From the NCBI RefSeq assembly GCF_044704955.1, contig NC_091984.1:147498001-147562000 (forward strand): 64,000 nucleotides of DNA, given 5' to 3'. A program made the translations under genes and the position numbers. The notes beneath the pieces were generated by a model, which did no database searches, was not told the origin of the DNA, and saw only the letters and a list, made by a program, of their open reading frames with translations. Source of the stretch: Pristiophorus japonicus (lineage: Eukaryota). Of the stretch, positions 1-64,000 are shown piece after piece (within the stretch, counting starts at the first letter, position 1; each line of letters begins with the position of its first letter).

Positions 1-3
1 CTG

Positions 4-10
4 AGGTAAG
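4..10 (+). promoter_or_regulatory. Candidate major splice donor of the ERV leader (AG|GTAAG)
   Basis: Consensus donor about 220 nt upstream of the gag ATG. A candidate env acceptor (ttctgtttcctgacAG) ends at 5031. Confidence 0.5.
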
Positions 11-224
11 GACTCCTCTTTATAAAAGTCCTCAGTCAAAAGTCTAAATTCGCCTCTCCTTCTTCGTGATTCCAAAAGCCTCTGGTTTGCGAACCCTCCA
101 GTTGGTAGTCGGTTCGAGGTCCCATCGACGTCTAAACTTCGGCGGTGTGTTAGTTAATTAATCACCGACCTATTGATCGGCTAGAAAGCCTACGACTCGA
201 GACTCCAGTAAAAAAATCAGTATT

Positions 225-1785
225 ATGGCAGCAGGAGATAAGAGCAAAGAATTGCCTACAACTGTTAAAGGTGGGCAAGCACCACCTGAGGTTTCGCTAG
301 ATGAAATTCTCGAACAGTTGAAAGAATACATAGAGCAACAATTCAATTTATCTAAAACCTATATTAAGATCGAACAAAAGTACGGAACCTCCAAAGGACA
401 ATGGTCCTTGGACGAGATTAAAAAGGTCTGGGGAAAAACGATCCGTGTGAAAAATAAAGAGCGAACTAGATGGTCCCTAGCCATTATGGGAACGATCCGA
501 AACTGGAATGAAATTATAATGCGTTCCCAACCTGATCGAGAACTGACCAGTACAAAGGATCAATTGCAAGCTGTTTGTGCACAGTTGCGACAGAAAAAGC
601 TTGAACTTGAAAAGCTGGAAGCGGAAGTTAAATATCTTAAAGGTGAAATTACAGAATGGAAAAAATCATTCGGTCAAGAGACAGTAATAGGAAAAGGAAA
701 ATGTATCGGTCAATTCCCAGGGTATCCATGTTTGGATAAATTAAAAGCGCAAACCCGAAGACACGACCGAGGAATAGATACGAATTCTGAATCCTCCGAC
801 GATACAGGGTCGGAGGATGAAGAATTAGGGGTGCGCTTTGCCCCATTTAAAAAAAGACGAGTTGTAGTCAAATCAGAAGAGACTGCGGATGAGGGCGGAA
901 CCAAAAAAACGAGGAAAAGGGTGTACGAAAAATACTTGGTTCATGATACGGCAGACCCAGAGAAAATTGATAAATGGTCCAAGGAATTGCCCAATCCAAA
1001 GAAAGGGGGAGTGAAAACGTGGGACCAATTGGACCGCTTAAGAAATATATATCAACTTCATCCCTGGGACGGAGTGCAAATTTTGACCATAATGGTGCCA
1101 AAAACACAGGGAAGAAAATTGCACGACAAGATAGAAGAAGCTTTGGGGCAGAATGAGCAAGAATTAGGCACAGGGTGGGAGGCGATTAAACACTGGCTGC
1201 AAGCCTTCAGTCCAGCTAAGACAGACTGGGGAAAATTGCAGCCTGCCAACAGAAAGGAACAGAGGAGGTCCTGGAGTATGACGAGCGGTTTAGATGCACA
1301 TGGCTAGAACATTCAGGTATGAATAATACGGATGAGGAAATGTATGAACAAGTGTTTGGACCCCTGAAAGCAGCTTTCGTGGCAGGTCTAAAGCCAGAAC
1401 TGTCCAAAATGCTTAAGGTAGTGTTACCGGACTGGGAAGGTAGAGGAACTACCTTTGCAGCATAGGTGGATCGATGTAACCAATTAGATCGGGATATGGG
1501 AGCTAAAGTCTGAGCTGTACAGGCTATGGGATGGAAATCCCAGAATTCCGATAAACAGTCATTAGGAAAATTACCCGGAAAATGTCATTATTGTGGGAAG
1601 GAAGGTCACTGGGCCAAGACGTGCAGGGCAAAACAGAAAGGTCGTGGCTGGGGAAGAGGACGCAGCCAGGGATACATTCAGCCAACAAGCCAGGCTTGTC
1701 ACAAGATAACGACCTCATAGAAGCATTTAAGCGACTGACAATACAACAACAGAAGGAGTTACTTGGGATAGCAAAAAACAATTAG
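225..1785 (+). pseudogene. gag: ERV gag, frameshifted (about 1240 and about 1680) with internal stops
   Basis: ORF 225-1307 (coiled coil, YPCL late-domain-like motif, capsid-like region), then CHYCGKEGHWAKTC zinc knuckle in ORF 1526-1720, then C-terminal tail ...ELLGIAKNN* ending at TAG 1783-1785. Confidence 0.88.
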
Positions 1786-4700
1786 AGCCCACCCTGGCCC
1801 CCCTCCTCGCACTGATACAACAGAGGGGAGATGGGCTATATATAACTGTGAGGGTGGGCGATAAGGATGTGGACTGTCTTTTAGACACAGGGGCGGAATT
1901 AACATGCTCACCCCTACAAAATGGAAACTTTTTGCCATTGGATGGTAGGGCATGTACAGCCTATGGAGTTGGAGGCCATAAAATGGAAATTAAAAGGACA
2001 ACACCGGTACTTATAGGGCTGGGTCCACATGAACTAACCACGCCGGTCTGGATAGGCCCAGTAGATCAACCCCTTTTGGGAATGGACGTTCTAATCCAAA
2101 TAGATTCATCGTTGCATTTTGAGGATGGTCGGGTGACATGGCCAATTAGAACTTTGAAGAAAGAAGAATTGAAGGAACACCCGATATGGGCTAAAGATAA
2201 GAACGATTGTGGCCTACTCCAGATGGAGCCTGCGCCATTTACCGGGACCAAGCCTCCATGCACTAAACAGTATCCCATCAGTCCAACTGCCATCGCGGGA
2301 ATCTTACCGGTTATTCAGCAATTGGAGAAACAAGGGGTGCTTATTAAAACGCATAGCTCCTCCAATAGCCCCGTGTGGCCGGTACAGAAATCTAATGAGA
2401 CTTGGCGTTTGACTGTCGATTATAGGAAAGCTAACCAGTGTATTGATCAAAAAGCTCCTTTGGTCGCAGATCCCGCCACCATTTTTAATGCCCTCAAACC
2501 GGAACATAAATATTTCTCGGTTATAGATATGGCCAACGGATTTTGGTCGGTGCCTCTGGCACCGGAGGTTCGACAGTGGTTTGCTTTCACGGTCCAAGGA
2601 CAACAGTATACTTGGACCCAGTTACCGCAGGGTTTCCACAACAGTCCTACGGTATTCCACATGGCTTTACAAAGCCATTTGCGAGAATTACCTCCCCTGT
2701 CATCCACAGTCATCCAATATGTGGACGATATCCTGCTAGCTTCAACCACGGAAGAACAGCATGAACAAGATTTACGAGCATTGCTGGACCACCTTCGGCT
2801 GAAAGGACAGAAAGCCAGCATCGACAAAGCACAAATATCCCAAGAAAAGGTTGTATACCTGGGACAAAAGATTTCACAAGGAAAGAGAGAACTTACCCAG
2901 GATAGAACTGCAGCCAATTGGGCTGCTAAAAAACCCACCACTATTCAGGAACTAAGGTCTTTTTTGGGATTGTGTAACTTTAACAGAAATTGGATTGACT
3001 CCTTCACACAGCTTGCTCAGCCATTGAATGATATTGTAAAGAGGAAACGTGCCTCTAAAGAAGCCATCACCCTCACTAAGGAACAACAAGAGGCCTTCCT
3101 GAGTTTGAAAAAGGCTTTGTGTTCGGCACCGGCTCTAGGAATCCCTGACAGTGGTAAGCCATTTATCCTGTTTGTCCATGACAAAGAAGGATATATGACA
3201 GCGAAACTGACACAAGCACATGAGGATCGGCAAAGACCTATTGGCTATTATTCGGCAAAACTGGATGCGGTAGCCCTTGGATGGGGAAGTTGCCTAAGGG
3301 CCATGGAAGCTACATGTCGAGCGGTAATGATCACTGCGGGTCTAGTCCTCGACCAAAAGCTGATTGTCAAGTGTCCCCACACCGTACACGCTTTGCTGTC
3401 TCTGAATAGAATGTCTCAGGTGACGGCAGCTAGATGGACCCGCTGGACAGCAGTTTTGGAAGCTCCAAATCTCCATATCGTCCGGGCCAGCCCGGTTAAT
3501 CCCGCAACTATGCTCCCGATGTCAGAATCGACGGAGCAAGAGCGGGGAGAATGTGAAGAGCATGACTGCGTGGAGATTTAAAAAGAAACAGAAGAAGCAG
3601 CCTTAGCAGCAGAGGAGCCTCTACACAACCCAGACCTCATCCTGTTTCCAGATGGTTCCTCCTTTGTTGACAATGGTACCAGAAAAGCAGGATGGGCAGT
3701 TACAACCTTATATGAGGTAGTGGCAAAAGGATGTTTACCCTCAGGAACGTCAGCACAACAGGCCGAGTTACGGGCTCTGTCAGAAGCATGTCGAATAGCA
3801 GAAGGACAGACAGCTAATGTCGACACAGATTCACGTTATGCTTTTGGAGTCGTTCACGACTTTGGTCAGTTATGGCGGAAAAGAGGATTCCTCACTGCTG
3901 CTGGTACACCTATCCGAAATGGAAAAGAAGTCCGAGACTTACTGGAGGCCATACAATTACCTCAGGAAGTGTCCATCCTGAAGTGTAAGGCCCATACAAA
4001 GGAAAATACCACAGAAGCTCAGGGAAATGCCCGAGCCGACCAGGCAGCTAAAGATGCTGCCTCACAGGGCGTTCCTCCAGAAGAACCAAAACAGATGTGC
4101 AGATTGAAAGCACTCAGGACTCTGACACGAGACATTCAAACAATGCAAGGCGAGTGCTCCCGAGAGGAAAAATGGACATGGATTGAGGCAGGAATTAAGC
4201 TATGTGAAGATGGTGTCTGGAGACAAAGAGTTACCGACAAGCCAGTTGCGCCACAAGCGCTTATGCCTTTTTTAGCCCAACAGATCCACTCGTGGGGACA
4301 CTTGGCCTCACAACAGATGACGGCACGGTTCCAGAAAAGCTGGTGGGGTCGGAGATTTAAAAAACATGCCCGGCTGGTAACAGACCGCTGTGTGGTCTGC
4401 CAGAAAAATAATTCTGGACCCATCACGGTAATGCCCCAACTGAGGCCTCCTGCCCCTGTCGGACCATTCCAGCATCTGCAGGTTGATTATATATCTCTTC
4501 CTTCATGCCAAGGATACACTAACATTCTTGTCATGGTCGACAGACTCTCTAGATGGGTAGAAGCTGTCCCAACTAAAAGAGCCACAGGCAATCACACTGC
4601 AAAGGTCTTGTGTAAGGATTACATTCCCCGATGGGGAGTCCCGAGTAGCATTGACTCAGATCAGGGAACACACTTCACAGGTGCTGTCTGCCAAGAAGTC

Positions 4701-5253
4701 TGTAGGTTACTGAACATTACATAGGATTTACACTGTCCTTATCATTCACAATCATCAGGACAAGTAGAACGAATGAATCAAACTCTGAAACAACAGCTTG
4801 CCAAATATCACCAAGAAGGAACACCATGGCCCCAGGCATTACCAATAGTGTAGCATTAGGGCAACCCCGAACAGAACTACAGGTCTAAGCCCATTTGAAA
4901 TTATAACAGGAAGAACCATGTCGCTGCCAGGAACTATCGATTTACGGAAAGCTGATGTTTACTTAATGAGTGACACTTTGTTATCATACTGTCAGAACTT
5001 AACCAATGCTATTAGTTCTGTTTCCTGACAGGTATCGACAGCTTGGGGTAATCCACCTGAAGGAGGACACGACATCATCCCGGGAGTCTGGGTGTATGTG
5101 AAAAAGTTGCATAAAGAACCTTTGGGTGTCAAGTGGGAGGGATCTTATCAAGTGTTATTGACCACCCAGGCAGCTGTTGAAGTCCAAGGAAAGAAAGCCT
5201 GGATCCACGCTTCACACGTTAAACGAGCACCCGTAACTGAATCTGAAATCTAA
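1773..5253 (+). pseudogene. pol: ERV pro-pol (protease, RT, RNase H, integrase) with stops at 3579, 4722 and 5026 and a frameshift near 4850
   Basis: DCLLDTGAE; LPQGFHNSP; QYVDDILL; TSAQQAEL and TDSRYAF (RNase H); HSWGH..CVVC, QVDY, SDQG (integrase); C-terminal KWEGSYQVLLTT..WIHASHVKRAP ending at TAA 5251-5253. Confidence 0.95.
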
Positions 5254-5277
5254 TAAGGACAATTACTTTTTGCCAAA

Positions 5278-6621
5278 ATATATAAATTTACTGTATTACT
5301 GATTGAAGGTATCCTAGGCATAGACCTACTTCTTACTAGCCGACCCTCTGCACCAAAGGGAAATAGTAGGGTAGCAAGGGAATTACATGTAAATACCTTT
5401 TTATATATGTCATACATTTATGCCAAACAAGGTAACATTTCTAGTTGTTGGGGTGTGCGCATATTCCTATTTACTCAAAGGGAGGGATTCCCTTGAGGCC
5501 AGTTCCTTGAATATCTCGGAAATGGCTGAGTGGATAATTAATCAAAACAAAACAGGCAATGCGTTTCAGGATCAGGAAAACTGGGCACGTAAATGGAAGT
5601 CAGCAGGTTACAATCTGACTACCTTTGAAGGGGGATACGAACCGTGCTACAATAATTCCAAACGGCCCCCATTTTTTGTTGTCACTAATACAACGGGAAT
5701 AGGAAGACCGGGGGAATCGGTCTGTCTGATTATAAACATGAAAGGAGGCCAAAATATGGGGTATAGTAACTGCTCCCGGAATTATAATATAATCAAGCCA
5801 CGGAACCGTCCAATCTGGGCCGATGTGGGAATTCTTAACCTAACGGGGATTCTGAATAAAACGGATGGAAAAGCGTGGACAGGCCCCGGAGTGTTGCTGA
5901 CAAAGAAACAGCTAACATTCATTGCCTATAATGGCACCTATTGGGTGTGTGGCCACAAGGCCTACCCTTGGCTGCCCCAGAATTGGACGGGATCCTGCTA
6001 TTTAGCCTACATTGTGCCTTATATGTATCATATAAAGTCACTGTCGGAACACGTCCTAAGAGAGCTATCACAGAAACAGAGAGGTTCTTTGCCATTCTGA
6101 TTCCCAGGTATGGGATCGCCAGACTGGCAAGAGAATCCATTAACATGGCATCCGTTGTGGAACGGGTAGCCAATGATACCTCAGAGGCCCGAGTTAAAAT
6201 CAATGCAGAAATGGTAGCAATCCGCACAATAGCCCTACAGAATAGACTGGCACTTGATTACATCCTGGCTGAAAAGGGAGGTACTTGCGCCCTACTCGGA
6301 ACTGAGTGTTGCACATATATCCCAGATAGCTCCGAACAAATTACCCACTTAACGGAGCATATCCAAAAGGAGGTAGAAAAACTTAAGCAACCCCCATCAT
6401 TCACTTTGTGGAGTGGAGCTACTGAATGGCTAGGTTCAATAGGAACTTCATTGGTGGAAGGTTTAATTCTATTTGTTGTAATTATTTTACTTTTATATTG
6501 TTTGTTTATGTTGATTAAATGTTGTTGCGACCAGGTGGCTGTAGCTGCTGTCCCGCAGGTGAGACACCTTGCAGGTCCCAGCAGACCATCTGTACATGGC
6601 ATAGAGGTATGTTATGCTTAA
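5278..6621 (+). pseudogene. env: ERV env, gamma-type, frameshifted near 5450 and 6040; no ATG at the expected start
   Basis: Disrupted CWVC motif near 5446, YWVCG..W.GSCYL in SU, RPKR furin site near 6052, immunosuppressive domain LQNRLALDYILAEKGGTC, CX6CC (CALLGTECC), TM anchor LILFVVIILLLYCLFMLI. Confidence 0.93.
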
Positions 6622-6866
6622 GGGAAGGTTGTTTACTGGTTGAATTAAGATATTGATTTGGATTAAATTGGAATAAGGTTAATTAACCTACTAAAACCAG
6701 ACTCCATTGTGGCCACGATGGAATTCGGGTTGGTGTAAATTTGTGTCGAAGCTACTAGTGGCGAAACACATCAACAAATTTTAGAAGGAGACTCTATTAA
6801 AATCTATGAAATTATTTTGTAGAATGTTGAACCAGTGATAGCTGATGTTTTATGATTCAGTTTGTG

Positions 6867-6881
6867 AAAGAATCAAAGGGG
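6867..6881 (+). promoter_or_regulatory. Polypurine tract
   Basis: AAAGAATCAAAGGGG directly before the TG that starts the LTR. Confidence 0.75.
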
Positions 6882-7245
6882 TGATGAATCGAGAATTCAA
6901 ACAGGCTGCATTTAGACAGGCTGTGAAAATTCACAGACACCAATCAGAGATGCGACGTGAGTGGGAGCATGTTGCATTAAGTCATCAATCAACTTGACAT
7001 TTTAGGACTTTGGGTAGCGAGCCAATTGAAAGGTTGAAAGGCTATTAATTGAGCCAATAAGGTCAAAGAAGGCGAGTTCATCTCTGTAAATTGATCCAGG
7101 TATAAGTACAGCCATTTTGACCATGTGATATCAGAAGGACAAAGACCTGGCTTAAAGCCAAGAGCTTCTGACTGCTGCCAAAAATAAAGTGACATTAAAA
7201 CTACAATCGGAGTTCGCATTTCATTGGAAATTAAGAGATCTAACA
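6882..7245 (+). mobile_element. ERV 3' LTR (about 364 bp)
   Basis: TGATGAATC...GATCTAACA imperfect inverted ends, TATAAG at 7101, AATAAA at 7183-7188. Confidence 0.8.
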
Positions 7246-7931
7246 ATATTCCAGGTGAGGCCTCACTAAGGCCCTGTACAGCTGCAGGAAGACCTCCCTG
7301 CTTCGATATTCAAATCCCCTTGCTATGAAGGCCAACATACCATTTGCCTTCTTTACTACCTGCGTGCCCACTTTCAGTGACTAATGAACCATGGCACCCA
7401 GGTCTCGTTGCACCTCCCCTTTTTCTAGTTTGCCGCCATTCAGATAATATTCTGCCTTCGTGTTTTTGCCCCCAAAATGGATAACCTCACATTTATCCAC
7501 ATTATACTGCATCTACCATGCATTTGCCCACTCATCTAACCTGTCCAAGTCACCCTGCTGCCTCTTACAGTCCTCCTCACAGCTCACAATGCCACCCAGT
7601 TTAGTGTCATCCGCAAACTTGGACATATTACACTCAATTCCTTCATCTAAATCATTAATGTACATTGTAAAGAGCTGGAGTCCCAGCACTGAGCCCTGCG
7701 GCACTCCACTAGTCACTGCCTGCCATTCTGAAAAGGACCCGTTTATCCCGACTCTCTGCTTTCTGTCTGCCAACCAGTTCGCTATTCACATCAGTATATT
7801 ACCCCCAATACCATGTGCTTTGATTTTGCACACCAATCTCTTGTGCGGGACCTTGTCAAAAGACTTTTGAAAGTCCAAATACACCACATCCACTGGTTCT
7901 CCCTTCTCCACTCTGCTAGTTACATCCTCAA
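7246..7931 (-). mobile_element. CR1 LINE fragment (host of the ERV insertion)
   Basis: RT motifs GVPQGSVLG and KFADDTKL on the minus strand. Confidence 0.9.
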
Positions 7932-7975
7932 GTGGTTGACATTTAACTGCCCTGTGAAATGGCCCAGTGAGTCAC

Positions 7976-8595
7976 TGTAAGATGTGTGGATTTATCTCTC
8001 ACCCATCCAACAGTTTATAGAGTTCGGACCCATGGAACAGACAGCTCAAGACAAAGATTTCTGGAATAAGTTCTCTTTACTTAAAATCAACAAGAGATTA
8101 CAAGTAAGCCTCTAATAGTACTGTTACACACAGTAATCCCAGATTATAAATAAGCCTCTAATAGTACTGTTACAAACTTTCGCAGCTTTTTTTATACCCC
8201 AAAACTGGGCAGTCCCTCAGTGTGTCCGTGTCCCATTCGATGGGAGTAAAGGGCAGTCCCTCAGTGTGTGCATGTCCCATTCGATGGGAGTAATGGCCGT
8301 AGATGTTCTTCTCCTCTCCTGATCAGTTAATCAGTGGGCCTCAAAACTGGAGACTTCATGTGTGCTGATGTTCCTGTTTCTGGGTCTGTTCTCGCAAAGC
8401 TCTCACGGTCTGAAGGCCACTATTTCCCTTACCTGTGAAACACAGCTTTCGAAGTAGCTCAACCACAGGACAGCTTGCAGCGTTCAGCAGCTTTAATGAA
8501 CATTTGTGCAGCAGAAAGTCCTGTTGGCCTCGCGAGGCATGCTGGTACATAAAATCTGGTCAAGTTACAGCAAACTTGTACAAAATCTTTCCCCA
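7976..8595 (-). mobile_element. Solo LTR (about 620 bp) inserted in a SINE/LINE tail
   Basis: Minus strand reads TGGGGAAAG...CTTACA; TATAAAA at about 8190-8196; internal direct repeats at 8105-8128/8151-8174 and 8207-8249/8251-8293. Confidence 0.65.
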
Positions 8596-8714
8596 CTCAG
8601 TTGTACAAACCACTATTAAAAAAAGGAACTGCGGTTCTTCTCAAGGGCAATTAGGGATGGACAATAAATGCTGCCTTACTGGTGACACCCACATCCCAGG
8701 AACTAATAAAACAA

Positions 8715-10135
8715 ATTAAAGGGACAGTGGCAGCATGGATACGAAATTGGCTAAGGGACAAGAAACGGAGAGTAGTGGTGAACGGTTGTTTTTCGGACTG
8801 GAGGAAGGTATACAGTGGTGTTCCCCAGGGGTCAGTACTGGGACCACTGCTTTTCTTGGTGAATTTCAATGATTTGGATGTGAGTACACAGGGCACAATT
8901 TAAAAATTTTCAGATGAAACAAAACTTGGAAGTACAGGTTGTACCTCCCTTATCGAGAATTCCCTTATCCGGAATCACTCCTCGACCAGAACCATTTCCG
9001 GCCACTCCGACGTGAACAAATTGAAGAAATGAAAGTCCTTCCTCACTGCCGACTCTCACAATCGCTGGCCTGACCCCGTGATCCACCGCCTCTCCTAATG
9101 ATCTCTCTACCACTCTCCCAGCCCCAAGCCAGCCAGCCCCGATAACCCCTTGCTCAGTACCTGTACCATCCAATTTAACATGACCATCCCTCGTCTGGAA
9201 AAATCCCTTATCCAGAACAGGCCAGGTCCCGAGGGTTCCGGATAATGGAGGTTTAATCTGTACAGTGATCAATGAGGAGGATGCTGATAGGCTTCAAAAC
9301 ATAGACAGGTTGGTGGAATGGGCGTAGACGTGGCAGATGAAATTTAACGCAAAAAAGTGTAAAGTGATACATTTCAGCAGAAAGAATGATGAGAGGAAAT
9401 ATAAACTAAAGATTACAATCATAAAGGGGGTAGCATGAACATAGAGACCTGGGGGTATATGTGCACAAATCGTTGTAGGTGGCAGGGCAGGTTGACAAAA
9501 CGATTTCAAGAAAGCATACGGGATCCTGGGCTTCATAAATAGAGGCATAGAGTACAAAAGCGTGGAAATTATGATGAACCTGTATATAACACTGGTTTGG
9601 CCTCAACTGGAGTATTGTGTCCAAGGAGGTGAAAGCCTTGGAGAGGGTGCAGAGGGGATTTACAGGAATGGTTCCAGGGATGAGGGACTTCAGTTACGTG
9701 GATAGACTGGAGAAGCTGAAGTTGTTCTCCTTGGAGCAGAGAAGGTTGAGAGGACATTTGCTGGAGGTGTTCAAAATCATGAGGGGTCTGGATAGAGTAG
9801 ATAGAGAGAAACTGTTCCCATTGGCTGAATGGTCGAGAACCAGAGGACACAGATTTAAGGTTTTTGGCAGAAGAACCAAAGGCGACATGAGGGAAAACTT
9901 TTTTACGCAGCGATTTTTACGCAACGTGGTTAGGATCTGCAATGCGCTGCCTGAAAGGGTGGTGGAGACAGACTCAATCGTGGCTTTCAAAAGGGAATTG
10001 GATAAGTACCTGAAAGTAAACAATTTGCAGGGCTACGGGGAAGGGGGAGTGGGACTTGCTGAAGTGCTCTTGCAGAGAGCTGGCACATGCTTGATGGGCC
10101 AAATGGCCTCCTCCTGTGCTGCAACCATTCTATGA
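8715..10135 (+). mobile_element. CR1 LINE 3' fragment
   Basis: [22 protein letters not shown].., RTRGH, FFTQR; 3' UTR ending ttctatg. Confidence 0.9.
8935..9260. mobile_element. Tc1/mariner (pogo/Tigger-like) MITE inside CR1
   Basis: Imperfect TIRs CAGGTTGTACCTCCCTTATC / GATAATGGAGGTTTAATCTG with TA on both sides (8933-8934, 9261-9262). Confidence 0.75.
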
Positions 10136-10139
10136 TTCA

Positions 10140-10968
10140 GTGAGTTGCGAATGGAACTGAACACTGTGCAGTCATCAGTGAACATCCCCACTTCTGACCT
10201 TATGGTGGAGGGAAGGTCATTGGTGAAGCAGCTGAAGATGGTTGGGCCTAGGACACTGCCCTGAGGAACTCCTGCAGTGATGTCCTGGGGCTAAGATGAT
10301 TGACCTCCAACAACTACCACCATCTTCCTTTGTGCTCGGTATGACTCCAGCCAGCGGAGAGTTTTCCCCCTGATTCTCAATGACTTCAGGTTTAATGGGC
10401 CCCTTGATCCCACACTCGGTCAAATGCTGGCTTGATGTCAAGGGCAGTCACTCTCACCTCACCTCTGGAATTCAGCTCTTTTGTCCATGCTTAGACCAAT
10501 GCTGTAATGAGTTCTGGGGCCAAGTGGTCGTCGCAGAACCCAAACTGAGCATCTGTGAGCAGGTTATTAGTGAGTAAGTGCCGTTTGATAGCACTGTTGA
10601 TGACAACTTCCTGCACTTTGCTGATGATTGGGAGTAGACTGATGGGGCGGTAATTGGCCGGATTGGATTTGTCCTGCTTTTTGTGGACAGGACATACCTG
10701 GGCAGTTTTACACATTGTCGGATAGATGTCAGTGTTGTAGCTGTACTGGAACAGCTTGGCTAGAGGTGCGGATAGTTCTGGAGCACAAGATTTTAGCATG
10801 ACAGCCAGGATGTTGCCGGGGCCCATAGCCTTTGCTGTATCCAGTGTGCTCAGCCATTTCTTGATATCACGTGGAGTGAATTGAATTGGCTGAAGACTGG
10901 CTTCTGAGATGGTGGGAACATCAGGAGGAGGCCAATATGGATCATCCACTCGGCACTTCTGCCTGAAT
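10140..10968 (-). mobile_element. Older LINE RT fragment (CR1/L2 group)
   Basis: KAMGP..ELSAPL..KSNPANYRPISLL..QFGF. Confidence 0.8.
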
Positions 10969-12470
10969 GCTAGGAGAGACATTAAAAAGCAGCACCTCAA
11001 AGGTAATAATCCCCGGATTACTCCCGGAGGCACCTGCTAGTGATTACAGAAACAGGAGGATAGAGAAGGTGAATGCGTGTCTGGAGAGATGGTGCAGGAG
11101 GAAGGGCTTTAGATTCCTGACGCATTGGGACCATTTCTGTTGGACCTGTACAAACTGGACGGGTTGCACCTCAACAGAGCCGGGACCAATATCCTCGCGG
11201 GGGGGGATTTGCTCTTGCAGTTGGGGAGGGTTTAAACTAGCTTGGAAGGGGGTTGGGAACCGGAGAATAGATTCAGTGGGGAGAGAAGTAAAGCTGAAAT
11301 TGGGCAGCAGAGAAGTAGAAAGTGTATTTGGAAGACAGAGTAAACAAGGGCTGGAAAATAGACAACAGGCAGTTTGGCAGTGCTAAATGGTATTTACTTC
11401 AATGCAAGGAGTATAGGGAATAAGGCTGAGATGAGCTGAGAGCACAGGTAGACACTTGGGAGTACGATATTATAGCTGTTACTGAGACATGGCTGAAAGG
11501 AGGGCAGGTATAGCAGCTCAACATTCCTGGTTACAGGGTTTTCAGACGGGATAGAGAGAGGGATAAAAAAGGAGGGGGTCACAGTATTAATTAAAGAAAC
11601 AATTGCAGCTGTGAGAAGGGATGATATGTGAGAGGGGTCATCAAACGAGGCCATATGGGTTGAATAGAAGAACAAAAAAAGGGGCGATCACACTACTGGG
11701 ACTGTACTGTAGACCCCCAAACAATCGGAGGGAGATAGAAGAACAAATATTTGGGCAAATTGCTGCGAAGTGCAAAAACTATAGAGCTGTAATAGTGGGG
11801 AATTTCAACGACCCGAATATTAACTGGGAAAAAAGTAGTGTGAATGGTGCAGAAATTGCTAAAATGCATTCCGGAGAATTTCTTTAGCCAGTATGTAACA
11901 AGTGTACCAGATGGCGGGCGGTCGAGGGGGTCGTTCAGCCCGAATGCCTGCCTCTTTTCTGCGGGTACATTCGAGCCACGGTGTCCCTGGAGATGGAGCA
12001 CGCGGTGTCCACCGATATGCTCGCAGCCTTCCGCGAGAGGTGGGCACCAGAGGGACTGGAGTGTGTCATCACCCCCAGCAACCAAGTTTTAATTTGATCC
12101 TTTAAATGTCAAAAGTTTAATTTGTTTAATGTGTCGGTTTGAGTGCACCTTTAAGAATGGGGCACTTTATTCATCGTTTCATCAAAAAGTTGTAACAAGT
12201 CCAACAAGGGAGGGGGCGGTTCTGGACTTGGTTTTGGGGAGTGAAGAGGGGCAGGTGGAAAGGGTATCAGTGGGAGAGCATTTTGATGCCAGTGATCATA
12301 AATCAGTTAGATTTAGTGAAGTTATGGAAAAGGACAAAGGTGGACCTGGAATAAAAGTTTTCAATTGGGGAAAAGCCAATTTTGCTGAGCTGAGATGGGA
12401 TTTGGCCAAAGTGGACTGGAAACGGCTACTTGATGGTAAATCAGTGTCAGAGCAGTGGGAGGCGTTCGCG
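10969..12470 (+). mobile_element. CR1 LINE: end of ORF1 esterase plus endonuclease
   Basis: ERWCRRKGFRFL.HWD; TLLGLYCRPPN; VLDLVLG; NWGKANF. Confidence 0.85.
11904..12190 (+). mobile_element. Tx1-like LINE 3' end with a 10-bp target-site duplication
   Basis: TGTAACAAGT at 11894-11903 and 12191-12200; internal frame ..GYIRATVSLEMEHAVSTDMLAAFRERWAPEGLEC resembles a Tx1 ORF2 C-terminus. Confidence 0.7.
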
Positions 12471-12475
12471 GAGGA

Positions 12476-14815
12476 TACCTCTACCACCCTTTCAAGCAGT
12501 GAGTTCCAGACCCCCGCCATCTTCTGGGTGAAGTAATTTCCCCTCAAATCTCCTCTATACCTCCCCCCAATTATTTAAATCTATGCCCCCTGGTTTTTGA
12601 CCCCTCTGCCAAGGAAACCAGGTCCGTCCTATCCACTCTATCCAAGCCCCTCATAATTTTATACACCTCAATCAGGTCTCCCCTCAGCCTCCTCTGTACC
12701 AAAGAAAACAACCCCAGCCTATCCAATCTTTCCTCACAGTTAAAATTCTCCAGTCCAGGCAACATCCTCGTAAATCTCCTCGGTTTAACAACTCATCCGA
12801 AGAAATCGTATTGTTAATTAAACACTGAAGGCAAGAACTTTGAAGTGGTGGGAATACTCAATGTATCAAGACAGGAACATTGTAAACATTGATTGTGACA
12901 TCATGCACTCACAACCTCCCCATAGTATGCACAATGTGAGCACCAGACCAGAGGACAGAACCCAAGGAGATGTGCCCAGCACCAATCCAGGACAATGATC
13001 AATGTAAAGCCAAAGCTGAATGTTATCAGGGCTGCTTTGCCGATGATTGCCCTGTGATCGCGGGCACCAGCAGCACACACACCTCTTGTGGGTACAGTCG
13101 TGTTGTGGTTATGTTGCTGCAGAGCACTCCACAGGCCTGCACTAATAATCCCCACAATCTCACCATGGCCCTTTGGCTATTTCAATTCAGCTCTTTTTTA
13201 AATTCGAGAAACAAAAAGCTGGTCTCAGTAAAAGTGACCACAAAGCTGTCAAATTGTCACAAAAGCCCAATTGGTTCAGTGACGTCCTTTCGGGAAGGAA
13301 ACTTGCCGTCCTTGACACATAAAAGGTTACTGCCCAAGATAAGAGCTCACGGGGTTGTGGGTAATATATTAGCATGGATAGAGGATTGGCTAACTAACAG
13401 CAAACAGAGAGTCGGGATAAATGGGTCATTTTCAGGTCGGCAAAGTGTAATTAATGAGGTGCCGCAGGGATCAGTGCTGGGGCCTCAACTATTTACAACC
13501 TATATAAATGACTTGGATGAAGGGACCAAGTGTAATGTAACCAAATTTGCTGATGTACAAAGATAGGTAGGAAAGCAAGTTGTGAGGAGGACGCAACGAT
13601 TCTGCAAATGGATATAGACAGGCGAAATAAAAGGGCAAAGATTTGTCAGATGGAGTATAATGTGGGAAAATGTGAGGTTATCCACTTTGGTAGGAAAAAC
13701 AAAAAAGCAGATTATTATTTAAATGGGGAGAGATTACAAAATGCTGCGATACAGTTCATTGATATCTTCCTGCAGTCTACAGCTTTCTTCTTCATTATCA
13801 ACCACACAGCCGATTTTAGTATTATCTGCAATCTTCTGAATCATACTCACTACATTGAAGTCTAAATCACTGATATATACCACAAAAAGCAAGGGACCCG
13901 GCATTGAGCCCTGCAGAACCCCACTGGAAACAGCCTTCCAATCACAAAAACACCCATCAACCATTACCCTCTGCTTCCTGCCTCTGAACCAATTTTGGAT
14001 CCAACTTGTCACTTTGCCCTGGATCCCTGGGCTTTTACTTTCATGACAAGTCTGCCATGTGGGACCTTATCAAAAGCCTTGTTAAAATCCATACACACTA
14101 CATGATATGCACTGCCCTCATCGATCCTCCTGGTTACCCCCGCAAAAAATTCAATCAAGTTATTCAGACATGACCTTCCCTTAACAAATCCATGCTGACT
14201 ATCCTTGATTAATCCGTGTTTTGTTCAATGAAGATTCCTCCTATCCCGCCCCCGAGGTTAGGCTGACTGACCTGTAGTGACTCGATCTATCCCTTGCTCC
14301 CTTTTTAAACAAAGGTACCACGTTTGCAGTCCTCCAGTCCTCCGGTACCTGGGATTGCAATGTCAGCATCGCCCCTCTCGGCCAGCTCGGTCAGTAGTGG
14401 TGCTACCGAGACACTCTTGGTGATGGACAGTGAAGTCCCCCACCCAGAGTACATTCTGTGCCCTTGCTACTCTCAGTGCTTCTTCCAAGTGGTGTTCAAC
14501 ATGGAGGAGTACTGATTCATCAGCTGAGGGAGGGCGGGAGGTGGTAATCAGCAGGAGGTTTCATTGCCCGTGTTTGACCTGATGCCATGAGACTTCATGG
14601 GGTCCGGAGTCAATGTTGAGGACTCCCAGGGCCACTCCCTCCCGACTGTATACCACTGAGCTGCCACCTCGGGTGATGGAGGAGTCTGGGACATTGGCTG
14701 AAAGGTCTGATTCTGTGAGTAGGACTATGTCAGGCTGGTGCTTGACTAGTCTGTGGGGCAGCTCTCCCACTTTTGACACAAGTCCCCAGATGTTGGTGAG
14801 GAGGACGTTGCAGGG
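12476..14815. mobile_element. Mosaic of CR1/LINE fragments on both strands (about 12476-12781 -, 13315-13750 +, 13753-14345 -, 14350-14815 -)
   Basis: RT and endonuclease motifs in several ORFs. Confidence 0.75.
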
Positions 14816-15655
14816 TCAGCACTGAGCCTGGGTCCGCTGTCCGAGCCGCTCCGAGCTGCTGTTATTCTGCCTGATTGGACGGTTATTATTAGAGACTCAG
14901 ACCACAGCAGAAATCCCTCGTGCAAAAAATAACTGAAGAGACTGTCAGATCGGAAGAATGAAACTTCACCCACAGAAGAAGTGAAAGAGGGAGGTTGTCA
15001 CAGCTGTACGTTTGTTAATGGCACGGGAGAAAACTGTGAACCGTGCTCACAGCCTCGAATCTTACAGCACAGAAGGAGGCCAAACGGCCCATCATGCCTG
15101 TGCCGGCTCTTTGAAAGAATTACCCAATTAGTCCCACCCCCCCTCTCTTTCCCCGTAACCCAGCAAATTGTTCCTTTTCAAGTATATATCCAATTCCATC
15201 AGCATTAGATTGCCCCTAACCTGGGCACAACATTGGCATCTCATTCATTCACTGGGACAGGAAATGGCTGTTGTGGAAAATAGAGCCCAGGGCTCTGAAC
15301 ATTCCCCCTCCTCTCCGGAGGAAGGCTTCATGCTGGGGTCCAGTTCCATGGCCCTGACAGCAAGTTCTGACCTCACCCACTTCCCCATTCCACATGTGTA
15401 AGCCTGGACCCTCTCAGCACGATATCCGACTGCAGGAGGCCTCACCACTGTGTCCAGCACTGTCCTCACCCGAAACCCACACACAGCCTGCATTGATCTG
15501 GGGCCTTTAACGTGCCAAAAGTCTCAAGACACTTCACATCGCTGCTGTAAGAGTGGGGAGAGTGGGGGTTCAGGGGGCTTTAGGAAGGATGATTGAAGGC
15601 CTGGGTGAAAGGATGGTTTTTGATGAAGGAGAGAGAGCTAGAGTGGGGGAGGGAT

Positions 15656-18121
15656 TAGAACATAAGGAATAAGAGCAGGAGTCGGCCATACGGCCCCTCG
15701 AGCCTGCTCCACCATTTAATATGATCATGGCTGATCTGATAATGGACTCAATTCGACTTCCCTGCCCGTTCCCCATTACCCCTTATTCCCTTATCGGTTA
15801 AGAAACTGTCTATTTCTATCTTAAATTTATTCAATGACCCAGCTTCCACAGCTCTCTGAGGCAACGAATTCCACAAAGTTATAACCCTCTGAGAGAAGAA
15901 ATTCCACCTCATCTCAGTTTTAAATGGGCGGCCCTTTATTCTAAGATTATCCCCTCTCGATCTAGTCTCCCCTATCATTAAAAACATCCTCTCTGTATCC
16001 ACCTTGTTAAACCCCCTCATAATCTTATATGTTTTGATAAGATCACCTCTCATTCTTCTGATTTCCAATGAGTAGAGGCCCAACCTACTCAACCTTTCCT
16101 CATAAATCAATACCCTTATCCCTGGAATCGACCTAGTGAACTTTCTCTGAACTGCCTCCAAAGCAAGTATGTCCTTTCTTAAATATGGAAACCAAAACTT
16201 TATGCAGTGTTCCAGTTGTGGCCTCACCAATACCCGGTATAACTGTAGCAAACACTTCCTTGCATTTATACTCTATCCCCTTTGCAATAAAGGCCAAGAT
16301 TCCATTGGCCTTCCTGATCACTTGCTATACCTGCACACTAACCTTTTGTGTTTCATGTACAGGACCCCCAGGTCCCACTGTACTGCAACACTTTGTTATT
16401 TTTCTCCACATAAATAATAACTTGCTCTTCGATTTTTTTCTGCCAAAGTGTATAACCTCACACTTTCCAACATTATACTCAATCTGCCAAATTTTTGCCC
16501 ACTCACTTAGCCTGTCGATATCCTTTTGCAGCATTTTTGTTTCCTCCTCATACCTTGTTTTTACTCCTATCTTTGTAGCATCAGCAAACTTGGCTACATT
16601 ACACTCGGTCCCGTCTTCCAAGTTGTTAATATAGATTGTAAATAATTGGGGTCGCAGCACTGATCCCTGTAGCACCCCACTAGTTACTGATTGCCAACCC
16701 AAGAATGAAACATTTATCCCAACTCTGATTTCTGTTAGTTAGCCAATCCTCTATCCAAGCTAATATATTTCCCCCAAACCTCATTAACTTCTATCTTGTG
16801 CCTTTTATGTGGCACCTTATTGAGTGCCTTCTGGAAATCCAAATACACCACATCCACTGGTTCCCCTTTATCCACCCTGCTCGTTAAATCCTCAAAGAAT
16901 TCCAGCAAATTTGTCAAACATGACTTCCCCTTCATAAATCCATTCTGACTCTGCCTGACTGAATTATGTTTTTCCAAATGTCCTGCTACTGTTTCTTTAA
17001 TAATGAACTGCAACATTTTCCCAACCACAGATATTAGGCTAACTGATCTATAATTTTCTGCTTTTTGTCTGCATCCTTTTTTTAATAGGGGCATTACTTT
17101 GCAGTTTTACAATCTGCTGGGATCTCCCCAGAATCCAGGGAATTTTGGTAAATTACAATCAATGCATCCACTAACCCTGTCACTACTTCTCTTAAGACCC
17201 CAGGATGTAAGCCATCAGGTCCAGTGGATTTATCCGCCTTTAGTCCCATTATCTTACTGAGTACCACCTCCTTAGTGATTGTGATTGTGTTAAGTTCCTC
17301 CCCCCACTATAAACCCCTGACTATGCACTATTGGGATATTTTTAGTGTCTTCCACTGTAAAGACTGCTTCAAAATATTTGTTCAGAGTTTCTGTCATCTC
17401 CATGTTCCCCATCACTAATTCTCCGGTTTCGTCCTCGAAGGGACCAACATTGACTTTAGCCACTCTTTTCTTTTAGTGTACCGGTAGAAACTTTTGCTAT
17501 CTGTTTTTATATTTTGTGCTAGTTTACTTTCATCTTCCCTTTCTTAATCATTCTTTCGTCATTCTTTGCTGGATTTTAAAAGCTTCCCAATCTTCTGCCC
17601 TCCCACTAGTTTTGGCCACATTGTATGCCCTTTTTTTAAAAAAATTGGATACCGTCCTTTATTTCTTTAGTTAGCCATGGATGGCTATCTTTTCTTTTAC
17701 ACCCTTTTCTCCTCACTGGAATATATTTTTCTTGAGAGTTATTAAATATCTCCTTAAATATACACCACTGTTCATTAACCGTCCTACATTTTAATCTATT
17801 TTCCCAGTCCACTTTAGCCAACTCTGCCCTCATACTTTGTAGTCTCCTTTATTTAAGCTAGGTACGCTTTCTCACCCTCCATCTGAATTTGAAATTCAAC
17901 CATGCTATGATCACTCATTGCAAGGGGATCGTTGACTGGGAGATTGTTTATTAATCCTGTCTCATTACACAGGACCAGATCTAAGATAGCCTGTCCCCTG
18001 GTTGGTTCTGTTACATACTGCTCAAGGAACCCATCCCTTATGCACTCTATGAACTCTTCTTCAACGCTTCCCTGACCAATTTGATTTGTCCCATCAATAT
18101 GGAGGTTAAAATCACCCATTA
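15656..18121 (-). mobile_element. CR1 LINE (endonuclease end through 3' UTR)
   Basis: MGDFN, ILDLVLCNE, YLDFQKA, GVLQGSVL and C-terminal domain. Confidence 0.92.
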
Positions 18122-18795
18122 CAAGTCATACCACGACAACTTCCAGCGCGAGCTGCTCCACGTGAGCAACGGCTTCGAGGTGGGCGATTGGGTGATGTCA
18201 TCAGGACCCAGGTCGCCATTTGGAGCATAGGCAGGAGCATCAGCTGGGCCCAGGTAAAGCAGAGAAGCTGGAAGGTCGCGGCGGAGGTGTGGTGAGTGAT
18301 CGAGGTGGAGGAGCGATGAGGGATCGTGGCTGAGATTCGGTGTGTGATCGTGGCAGAGGTCCGGCAAATGTTTAGTGCGGAGGTGCAGCGGGAGATTGTG
18401 GCAGAGGTCAGGCGAATGTTTAGTGCTGAGGAGCGGCGAGAGATCGTGGCAGAGGTGTGACTAATGAGGGTTCGGAGCCCAAAAGAGCCGAGGGCCCAGG
18501 GGCAGCACGGGCCTGCCCACACTGTGATATGTGTGCGCACTAGGTCCGTGCAGCAGAGCAGGTCTCCAGTCATTCTGGTTTACCCTTGTCACTGGATAAA
18601 GGCCTAGCCCTTTCAAGCCCGTGTGGTGGCTGATGTGCAACAGTCACCACATGTTAAAAAAAATCTACACACAGGCATCTTCCAACCCCTCAATTGCCGT
18701 TCAGGTCTAGAATATCGGGTTCTTCATTGAGACATCTCTGAACTCATTTGGAAACAAGTCATCCTCGTTCGAGGGATCACCGAAGATGGTGATGA
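18122..18795 (+). mobile_element. Non-autonomous retroposon with an RTE-type 3' tail
   Basis: Ends aagtcatcctcgttcgaggga...gatgatg-like tail, also seen inverted near 43500-43540 and 56470-56510. Confidence 0.5.
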
Positions 18796-18909
18796 GTAGG
18801 TCAGTGAGGTCATGGGCAGTAGGTCAGTGAGGTCATGGGCAGTAGGTCAGTGAGGTCAGGGGCAGTAGGTCAGTGAGGTCAGGGGCAGCAGGTCAATGAG
18901 GTCAGGGGC
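18795..18909 (+). repeat. 23-bp minisatellite x5; each unit contains AGGTCA-nnn-AGGTCA (DR3)
   Basis: agtAGGTCAgtgAGGTCA(t/g)gggc read directly five times. Confidence 0.95.
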
Positions 18910-18921
18910 CAATACGTGAGT

Positions 18922-19317
18922 GATGGGGGGGAGAGAGGAGGGGGAGTGAGGGGGAGGGGGGGAGAGAGGAGGGGGAGTGAGAGTGAGGGGGGGGAGGAGA
19001 TGGGGGAGGGAGGGAGTGGAGGGGGGAAGGGGGGAAGGAGGGGAGGGGAAGGGAGGAAGGGGGAGGAGGAGAGGGGAGAGAGGAGGGGGGAGAGAGGGAG
19101 TGGGGGGAGAGAAGAGGGGGAGAGAGAAAGGCAGGTGGAGAGAGAAGGAGGGGAGAGAGAGAAGGGGGAGTGAGAGAGAGAGGGGGGAGAGAGAGAGAGG
19201 GGGGAGAGAGAGAGGGGGGGAGAGAGAGAGGGGGGAGAGGGGGGGAGAAAGGTGGGGGAGAGTGGGGGTGGAAGAGAGGGAGAGAGGAGGGGGAGAGAGA
19301 GGGGGGGAGAAAGAGGG
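18922..19317 (+). repeat. Polypurine G/A low-complexity tract
   Basis: Almost pure G/A, running into an N gap. Confidence 0.9.
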
Positions 19318-19461
19318 NNNNNNNNNNNNNNNNNNNNNNNNNNNNNNNNNNNNNNNNNNNNNNNNNNNNNNNNNNNNNNNNNNNNNNNNNNNNNNNNNNN
19401 NNNNNNNNNNNNNNNNNNNNNNNNNNNNNNNNNNNNNNNNNNNNNNNNNNNNNNNNNNNNN
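19318..19461. other. Assembly gap
   Basis: Run of N. Confidence 1.
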
Positions 19462-19859
19462 GCAGAGGGCGGGCCGAGCGTCGGCGGAGGGAGGGAGGGT
19501 GGCATGAGCGTCTCCGGGGGGAGGGAGGGTAGGAGGGCCGAGCGTCGGCGGGGGTAGGGAGGCACAAACGTCACCGGGAGGAGGCCTGTACGTAAGGGCG
19601 AGGCGTGAAGTTCGGGCCCAAACCTGTGGATGGAGCGGGTTGAGGCTCACAGCCGTTGAGATCACCGGGGATTGGTCGGAGAAGCTGAGTCGGCCAATGG
19701 GGAGTGAGAAATGAGAAGCGAGGGTCCAGCTGGATGGACATGGCAGCAGGCAGGTCGACCTGGAAGGTAGCCTGAATATGGGGGATGGGCAGTGGGACCT
19801 TGTGCACGGGATTTTAGGGCTTTAGGGGTAGGTAAAATACTTTCACCGCAGTCAAGTCC

Positions 19860-21155
19860 ACCAAAGGCCCAAGGCCCCACCCCACTGCTGGCCAAGAACA
19901 GGGAGACACTCACCAAGGACACCGAGGCAGTCAGGACTCACTGGAAGGAGCACTTTGAAGATCTCCTTAATTGAGACTCAGCCTTAGACACGAGTGTCCT
20001 CGACTCCATTCGCAGCATGCTACCCGCGACCTTCTCAGTAAAATCCCAGCCCTGCACGAGGTTGAAACATAGAAACATTGAAAATAGGTGCAGGAGTAGG
20101 CAATTCGGCCCTTTGAGCCTGCACCACCATTCAATAAGATCATGGCTGATCATTCACCTCAGTACCCCTTTCCTGTTTTCTCTCCATACCCATTGATCCC
20201 TTTGGCTGTAAGGGCCATATCTAACACCCTCTTGAATATATCCAATGAATTGGTATCAACAACTCTCTGCGGCAGGGAATTCGACAGGTTAACAACTCTC
20301 TGAGTGAAGAAGTTTCTCCTCATCTCAGTCCGAAATGGCCTACCCACTATCCTGACTGTGTCCCCTGGTTCTGGACTTCCCTAACATTGGGAACATTATT
20401 CCCTGTCCCGTCCCGTCAGAATCTTAAATGATTCTATGAAATCCCCTCTCATCGTTCTAAACTCCAGTGTATAAAGTCCCAGTTGATCCAGCCTCCCCTC
20501 ATATGTCATTTGTCAGCTCAAGAACAACAATGCATCGGGAGCGGATGGAATCGCTGCTGAGGCATTAAAGTATGGCAGAGAGGCATTATTGGCACGAATG
20601 CATAACCTCACCTCTCTCATCTGGAAGGAGGAGAGCATGCCGGGAGATATCCGAGATGCAGCAATCCTGATCCATCTTTGAAAACGGGGACAAGTCCGAC
20701 TGCGGCAACAGCAGAGGAATCTCCCTGTTATCAGCCACTGGGAAAGTCATCGCTAGAATCCTCATCAACCGTCTTCTCCCTGTGGCTGAGGAGCTCCTGT
20801 CGGAGTCACAATGCGGATTCCGTCCACTACGGATACAACGGACATGATATTTACAGCGCAACAACTGCAAGAGAAAAGCAGGGAACAGCACCAACCCTTG
20901 TCCATGGCCTTCTTTGACCTTACAATGGCCTTTGACACTGTTAAACACAAGGGTCTGTGGAGCGTCGTCCTCCGTTTCGGCTGCCCCCAAAAGTTTGTCG
21001 CCATTCTCAGTCTGCTCCACGATGACATGCAGGCCGTGATCCTGACCAATGGATCCATCATAGACCCAATCCACGTCTGGACCTGGATCAAGCATGGCTG
21101 CGTCATCGCGCAAACTCTCTTCTCGATCTTCCTCACTGCAATGCTCCACCTCACA
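19860..21155 (+). mobile_element. RTE-clade LINE RT fragment, interrupted by a minus-strand CR1 3' end (about 20063-20508)
   Basis: HWKEHFEDLLN; DMIFTAQQLQEKSREQHQPL.MAFFDL; IKHGCVIA. Confidence 0.8.
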
Positions 21156-21300
21156 CTATTGGAGGACCAATAGGAAGGGGCCATGTTTCGTGGTCCCTAC
21201 AGGAAGGACAATATAGGAAGGAGCCATGTTTCTTGGTCCATATTGGGGGACCAATCGGAAGGAGCCGTTTTTCCTGGTCCCTATTGGAGGACCAGTGGGA
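21156..21300 (+). repeat. About 42-bp tandem repeat (3.5 copies) with an inverted CCAAT pair
   Basis: CTATTGG-AGGA-CCAATAG-GAAGG..CCATGTTTC.TGGTCC units. Confidence 0.8.
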
Positions 21301-21920
21301 CATGGAGTCCATGGTCGACGTTGAGTGCGACCCTTCCTGTTGTAAATGTGGGATCGTTGGCACCTGATCCCAGTAAAAACACCCTGACCCGGAGCGGGGC
21401 CATGGAAGAAGAAACAGAGGGGAAGGGATTCGAAGATGTTCTGAGCGGACAGGTTGGGGCAGTGGGTCAGACACTGTCCAGTCGCTTCAGCTCACACTGA
21501 TGGGGTGAGGATCTCCTTGCTCTGCTGGGCCTTCATGAAATGTGATTTCTGTCCAAACCGGTCCCCACTGAGAAGAGGCCCACAGCACAGAAAGGCTCTT
21601 AATTGGGCAATAAGCAGCCAGTGTACTGAGAGAGGCCAAGGGATGGCCATTGTGGGGAATAGGCCCTGACTCCAGGAGAAGGCATGGTCTGGGGTCAAGG
21701 GTTAATTGGTGGGGCAGGGCACAGGGAGGTTTACTCTGCAGTTCAGTGTGCTGCACCTGGGAGTCTGTGGGGGAGGGACAGGGAGCGAGAGAGAGGCTGT
21801 GAATCAGAGTCAGAGAGGTGTAGAGGGAAGCTGTGAGACAGAGGGCGATGAAGGCTGAGACAGACAGACAAACAGAGAGACAGAGACAGGGAGAGGGACT
21901 GCGGGAGGGAGAGAAGAGGA

Positions 21921-21969
21921 GGAAGTGAAATGTGCTGACGTTGCTTTCTCTGAGTGAAGACATTTACAT
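21921..21969 (+). promoter_or_regulatory. Ig V promoter elements: EICE GGAAGTGAAA (21921-21930), CRE half-site TGACG (21936-21940), variant octamer ATTTACAT (21962-21969)
   Basis: Motifs read directly, 105-153 nt upstream of the leader ATG. Confidence 0.6.
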
Positions 21970-22073
21970 ACTGAGGGATGGGCAGTGAGACTCTCACAGG
22001 CTGCAGGTTTCTAAAGCAGCGCCAGTGAAGGGCAGTTTATCAGTAAGCAGGCACAGGGACAGGAGCAGAGACC

Positions 22074-22122
22074 ATGATTTCACCCATCCAGCTGATCTGG
22101 CCTCTGGCATTCTGCGTCGCAA
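22074..22122 (+). pseudogene. Ig light-chain leader exon (MISPIQLIWPLAFCVA, phase-1 donor)
   Basis: accATG context; GT at 22123; polypyrimidine-CAG acceptor ending at 22302; continues SISG-DIIM as in shark kappa leaders. Confidence 0.88.
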
Positions 22123-22302
22123 GTACCAATCTCTCTCCTTCCACGTTTAATATCTCCCTGCTGTCGATTCTTTCCAACTCTACTGACCAGTGATTGAAGG
22201 GCAAATGCTGACACTAGAGGAGAGCTCAGTGTCTCGAGCAATCTCTCAATTTACAGCGTCTTTCTAAGACAGTGCTTACTTCACTTTTTTTCCCCATTTC
22301 AG

Positions 22303-23869
22303 GTATCAGTGGGGACATCATCATGCTTGACAAATCTTCTGGAATTTTTTGAGGATGTTTCCAGTAGAGTGGACAAGGGAGAACCAGTTGATGTGGTATA
22401 TTTGGACTTTCAGAAGGCTTTCGACAAGGTCCCACACAAGAGATTAATGTGCAAAGTTAAAGCACATGGGATTGGGGGTAGTGTGCTGACGTGGATTGAG
22501 AACTGGTTGTCAGACAGGAAGCAAAGAGTAGGAGTAAATGGGTACTTTTCAGAATGGCAGGCAGTGACTAGTGGGGTACCGCAAGGTTCTGTGCTGGGGC
22601 CCCAGCTGTTTACACTGTATATTAATGATTTAGACGAGGGGATTAAATGTAGTATCTCCAAATTTGCGGATGACACTAAGTTGGGTGACAGTGTGAGCTG
22701 CGAGGAGGATGCTATGAGGCTGCAGAGCGACTTGGATAGGTTAGGTGAGTGGGCAAATGCATGGCAGATAAAGTATAATGTGGATAAATGTGAGATTATC
22801 CACTTTGGTGGTAAAAACAGAGAGACAGACTATTATCTGAATGGTGACAGATTAGGAAAAGGGGAGGTGCAACGATACCTGGGTGTCATGGTACATCAGT
22901 CATTGAAGGTTGGCATGCAGGTACAGCACGCGGTTAAGAAAGCAAATGGCATGTTGACCTTCATAGCAAGGGGATTTGAGTACAGGGGCAGGGAGGTGTT
23001 GCTACAGTTGTACAGGGCCTTGGTGAGGCCACACCTGGAGTATTGTGTACAGTTTTGGTCTCCTAACCTGAGGAAGGACATTCTTGCTATTGAGGGAGTG
23101 CAGCGAAGGTTCACCAGACTGATTCCCGGGATGGCGGTACTGACCTATCAAGAAAGACTGGATCAACTGGGCTTGTATTCACTGGAGTTCAGAAGAATGA
23201 GAGGGGACCTCATAGAAACGTTTAAAATTCTGACGGGGTGAGACAGGTTAGATGCAGGAAGAATGTTCCCAATGTTGGGGAAGTCCAGAACCAGGGGACA
23301 CAGTCTAAGGATAAGGGGAAGCCATTGAGGACCAAGATGAGGAGGAATTTCTTCACCCCGAGAGTGGTGAACCTGTGGAATTCTCTACCACAGAAAGTAG
23401 TTGAGGCCAATTCACTAAATATATTCAAAAAGGAGTTAGATGGAGTCCTTACTACTAGGGGAATCAAGGGGTATGGTGAGAAAGCAGGAATGAGGTACTG
23501 AAGTTGCATGTTCAGCCATGAACTAATTGAATGGCGGTGCAGGCTAGAAGGGCCGAATGGCCTACTCCTGCACCTATTTTCTATGTTTCTATGACCCAGT
23601 CTCCCCCGGTGATGTCAGTGAGTGAGGGACAGACTGCAAAGATCACCTGTACCGCCAGTGCATACATTGGTGCTGCCCTTGCTTGGTACCAGCAGAAAGC
23701 CGGGCAGAAACCCTCTCTGCTGATCTATGCGGCAACATCTCGTTTCACTGGAACCTCCAATCGCTTCAACGGCAGTTACCAGTCCAACACGTTCACCCTG
23801 AGCATCAGCAACGTGCAGAGCGAGGATGTCGCAGTCTATTACTGTCAGCAATATAACAGCTTCCCTCTA
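22303..23869 (+). pseudogene. IGKV: Kappa-type Ig light-chain V exon, split by a CR1 (5' part 22303-22325, 3' part 23594-23869)
   Basis: DIIM|TQSPPVMSVSEGQTAKITC..LAWYQQK..LLIY..EDVAVYYCQQYNSFPL; both Cys and the Trp are intact. Confidence 0.93.
22326..23593 (+). mobile_element. 5'-truncated CR1 LINE inserted in V codon 4
   Basis: About 305 uninterrupted RT codons ([23 protein letters not shown]); tail tttctatgtttctATG; ATG present at both junctions. Confidence 0.95.
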
Positions 23870-23897
23870 CACTGTGATACACAGCCACACAAAAACC
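23870..23897 (+). promoter_or_regulatory. 12-spacer recombination signal sequence of V
   Basis: CACTGTG + 12 nt (ATACACAGCCAC) + ACAAAAACC. Confidence 0.95.
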
Positions 23898-24239
23898 TCA
23901 ATATACACAGCCCCACCTCCTGTATTGACTAACCCCACAGTTATATATAATATATAATAATGGACACACAGCCCCACCTCCTGTACGGTTTTACACATGA
24001 CTGACACACAGATCGATGGGAGTGATGGCAGGAATATTCAGCTCGAAGCTGCAGTGAATTGGGAAAGGATGGAGTGGGTCAGAGAGGAGTTGGGGCTGTG
24101 TCTTCATCACTGACAATCTCACAGCTCTACTCTGTACATTCAGATAGCACGGAGACACTGGGTGGTCCCTGTGTCCTCAATCCAAATAATCTCACAAACC
24201 CCCCACTATTGAGAGGGCCACAACTTATAAAACCCAAAG

Positions 24240-24915
24240 CATAAACATGAAAGGAAAGTGAACAAGTGAAATGTTCGTGATCTTTCCCTGCCCACCCCGC
24301 ACTCCAGGCCCTGCGGTGCCCAACCGTCGCAGATGCCTCAGGCCTACCCTAGGCTCTGTCCCCACGGCCAGCTGGATGTGGACAAAGCATCTGAAGGGAG
24401 GGAGACAGGCAGACAGTGCAATCACCCCATGAGCCCTGTCCAACTGGGACCTGTGGATGGCCACCTTGGCCCGATCCAGGAGCAGGCCCACGGGGAGGCC
24501 CTCCGACCTGCCCGATTCCCCTGCACCAGGTGACCAGGCCCAGGAGCGTGGGACTGAAGTGGAGCCAGAAATCGAGGAGCAGCCCCTTCAAATAGTGGAA
24601 GAGGGGCTGCATCCTCTCACACTCCACGTACACACGGGTCACGGACTGAGGAAACAGGTTTCTAAAGCCCCTGAAACTCGTTATTTTATAATGATCCCGA
24701 GGAAGGCCTGTGTCAGCAACACAACATTTCGCTTGCAGACGGAGCCCGTTGTTCAAGGAGCACAAAGAGGTGAGGCCTGTGTGAAGGGGACTTTCATTCT
24801 CCAGCAATTCCGTGGCCCCAGGGTTACCGTCTGATGGGGCGGGAAGGGCAGCTGGGAGATTTGTCCCAAACACGTCGGATCCCCAACTCTCCTGGGCACT
24901 GCCACAGGCAACTCG
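24240..24915 (-). mobile_element. Tx1-like LINE 3' fragment in the V-J spacer
   Basis: VYVECERMQPLFHYLKGLLLDFWLHFSPTLL and GLLLDRAKVAIHRS, resembling a Tx1 ORF2 C-terminus. Confidence 0.65.
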
Positions 24916-25180
24916 TCACAGAGTGAGAGGGAGGGAGTGAGTGAGGGACAGGGAAAGAGAGTGAGTGAGGGACGGAGTGAGGCGGAGTGAGTGAGGGAGG
25001 GAGGTGGAGGGGGAGAGGGAGGGAGTGAGAGAGGCAATCAGAGAGAGAAACAGAATGAGAGAGAGAGAGTGAGAAAGAGAGAGAAAAAGTGAGGGAGAGT
25101 GAGACGCTGAAAAAGACACAGACACAGACACACACACAGACAGAAAGAGGGGGAGAGAGACTGAGTGAGCCAGGGACGGA

Positions 25181-25219
25181 GGATATTGTACAGCAACTGC
25201 ACTGGAAGCTGTCACTGTG
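25181..25219 (-). promoter_or_regulatory. 23-spacer recombination signal sequence of J
   Basis: GGATATTGT (2 mismatches to GGTTTTTGT) + 23 nt + CACTGTG. Confidence 0.88.
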
Positions 25220-25253
25220 GCTCACGTTCCTAAAGGAACCAAGCTCAGACTGA
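25220..25253 (+). pseudogene. IGKJ: Kappa-type J segment with a damaged FGKG motif
   Basis: g CTC ACG TTC ct AAA GGA ACC AAG CTC AGA CTG A|GTAAGT = LTF-(2 nt)-KGTKLRL; the donor phase matches the C exon. Confidence 0.9.
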
Positions 25254-25374
25254 GTAAGTAAACCCCAATGCTCCGTTATTAACACTTTAAATACTGAATC
25301 TTTCTAAGACACAAATGCTGAATATGCGAAGGTGTTAGTTCACATATGATTACACACGATCCTCCCGTCTTTCC

Positions 25375-28300
25375 TCATCTAAATCTATCAGCATAACCCT
25401 CTATTCCCTTCTCCCTCATATCTCTGTCGAGCCTCCCCTTAAATACATCAATACTATTCACTTCAATCACTCCATGTGGTAGCCAGTTCCACATTCTCAC
25501 CACTCGCTGGGTAAAGAATTTTCTCCTGAATTCCCGATTGGATTTCTTGCTGACTATCTCATATTGATGGCCTCTAGTTCTGCTCTTCCCCACAAGTGGA
25601 AACACTCTCTCTGTATCCACTCTATCAAAACCTTTCCCAATGTTAAAGACCTCGATCAGGTCACCCCTCAGCCTCAAGAGAAAAGAGCCCCAGCCTGTTC
25701 ATCCTTTCCTGATATGTACACTCTCGCATTTCTGGTCCCATCCTTGTAAACCTTCTCTGCACCCTCTCCAGTGCCTGTGTATGGGTTATATAATATGGTG
25801 GGGAGCTGCGGTGAATGAAAGTGTTAATTGAAGAGTGCTGTGTATGCCAGGGTGCCCGGCTGTATTCCTTTACCCACACTCCCCCTTCACCCAGCAAAGT
25901 ATAAGTAATGAACTGTTACCCACCGTGTGGAGGAGATCTGAACGTTGGCACACTGCGGTCCCATCCCTGCACCATCCCCGAAAATCGCTCCCGAGCCTCC
26001 TGCCTGTCTCAGTGTGACAGACACGGTGTGTGAGACACGGTCAGAGTGTGGGTGTGAGTGAGTGAGCTCGCTGGGGGCAGTCTGTGCTCCTGTCACAGTC
26101 TCTGATATAACTGAGCTCAGCCTCAGCACACTGACACTCCCGAGGTCCCACCTCCCCCAGCTCCAACTCTGATCTGTCCAGCCGCCGCTCACCTCCTGTC
26201 CAACTTCTGATCACAAACAGGGGCAGCAGGGCTCGCAATCCGGCGGCTGCAGTGCTCCAGGGTTGTGGGGAGACTCTCAGTTGCTGTTTCTGTGGCTCGA
26301 GTTCAGGCCGATATTTATCCCTCAACCTACATCGCTTAAACATAGAAAATAGGAGCAGTAGTAGGCCATTCGGCCCTTCGAGTCTGCACCGCCATTCAAT
26401 ATAATCATGGCTGTTCCTCTATCTCAACACCATATTCCCGCTTTTTCCCCATACCCCTTGATGCCTTTTTGTTTCTAGAAATCCATCTATCTGATTCTTA
26501 AATATATTCAGTGACTTGGCCTCCACAGCCTTCTGTGGTAGAGAATTCCACAGGTTCACCACCCTCTGAGTGAAAACATTTCTCCTCATCTCATTTGTAA
26601 ATTTCCTACCTCGTATCCTGAGACTGTGACTCCTTGTTCTAGACTTTCCAGCCCGGGAAAACATCCTCCCCACATCCAGTCTGTCCAAACCAGTCAGAAT
26701 TTTATACGTTTCAATGAGATCATCTCTCACTCTTCTAAACTCTAGTGTATACTGACCTAATCGTCCCAATCACTGCTCATACGACAGTCCTGTCCATCCC
26801 AGGAATCAGTCTGGTGATCCTTCGCTGCACTCCGTCTATGGCAAGTATATCCTTTCTTAGGTAAGGAGACCAAAACTGCACACAATACTCCAAGTGCGGT
26901 CTCACCAAGGCCCTGTAGTGAGACATCCTTGCTCCTGTACTCAAATCCTCTTGCAATGAAGGCCAACATACTATTTGCCTTCTTAACTGCTTGCTGCACC
27001 TGTATGTTTGCTTTCACTGACTGGTGTACAAGGACGCCCAGGTCCCTCTGTCCATCGACACTTCCCAAGCTATCACCATTTAAATAATACTTTGTCCTTA
27101 TGTTTTTCCCACCAAAATGAGTAACTTCACATTTATCCACAATATGTTACATCTGCCATGTGTTTGCTCACTCACTCAACCGATCTAAATCGTCTTGCAG
27201 CGTCTTTGCATCACCACACAACTCACAATCCCACCTAATTTTGTGTCGTCAGCAGACTTGGAAATATAACATTTGCTTCCCTCATCCAAATCATTTATAT
27301 ATATATATATATATATATTGTGAATATCTGGGGCCCAAGCACTGATCCCTGTGGTACCCCACTCGTCACTGCCCGCCACCCTGAAACACACCCATTTATT
27401 CCGACTGTTTCCTGTCAGTTAACCAATTTTCAATCCATGCCAATACATTACCCCCAATCCTATGTGCTTTAATTTTGCACACTAACCTCTTATGTGGGAT
27501 TTTTATCAAAGGGCTTCTGAAAATCCAAATACACTACATCCACTGGTTATCCCTTATCTATTCTGTCAGTTGCATCCTCCAAAAACTCCAGTAGATTTTT
27601 CAAACGTGAATTTCCTTTCATAAATCCATGTTGACTTTGTTTAATCCCGTTGATATTATCTAAGTGTGCCGTTATTACATCCTTTATAATAGACTCTAGC
27701 ATCTTCCCTACTACTGATATCAGGATAACCGGTCTGTAATTCCCCGTTTTCTCTCTCCCTCCTTTTTTTAAATAGTGGGGTTACATTTGCCACCCTACAA
27801 TCTGCAGGAACTGTTCCATAATCTATAGAATTTTGAAAGATGACAACCAATGCATCTACTATTTCCATGGCTACCTCTTTTTTAGTAGTCTGGGATGCAG
27901 ATCATCAGGCCCTGGGGATTTATCGGCCTTCAGTCCCATTAGTTTCTCCAGCTCTATTTTGTTACGAACAATCGTTTCCTTTAATTCCTCTTGCTCACTA
28001 GACCTTAGGTTCCCTAGCATTTCTTGGACATTATTTGTGTCCTCTTTCATGAAGAGGTCATTCAACCCATTGCTGTGTGTGAGAGCTTGCTGTGCACAAA
28101 TTGGTTGCCGTGTTTCCCACATTACAACAGTGACTACACTTAAAAATGTACTTCATTGGCTGTGAAGCACTTTGGGACCTCCTCAGGTGTGAAAGGTGCA
28201 ATATAATTGCAGGTCTTTCTTTAATTTGGCTTTTCTTTTTATTATCTGGGACTCGCACAATTCCCTGCTGATTAAACCTGGACCCAGCAGAAAATCCCCA

Positions 28301-30028
28301 GAACACGGACTAATGTTCCATAAGAACATTAGGAGCAGGAGGAGGCCATTCGGCCCCTTGAGCCTGCTCTGCCATTCAATAAGATCATGGCTGATCATTC
28401 CCTCAGTACCCCTTTCCTGCTTTCTCTCCATACCCCTTGATCCCCTTAGCCGTAAGGGCCATATCTAACTCCCTCTTGAATATATCTAATGAACTGGCAT
28501 CAACAAATCTCTGCGGCAGGGAATTCCACAGGTTAAAGAGCTGAGTGAAGAAGTTTCTCCTCAGCGCAGTCCTAAATGGCCTACCCCTTATCCTAAGACT
28601 GTGTCCCCTTGTTCTGGACTTCCCCAACATCAGGAACATTCTTCCTGCATCTATCCTGTCCAGTCCCGTCAGAATTTTATATGTTTTTGTGAGATTCCCT
28701 CTCATCCTTCTCAACTCCAGTGAATAAAAGCCCAGTTGATCCAGTCTCTCCTCATATGACAGCCCAGCCATCCCTGGAATCAGTCTGGTGAACCTTCGCT
28801 GCACTCTGTCAATAGCAAGAACATCCTTCCTCAGACTAGGAGACCAAGACTGAACACAATATTCCAGGTGAGGTCTCACTAAGGCCCTGTACAGCTGCAT
28901 TAAGACCTCTCTGCTTCTATATTCAAATCCCCAAGCAATGAAAGCCAACATACCATTTGCCTTCTTTACCGCCTGCTGTACCCGCATGCCGACTTTCAGT
29001 GACTGATGAACCATGACACCCAGGTCTCATTGCAACTCACCTTTTCCTAGTTTGCTGACATTCAGATAATATTCCGACTTTGTGTTTTTGCCCCCAAATT
29101 GGATAACCTCACATTTATCCACATTATACTGCATCTGCCATGTATTTGCCCACTCACCTAACCTGTCCAAGTCACCCTGCTGCCTTTTAGCGTCCTCCTC
29201 ACAGCTCACACCGCCACCCAGTTTAGTGTCATCCACAAACTTGGAGATATTACACTCTATTCCTTCATCTCATTCGTTAATGTACATTGTAAAGAGCTGG
29301 GGTCCCAGCACTGAGCCCTGCGGCACTCCACTAGTCACTGCCTGCCATTCTGAAAAGGACCCGTTTATCCTGACTCCCTGCTTCCTGTCTGCCAACCAGT
29401 TCCCTATCCATGTCAGTATATTACCCCCAATACCATGTGCTTTGATTTTGCACACCAATCCCTTGTGTGGGACCTTGTCAAAAGACTTTTGAAAGTCCAA
29501 ATACACCACATCCACTGGTTCTCCCTTGTCCACTCTGCTAGTTACATCCTTGAAAAATTCCAGAAGATTCGTCAAGCATGATTTCCCTTTCATAAATCCA
29601 TGCTGACTTGGTCTGATCCTGTCACTGCTTTCCAAATGCGCTGCGATTTGATCCTTAATGATTGATTCCAACATTTTCCCCACGACTGATGTAGAGCTAT
29701 TGGGTCTATAATTACCCATTTTCTCTTTCCCTCCTTTTTAAAAAAAGTGGTGTGACATTAGCTACCCTCCAGTCCATAGGAACTGATCCAGAGTCGATAG
29801 ACTGTTGGAAAATGATCACCAATGCATCCACTATTTCTAGGGCCACTTCCTTGAGTACTCTGGGATGCAGACTATCAGGCCCCTGGAATTTATCGGCCTT
29901 CAATCCCATCAATTTCCCTAATACAATTTCCCACCTAATAAGGATATCCTTCAGTTCCTCCTTCTCACTAGACCCAGTGTCTCCTAGTACCTTCGGAAGG
30001 TTATTTGTATATTCCTTCATGAAGACAG
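25375..30028 (-). mobile_element. Three CR1 3' fragments in the J-C intron (about 25375-25780, 26338-28057, 28320-30028)
   Basis: RT and C-terminal motifs with 3' tails; (AT)n at about 27296-27318. Confidence 0.88.
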
Positions 30029-30240
30029 TACCACGGAGGGGAGGGTTCTCAGGGGACCAGGGTGGGGGGTGGCGGTCGGTGAGTGGGCTCGGGGACCAGG
30101 GGACCAGCCAGTCGCCACTCTGCACACACTCTGTTCCCTCTGTGTCTCAGTCCAGTGTTGCAGTGAGGAGTTTAGGATCTGAGGCTCAGGCTGGTTCTCC
30201 GGCACCAACAGCGCCCTGTTGGGTAAGGGTATTAAGGGTT

Positions 30241-32890
30241 AAGAACATAAGAAATAGGAGCAGGAGTAGGCCACCTGGGCCCTCGAGTCTGCCCTGCCAT
30301 TTAATAAGTTAATGGCTGATCTGATCTTGGACACAGCTCCACTTCCCTGCCCGGTCCCCATAACCCTTTATTCCCTTATCGCTCAAAAATCTGTCTATCT
30401 CCACCTTAAATATAATCAATGACCCAGCCTACACAGCTCTCTAGGGCAGAGATTTCCACAGATTTACAAGCCTCTGAGAGAAGAAATTCCTCCTCAACTC
30501 AGTTTTAAATGGACGGCCCCTTATTCTGAGACTATGATCCCTAGTACTAGTTTCCCCTATGTGTGTAGATATCCTCACTACATCCAACTTGTCGCCCCCT
30601 CATTATCTTATATGTTTCGATAAAATCACCTCTCATTCTTCTGAACTCCAATGATTATATGCCTAACCTACTCAACCTATCCTCATAAGTCAAACCTCTC
30701 ATCTTCAGAATCAATCCAGTGAAACTTCTCTGAACTGCTGCCAATGTAAGTATATCCTTTCTGAAGTATGGATACCAAAACTGCACACAGTACTCCAGGT
30801 GTGGCCTCACCAATACCCTGTATAGATGTAGCAGGATTTCTCTGCTTTTATACTCTATCCCCCTTGCAATTAAGGCCAACATTTCATTTGCCTTCCTGAT
30901 TATTGCTGTAACCGCATACTAACTTTTTGTGTTTCATGCACAAGGTCCCCTTTGCAATTTTTCTCCATTTGAAAATTAATTTGCTTTCCTCTTCGTTCTG
31001 CCAAAGTGGAAAACCTCACATTTTCCCACATTACACTCCATCTGCCAAATTTGTGCCCATTCACTTAGCCTGTCTATATCCCTTTGCAGACTATTTGTGT
31101 CCTCCTCACAATTTGCTTTCCCACCCATCTTTGTCTTATAGGGTGATTATTTTTCATTCTACTCTGATACTTAGAAATCGACTGAAGACATACAATCGCC
31201 CTTCCTGGCTGTATCTATTGTAGGTTTGTGGTCGTTGGTTCTGTGACCAGTTGATCTTCTTTTGGCCATTCTCTGCAGTGTTGTTCCCTCCATGTACGTT
31301 CCGTACTACATGTCCTTCTGTCCATTCATCTGTTTGTTCTTTCGACCTGTGTCCATCTGTACACGTGTCCTTCTATTTCTTCTGTGTGCTTCTTCTTCCG
31401 TCTGTTCCTGTCCTTCTTCCGTATTCTGCAGAGCTGCTTCTAGCTCGCATATTTATATCCAGGTTATGACTGATCTCCTGCCACTGCGGTTTCTGATAAA
31501 GTGTTTGCATCGATATATTGTTTTGTGGTCCCCTTGGTTGATTGACTGCAATAATGGACTCATCTGTTTTCCCATTTGCACACTGAGTCTGTAAGGCTCA
31601 AGTTGATTTCTCATCTTCACACCTCATCACAAAAGATGTGCACCTAGTGTGGTTCCTTTGTTGTTTGGTCTTTTTACAGACTTGGTGTCTCCAGTGAGCT
31701 TGTTTTCCCCACCTTGGTCTATCAAGTTCAGGGCCTCAGGTAACAATTCCATTCTTGTTATGCATGGAGTCAGTTTTGTTCCCTGACCAAGAATGCCCTT
31801 AATTGTCCAGGCTTAATTCCAAAAGCTTGTATTAATCTTTAGTTCATGGTCTCCTTCTGTGCTTTTCTGAAGATTAGTAACCTTACACTCCCTCCTTTAA
31901 TGTTTCGCTAATATGAAACTAGAGACATTACTTGTGGAGTTATTTTTCCATGAGCTCTATTTGGGTGTATTGCAGTCTCAGTCAAAAACTTCAGATTACA
32001 TTCCTGTTTTACATCAAAAAACAGTACTTTTTCCTGACAAACCAACACTTGTACAACAAAAATGTTCGGCCTTGATCTGACTTCAGTTTTATATACAAAC
32101 ACTTTGGCTTTGGTTCATCTAAACAACCCTTCAACATTCCCTTCCTTTGTATTCTGTTTTAACTTACAAGATAAGATAAATAGTTACACCAAAGAACCAA
32201 CGATACAATGGCTAGTGCATGAGACACGATTAGAACCCAGGAGAGAATCTGAATATTGAATCCCAAATCCCATTTTGGAGCGGCCATTATTTCCTCAATT
32301 TCCTCCCTTACTTTTTCATTTGTTTGGTGTAATGTGTAATAGTCTTTGTTGGATAGCTCAATATCCTTCTTTGCATCATCAGCAAATTTGGCAACATTAC
32401 ACTCTGTCCCTTCATCTAAGTCATTAATGTAAATAATTGAGGCCCCAGCACCGATCCCTGCGGCACCCCATTAGTTACCGTTTGCCAATGGGAAAGTGAA
32501 CCCTTTATCCTGACTCTCTGTTTTTTGTTAGTTAGCCAATCTTCTATCCATGCTAATATATTACCCCCAACCCCGTGAACTTTTATCTTGTGCTTTTTAT
32601 GTGGCACCTTATCGAATGCCTTCTGGAAATCCAAATACACCACATCTACTGGTTCCCCTTTATCCACCCTGCTCGTTACATCCTCAAAGAATTCCAGCAA
32701 ATTTGTCAAACGTGATTTCCCTTTCATAAATCTGTGCTGACTCTGCTTGATTGAACTATGCTTTTCCAAATGTCCTGCTACTGCTTCCTTAATAATGGAC
32801 TCCAGCATTTTCCCAACCACAGATGTTAGGCTAACTGGTCTATAGATTCCTGCTTTCTGTCTGCCTCATATTTTAAATAGGGGCGTTGCA
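30241..32890 (-). mobile_element. CR1 LINE interrupted by an LTR-element fragment
   Basis: Host sequence cccacccatctt|tctttgcatcatcagc resumes across the insert. Confidence 0.8.
31132..32367 (-). mobile_element. LTR-element 3' fragment: env-like tail (32365-32159), PPT (31899-31889), LTR (31888-31132)
   Basis: Minus strand AAAGGAGGGAG|TGTAAGG...TATAAAT...AAGACA; upstream frame encodes a heptad-like helix followed by a hydrophobic segment. Confidence 0.72.
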
Positions 32891-33599
32891 TTTGCTGTGC
32901 GTGGTTTGGAGAGGGCGTTAAAAGTAGCGGTGACATCCAGAATACCAAATTTTGCCTCAATTCAACAACAACAACTTGTATTTATATAGCGCCTTTAACG
33001 TAGTGAAACGTCCCAAGGCACTTCCCAGGAGTATTATGAGATACAAATTTGATACCGAGTCACATAAGAAGAAATTAGTGTAGGTGACCAAAGAGGTATG
33101 TTGTAAGGAGCGTCTTGAAGGTGGAAAGAGAGGTCGAGAGACGGAGAGGTTTAGGGAGGGTTTCCAGAGCTTGGGGTCTCGGCAACAGAAGGCACGGCCA
33201 CCAATGGTTGAGCAATTATACTCAGGGATGCTCAGGAGGGCTGAATTGGAGGAGCGCAGACATCTCGGGGGGTTGTGCGGCTGGAGGTGATTATAGTGAT
33301 AGGGAGGGGTGAGGCCATGGTGGGATTTGAAAACAAGGATGATAATTTTTTTAAAAGAGGCGTTGCTTAATAGGCAGCCGATATCGGTCTCTACTTCCCC
33401 ACCCGCCTCCTCTCACCGAGCCATTCTCACCGCCCCCCACCTCCAGCCGCTCCCCTGCCTTCCTTCCTCACTTCCGCCCTCCTCACACCACATCCCTCAC
33501 CCTCCCTCCCCCCATCCCAACTCACCCCTCACTCCCTCCCAAACTCCCTACCTCACATGCCCCTCCCCCCTCCCATCGCCTCTGCCCTTCCCGAACCGG

Positions 33600-36500
33600 A
33601 GTAGACCATTCGGTCCCGAGAGCCTGCTCCGCCATTCAATGAGATCATGGCTGATCATCTACCGCAACTCAACTTTCCTGCACTGTCCCCATATCCCTTG
33701 ATTCTCTTTGTATCCAAAAATCTATCGATCTCCGTCTTGAATATACTCAAAGACCGAGCCTCCACAGCCCTCTGGGGCAGAGAATGACAGAGATTCAACA
33801 CCCTCTGAGTGAAGAGGTTTCTCCTCATCTCAGACCTAAATGGCCGACCTCTTATTCTGAGACTGTGACACCTGGTTATAGACTCCCCAGCCAGAGGAAA
33901 CATCCGCCCTGCATCTACACTGTCAAGCCCTGTCAGAATCTTATATGTTTCAATGAGATCCCCTCTCATTCTTCTAAACTCTGGAGAGTATAGGCCTTGG
34001 AACTGCGAAACCAAGGCGGGTAGATGGAGTTCAGATACAGATGAGCCGTGATCTGATTGAATGGGGAACAGGCTCGAGGGGCTGAATGGCCTCCTCCTGT
34101 TCATTGTGTCCAGCAGCAGCTGTGTACCTCTCCGCAACCTCATCTTGACTTTTATCAGTCGCATCAGAGCCTTGATTCCCTCACCAGGAGGCTGGTGTTT
34201 CCAGATCAATGTCCAGCTGATCGATGCCATGAGTCAGACTCTGTGAGTGCTGTCAGCGGGTGGAAAGGCTGCTCTAACTGCAGCGTTGTTCTAATGCATT
34301 TGGGGAGGGGCAACAAGGCAAGGGAATACACAATAAATGGGAGGGTACTGAGAGGGGTGGAGGAACGGAGGGACCTTGGAGTGCATGTCCACAGATCCCT
34401 GAAGGTAGCAGGCCAGGTCGATAAGGTGGTTAAAAAGTCATTCGCAATACTTGCCTTTATTAGCCGAGGCATAGAATAGATGAGCAGGGAGGTTCTGCTT
34501 GAACTGTATAAAACACTAGTTAGGCCACAGCTAGAGTACTGTGTGCAGTTCTGGTCACCACATTACAGGAAAGATGTGATTACACGAGAAAGGGTACAGA
34601 GGAGGTTCACGAGGATGTTGCCGGGACTGGAGAATTTTAGCTATGAGGAAAGATTGGATCTGCTGGGTGTGTTTTCTCACCACATTTAAAAATACTTGGA
34701 TGTGCACTTAAAGTGCTATAACCCACAGGGCTACGGACCCAGAGCTGGAAAGTGGGATTAGGCTGGGTAGCTCTTTGTTGGCCGGTGCGGACATGATGGG
34801 CCGAAATGGCCTCCTTTCGTGCTGTAATTTTCTGTGATTCTATAATCGTGCTGGTGGTGTTGACCACTTTAAAAGTCGCAGCATACATTTTATTGAAGCT
34901 ATTTCCGTCCCCGGTTTTCCCGCTGCCAATAGTTGGATCAATCGATGCTGTAACGCCCCCTTGTGGTACATCTATATGGGCTCCACCCAAACCCCTGCTT
35001 TCAACCCTTGAACCCACATTGCCTACGCTAGCTGGAACCCCGCTCCTTAATCACAGCATCTCACAGCACAGAGGGAGGCCATTCAGCCCATCAAACCTGT
35101 GCTGGTTCTTTGAAAGAGCAATGGACTACGATGGCCTGGACTAATGATCCAGAGACACGAGTTCAAATCCCACCACGGCAGCTGGGGAATTTAATTCAGT
35201 TCATTAAATAAATCTGTAATAAAAAGCTAGTGTCAGTAATGGTGACCACGAAACTGCCGGATTGTCGTAAAAACCCATCTACCTGGCCTGCTACCTTCAG
35301 GGATCTGTGGACATGTATACCAAGGTCCCTTTGTTCCTCAAAAATCCTCAGTATCCGACAATTTAATAAGTATTCCCTTGCCTTGTTATCCTTCCCCAAA
35401 AGCATTACCTCAGACTTCTCTGGATTAAATCCCATTTGCCACTGTTCTGCCCACCTGACAATTTCATTGTTATTTTCTAGCAGTCTCCAGCTTTCTTCTT
35501 CATTATCAACAACACAGCCAATTTTAGAATCGTCTGCAAACTTCTTAATCATACCCCCTACATTCAAGTCTAAATCATTGATATATACCACAAAAAGCAA
35601 GGGACCGAGTACTGAGCCCTGCAGAACCCCACTGGAAACAGCCTTCCAGTCACAAAAACACCCATCAACCATTACCCTTTGCTTCCTGCCTCTGAGCCAA
35701 CTTTGGAACCAACTTACCACTTTGCCCTGGATCCCATAGACTTTTACTTTCGTGACCAGTCTGCCATGTGAGACCTTATCAAATGTCTTGCTAAAATCCA
35801 TATACAGTACATCAACCGTGCTAACCTCATCGACCCTCCTTATTTCTTCCTCCATTAATTCAATTAAGTTAGCCAGACATGATCTTCCCTCAAAAAATCC
35901 ATGCTGATTGTCCTTGATTAACCCATCTATCTAAATGAAGATTTATCCTGTCTTTCAGGAATTTTTCTAACAATTTTCCCACCAGCGGGGTTCGGCTGAC
36001 TGGCCTGCAATGTACGTAGTTAATGTAACACCACTTTTTAAAAAGGGAGGGAGCGATGAAAACGGGTAATTATAGACCAGTTAGACTGACATCAGTAGTG
36101 GGGAAAATGTTGGAATCATTTATTAAGGATGAAATAACAGCGCATTTGGAAAGCAGTGACAGGATCGGTCCAAGTCAGCATGGATTTGTGAAAGGGAAAT
36201 CATGCTTGACAAATCTTCTGGAATATTTTTAGGATGTAACTATTAGAGTGGACAAGGGAGAAGCAGTGGATGTGGTGTATTTGGACTTTCAAAAGGCTTT
36301 TGACAAGGTCCCACACAAGAGATTGTTGTGCAAAATCAAAGCACATGGTATTGGCGGTAATGTACTGACGTGGATAGAGAACTGGTTGGCAGACAGGAAG
36401 CATAGAGTCGGGATAAATGGGTCCTTTTCAGAATGGCAGACAATGACTAGTGGAGTGCCGCAGGGCTCAGTGCTGGGACACCAGCTCTTTACAATATACA

Positions 36501-37460
36501 TTAATGATTTAGATGAAGGAATTGAGTGTAATATTTCCAAGTTTGTAGATGATACTAAACTGGGTAGCAGTGTGAGCTGTGAGGAGGACGCTAAGAGGCA
36601 GCAGGGTGATTTGGATAGCTTCGGTGAGTGGGCAAATGCATGGCAGATGCAGTATAATGTGGATAAATGTGAGGTTATCCAATTTGGGGGCAAAAACACA
36701 AAGGCAGAATATTATCTCAATGGTGACAGATGAGGAAAAGGGGAGTTGCAACGAGACCTGGCTGTCATGGTTCATCAGTCATTGAAAGTTGGCATGTAGG
36801 TACAGCAGGCGGTGAAGAAGGCCATTGGTATGTTGGCCTTCATAGCTAGGGGGTTTGAGTATAGGAGCAGGGAGGTCTTACTGCAGTTGTACAGGCCTCA
36901 GCTGGAATATTGTGTTCAGTTTTGGTCTCCTAATCTGAGGAAGGATGTCCTTTCTATTGAGGGAGTGCAGCGAAGGTTCACCAGACTGATTCCCGGGATG
37001 GCTGGACTGCCATATGAGGAGAGACTGGATCTACTGGATCTTTATACACTGGAATTTCTAAGGATGAGAGGGGATCTCATAGAAACATATAAGATTCTGA
37101 TGGGACTGGACAAGTTAGATGCGGGAAGAATGTTCCCGATGTTGGGAAGTCTAGAAGCAGGGGACATAGTCTGAGGATAAGAAGTGAGCCTTTTTGCACT
37201 GAGATGAGGAGAAACTTCTTCACTCAGAGATTTGTTCACCTGTGGAATTCCCTGCCGCAGGGAGTTGTTGATGTCAGTTCATGGATATGTTCAAGAGGGA
37301 GTTAGATTTGGTCCTTACGGCTAAAGGGATCAAGGGGTATGGAGAGAAAGCAGGAAAGGGGTACTGAGGGAATGATTCGTTATAATCTTATTGAATGGCG
37401 GTGCAGGCTCGAAGGGCCGAATGGCCTGCTCCTGCACATATTTTCTGTGTTTCTATTTTT
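33600..37460. mobile_element. CR1 fragments (about 33600-33997 -, 34290-34850 +, 35280-36010 -, 36020-37460 +)
   Basis: RT and C-terminal motifs in the ORF track. Confidence 0.85.
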
Positions 37461-37464
37461 CTTT

Positions 37465-40070
37465 GTAATTAATCGGTCTATCCCTTTCTCCCTTTTTAAA
37501 AAAAGGTGCAACATTAGCTATCCTCCAGTCCTCTGGCACCACACCTGTATCCCGAGAATTGGAAAATGATGGTCAGAGCCTCTGGTATTTCCTTTTTGCT
37601 TCTCTTAATAGCCTGGGATACATTTCATCCAGGCCTGGGGATTTATCCACTTTCAAATCTCGGAAACCCCTTAATACTTCCTCTCTCACTATCTTTATTT
37701 CATCTAATATTTCACACTTCTCTTCCCTGATTGCAATATCTGCATCGACCCTCTCTTTTGTGAAAACAGACGCAAAGTATTCATTACGAACCATATCGAC
37801 ATCTTACATCTCCACACACAGATTACCTTTATGGTCTTTAATAGGCACTACTCTTTCTGTAATTATCCTCTTGCTCTTAATGTATTTATAAAACATCTTT
37901 GGGTTTTCCTTGATTTTACTTGCCAAGATGTTTTCATGCTCTCTCTTTGCTTTCCTAATTTCCTTTTTAATTGCAGCCCTGCACTTTCTATACTCCTCTA
38001 AAGTTCCTGCAGTATTGAGCCCTCGGTATCTGTCATAAGCCTCCCTTTTTTACTTTATCCTACACTGTATTTCCCTTGACATTCAGGACCTCGAGATTTG
38101 TTAGCCCCAACCGTTTTCTTTAAGGGAACAGACTTACTCTGAAACCACAGGATTTCCTCCTTGAATGCCTCCCACTGCTCTGACACTGATTTACCTTCAA
38201 GTAGCCGTTTCCAGTCCACTTTGGCTAAATCTCATCTCAGCTCAGCTAAATTGGCTTTTCCCCAATTGAGAACGTTTATTGCTGGTCTCTATTTGTCCTT
38301 TTCTATAACTATTCGACATCTAACTGAATTATGATCACTGGCACCAAAATGCTCTCCCACTGATACCCCTTCCACCTGCCCCTCTTCATTCCCAACCAAG
38401 TCCAGAACCGTCCCCTCCCTTTTTGGGCTTGTTACAAACTGGCTAAAAAAAGTTCTGCTGAAAGCATTTTAGGAATTCCACACCCTCAATACCTTTCACA
38501 CTAATTTTATCCCAGTTAATTTTAGGGTAGTTGAAATCCCCTCCTATTACTGCCCTATAGTTTTTGCACTTGTCATAAATGTCCCTATATATTTGCTCTT
38601 CTCTCTCCCTCTGACTGTTTGGGGGTCTATAGTACACTCCCAGCAGTGTGATTACCCCTTTTTCGTTCTTCAATTTGACCTATATGGCCTCATTTGATGA
38701 TCCTTCCGACATATCATCCCTTCTCACAGATTTAATTGTTTCTTGCAGTTGTTTCAGAACTGCGACCCCCTCCTTTTTTATCCCCCTCTCCAACCCGTCT
38801 GAAAACCCTGTAACCATGAATGTTGAGCTGCCATACCTGCCCTTCTTTCAGCCATGTCTCAGTAATAAGCTATAATATAGTACTCCCAAATGTTTATCTG
38901 TGCTCTCAGCTCATCTGTCTTATTCCCTATACTCCTTGCATTGAAGTACATACCATTTAGCACTGCCAAACTGCCTTGCTGCCTATTTTCTAAGCTTTGT
39001 TTCCTCTGTCTCCCAAATTTACTTTCTACTTTTCTGCTTTCTAATTCCAGCTTTGCTTCTCGCCCGACTGAATCTATTCTCCGGTTCCCATCCCCCTGCC
39101 AAGCTAGTTTAAACCCTCCCCAACCACACTAGCAAATGCTGTCGTGAGGATTTTGGTCCCAGCTCTGTTGAGGTGCAACCCATTCGGCTTGTACAGGTCC
39201 CACCTCCCCCAGAAACGGTCCCAGTGCCTCAGGAAACTAAAGCCCTGCCTCCTGCACCATCTCTCCTGCCATGCATTCATCTGCTCTATCCTCCTATTTC
39301 TGTACTCACTAGCACGTGACACTGGGAGTAATCCAGAGTTTACTATCTTTGAGGTCTTGCTTTTTAATCTCGCTCCTAGCTCCCAAAACTCTGCCTGTAG
39401 GACCTCATCCCTCTTTCTACCTATGTCATTGGTACCGATTTGGACCACAACCTCTGGCTGTTCACCCTCCCCCCTCAGAATGTACTGCAGCCACTCAGTG
39501 TCATCCTTGAACCTGGCACCAGGCAGGCAACAACCCATCCTGGAGTCATGTCTCCGGCCGCAGAAATGCCTGTCTGCTCCCCTAACTATCGAATCCCCTA
39601 CCACTATTGCTCTTCCACTCTTCTTCCTCCCCCCTGTGCAGCTGAGCCACCCGTGGTGCCGTGGACTTGGCTCTGGCTGCACTTCCTAGAGGAACCATCG
39701 CCCCCACCAGTACTCACAACACAATACTGGTTGGAGAGCGAGATGGACTCAGGGGACTCCTGCACTACCTGCCTGGACCTCCTCTTCTGTCTGGTGGTCA
39801 CCCATTCCCTCTCTGCCTGCACAATCTTAAGCTGCGGGGTGGCCACCTCTAGAAACGTGCTATCCACGAAGTTCTCAGCCTCGCGGACGCACCGCAGTGA
39901 CTCCAGCCGCCGCTCAATCTCTGAAACGCGGAGCTCGAGTTGCTGTAGCTGGTGACACTTCCTGCACATGTGGTCATCCAGGCCACGAGAAGTGTCCAGG
40001 ACTTCCCACATGGCACAGGATGTGCACTCCACGGGACAGAACTGCCCTGCCATGCCTCTATTTAATAGAC
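37465..40070 (-). mobile_element. CR1 5' half: ORF1 (zinc finger, coiled coil, SGNH esterase) plus endonuclease
   Basis: CTSCAMWEV..CRKC; IVVGDSIVRG; IGTND; GLHLN; LLGVYYRPP; GDFNYP. Confidence 0.9.
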
Positions 40071-40317
40071 TGAGAACTGACTGAGCAGAAATAAAATTAA
40101 AACTATAAAAAAGCAGAAAATGGCCTGGCCGACATCAATCAGGCCATAATTTTTTCACCCCATCATTCCTCATCTTTCCTGATAGCTAAAATTTTCCAGT
40201 CCAGGCAACTTCTTCCTGTGTGCAATCGGTTGTAAAGCACCTTGGGACGTCTTGAGGTTGTGAAAAGCGCTATATAAATTCAAGGCTTTATTTCATTGAA
40301 GTGGGAGGGCCCTCATC

Positions 40318-40434
40318 TGACCTTCGCCAATTGTCTGCGCACTCTGACCTTCCAGGAGGTCATGGGATCATTGGGAGCAGTGACCTTGCCTGACCCCGGT
40401 ACACTGATGCTGATTGTAGCCTCACCTTTGACCT
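40318..40434. promoter_or_regulatory. Cluster of nuclear-receptor half-sites (ER6, DR4, DR1); candidate intronic enhancer
   Basis: TGACCT at 40318, 40345, 40381 and 40429; AGGTCA at 40357; TGACCC at 40391; TCACCT at 40422. Confidence 0.4.
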
Positions 40435-40756
40435 CTGGGCAGCAAGCTTTTAAATGCAATCTGGAAGCTTCTACACCAACACCCAAAATGAACCTTGCTG
40501 AAGTGTGTTTATACAAGTGTGCTGCAATGTTCCCGGATAAAGTTCTCCCGATCTGTGTGTGATCTGAGCTTTCTCACTGCTGAGCCTGTTTCCCCTGTAT
40601 CCACACATCTACAGTTCGAGCTTCCTGCCAGTGAACAGCATCTTAACTGAACACTCAGTCTTTACCGACTCTTACTGTTAACCATTTCAGTGCTGAATGT
40701 GTGCCAACCCTGCGCTGCAGATGTTTATACAACAATCCAATATGATTTTGAGTATC

Positions 40757-41180
40757 AGCCGTGGCTCAGTGCGTTGCACTCTCGCCTCTGAGTCAGAAGG
40801 TTGTGGATTCAAGTCTCAATCCAGGGACTTGAGCACAAAAATCTAGGCTGACACTGCAGTGCAGTGCTGATGGAGCACTGCACTGTCGGAGGTGCCGTCT
40901 TTTGGATGAGACTTTAAACCAAGGCCCGATCTGCCCTCTCAGGTGGATGTAATAGATCCCATGCCACTATTTCGAAGAAGAGCAGGGGAGTTCTCGCCGG
41001 TGTCCTGGTCAATATTTATCCCTCAACCAACATGACAAAAGAACAGATTATCAGGTCGTTATCACATCGCTGTTTGTGGGAGTTTGCTGTGCACAGATTG
41101 GCTGCTGTGTTTCCCACATTACAACAGTGACTACACTCCAAAAGTACTTCATTGGCTGTAAAGCGCTTTGAGATGTCCAC
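40757..41180 (+). mobile_element. tRNA-derived SINE with a Deu-like core (SacSINE1-like)
   Basis: A box TGGCTCAGTG, B box GGATTCAAGTC, core ggaggtgccgtcttttggatgagac..taaacc, tail aagcgctttg. Confidence 0.75.
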
Positions 41181-41395
41181 CTTACAATCAAACGCATTTT
41201 TATTCAGACTAAACTTATCAAACGAGGCAAAGAAGATTAAGAATTAGTGTTGCTAGCCTCTAATGATTAAACACCAGCCAGGAGTTCATTAACCCAGCTC
41301 TCCGTTATCAGATGTGACGGAGACACATACGGAGACACACACACACACACACACACTAATATACACCTGTTAAACATCCTTCTCCTCCCTTTCAG

Positions 41396-41724
41396 GCCGA
41401 GGGAAGACACCACCCACGCTGACCCTGCTGCCCCCCTCCCTGGAGGAGGTCACGACCAAGGGCACTGCCACCCTGGTGTGCCTCGCCGATCACTTCTACC
41501 CCGATGCGGTGGAGGTGGAGTGGAAGAAGGACGGGGCGACCATTTCGGCCGGGGTCCAGACCAGCGACTACCTGCGAGCTTCGGACAACACCTACAGTGT
41601 CAGCAGCCTGCTGACCCTCTCTGGCTCCGACTGGGAGTCCAACGCCAGCTTCTCCTGCAGCCTCACCCACGAGAGCCTGTCCTCTCCCCTCAGCAAGGGA
41701 GTCAGGAGAGCAGAATGTGCGTAG
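41396..41724 (+). CDS. IGKC: Kappa-type Ig light-chain constant exon, intact
   Basis: Polypyrimidine-CAG acceptor; (S)RGKTPPTLTLLPPSLEEVTTKGTATLVCLADHFYP..W..TYSVSSLLTL..FSCSLTHESLSSPLSKGVRRAECA*; both domain Cys and the terminal interchain Cys are present. Confidence 0.96.
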
Positions 41725-42314
41725 TGTGTCAGAGACAGTCCGGGGGAGACACAACTTTAAATAGAACAGGGGGTGAGCTGGGAGGCCAAAGGTCATTGTC
41801 AGCACTGCATTTCTACTCTCTTCCTTCTCGGGACTGGGTCAGGGAAAGCATCTGAGGGTCAGGGGGTAAGGCACGTTATTGGGGCAGTGTCGAGGGAGTT
41901 TTACTCTGTATCTAACCCGTGCTGTACCTGCCCTGAGAGTGTTTCATGGGACAGTGTAGAGGGAGCTTTACTCTGTATCGAATCTGTGCTGTACCTGCCC
42001 TGGGAGGGTTTGATGGGACAGTGTTGACTCGTGCTGCCAAGTAAAATCTCTCGAAGATGCTGAAGACTGTCAGCAAAGTAAAACTAATGTTAAACTGCAA
42101 AGTACCGCTTCAGTAAGCAGACCCCCTCCCTGCTCACCCTGCTGTTACAATTCAAGGTTTAGTCCCCGTTTAAAGGGACAGGATTCACACGGTGTGGAGA
42201 AAACCCCCACAACTGTTTTAATGAAGCTGCATTCTCCCAGTGAATGTCTCCAGCTCACTCTCGCTGGGCTGTTTATTCAAGTCTTGTTTCTGTAAATGTG
42301 AATCTGTAAAAGGC

Positions 42315-42320
42315 AATAAA
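42315..42320 (+). terminator. Candidate polyadenylation signal of the light-chain gene
   Basis: First AATAAA after the C stop, followed by GT-rich sequence. Confidence 0.65.
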
Positions 42321-42811
42321 CATGAAGAATATTCAGTCTGTGTCTGGCGAGTGCTTTGGAAATGTCCCACCTCCCCCTCAGCTGGATTGACTGCATTTCA
42401 GTAAGTGTCTGTCCTGATTGGCTGGGTGGGCTGTCAATCAATGGCACTTCAGCAGGAGATTTGATTCAAAGCCAATTATCATTCATTTTAAAACGATCAA
42501 TTTTACCTCGAACCCCTGGAGTGCACAAGATTAAACACAGAGACAGTAAAAGCTGCTGGGATTAAACCCTCCCAGTCTGAGCATTGTCTCTCACTCTGCA
42601 CACTGGGGGGTGTTGGGGCAGCCCCGATAGTGGGATCGCACTGTGCACTCTGTGCTGACTGCTGGGGGCAATCTGGGGGCACAACATTGCATTCTCTCTC
42701 CTTAACATGTGGCTCGTGGCAGCAGCACAAAACTGTACCGAGTGAGGCCTCAGCTTAGGGAGAGGAGCAGTCAGTGTATCACCGTGTACATGTCCCTGAG
42801 TGTTAGTGTGG

Positions 42812-42980
42812 CTTACCCAGCACCGCCTGTAGGTGTGTGTATGTGTGACTGTTACCCAGCACCGCCTGTAGGTGTGTGTGTGTGACAGTTACCCAGCACC
42901 GCCTGTAGTTGTTTGTGTGTGTGTGTGTGTGTGACTGTTACCCAACACCGCCTGTAGGTGTGTGTGTGTGACTGTTACAG
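42812..42980 (+). repeat. About 37-bp minisatellite (ttacccagcaccgcctgtag(gt)n gact), about 4 copies
   Basis: Seen directly. Confidence 0.85.
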
Positions 42981-44029
42981 TACTGTCATGGCGGCCTGAA
43001 GAGAGTGCCACGATGATGCTCCAGCTCCTGTGGGGGTCGGGGGTCGTTAGGGGATTGGAGTGAGGGGGGGGTGGGAGACCGGGGCGGGTGATCGGGGGCT
43101 GACCTTGTGTGGAACGGTGGGGACCAGGGTGATCGGGGGGGGGGTTCTCAGAGTGTCTCACCAATACCCTGTACAGATGTAGCTGGACTTCCCTGCTTTT
43201 ATACTTCATCCCCCTTGCAGTAATGGCCAACATTCTAGTGGCCTTCCTGATCACTTGCTGTACCTGCATACTAACTTTTTGTGTTTCATGCACAAGGACA
43301 CCCAGGTCCCTCTGTACTGCAGCAGTTTCCAATTTTTCTCCATTTAAAAAAAAATGTGCTTTTCTATTCTTTCTGCCAAAGTGGATAACCTCACATTTTC
43401 CCACATTATACTCCATCTGCCAACGTTTTTCCCACTCACTTCGCCTGTCTATATCCCTTTGTACATTTTCTCCTCCTCACAATTTGCTTTCCCATCCTTC
43501 GTCATAGGCAGTCCCTCGGAAACGAGGAAGACTTGCTTCCACTCTTAAAATCAGTCCTTAGGTGGCTACAGTCCAATACGAGAACCATAGTCCCTGCCAC
43601 GTGGGGAACGAGAGATGATTCTGCAAACCTGACTGGAGGTTTGGTACAAACGGGTTTTACAAGCCAATCAATTGAGTTTTACAGAAATTGTCAAAAAATG
43701 TGGTCTTTTCAGAACCAACATCGCCCTCTTTTGTTATGAAGGCAGCACTGCCAATTTCCCTCACAATTTGACTGAGCTGCAATTTTCAATGTCTCCTTGC
43801 ATGGCTCGCTGTCAATCTTTATTCTATAACGCTCCTGTGAAGCGCTCGGGGAGTTCCTGTATAAAGGTGCTGTATAAAAGTTGCTGTTGTTGTTTGTTCT
43901 GAGTTAGCTGTTCCAACTGAGGTCAGGATATGACTCACAGCTCAGACTGTGCGGTATCCAGTGATGCAATGTTGTATCGTGGGTTGAAGCCCCACTCCAG
44001 GGACCTGAGTGCAAAATAAAGACATCCAT

Positions 44030-44200
44030 TACTGTGCAGTCCTGAGGGAGTGCTGCACTCTAAGCGGGGCAATACTGAGTGAGTACTGCACTGTCAGAGA
44101 GGCAGTACTGAGGGAGTGCCACACTGTTGCAGGTGCAGTACTGAGGGTGTGCCGCACTGTAGGAGGGGCAGCACTGTCTGAGGGGGAGGACTGAGGGAGT
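44030..44200 (+). repeat. 33-bp tandem amplification of a SINE segment (gcagtactgagggagtgctgcactgt...), about 5 copies
   Basis: Degenerate tandem units similar to the SINE segment at 40860-40893. Confidence 0.7.
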
Positions 44201-44275
44201 GCCGCGCAGTGGGAGAGGTAATGCTGAGGGGGTGCTTGTTGGTGGTTTTCTCAGGCGTACCGAAAATGCACCTCC

Positions 44276-45480
44276 TGTTACAAGTTCTGGACGATAGGGA
44301 TTATATGGACAGATCAGACTCGCACACATGCTTTTCGGTCTCAACCGTATTGTGTTTAATAAGATTAGCAACACCACTCATAAACAGTGCAAAACAGTAC
44401 AACCCTGGCTTGTCCAATAAGCCCTGCCGTGCTAAGTTACCACGGCTTAATAAAAGAACCCTCCCGTGAAATAAACTAACACAGGACCCCCCCAGCACTA
44501 AACCCCTTGGGTTTGGTTGGGACTTACAATCACCCCCTCACACAGCTAAGTGGTCTTGTGGATGTGTAGGCGCAGGCAATATGCTCACCCTGATTGCCCG
44601 TTGTCTTGCTTGCAGCTTCTCCCTGAACGTCTCGCTCCCGAGCTTTTTCCAGGGCTTTCTTCTGAACTTTTCCTGGGATTTTCCCTGGCATTTTCCCTGG
44701 GATTTTTCCAGAACTTTCTTCCTCCTGTTATGGAGCTTGTTGCAAAGCGGCTCCTTTTCTCCCCAAGTCCCATGATCATTCCTCCTGCCAATACTGACCG
44801 ATGGATTGATTCCGATGATCTGTCTGGACAACCTCCCCACCCCACGTAGCCTTTGAAATCTTTGTGAAAAATTATATTTTATTTTCCCGCTCCCAGGCCT
44901 TGCATCTGGAGAGACAATGGGTGCTGATTACTGGATGTCTGTCATTTCCTGAGTTGATGGCCCCCATTAGCAGGTAATGGGTTTCGATCACAAACCGATC
45001 TTGCTTAACCGGCTTATCTCCTGGAAGACAATGGACCGGCCATTTCCTGCCTTGCACCAGTTTGGGTTGGGACTGAGTCGTGACTGTGCATTAATAATGC
45101 GAAGGCACAGTGTCTCTGAGTTACCTCTCGGGGTATTGTTCCCAGGAATCACTTTAGATGGTGATGACATCAATGGGCCTGGGTTCCCTGCCACCCAGCC
45201 TGTCAGTGTGAAATGTCCGGTTGTATATGAATGCACCTCAGTGCCACTCCCACAAGCTCGCCAAACAGGACAGTTCTTTCTTGGGGATTTGGGTTTAACG
45301 GTTTAAAGTATTGTTAATAGAAATGGCCAGAACACTGGTGCTACAATTCCTCACCTGTCCCTCTCTACTAACCACCCACCCCCCCCAACGGGGATAATAA
45401 TGGTATGGCCCCACCCCGCCCGGGACAATAACAATAATGGTATGCCCCCGCCCCCACCTCCCACCGGGACAATAATGTTC
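44276..45480 (-). mobile_element. LTR-element relic: internal region, PPT (44539-44529) and 253-bp LTR (44528-44276)
   Basis: Minus strand GAGGGGGTGAT|TGTAAG...ATTAAA...TTGTAACA; ORF 44538-44840 ends at the PPT. Confidence 0.6.
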
Positions 45481-46059
45481 AACTAAGCACCACGACAGAT
45501 GCGAGACTTGTGGAAGAACTTCCTTCTGACTTCGGAAACGTCTTCTCCTCCAGTCACAGAGGAGATTCTGCCGACTCACCCCCCCACCCCCGCTCAACAG
45601 CAGCAGGCCTTGAGATCCCCTGCTGCAAGACGTCTTGGTCCCATTACTCGGGGAGTTAAATGGGGTGTTACTACAAGGGGGTGTCAAGGTGCAGGAGGGA
45701 AGCATGGCCGCAGGTAGGGAGGGGGAGGGGTGGTGCAATATAGTCCTTAGTTCTTGTTAAAAATACATTTTTGTTGAATGTTCACAGTTGGGGATGGTGG
45801 GAGGGTGTTGTTATGTTATTGTTGCGTTACAAATGTTGACTCTTCGGGGTTGAGGTGGTAGGGTTATATATGTTTGTACAAAACATTTTCACATTCTTCT
45901 TTAATTATTAAACACATTAATTTAACTTTACAATTGTCCTGAAGTGTCTTCTTATAACGTAAGGTATACATCAGTACAATGGTTGGGAACAATGGCCAGG
46001 CCAGCCCAGGCCAGGCAAGGATGAAACGTAACACAACTATAACTGTCACCAATATAAGT

Positions 46060-47110
46060 TCACGCAAAATGTTCATTTATTAGCTGCTGACGTTCGAGGT
46101 TTGCAGCTGCGTAACTTCCACGGGGCTTTTCCAGTGTAGTGGGGGGCGGCGTGGGGGCATGGGTTCATCACCAGGCTGATTGTCCTCCCCGAGGTCATCA
46201 TCCTCCTCCTCCTCGTCCTTCTCTTCAGCCTCTCCTCTCTCCTGAGGTGGACCAGCGGTCACATCTGGCAATTGTTGTCCTCCTCTTATAGCTAGGTTAT
46301 GCAACATGCAGCACACCTCAATAAACTCAGTGACCTGCTCAGGGTGGTACTGTAGGTTGCCTCCTGAATGGTCCAGGCATCTGAAGCGTTGCTTAAGCAC
46401 CCCAATTGTCTTTTCGATGATATTGCGTGATTGCCTGTCGCAATATGGCTTTCATTGAAGCACTTCTCGGCTTCTCTCTGGGGATTACGCAAGGGGCTCA
46501 TGAGCCAGCTGGCAAGGCCATATCCTTTATCCCCCAGCATCCAACCGTGACCTTGTGGCTGACTCTTAAACAGGTCAGAGACAGTGTTCTCACACAGGAA
46601 ATGCACATCATATATGCTCCCTGGAAAATTAGCATTTACTGCCAGAATTATTTGTTTGTGGTGGACAACGAGCTGCACATTCAGGGAGTGGAATCCCTTT
46701 CGGTTTTAAACAGCTCTTCATTCTGTAAAGTTGCTCTCAGGGCGATGTGCATACAATCTATTGCTCCCTGCACCTTGGGGAAGTTTGCTATTCTCGAGAA
46801 CTCCAAAGCCCTCTCAGTCTGTGCCTCCCTGGTCATAGGGAAGCTAATAAAGTCACCTGTCGAATGCAACAATGTGTGGCGTGCTGAGAGATACCGCAAA
46901 TGTCGCCAGCAGAGGCCTGAAAGGAGCCCAATGCGTAGAAGGAAAGTGCCGCAGTAACCTTAACCTCAACAGGCAGTGCGGTCCTGATGGTGCTGGTAGG
47001 CTGCAGATCTCCCTTAATTAACTGGCATATCTCACTGATGACCTTCTTTCGGAAGCACAGCCTCCCAATGCACGTGTAATCGGACAGGGCCAGGTACAAT
47101 CGCTTATCAG
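46060..47110 (-). mobile_element. PIF/Harbinger (HARBI1-like) transposase, degenerate
   Basis: KVTAALSFYALGSFQ, GAIDCMHIAL, WMLGDKGY, LKQRFRCLD, CCMLHNLA, acidic tail. Confidence 0.9.
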
Positions 47111-47139
47111 TGCATATGCATTGGGTATAACGTCTCCTC

Positions 47140-48545
47140 CGGTTAGTCTGACATCAGTAGTGGAGAAAATGTTGGAGTCAATTATTAAGGATGAAATAGC
47201 AACGCATTTGAAGAGCAGTGACAGGATCGGTCCAAGTCAGCATGGATTTGTGAAAGGGAAATCATGCTTGACTAATCTTTTGGAATTTTTTGAGGATGTA
47301 ACTAGTAGAGTGGACAAGGGAAAACCAGTGGGTGTGGTGTATTTGAACTTTCAAAGGCATTTAACTAGGTCCCACATAAGAGATTGGTGTGCAAAATCAA
47401 AGCGCATGGTATTGGGGGTAATGTACTGGCGTGGGTAGAGAATTGGTTGGCAGACTGGAAGCAGAGAGTCGGGATAAACAGGTCCTTTTCGGAATGGGAG
47501 GCAGTGACTAGTGGAGTGCCACAGGGCTCAGTGCTGGGACCCCAGCTCTTTATAATATACATCAATGATTTGGATGAAGGAATTGAGTGTAATATCTCCA
47601 AGTTTGCAGAGGACACTAAACTGGGTGGTGGTGTGAGTTTTGTGGAGGATGCTAATGGCTGCAGGGTGATTTGGACAGGTTGGGTGAGTGGGCAAATGCA
47701 TGCCAGATGCAGTATAATGTGGATAATTGTGAGGTTACCCACTTTGGTGGCAAAAACACCAGGGCAGAGTATTACCGGAATGGTGGCAGATTAGGAAAAG
47801 GGAAGGTGCAACGAGACCTGGGTGTCATGGTTCATCAGTCATTGAAAGTTGGCATGCAGGTGCAGCAGGCGGTGAAGAAGGCAAATGGTATGTTGGCCTT
47901 CATAGCTAGGGGATTTGAGTATAGGAGCAGGGAGGTCTTACTGCATTTGTACAGGGCCTTGGTGAGGCCTCACCTGGAATATTGTGTTCCGGTTTGGTCT
48001 CCTAATCTGAGGAAGGATGTTCTTGCTATTGAGGGAGTGCAGCGAAGGTTCACCAGACTGATTCCAGGGATGGCTGGACTGACATATGAGGAGTGACTGG
48101 ATCAACTGGGCCTTTATACACTGGAGTTTAGAAGGATGAGAGGGGATCTCATAGAAACGTATAAGATTCTGACAGGACGAGACAGGTTAGATGCGGGAAG
48201 AATATTCCCGATGTTGGGGAAGTCCAGAACTAGGGGACACAATCTTAGAATAAGGGGTAGGCCATTTAGGACTGAGATGAGGAGGAACTTCTTCACTCAG
48301 AGAGCTGTTAACCTGTGGAATTCCCTACCGCAGAGGGTTGTTGATGCCAGTTCATTGGATATATTCAAGAGGGAGTTAGATATAGCCCTTACAGCTAAAG
48401 GGATCAAGGGGTATGGAGAGAAAGCAGGAAAGGGGTACTGAGGGAATGATCAGCCATGATCTTATTGAATGGTGATGCAGGCTTGAAGGGCCGAATGGCC
48501 TACTCCTGCACCTATTTTCTATGTTTCTATGTTTCTATGTTTCCT
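47140..48545 (+). mobile_element. CR1 LINE 3' fragment
   Basis: RT motifs and (tttctatg)n tail. Confidence 0.92.
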
Positions 48546-49171
48546 TGTCAGCAGTCAGCCATCTCTTTGATTGGGCACATAATTCTCTTCAATATATCTT
48601 CTCCCATCTGTAGTCTGCAACATGTGATTAGAGACCAATATTGGTTGAGAAATTACAGGCCCTCACACTATAAATTGCTATAAATGCCCTTAATATGTCC
48701 TCAACAGATACAAATGTGATTAGATGATTGGCAAGGGTCAAAAAGACCCTTAAAACCATTCACAAATTGATTCTCCTCACAAGTTCCTGAAGCAGCCTTT
48801 CAGTACAGATCCTCCGAGTCACAAAATGACGTCCGTAGTGCCGAGTACTGCCGACTAGTGCCGACTTTAGGTCAGGTGATGCAGCTTTTCTTCAGCGACC
48901 TTTTTGGCCAGCAATCATTTCGGCGACGTATGGGCGAAATGCCGAAAGTTGCGGTCGCCAATAACCTGGGTGATAATCTGGCGCAAGTTTCCATTTTTAG
49001 ACCCAATTTTTGGCCTTGCATGCAGATGATGTCATTTTTTCTTAAAATTAGGCCGGGCGATGCTGCACATTCATGTCGCCAAAAGTTGGACCAGCAACAA
49101 ATGGGCGATAATTGGGTGCTAGTTTCAACTTTTCAGCAAATATGGGCGATAGCCTGAATCTTTGCGCTTAT

Positions 49172-50738
49172 ATGGGCGATTAATGGTCGATAAATGGGTG
49201 ATCAATGGGCAATCAATGGTCGATCAATGAGCGATAACTGGGCGATCAATGGGCGATTAATGGTCAATAAATGAGCGATCAATGGGCAATCAATGGTCGA
49301 TCAATGAGCGATAACTGGGCGATCAATGGGTGATAACTGGGCAATCAATGGTCGATCAATGAACGATAACTGGGCGATCAATGGGTGATAACTGGACGAT
49401 CAATTGGCGATAACTGGGCGATCAATGGGTGATAACTGGGCGATCAATGGGCGATCAATGGGCGATAACTGGGCGATCAATGGTCGATAACTGGGCGATC
49501 AATGGGCGATAACTGGGCGATCAATGGGTGATAACTGGACGATCAATGGGCGATAACTGGGCGATCAATGGTCGATCAATGTGCGATCAATGGGCGATCA
49601 ATGGGCGACAAATGGACGATCAATGGGTGATAACTGGGCGATCAATGGGTGATCAATGGGTGATCAATGGGCGATAACTGGGCGATCAATGGGCGATCAA
49701 TGGGCGATCAATGGGTGATCAATGGGTGATCAATGGGCGATAACTGGGCGATCAATGGGCGATCAATGGGCGACAAATGGACGATCAATGGGTGATAACT
49801 GGGCGATCAATGGGTGATAACTGGGCGATCAATGGGCGATCAATGGGCGACAAATGGACGATCAATGGGTGATAACTGGGCGATCAATGGTCGATCAATG
49901 GCCGATCAATGGGCGATAACTGGGCGATCAATGGGCAATCAATGGGCGACAAATGGACGATCAATGGGTGATAACTGGGCGATCAATGGGTGATAACTGG
50001 GCGATCAATGGGCGATAACTGGGCGATCAATGGGCGATCAATGGGCGACAAATGGACGATCAATGGGTGATAACTGGGCGATCAATGGGTGATAACTGGG
50101 CGATCAATGGGTGATCAATGGGCGACAAATGGGCGATCAATGGGCGATAACTGGGCGATCAATGGGTGATAACTGGGCGATCAGTGGGTGATAACTGGGC
50201 GATCAATGGGCGATAACTGGGTGATCAATGGGCGATAACTGGACGATCAATGGTCGATCAATGGTCGATCAATGGGCGATCAATGGGCGAACAATGGGCG
50301 ACAAATGGACGATCAATGGGCGATCAATGGGCGATCAATGGGCGATCAATGGGTGATCAATGAGCGATCAATGGGCGATCAATGGGCGAACAATGGGCGA
50401 CAAATGGACGATCAATGGGCGATCAATGGGCGATCAATGGGCGATCAATGGGTGATCAATGAGCGATAACTGGGCGATCAATGGTCGATCAATGGGCGAT
50501 CAATGGGCGATCAATGGGTGATCAATGGGCGATCAATGGGCGATCAATGGGCGATCAATGGGCAATCAATGGGTGATCAATGAGCGATAACTGGGCGATC
50601 AATGGTCGATCAATGGGCGATCAATGGGCGATCAATGGGTGATCAATTGGCGATCAATGGGCGACAAATGGGCGATCAGTGGGCAATAAATGAGCGATAA
50701 ATGAGCGATAACTGGGGATCAATGGGCGATCAATGGGC
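49172..50738. repeat. 11-bp satellite (GGGCGATCAAT / GGGCGATAACT), about 140 units
   Basis: Seen directly, with recurring higher-order blocks. Confidence 0.97.
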
Positions 50739-51139
50739 CATGATGTGCTGAACATCTAGCCCGTAGAGTCTTTAACATAGTAAAACATCCCAAGGTGCTT
50801 CACAGGGATGTTATAAGACAAAAAAATATGAAGTTATGGCAGGTGACAAAAAGCTTGCTCAAAGCGGGAGATTTTAAGGCATGTTTTAAAGGAGGAGGAG
50901 AGAGATAGTGAGGTGGAGAGGTTTAAGGAGGGAGTTCTAGAGCTTGGGGCCGAAGCAGCTGGAGGCACATTGATCAAGAACCCCACAGATTCCTCGATAC
51001 TGCACCATTCTGTAATCTCTCTCCATTTAAAGAATTTGCTTTTAATTTTTCCTACCAAAGTGGATAACCTCACATTTTCCCACAATATACTTCATCTGCC
51101 AAATTTTTGCCCACTCACTTAGCCTATTTACAAAACAAC

Positions 51140-54100
51140 AAAAGAAATAGGAGCAGGAGTAGGCCATACGGCCCCTCGAGCCTGCTCCGCCATTTAATAA
51201 GATCATGGCTGATCCGATCATGGACTCAGGTCCAATTCCCTGCCCGCTTCACATAACCCCTTTGTTGTGCATGAATAAGGAGTCTGACTGGATATTGTGA
51301 GCTCAAAGTAAAGTGCGACCGTAGTCTTTTATTGCAGGTCTCCAGAGTGTCTCTGCAGCCTGTGAGGCCTCCTTAAGTACCTGTGCTCCCAAGGGATTGT
51401 GTGAAGAGCTCTCTGGTGGTTACACAAGGTATATACAGGTTTACATATATAACACTCTTATTCCCTTATCGGTTACATAACTGTCTATCTCTTTCTTAAA
51501 TTTATTCAATGACCAGCATCCACAGTTCTCTGAGGCAGTAAATTCCGCAGATTTACAACCCTCAGAGAAGAAATTCCTCCTCATCTCAGTTTTAAATGGG
51601 CGACCCCTTATTCTAAAATTATGCCCCCTAATTCTAGTCTCCCTTATCAGTGGAAACATCCTCTCTGTATCCACCTTGTCAAGCCCCCTCATAATCTTAT
51701 ACGTGTTGATAAGATCACCTCTCATTCTTCTGAATTCCAATGAGTAGAGGTACAACCTACACAACCTTTCCTCATAAGTCAACCCCTTCATCTCTGGAAT
51801 CAACCTCGTGAACCTTCTCTGATCTGCTTCCAAAGCAAGTATATCCTTTCTTAAATATGGAAACAAAAACTGCATGCAGTATTCCAGGTGTGGTCTCACC
51901 AATACCCTGTATAACTGTAGCAAGACTGCCCTGCTTTTATAATCTATCCCCTTTGCAATAAAGGCCAAGATTCCATTGGCCTTCCTGATCACTTGCTGTT
52001 CCTGCATACGAACCTTTTGTGTTGCATGCACCAGGAACCTCAGGTCCTGCTGTACTGCAGCACTTTGCAATTGTTCTCCATTTAAATAGTAACATGCTCT
52101 TCGATTTTTTTCTGCCAAAGTGCATGACCTCACACTGTCTAACATTATACTCCATCTGCGAAATGTTTGCCCACTCACATAGCCTGTCTATGTCCTTTTG
52201 CAGGTTTTTTGTGTCCTCCTCATACATTGCTTTTCCTCCTATCTTTGTATCATTAGCAAACTTGGCTACATTACACTCAGTTCCTTCTTCCAAGTCGCTA
52301 ATATAGATTGTAAATAGTTGGGGTCCCAGCACTGATCCCTGCGGCACCCCACTAGTTACTGATTGCCAACCTGTGAATGAACCATTTATCCCAACTCTCT
52401 GCTTTCTGTTAGTTAGCCAATCCTATATCCATGCTAATATATTACCTCCAACCCCGTGAAATTTTATCTTGTGCATTAACCTTTTATGTGGCACCTTGTC
52501 AAATGCCTTCTGGAAGTCCAAATACACAACATCCACTGGTTCCCCTTTATCCACCCTGTTTGTTGCATTCTCAAAGAATTCCAGCAAATGTGTCAAACAT
52601 GACTTTCCCTTCATAAATCCATGCTGACTCTGCTTGACTGAATTATGCTTTTCCAAATGTCCTGCTACTGCTTCTTTAACAATGGACTCCAACATTTTCC
52701 CAACCATAGATGTCAGGCTAACTGGTCTATAGTTTCCTGCTTTTTGTCTGCCTCCTTTTTTAAATAGGGGCGGTACATTTGCAGTTTTCCAATCTGCTGG
52801 GACCTCCCCAGAATCCAGGGAATTTAGGTAAATTACGACCAATGCATCCACTAACCTTGTTGCTACTGCTCTGAAGACCCTAGGATGCAAGCCATCAGGT
52901 CCAGGGGATTTATCCGCATTTAGTCCCATTATCTTACTGAGTACCACCTCCTTAGTGATTGTGATTGTGTTAAGTTCGTCCCAACCATCCAATATCCACT
53001 GTTGGGATATTATTCGTGTCCACTACCGTAAAGACTGACACAAATCAGAGTTTCTGCCATCTCCATGTTCCCCATCATTAATTCCCCGGTCTCTTCCTCT
53101 CAGGGACCAACATTTATTTTAGCCACTATTTTCTTTTTTTCTATATGTATAGAAACTCTTGCTATCTGTTTTTATATTTCGTGCTAGTTTACTTTCAGAG
53201 ACTATGTTCACTTTCTTAATCATTTTTTTAGTCATTCTTTGTTGGCTTTTAAAAGCTTCCCAATCTTCTGTCCTCCCACTAGTTTTGGTCACCTTGTATG
53301 TCCTTGTTTTTAATTGGATACCATCCTTTATTTCTTTAGTTAGCTATGGATGGCTATCTTTTTTTTCACCCTTTACAATCACTGGAAAATATTTTTCTTG
53401 AGAGTTATTAAATATCTCCTTAAATGTACGTCACTGTTCATCAACTGTTCTAAACTTTAATCTATTTTCCCAGTCCACTTTAGCCAACTCTGCCCTCATA
53501 CCTTTGTAGTCTCCTTTATTTAAGCTTTGTACGCTGGCTTGAGATTCAACTTTCTTGCCCTCCATCCGAATTTGAAATTCAACCATGCTATGATCACTCA
53601 GTCCAAGGGGATCCTTTACTAGGAGATTGTTTATTAATACTGTCTCATTATACAGGACCAGATCTAAGAAGCCTACCCCCTGGTTGGTTCCTTTACATAC
53701 TGCTCAAGGAACCCGTTCCTTATGCACTCTACGAACTCCTCTTCAAGTCTATCCTGACCATTTTGATTTGTTCAATCAATGTGGAGGTTAAAATCACGCA
53801 TAATTATTGCTATTCCCTTTGTACAAACCCCCACTATTTCTTGGTTTATACTCCGACCATCAGAGTTGCTACTGTTAGGGGGCCTATAGACTACGCCCAC
53901 CAGTGACTTTTCCCCCTTATTATTCCTTATCTCCACATAAACTGTTTAAACATCCTGATCATTTGAGCCAATATCATTTCTCACTATTGCAGTGATTCCA
54001 TCCTTTACCAACAGAGGTACCCCACCTACTTTTCCTTTCTGTCTGTCCTTTTGAATTGTCAATTACCCCTGAATATTTAGTTCCAAGTTTTGGTCACCTT

Positions 54101-56455
54101 GCAACCACGTCGCTGTTGTGGCTATCAGATCATACCCATTTGCAACTAATTCTGCCGACAGCTCATCTGTTTTGTTATGAATGCTGTGTGTTTCAGATAA
54201 AGAGCTTTTAAACGTGTTTTCATACTATTTTCTCCTGCTATGGTCCCAGTTTCTGATACACTCTTTTGTTTCTATATTCTGTCCCTTCCTGTCATGCACT
54301 GGTTTTTGTTTCTCCCAATGCTACCCTGCTCTATTGCCTTGTTCTTTGAGCTTTTAGGTTTCTGCTCACCTGAACCCTCCCCGCTATCTGTAGCCCTTTG
54401 CAGATTCTTTGCATCCTCCTCAACAAATTGCTTTCCCACCTATCTTTGTATCATCAGCAAATTTTGCTACATTACACTCAGTCCCTTCATTCAAGTCATG
54501 AATAAAGATTGTAAATAGTTGAGGCCCCAGCACCGATCCCTGTGGCAGCCCACTAGTTACGGTTTTCCAACCTGAAAAAGGCCCGTTTATCCCGATTCTC
54601 AGTTATCAGTTCGTTAGCCAATCTTCTATCCATGCTAATATATCACCCCCAACCCCGTGTGTTCTTATCTTGTGCAGTAATCTTTTATGTGGCACGTTAT
54701 CGAATGCCTTCTGGAAGTCCAAATACACGACATCTACTGGTTCCCCTTTATCCATCCTGCTCGTTACATCCTCAAAGAACACCAGCAAATGTGTCAAACA
54801 TGATTTACCTTTCATAAAACCATGCTGACTCTGATTGACTGTATTATGATTTTCTAAATGTCCTGCTATTACTTCCTTAATAATGGACTCCAGCATTTTC
54901 CCCAATGACAGATGTTACGCTAACTGGTCTATAGTTTCCTGCTTTCTGTCTCCCTCCTTTCTTAAATAGGGGCGTTACATTTGCCATTTTCTCATCCGCT
55001 GGGACCTCTCCAGAATCCAGGGAATTTTAGTAGATTACAACCAATGCATCCACTATCTCTGCAGTTACTTCTTTAAAGACCCTAGGATGCCATCAGGTCA
55101 AGGGGACTTGTCCATCTTTAGTCCCATTAGTTTGCCGAGTACTTTTTCTCCAGTGATAGTGATTGTTTTTAAGAACATATGAACATAAGAAATAGGAGCA
55201 GGATTAGTCCATTTGGCCCCTCGAGCCTGCTCCACCATTTAATAAGATCATGGCTGATCTGATCATGGACGCTCCCCATAACCTTTTATTCCCTTATCGC
55301 TCAAAAATCTGTCTATCTCCACCTTAAATATATTCAATGACCCAGCCTCCACAGCTCTCTGCTGCAGAGAATTCCACAGATTTACAACTCTCTGAGAGAA
55401 GAAATTTCTCCACATCTCAGTTTCAAATGGGCAGCTCCTTTTTCTAAGACTATGTCCCCTAGTTTTAGTTTCCCCTATGAGTGAAAATATCTTCTCTGCA
55501 TCCACCTTGTCGAGTCCCCGCATTATTTTATATGTTTCAATAAGAATCCTCTCATTCTTCTGAACTCCAATGAGTATAGGCCCAACCTAGTCAACCTATC
55601 TTCATCTCAAACCCCTCATCTCCGGAATCAACCTAGTGAACCTTCTCTGAAATGCCTGCAATGCAAGTATGTCCTTCCTTAAATACGGAGACCAAAACTG
55701 CATGCAGTATTCTAGGTGTGGTCTCACAGTTGTAGAAGAACTTCTCTGCTTTTATACTCTATCCCCCTTGCAATGATTTGCCTTCCTGATTAAGTTCGCC
55801 CCTCTCAAAAGCCCCTTGATTATCAATTATTCGGATGTTTCTAGTGTTTTCTACCATGAAGACCAAGACATAATATTTGTTCAAAGTTTCTGCTATTTTT
55901 CTGTTCTCCATTATTAATTCCTCAGTCTCATCCTCTAAAGGACCAACGTTTACTTTAACTACTCTCTTCCTTTTTATATACCTGTGTAAGTTCTTATTGT
56001 CTGTTTTTATATTTCTTGCTAGTTTACTCTCATAAACTGTCTTCTCTTTATTATTTTTTTTTGTTGTCCTTTGCTGGTTTCAAAAAATTTCCCAATCCTC
56101 TGGCTTTCCATTATTCTTCGCAACATTGCATGCTTTTGTTTTTAATTTGATACCATCCTTTCCTTCCTGAGTTAGCCATGGATGGTTCATCCTTCTCTTC
56201 GATTCTTTCTTTCTCACTGGAATATATCTTTGCTGAGAGTTATGAAATATCTCCTTAAATATTTGCCAGTGCTTCTTTACTGTCTTACACTTTAATATAT
56301 TTTCCCAGTCCACTTTAGCCAACTCTGCCTTCATACCTTTGTAATTCCCTTTATTTAAGTTCAGGACCCTAGTTTGATTCCAAGGTTTCTCACCCTGAAA
56401 CTGAATTTGAAATTCTACCATGCTATGATCACTCTTCCCAAGAGGATCTTTTACT
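51140..56455 (-). mobile_element. Tandem and nested CR1 LINEs (about 51140-54350; 54385-56455 with a nested 3' end at about 55170-55790)
   Basis: Endonuclease, RT and 3' UTR motifs. Confidence 0.88.
51263..51454 (-). mobile_element. Short solo LTR (Gypsy-like, 192 bp) in a CR1 3' UTR
   Basis: TGTTG...TAACA termini; 5-bp TSD CCCTT/CTCTT; AATAAA on the minus strand near 51328. Confidence 0.75.
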
Positions 56456-56469
56456 TTGCCTTCTCCTCC

Positions 56470-58080
56470 TTCTTAAGCAGTCCTTCGGTGTCGCGGATGA
56501 CTTGCTTCCACAATAATATGTGTTCTTAGGTGACTGATGAGTCCAGTGTGGGACCAACAGTCTTTGTCACAAGTGGGGCAGATGGAGGTTAAAGGGATGG
56601 GTGGGTCGGGTGCTTGGGTTGTCATGCACTCCTTCTGCTGTTAGCGCTTGGCTTCCGTTTGCTCCCAGCAAAGAAACTCAAGGTGTTCGGTGCCTTCCCG
56701 AATGTCTCCTCCACTTTGAGCAGTCTTGGGACAGAAATTTCCAAATGTCGGTGGGGATGTTACACTATTTCAAGGAGGCTTTGAGGGTGTCCTTGAAGCG
56801 TATTGTCTGCTCACCTGCGGTTTTCTTGCCATGTTGGAGATCTGAGTAGAGTGCTTGTTTTGGGCGTCTAGTGTCAGGCATGCGGACGATGTGGCCCAAC
56901 CATCGGAGCTGATTGAGCGTGGACAGTGCTTCAATGCTGGGGATGTTGACCTGAGTGAAAACACTAATGTCGATGAGCCTATCCTGCCAATGGATTTGCA
57001 GGATCTTGCGGAGACGGCGTTGGTGGTACTTCTCCAGTGGTTTGAGGTGCCTGCTGTATATAGTCCATGTATCTGAAGCATATAGGAGAGCGGGATCACT
57101 ACTGCCCTGTAGACCATGAGCTTGGTTCCGGCTATGAGGTCCTGGTCTTCAAACATTCCCTTCCTCAGGCGACCGAAGGCTGCACTGGCACATTGAAGGC
57201 GGTGTTAGACTTCATCATCGTCGTTTGCCCTTGTTGACAGTAGGCTCCCGAGGTATGGAACATGGTCCACGTTGTCCAAAGCCTCGTCATGGATTTTGAT
57301 AATCGGGGAGCAGTACTGTATGGCGGGGGCAGGTTGGTAGAGGACCTTAATCTTACGGATGTTTAATGTAAGACCCATACTCTCGTACGCTTCAGTGAAG
57401 GTATTGATGGCTTGAAGTTCAACTATGATATAATTAATTAATCCAGTCTCATTACACAGTACCAGATCTAAAATAGCCTGATCCCTGATTGGTTCCATAA
57501 TGCATTGTTCTAAAAAATCATCCTGAATACACTCGATGAATTCTTCTTCAAGGCTACCTTTGCCAATTTGATTTGTCCAATCAATATGAAGATTGAAATC
57601 ACTAATGATTGTTGCTGTACCTTTCTTACAAGCCTCCATTAATTCTTGATTTATACTTGGTGCTACAGTGTAGCTACTGTTAGGGAGCCTATAGACTACT
57701 CCCACCAGTTACTTTTTCCCTTTAATTTTTTATCCCTACCCAAACTGATTCTACATCTTGATCTTCTGAGCCAATATCATTTCTCACTACTGCACTGATC
57801 TCATCCTTTATTAACCCCACCTCCTTTTCCTTTCTGCTTATCCTTCCGAAATGGCAAATAATCCTGAATATTCAGTTCCCAGCTTTGGTCACCTTGCAAC
57901 CACGTCTCTGTAATGGCTATCAGATGTATCCCCATGTATTTCTATTTGTGCTGTCAACTCATCTATTTTGTTATGCATGCTGCATGCATTCAGATAAAGA
58001 GCTTTTAATTTTGTCTTTTTACCATTTTCCCTACTCTGACCCAACTTTCTGATGCACTTATGTTTATATGCTCTGTCCCT
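56470..58080 (-). mobile_element. RTE LINE 3' part (about 56470-57420) adjoining a CR1 endonuclease fragment
   Basis: TKLMVYRAVVIP, MGLTLNIRKIKVLYQP, PYLGSLLS; ILDLVLCNE. Confidence 0.8.
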
Positions 58081-58174
58081 TCCTGTCAAGCTTTGGTTAT
58101 CATTCTCCCTTCAGGTATTTGTCCAATTCCCTTTTGGAGGCTACTATTGAATCCGTTTCCACCACCCGATCGGA

Positions 58175-58311
58175 CAATGTTCCCGTTAAGCTGCGTGGCC
58201 ATGGTCTGGTCTGGAGGTCCCGCCCAGGCTGCTTGCTGGCTTTTAAATGGAAAAACTGCGCATGCAAGATTATTTGGGCCACAACCCCGAAAAATGTAAG
58301 CTGGAACATTG
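58175..58311. mobile_element. Small MITE (hAT-like) in a CR1 fragment
   Basis: CAATGTTCC...GGAACATTG inverted ends; degenerate 8-bp flanks CGATCGGA/CTATCAGG. Confidence 0.5.
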
Positions 58312-58769
58312 CTATCAGGCAGTGCTTTCCAAATCCCAACCACTCGGTGCGTAAAAAAAGTTTTCCCTCATATCGCCTCTGGTTCTTTTGCCAGTCAACT
58401 TAAATCTGTGCCCTCTGGTTATCAACCCTTCCGCCATTGCAAACAGTTTCTCTTTATTTACTCCATCTAAGCCCTTCATGGTTTTAACCAATCTTCTCAT
58501 CGCCTTCTCTGCTCTCCGGAGAACAACCCCAACTTCTCCAGTCTATCCCCATAACTGTAATCCCTCATCCCTGGAACCATTATAGTAAATCTCTTCTGTA
58601 CCCTCTCCAATACCATCACTTCCTTCCTAAGGTGTGGTGCCCAGAATTGGACACAATACTCCAGCTGTGTCCATGTTCTCCTGACCCCTTTATCCCATCA
58701 GCTTCAATTTTGTTAACTTGCCTAATATGTGGTACTTTATCAAATGTTTGAAAGTCCAAAAACATATTA

Positions 58770-61700
58770 TAAGAACATAAGAAATAGGAGCAGGAGGAGG
58801 CCATACAGCCCCTCGAACCTGCTCCGCCATTTAATACGATCATGGCTGATCTGATCATGGATTTAGCTCCACTTCTCTGCCTGTTCTCCATAACCCCTTA
58901 TCCCCTTATCTTTTCAGAAACTGTCTATTTCTGTCTGAAATTTATTCAATGTCCCAGCTTCCACAGCTTTCTGAGGCAGTGAATTCCACAGATTTACAAC
59001 CTTCTGAGAGAAAAAATTTCTCCTCATCTCAGTTTAAAATGGGTGGCCCCTTATTCTAATTCGCTCTCTCGTTCTAGTCTCCCCCATGAGTGGAAACATG
59101 CTTTCTGCATCCACCTTGTCAAGCCCCCTCATAACCTTATACGTTTCGATAAGATCACCTCTCATTCTTTTGAATTTCAATGAGTAGAGGCCCAACCTAC
59201 TCAACCTTTCCTCATAAATCAACTTCCTCATCTCTGGAATCAATCTAGTGAACTTTCTCTGAACTGCCTCCAAAGCAAGTATGTCTTTTCGTAAAAATGG
59301 AAACCAAAACTGCACACAGTATTCCAGGCCTCACCAATACCCTGTAAAACTTTGGCAAGACTTCCCTGCTTTTGTACTCCATTGCCTTTGCCATAAAGGC
59401 CAAGATTCCATTGGCCTTCCTGATCACTTGCTGTACCTGCATACTATCCTTTTGTGTTTCATGCATAAGTACCCCCAGGTCTCGCTGTATTGCAGCACTT
59501 TGCAATCTTTCTCCATTGAAATAATAACTTGCTCTTTGATTTTTTTTCAGCCAAAGTGCATTATCTCACATTTTCCAACATTATACTCCATCTGCCAAAT
59601 TTTTGCCCACTCACATAGCCTGGCTATGTCCTTTTGCAGATTTTTTGTGTCCTCCTCACACATTGCTTTTCCTCCCATCTTTGTATTGTCAGAAAACTTG
59701 GCTATGTTACACTCAGTCCCTTCTTCCAAGTCGTTAATATAGATTGTAAATAGTTGGGGTCCCAGCACTGATCCCTGCGGCACCCCACTAGTTACTGATT
59801 GCCAATCCGAGAATGAACCATTTATCCCAACTCTCTGTTTTCTGTTAGTTAGCCAAGCCTCTAACCATGCAAATACATTACTTCCAACCCCGTGAAACAT
59901 AGAAACATAGAAACATAGAAAATAGGTGCAGGAGTAGGCCATTCGGCCCTTCGAGCCTGCACCGCCATTCAATAAGATCATGGCTGATCATTCCCTCAGT
60001 ACCCCTTTTCTTCTTTCTCTCCATCCCCCTTGATCCCCTTAGCCGTAAGGGCCATATCTAACTCCCTCTTGAATATATCCAATGAACTGGCATCAACAAC
60101 TCTCTGCGGCAGGGAATTCCATAGGTTAACAACTCTCTGAGTGACGAAGTTTCTTCTCATCTCAGACCTAAATGGCCTACCCCTGATCCTAAGACTATGT
60201 CCACTGATTCTAGACTTCCCCAACATCGGGAACATTCTTCCTGCATCTAACCTGTCCAGTCCCGTTAGAATCTTATATGTTTCTATGAGATACCCTCTCA
60301 TCCTTCTAAACTCCAGTGAATAAAGGCCCAGTTGATCCAGTCTCTCCTTATATGACAGTCCAGCCATCCTTGGAATCAGTCTGGTGAACCTTCGCTGCAC
60401 TCCCTCAATAGCAAGAACATCCCTCCTCAGATTAGGAGATCAAAACTGAACACATTGGGCCTAAGTTTCCACGTGATTTGCGCCTGATTTTTAGGAGCAA
60501 CTGGTGGAGAACGGACTATCTTAGAAATCGCAATTCTCCACATTTTATTTTCTGCAGTTCTAGTCAGGTAGAACAGTTCTACTTTGGAACAGAATTTTTT
60601 CTTCAAAAGGGGGTGTGTCCGGCCACTGACGCCTGATTTGAAAGTTTCCACAGTGAAAATGTACTCCAAATTAAAGTAGAATGGAGCCAGTGAAGATTTT
60701 TGTAGAACTGAAAAAACCTGTTCTACACATTAAAAAATCAGGCGGAGGTTACAAATTAGGCGTCCAGAATGAGGTGGGGGGGGGGGAGTGGGGGGGAAGG
60801 GAACTCATTAAATTCTACAATAAATCCTTATTTATACTTCTACAAATATTTTACAAATAAATCCAACCTGAATAAACATTTATAAGCCAAGAAGAGATTA
60901 AATAAACCATCTTCCTACCTGTGTGAAAGTGCTTCAGGGAGGCAGAATTCTGCAGCCGTTCNNNNNNNNNNNNNNNNNNNNNNNNNNNNNNNNNNNNNNN
61001 NNNNNNNNNNNNNNNNNNNNNNNNNNNNNNNNNNNNNNNNNNNNNNNNNNNNNNNNNNNNNNNNNNNNNNNNNNNNNNNNNNNNNNNNNNNNNNNNNNNN
61101 NNNNNNTCGGGTCTGGTCCGGAGGCGGGGGGCGGCGGGGAGCGGGTGTCGGGTCTTGTCGGGGGCGGGGGGAAGCAGGAGCTGGCCGTGGGAGGAGCCTT
61201 ATTCACGCAGCCCCAGTGAGGCCATTCAGCCAGGGCTAGGGGCTGCGAGCTTCGGGCCCCTCCCACACAGTTCGGCGCCTGGAGCTACTGCACTTGCGTG
61301 CCCACTGTAGCGCGCATGTGCAGAGGTCCCGGCACTGTTTTCAGCGCCGGGACCTGGCTCCGCTCCCCCACAGCTCGTGCTGACTGCGCCGAGGGCCAGA
61401 GGACCTGCAAGTAGGTGGAGAATACCGAGGATTTATTTAGGCGCCGTTTTAGGCGTGAAAAACGGGCTCTCAGCTCGGAGGGGCGCCCGTTTTTTTTCTT
61501 GTGGAAACTTGGGCCCAATATTTCATGTGTGGCCTCACTAAGGACCTGTACAACTGCAGTAAGACCTCCCTGCTCCTATACTCAAATCCCCTAGCTATGA
61601 ATGCCAACATACCATTTGCCTTCTTCACCGCCTGCTGTACCTGCATGCCCACTTTCAATGACTGATAAACCATGACACCCAGGTCTCGTTGCACCTCCCC

Positions 61701-62470
61701 TTTTCCTAATCTGACGCCATTCCGGTAATATTCTGCCTTCGTGATTTTGCCCCCAAAATGGATAACCTCACATTTATCCACATTATACTGCATCTGCCAT
61801 GCATTTGTCCACTTACCTAACCTGTCCAAGTCACCCTGCAGCCTCTTAACGTCTTCCTCACAGCTCACACAACCACCCAGCTTAGTGTCATCTGCAAACT
61901 TGGAGATATTACACTCAATTTCTTCATCTAAATCGTTAATGTATAGTGTAAAGAGTTGGGGTCCCAGCACTGAACCCTGCGGCACTCCACTAGTCACTGC
62001 CTGCCATTCTGAAAAGGACCCGTTTATCCCGACTCTCTGCTTCCTATCTGCCAACCAGATCTCTATCTCCGTCAGTACATTACCCCCAATACCATGCCTT
62101 TTGATTTTGCACACCAATCTCTTGTGCGGAACCTTGTCAATAGCCTTTTGAATGTCCAAATACACCACATCCACTGGTTCTCCCTTCTCCACTCTGCTCG
62201 TTACATCCGCAAAAAATTTCAGAAGATTTGTCAAGCTTGATTTCCCTTTCACAAATCCATGCTGACTTGGTCTGATCCTGTCATTGCTTTCCAACTGCTT
62301 TGCTATTTCATCCTTAATGATTGATTCCAAAATTTTCCCGACCACTGATGTCAGGCTAACCGGTCTATAATTACCCGTTTTCTCTCTCCCTCCTTTTGTA
62401 AAAAGTGGTGTTACATTAGCTACCCTCCAGTCCATAGGAATCTTGTGCAGTAACCTTTTATGTGGCAGCT
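58770..62470 (-). mobile_element. CR1 containing a second CR1 (about 59895-62440)
   Basis: Host ..accccgtg|tcttgtgcagtaacc resumes after the inner copy; the inner copy has an (aaacatag)n tail and a 321-aa RT ORF. Confidence 0.85.
60457..61516. mobile_element. Non-autonomous Harbinger-like DNA transposon (spans N gap 60962-61106)
   Basis: TIRs GGGCCTAAGTTTCCAC / GTGGAAACTTGGGCCC; 3-bp flanks ATT/AAT; host CR1 resumes. Confidence 0.8.
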
Positions 62471-62477
62471 CATGGGC

Positions 62478-63595
62478 TCACATTAAAGCACATGGTATTG
62501 GGGGTAATGTAATGACGTGGATACAGAACTGGTTGGCAGACAGGAAGCAGAGAGTCGGGATTAACGGGTCCTTTTCAGAATGGCAGGCAGTGACTAGTGG
62601 AGTGCCGCAGGGCTCAGTGCTGGGACCCCAGCTCTTTACAATATATATCAATGATTTAGATGATGGAATTGAGTGTAATATGTCCAAGTTTGCAATTGAC
62701 ACTAAACTGGGTGGCGGTATGTGCTGTGAGGAGATCGCTAAGAGTGATTTGGACAGGTTAGGCGAGTGGGCAAATACATGGCAGATGCAGTATAATGTGG
62801 ATAAATGTTAGGTTATCCATTTTGGGGGCAAAAGCACGAAGGCAGAATATTATCTGAATGGCGGCAGATTACGAAAAGGGGAGGTGCAGCGAGACCTGGG
62901 TGTCATGGTTCATCAGTCATTGACGGTTGGCATGCAGGTACAGCAGGCGGTGAAGAAGGCAAATGGTATGTTGGCCTTCATAGCTAGGGGATTTGAGTAT
63001 AAGAGCAGGGAAGTCTTACTGCAGTTGTGCAGGGCCTTGGTGAGGCCTCACCTGGAATATTGTGTTCAGTTTTGGTCTTCTAATCTGTGGAAGGACGTTC
63101 TTGCTATTGAGGGAGTGCAGCGAAGGTTCACCAGACTGATTCCAGGGATGGCTGAACTGACATATGAGGAGAGACTGGATCAACTGGACCTTTATACATT
63201 GGAGTATAGAAGGATGAGAGGGGATCTCATAGAAACATACAAGATTCTGACTGAACTGGACAGGTTAGATGCAGGAAGAATGTTTCCACTGTTGGGGAAG
63301 TCCAGATCCAGGGGACACAGTCTTAAGGGGCAGGCCATTTCGGACTGAGGTGAGGAGAAACTTCTTCACTCAGAGAGTTGTTAACCTGTGGAATTCCCTG
63401 CCACAGAGAGTTGTTGTTCATTGGATATGTTCAAGAGGGAGTTAGATATGGCCCTTGCAGCTAAAGGGATCAAGGGGTATGGAGAGAAAGCAGGAAAGGG
63501 GTACTGAAAAAATGATCAGCCATGTTCTTATTGAATGGTGGTGCAGGCTCGAAGGGCCTATTCCTGCACCTATTTTCAATGTTTCTATGTTTCTA
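62478..63595 (+). mobile_element. CR1 LINE 3' fragment
   Basis: RT motifs and tail. Confidence 0.9.
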
Positions 63596-64000
63596 TCCTC
63601 ATCCACCCTCTGTTACCTCATCAAAAAATGCAATCAAGTTAGTCACATGATTTGCCCGTAACCACTAGGTGCTGCCTCTCCGTTATTGGTCCGTGCTTAT
63701 CCACATGGCTGCTCATTTTCTCGTGGATTATTGACCTTGAAGCTCCCTCACCATAATGTTAAACTGCTCGGCCTGTCATTGGCAGCTTTATCCCTCTCCC
63801 CTTTTTTGAACAAGGGTGTAATATTTACAATCCTCAGTCCCCTGGCCCCTGTATCTAATGAGGATTGGACGATTGTGGTCCGCCACTCTGCACTTTCTAC
63901 CTTTCCCTCAGTACCCGAGGATGGCTCCTGTCCGCACCGGGTTACTTATCCACTTTAATTATTTCCATCCTTTCCAGTACCTCCTCTTTATCTACTTTTA

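Follow-up and report, generated by a model that had tools for sequence, protein, structure and literature searches.

An endogenous retrovirus in the genome of the shark Pristiophorus japonicus carries, at its gag/pro-pol junction, an arrangement that is best explained by programmed -1 ribosomal frameshifting, a reading to which a probability of roughly 85% is given from the sequence comparisons described here. In the proposed mechanism the majority of ribosomes would terminate at TAG 1783, yielding Gag, and a few in a hundred would shift backwards by one base on A_AAA_AAC, with tRNA-Lys and tRNA-Asn, and run on into protease and reverse transcriptase (RT) as well as RNase H and integrase; a hairpin beginning 7 nt downstream is the predicted stimulator. 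Within a clade made up of fish elements alone (shark, gar, teleosts), in which three different heptamers would serve at one and the same Gag terminus, the mechanism would be old, and one sub-lineage or more appears to have switched to in-frame UGA read-through. Frameshifting as such is already well known; what is new is where in the retroviral tree it occurs and the apparent switching.

The provirus and its gag/pol junction

The window, a 64,000-nt stretch of contig NC_091984.1 (positions 147,498,001 to 147,562,000), opens directly downstream of a 5' LTR; the provirus measures 7.6 kb and comprises gag, pro-pol, env and a 3' LTR. Its features, in window coordinates and all on the + strand, are as follows.

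just upstream of the window: 5' LTR (L192), the LTR pair being identical at 344/363 bases
225..1785: gag, with a coiled-coil N-terminal part, capsid and one zinc knuckle at 1583-1624 (zf-CCHC), from domain matches and homology to fish ERV Gag
near 1231, near 1675, and a stop at 1511-1513: gag breaks of the window copy, from reading frames
1731..5253: pro-pol in the -1 frame, with protease (DTGA 1884), RT (YVDD 2718), tether, RNase H and integrase, from frames and domains
1773..1779: slippery heptamer A_AAA_AAC in gag phase, from the sequence and sister-copy alignment
1780..1786: spacer of 7 nt containing the gag stop codon 1783-1785, from the sequence
1787..1859: predicted stimulatory hairpin (folding prediction only)
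1787-1795/1851-1859: its 9-bp outer stem, arms GCCCACCCT and AGGGTGGGC, 8/9 pairs at probability 1.0
1796-1800/1833-1837 and 1803-1808/1825-1830: inner stems favoured by the folding ensemble
5254..6621: gamma-type env, broken (TLV_coat match)
6235 and about 6286-6312: env immunosuppressive-domain motif and CX6CC
6886..7245: 3' LTR, about 360 nt, from comparison with the 5' LTR

The window copy is dead. Its pol is interrupted by stop codons at 3579, at 4722 and beyond. The primer-binding site presumably resembles the 3' end of tRNA-Ser(CGA), which would be a candidate primer; 4 of the 21 genomic matches to it that were examined were not tRNA genes.

The earlier note's placing of the heptamer, the TAG, both 9-nt arms and a pol frame that is open from 1731 was confirmed. 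The frame that ends at TAG 1783-1785 and the pol frame differ by -1, and the latter is open through the protease, its first AUG in the window copy standing 84 codons in, past the protease active site. Two marks of a -1 ribosomal frameshift signal are in place: the heptamer is of the X_XXY_YYZ type and keeps step with the upstream frame, and pol lies at -1 in a frame that is open over the slippery site and without a start of its own. Stimulatory structures usually begin about 5-9 nt 3' of the slippery heptamer, and the 7-nt spacing of the predicted hairpin falls within that range.

Folding of 1765-1870 gave -39.6 kcal/mol (z -3.19), and 0 of 200 shuffled sequences were as stable. The 80-nt segment starting at 1787 has the lowest energy among 3585 such segments of the element (-38.5 kcal/mol, vs -34.0 kcal/mol in the best segment elsewhere), and the downstream fold is strongest at 1773 among the 22 slippery-type heptamers of the element; its z-score of -4.07 is not unique, lower values occurring in 3/165 other sampled segments. 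All nine outer pairs are predicted in 59/71 copies and seven or eight in the other 12. Because the copies are only about 4% apart and their changes mostly private, the outer stem shows no compensatory changes among them. The inner pairing CCCCTC/GAGGGG and the alternative AGCCCA/TGGGCT, both put forward in the earlier note, fell below a pair probability of 0.2. A search against Rfam returned two chance-level matches only.

It is conceivable that frameshifting is real and that something else stimulates it, either a pseudoknot that draws on the 13-nt 3' bulge of the predicted hairpin or on bases far away, or nothing more than the nearby stop; such a reading departs from the preferred explanation in the stimulator only. 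The folding method is blind to pseudoknots, the G- and C-runs permit other pairings and the stem lacks compensatory changes, but the outer-stem pair probabilities near 1.0 and the right distance from the heptamer favour the hairpin, and another stimulator is considered unlikely, if by no means far-fetched.

Sister copies and selection on pol

The family to which the provirus belongs returned 2558 first-look candidates in the genome, of which 40 were scored, at about 96% identity to the window. For the junction, 77 loci chosen as best matches, a choice favouring intact ones, were reduced by 5 duplicates to 72 distinct copies, and in 70 of these the length from heptamer to protease Asp is unchanged, so that the -1 phase is kept; one copy is +1 and one is -8, both privately. 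L064, a family copy from the motif-pattern search described below, has a private 8-nt junction deletion. The heptamer reads AAAAAAC in 63 of the 72 copies, AAAAAAT, which is still X_XXY_YYZ, in 6, and is otherwise changed in 3. In public DNA run X1 no one-base insertion at the junction was listed at a 2% share in 1161 contigs, and these contigs together with 102 from runs X7/X8 listed only two minor 2-nt deletions and, again, no one-base insertion. A contig from run X5, of another organism, covers 1733-2099 gap-free; of RNA data sets carrying the element none was listed. The earlier note had held that an extra nucleotide after the TAG in sister copies would speak against frameshifting; given the 70/72 copies without length change and the contigs without a listed one-base insertion, the family as a whole does not show it.

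In the window alone the frame of the TAG is not continuous with the zinc knuckle, gag being interrupted near 1231, near 1675 and by the stop at 1511-1513, so that an end of gag at TAG 1783 was at first an assumption. Sister copies support it: the zinc-knuckle frame reaches TAG 1783 in 23/30 loci first examined, and of the remaining seven, three have the gag break of the window and four have private changes.

Selection on pol was read from the same best-match copies. Variants private to one copy comprise 447 replacement or stop changes vs 141 silent ones, which is the neutral expectation, while non-CpG variants common to at least five copies comprise 7 vs 12 (Fisher p 4e-4); for shared against private variants of all classes p was 2e-6. 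The shared variants thus show purifying selection, which implies that selection acted on pol during the spread of the family with its -1 junction.

Protein searches of the same genome for a more diverged sister family returned only this family, as did a genome search with the protein of a 72%-identical relative among the 150 matches scored. A motif-pattern search gave 33 matches, of which 30 were examined; for the most part these were ancient, decayed members of different lineages, 25-47% identical in most aligned stretches, with unreadable junction phase.

Gag ends and pol readings in fish relatives

Pol homologs 46-61% identical to that of the window were found in carp, Astyanax, Coilia, Alosa, cod and gar; those in sharks, which are partial, were 90-93% (Pristiophorus) and 71-72% (Heterodontus) identical. 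For Gag, a profile built from the natural gag frame of a sister copy and the gag of L032, a metagenome contig discussed below, matched 335 proteins, of which the best 150 were listed. Among the 20 closest Gags in that list that combine a knuckle with a tail of 25-160 aa, 12 have G-N, K-N or L-N at most one residue from the stop, against 8.4% expected (p 8e-9). Such ends occur in 2/50 more distant listed Gags (Fisher p 8e-7 against the close ones, with the E-value cut between close and distant chosen after the list was seen). A stricter count, with lineages collapsed and one doubtful match moved to the misses, gave 8/16 (p 2e-5), and the same test was passed by 0/10 in-frame reference Gags. In the 8/20 close Gags lacking the signature some are visibly truncated or fused, and others form sub-lineages. 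Most pairs among the 12 signature Gags are 21-38% identical, and their ends align with the terminal helix of the window Gag, a helix common to the fish ERV Gag homologs.

In one case the two frames can be read against each other. Gag P0308 ends QEKN-stop, and the fused protein P0161, 84% identical to P0308 and 90% identical to Pol P0009, reads GKKL into pol; by enumeration, only a -1 phase with AAAAAAY allows both to be readings of one DNA. A pol-frame translation that is open over the site is also present in a Heterodontus gene model (P0099, GVTWCSKKL) and in Astyanax P0006 (FFKL), the latter also in the unspliced call P0215, and these motifs lie 35-38 residues before the protease Asp, matching the window. 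If the Heterodontus RNA paired as that of the window is predicted to, its peptide would imply at least one mismatch in the outer stem. Deduced from the peptide ends, the heptamers of the relatives are best read as AAAAAAY, G_GGA_AAC or U_UUA_AAC.

Searches of viral contigs, metagenomes and prokaryote genomes found no DNA of a frameshift-type relative outside the family; the viral contigs gave a record of Snakehead retrovirus (SnRV) length only, the metagenomes L032 only, and the prokaryote genomes nothing. The conservation of the signal over evolutionary distance is accordingly seen in peptide ends and one forced dual reading, not in DNA. It is likely that -1 frameshifting is old and common to the shark and bony-fish members. 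The frameshift reading of the earlier note has gained from these comparisons, with the phase kept in the copies and the signature present also in bony-fish relatives, a wider range than had been claimed.

An in-frame relative within the clade

L032 is a 2034-nt contig with a homologous gag and 48% Pol identity, in which gag and pol lie in one frame, separated by GAT TGA CTA G, with no slippery heptamer and no unusual downstream fold (z -0.64). UGA-CUA is described as an alphavirus read-through motif in PMC13517186. The contig nests in the fish clade of the RT tree (100/99, with P0003, P0005 and P0007), and in a quick Gag tree it stands among heptamer-ended Gags (96 SH-aLRT). Its sister Gag P0276 also lacks the signature, and P0320, within the same group, ends GKNT, by chance or through a further change. 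A switch of the L032 branch to in-frame UGA read-through is likely rather than shown, because the contig is single, of low coverage, and has adapter sequence at its end. One gain of frameshifting followed by reversals, and several separate gains, would both fit the trees.

With these relatives in hand, explanations of the -1 phase other than recoding can be weighed. The phase could stem from a crippling indel in a founder that went on to reach thousands of copies on Pol borrowed from a different element, heptamer and hairpin being incidental. The window copy does have private frame breaks, L032, the nearest relative known from DNA, is in frame, and Jern et al. 2005 (PMC1224870) report that 17% of gamma-like ERVs have -1 at the boundary of gag and pro, and stress post-integration indels. 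But purifying selection on the shared pol variants, the return of only this family when the genome was searched with the 72%-identical relative, and recurrence of one signature in Gags 21-38% alike make such a founder very improbable.

Still harder to credit is a Pol made from a spliced mRNA or from its own start, with no need of recoding. Foamy viruses, according to PMC8278194, have a separate pol start, and a pyrimidine run with the CAG at 1820-1823 of the window resembles a 3' splice site; against this, no pol-frame AUG precedes the protease active site in the window, the G at 1823 is missing in many copies, and splicing leaves the GN, KN and LN Gag ends unexplained. Least probable is polymerase slippage on the A-run, by which part of the transcripts would gain a base and have gag fused to pol. 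The six-A run of the shark and one teleost family would suit it, but A-run length variants number 0 among 72 copies, other relatives are best read as having ribosomal shift sites that are not homopolymers, and a hairpin at 7 nt suits a ribosome.

Placement of the element

For the RT tree, 26/85 rows (short, broken or redundant) were dropped first and a partial L032 row was added, and 44 rows were kept over 293 columns, lentiviruses and the SnRV-like fish ERVs of the literature, CmiERV lineage I among them, lying outside the set. The reference viruses are named by their record lengths, with independent support for SnRV alone from its TAG GGC context. The window falls in an 11-row fish-only clade (100/99), whose members include elements from carp, Pimephales, Astyanax, Coilia, Alosa, cod, gar, Pristiophorus and Heterodontus (P0001-P0012, P0122, P0186, P0099, P0264), and this clade has as its sister (97/91) a group of 23 rows (100/99) that unites gamma, epsilon-like and class II sequences. 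Further out lie the rows for SnRV, foamy and ERV3-like elements, and the fish clade does not appear in this tree as sister to SnRV, which is a long branch. Within this tree class II nests in class I, perhaps through long-branch pull. Forcing the fish clade together with class I, without class II, cost 17.8 lnL and was not rejected (p-AU 0.113).

Target-site duplications at 11 insertions were best read as 5 bp in seven (four exact), as an exact 4 bp in two, as a tie in one and as neither in one. According to Chong et al. (PMC4299795), ERV1 elements typically duplicate 4 bp and ERV3/ERV4 elements 5 bp, the latter described as having neither zinc knuckle nor GPY/F motif, and no class has been assigned to ERVs close to Ovex1 and SnRV, of which some possess a knuckle and a GPY/F motif. 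The present element agrees with class I in its gamma-type env, its knuckle (class I having one or two) and its GPY/F-like motif (window WEGSY, relatives WEGPF or WEGPY), and disagrees in its duplications and in that its gag and pol do not share a frame across a stop codon. It agrees with ERV3/ERV4 in the 5-bp duplication and departs in having a knuckle, at 1583. From class II it is separated by an RT that groups elsewhere, at 25-30% identity. Judged by these characters, the element lies outside class II and does not clearly belong to class I. Of the class I label first attached to it, the clearly gamma-type env survives, and the RT, outside gamma, epsilon and class II together, and the mostly 5-bp duplications do not establish it; a basal class I position is not rejected by the AU test. 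The element is filed as an unplaced fish lineage rather than as class I.

Comparison with known retroviruses

In the literature consulted on retroviral recoding, read-through is the mode given for gamma- and epsilonretroviruses, SnRV, SSSV, ZFERV, Ovex1 and XtERV-S, and frameshifting that for class II (PMC8278194, PMC13517186, PMC8672886, PMC5009743, PMC6001957, PMC1224870, PMC4299795, PMC2717909, PMC3835772, PMC4977317, PMC8922424, PMC4422223), and the mode of pol expression is treated as a genus-level trait (PMC13517186, PMC1224870, PMC3835772). A full-text literature search, which also covered lokiretroviruses and outside whose scope lay Repbase and subscription journals, found no description of frameshifting in fish ERVs. 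A conserved -1 signal outside class II, together with a nested in-frame UGA-CUA relative, breaks the genus-level rule, and closely related natural pairs of this kind offer a way to ask how a retrovirus changes its recoding strategy. The broader proposition, to which even odds are given, is that a fish-wide clade sister to gamma, epsilon and class II either kept frameshifting or evolved it independently of class II, exchanged three heptamers at one site and switched to or from read-through, so that the recoding mode would not be bound to the genus, and frameshifting may be older than the split of class I and class II.

Among known viruses, SnRV, SSSV, ZFERV, WDSV, Ovex1 and XtERV-S resemble the element in fish hosts or a similar simple layout, and their RTs are 35-39% identical to that of the window. 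SnRV shares with it the single knuckle, and the SnRV-length record has TAG GGC in frame. Separately, the gamma-type records L094, L098 and L099 show other knuckle-protease phases despite an intact TAG GG context, a reminder that single records can carry indels. XtERV-S is similar also in pairing a class III/non-class I pol with a class I env, as noted in PMC8278194, but throughout this group gag and pol are described as lying in frame behind UAG or UGA (PMC13517186, PMC2717909, PMC8278194). The fish ERV Pol and Gag proteins are closer, belonging to the same RT clade and having homologous Gag, but differ among themselves in heptamer type.

The cassette itself is most like those of class II, with X_XXY_YYZ in gag phase, a short spacer, a 3' structure and one shift into pro-pol. 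A single gag/pol shift is likewise ascribed to alpharetroviruses and lentiviruses in PMC3835772. The element nevertheless differs from class II in that its RT is not of that class, it has one knuckle and a gamma-type env, its pro and pol lie in one frame, and its predicted stimulator is a bulged hairpin. The heptamer A_AAA_AAC is the gag-pro shift site of MMTV and HTLV.

Copies of the element and neighboring repeats

The window copy, a broken provirus (positions 1-7300), is repeated at about ten sites on contigs C8 and C1231 with the same breaks and the same 3' flank, and these recurrences (loci L002, L003, L193-L201, L217 and L221) are a segmental duplication rather than independent insertions. 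Several rearranged copies are closely spaced (L034, L038 and L046; G000:C3567:301550-335340), each with an env-LTR or integrase piece followed by pro-pol and with gag mostly absent; they apparently form a tandem array with a spacing of about 5.4 kb.

The primer-binding site just before window position 1 (L192; also L231, L234) resembles the 3' end of tRNA-Ser(CGA) and is common to other ERV families in the same genome (L223-L226). Comparison of L204 and L208 with L212, L227 and L247 for exact 4-bp/5-bp target-site duplications revealed both lengths in one LTR family.

In old, broken ERV families (L060, L062, L063, L069, L071, L074, L082) the protease has an unusual context (LIDTGS) and the spacer between knuckle and protease is long. 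In the window, the provirus is flanked by LINE reverse-transcriptase frame fragments, which we take to be CR1/L2-like:
7440-7920, LINE fragment
8650-8935, LINE fragment
9300-11040, LINE fragment

Gag termini within and outside the main clade

Nested in the main clade is a supported sub-lineage of Gag proteins (P0275, P0277, P0280) whose ends lack the peptide signature of a slippery heptamer (G-N, K-N or L-N within one residue of the stop); it may be a second read-through branch. Among the distant Gags listed, beyond an E-value cut set after the list was seen, only P0370 and P0389 carry the signature, ending in QGNF and REGN. In the Gag tree these two pair as sisters with 99 SH-aLRT support and lie beyond the main clade; they possibly represent a second lineage using a G_GGA_AAC-type frameshift.
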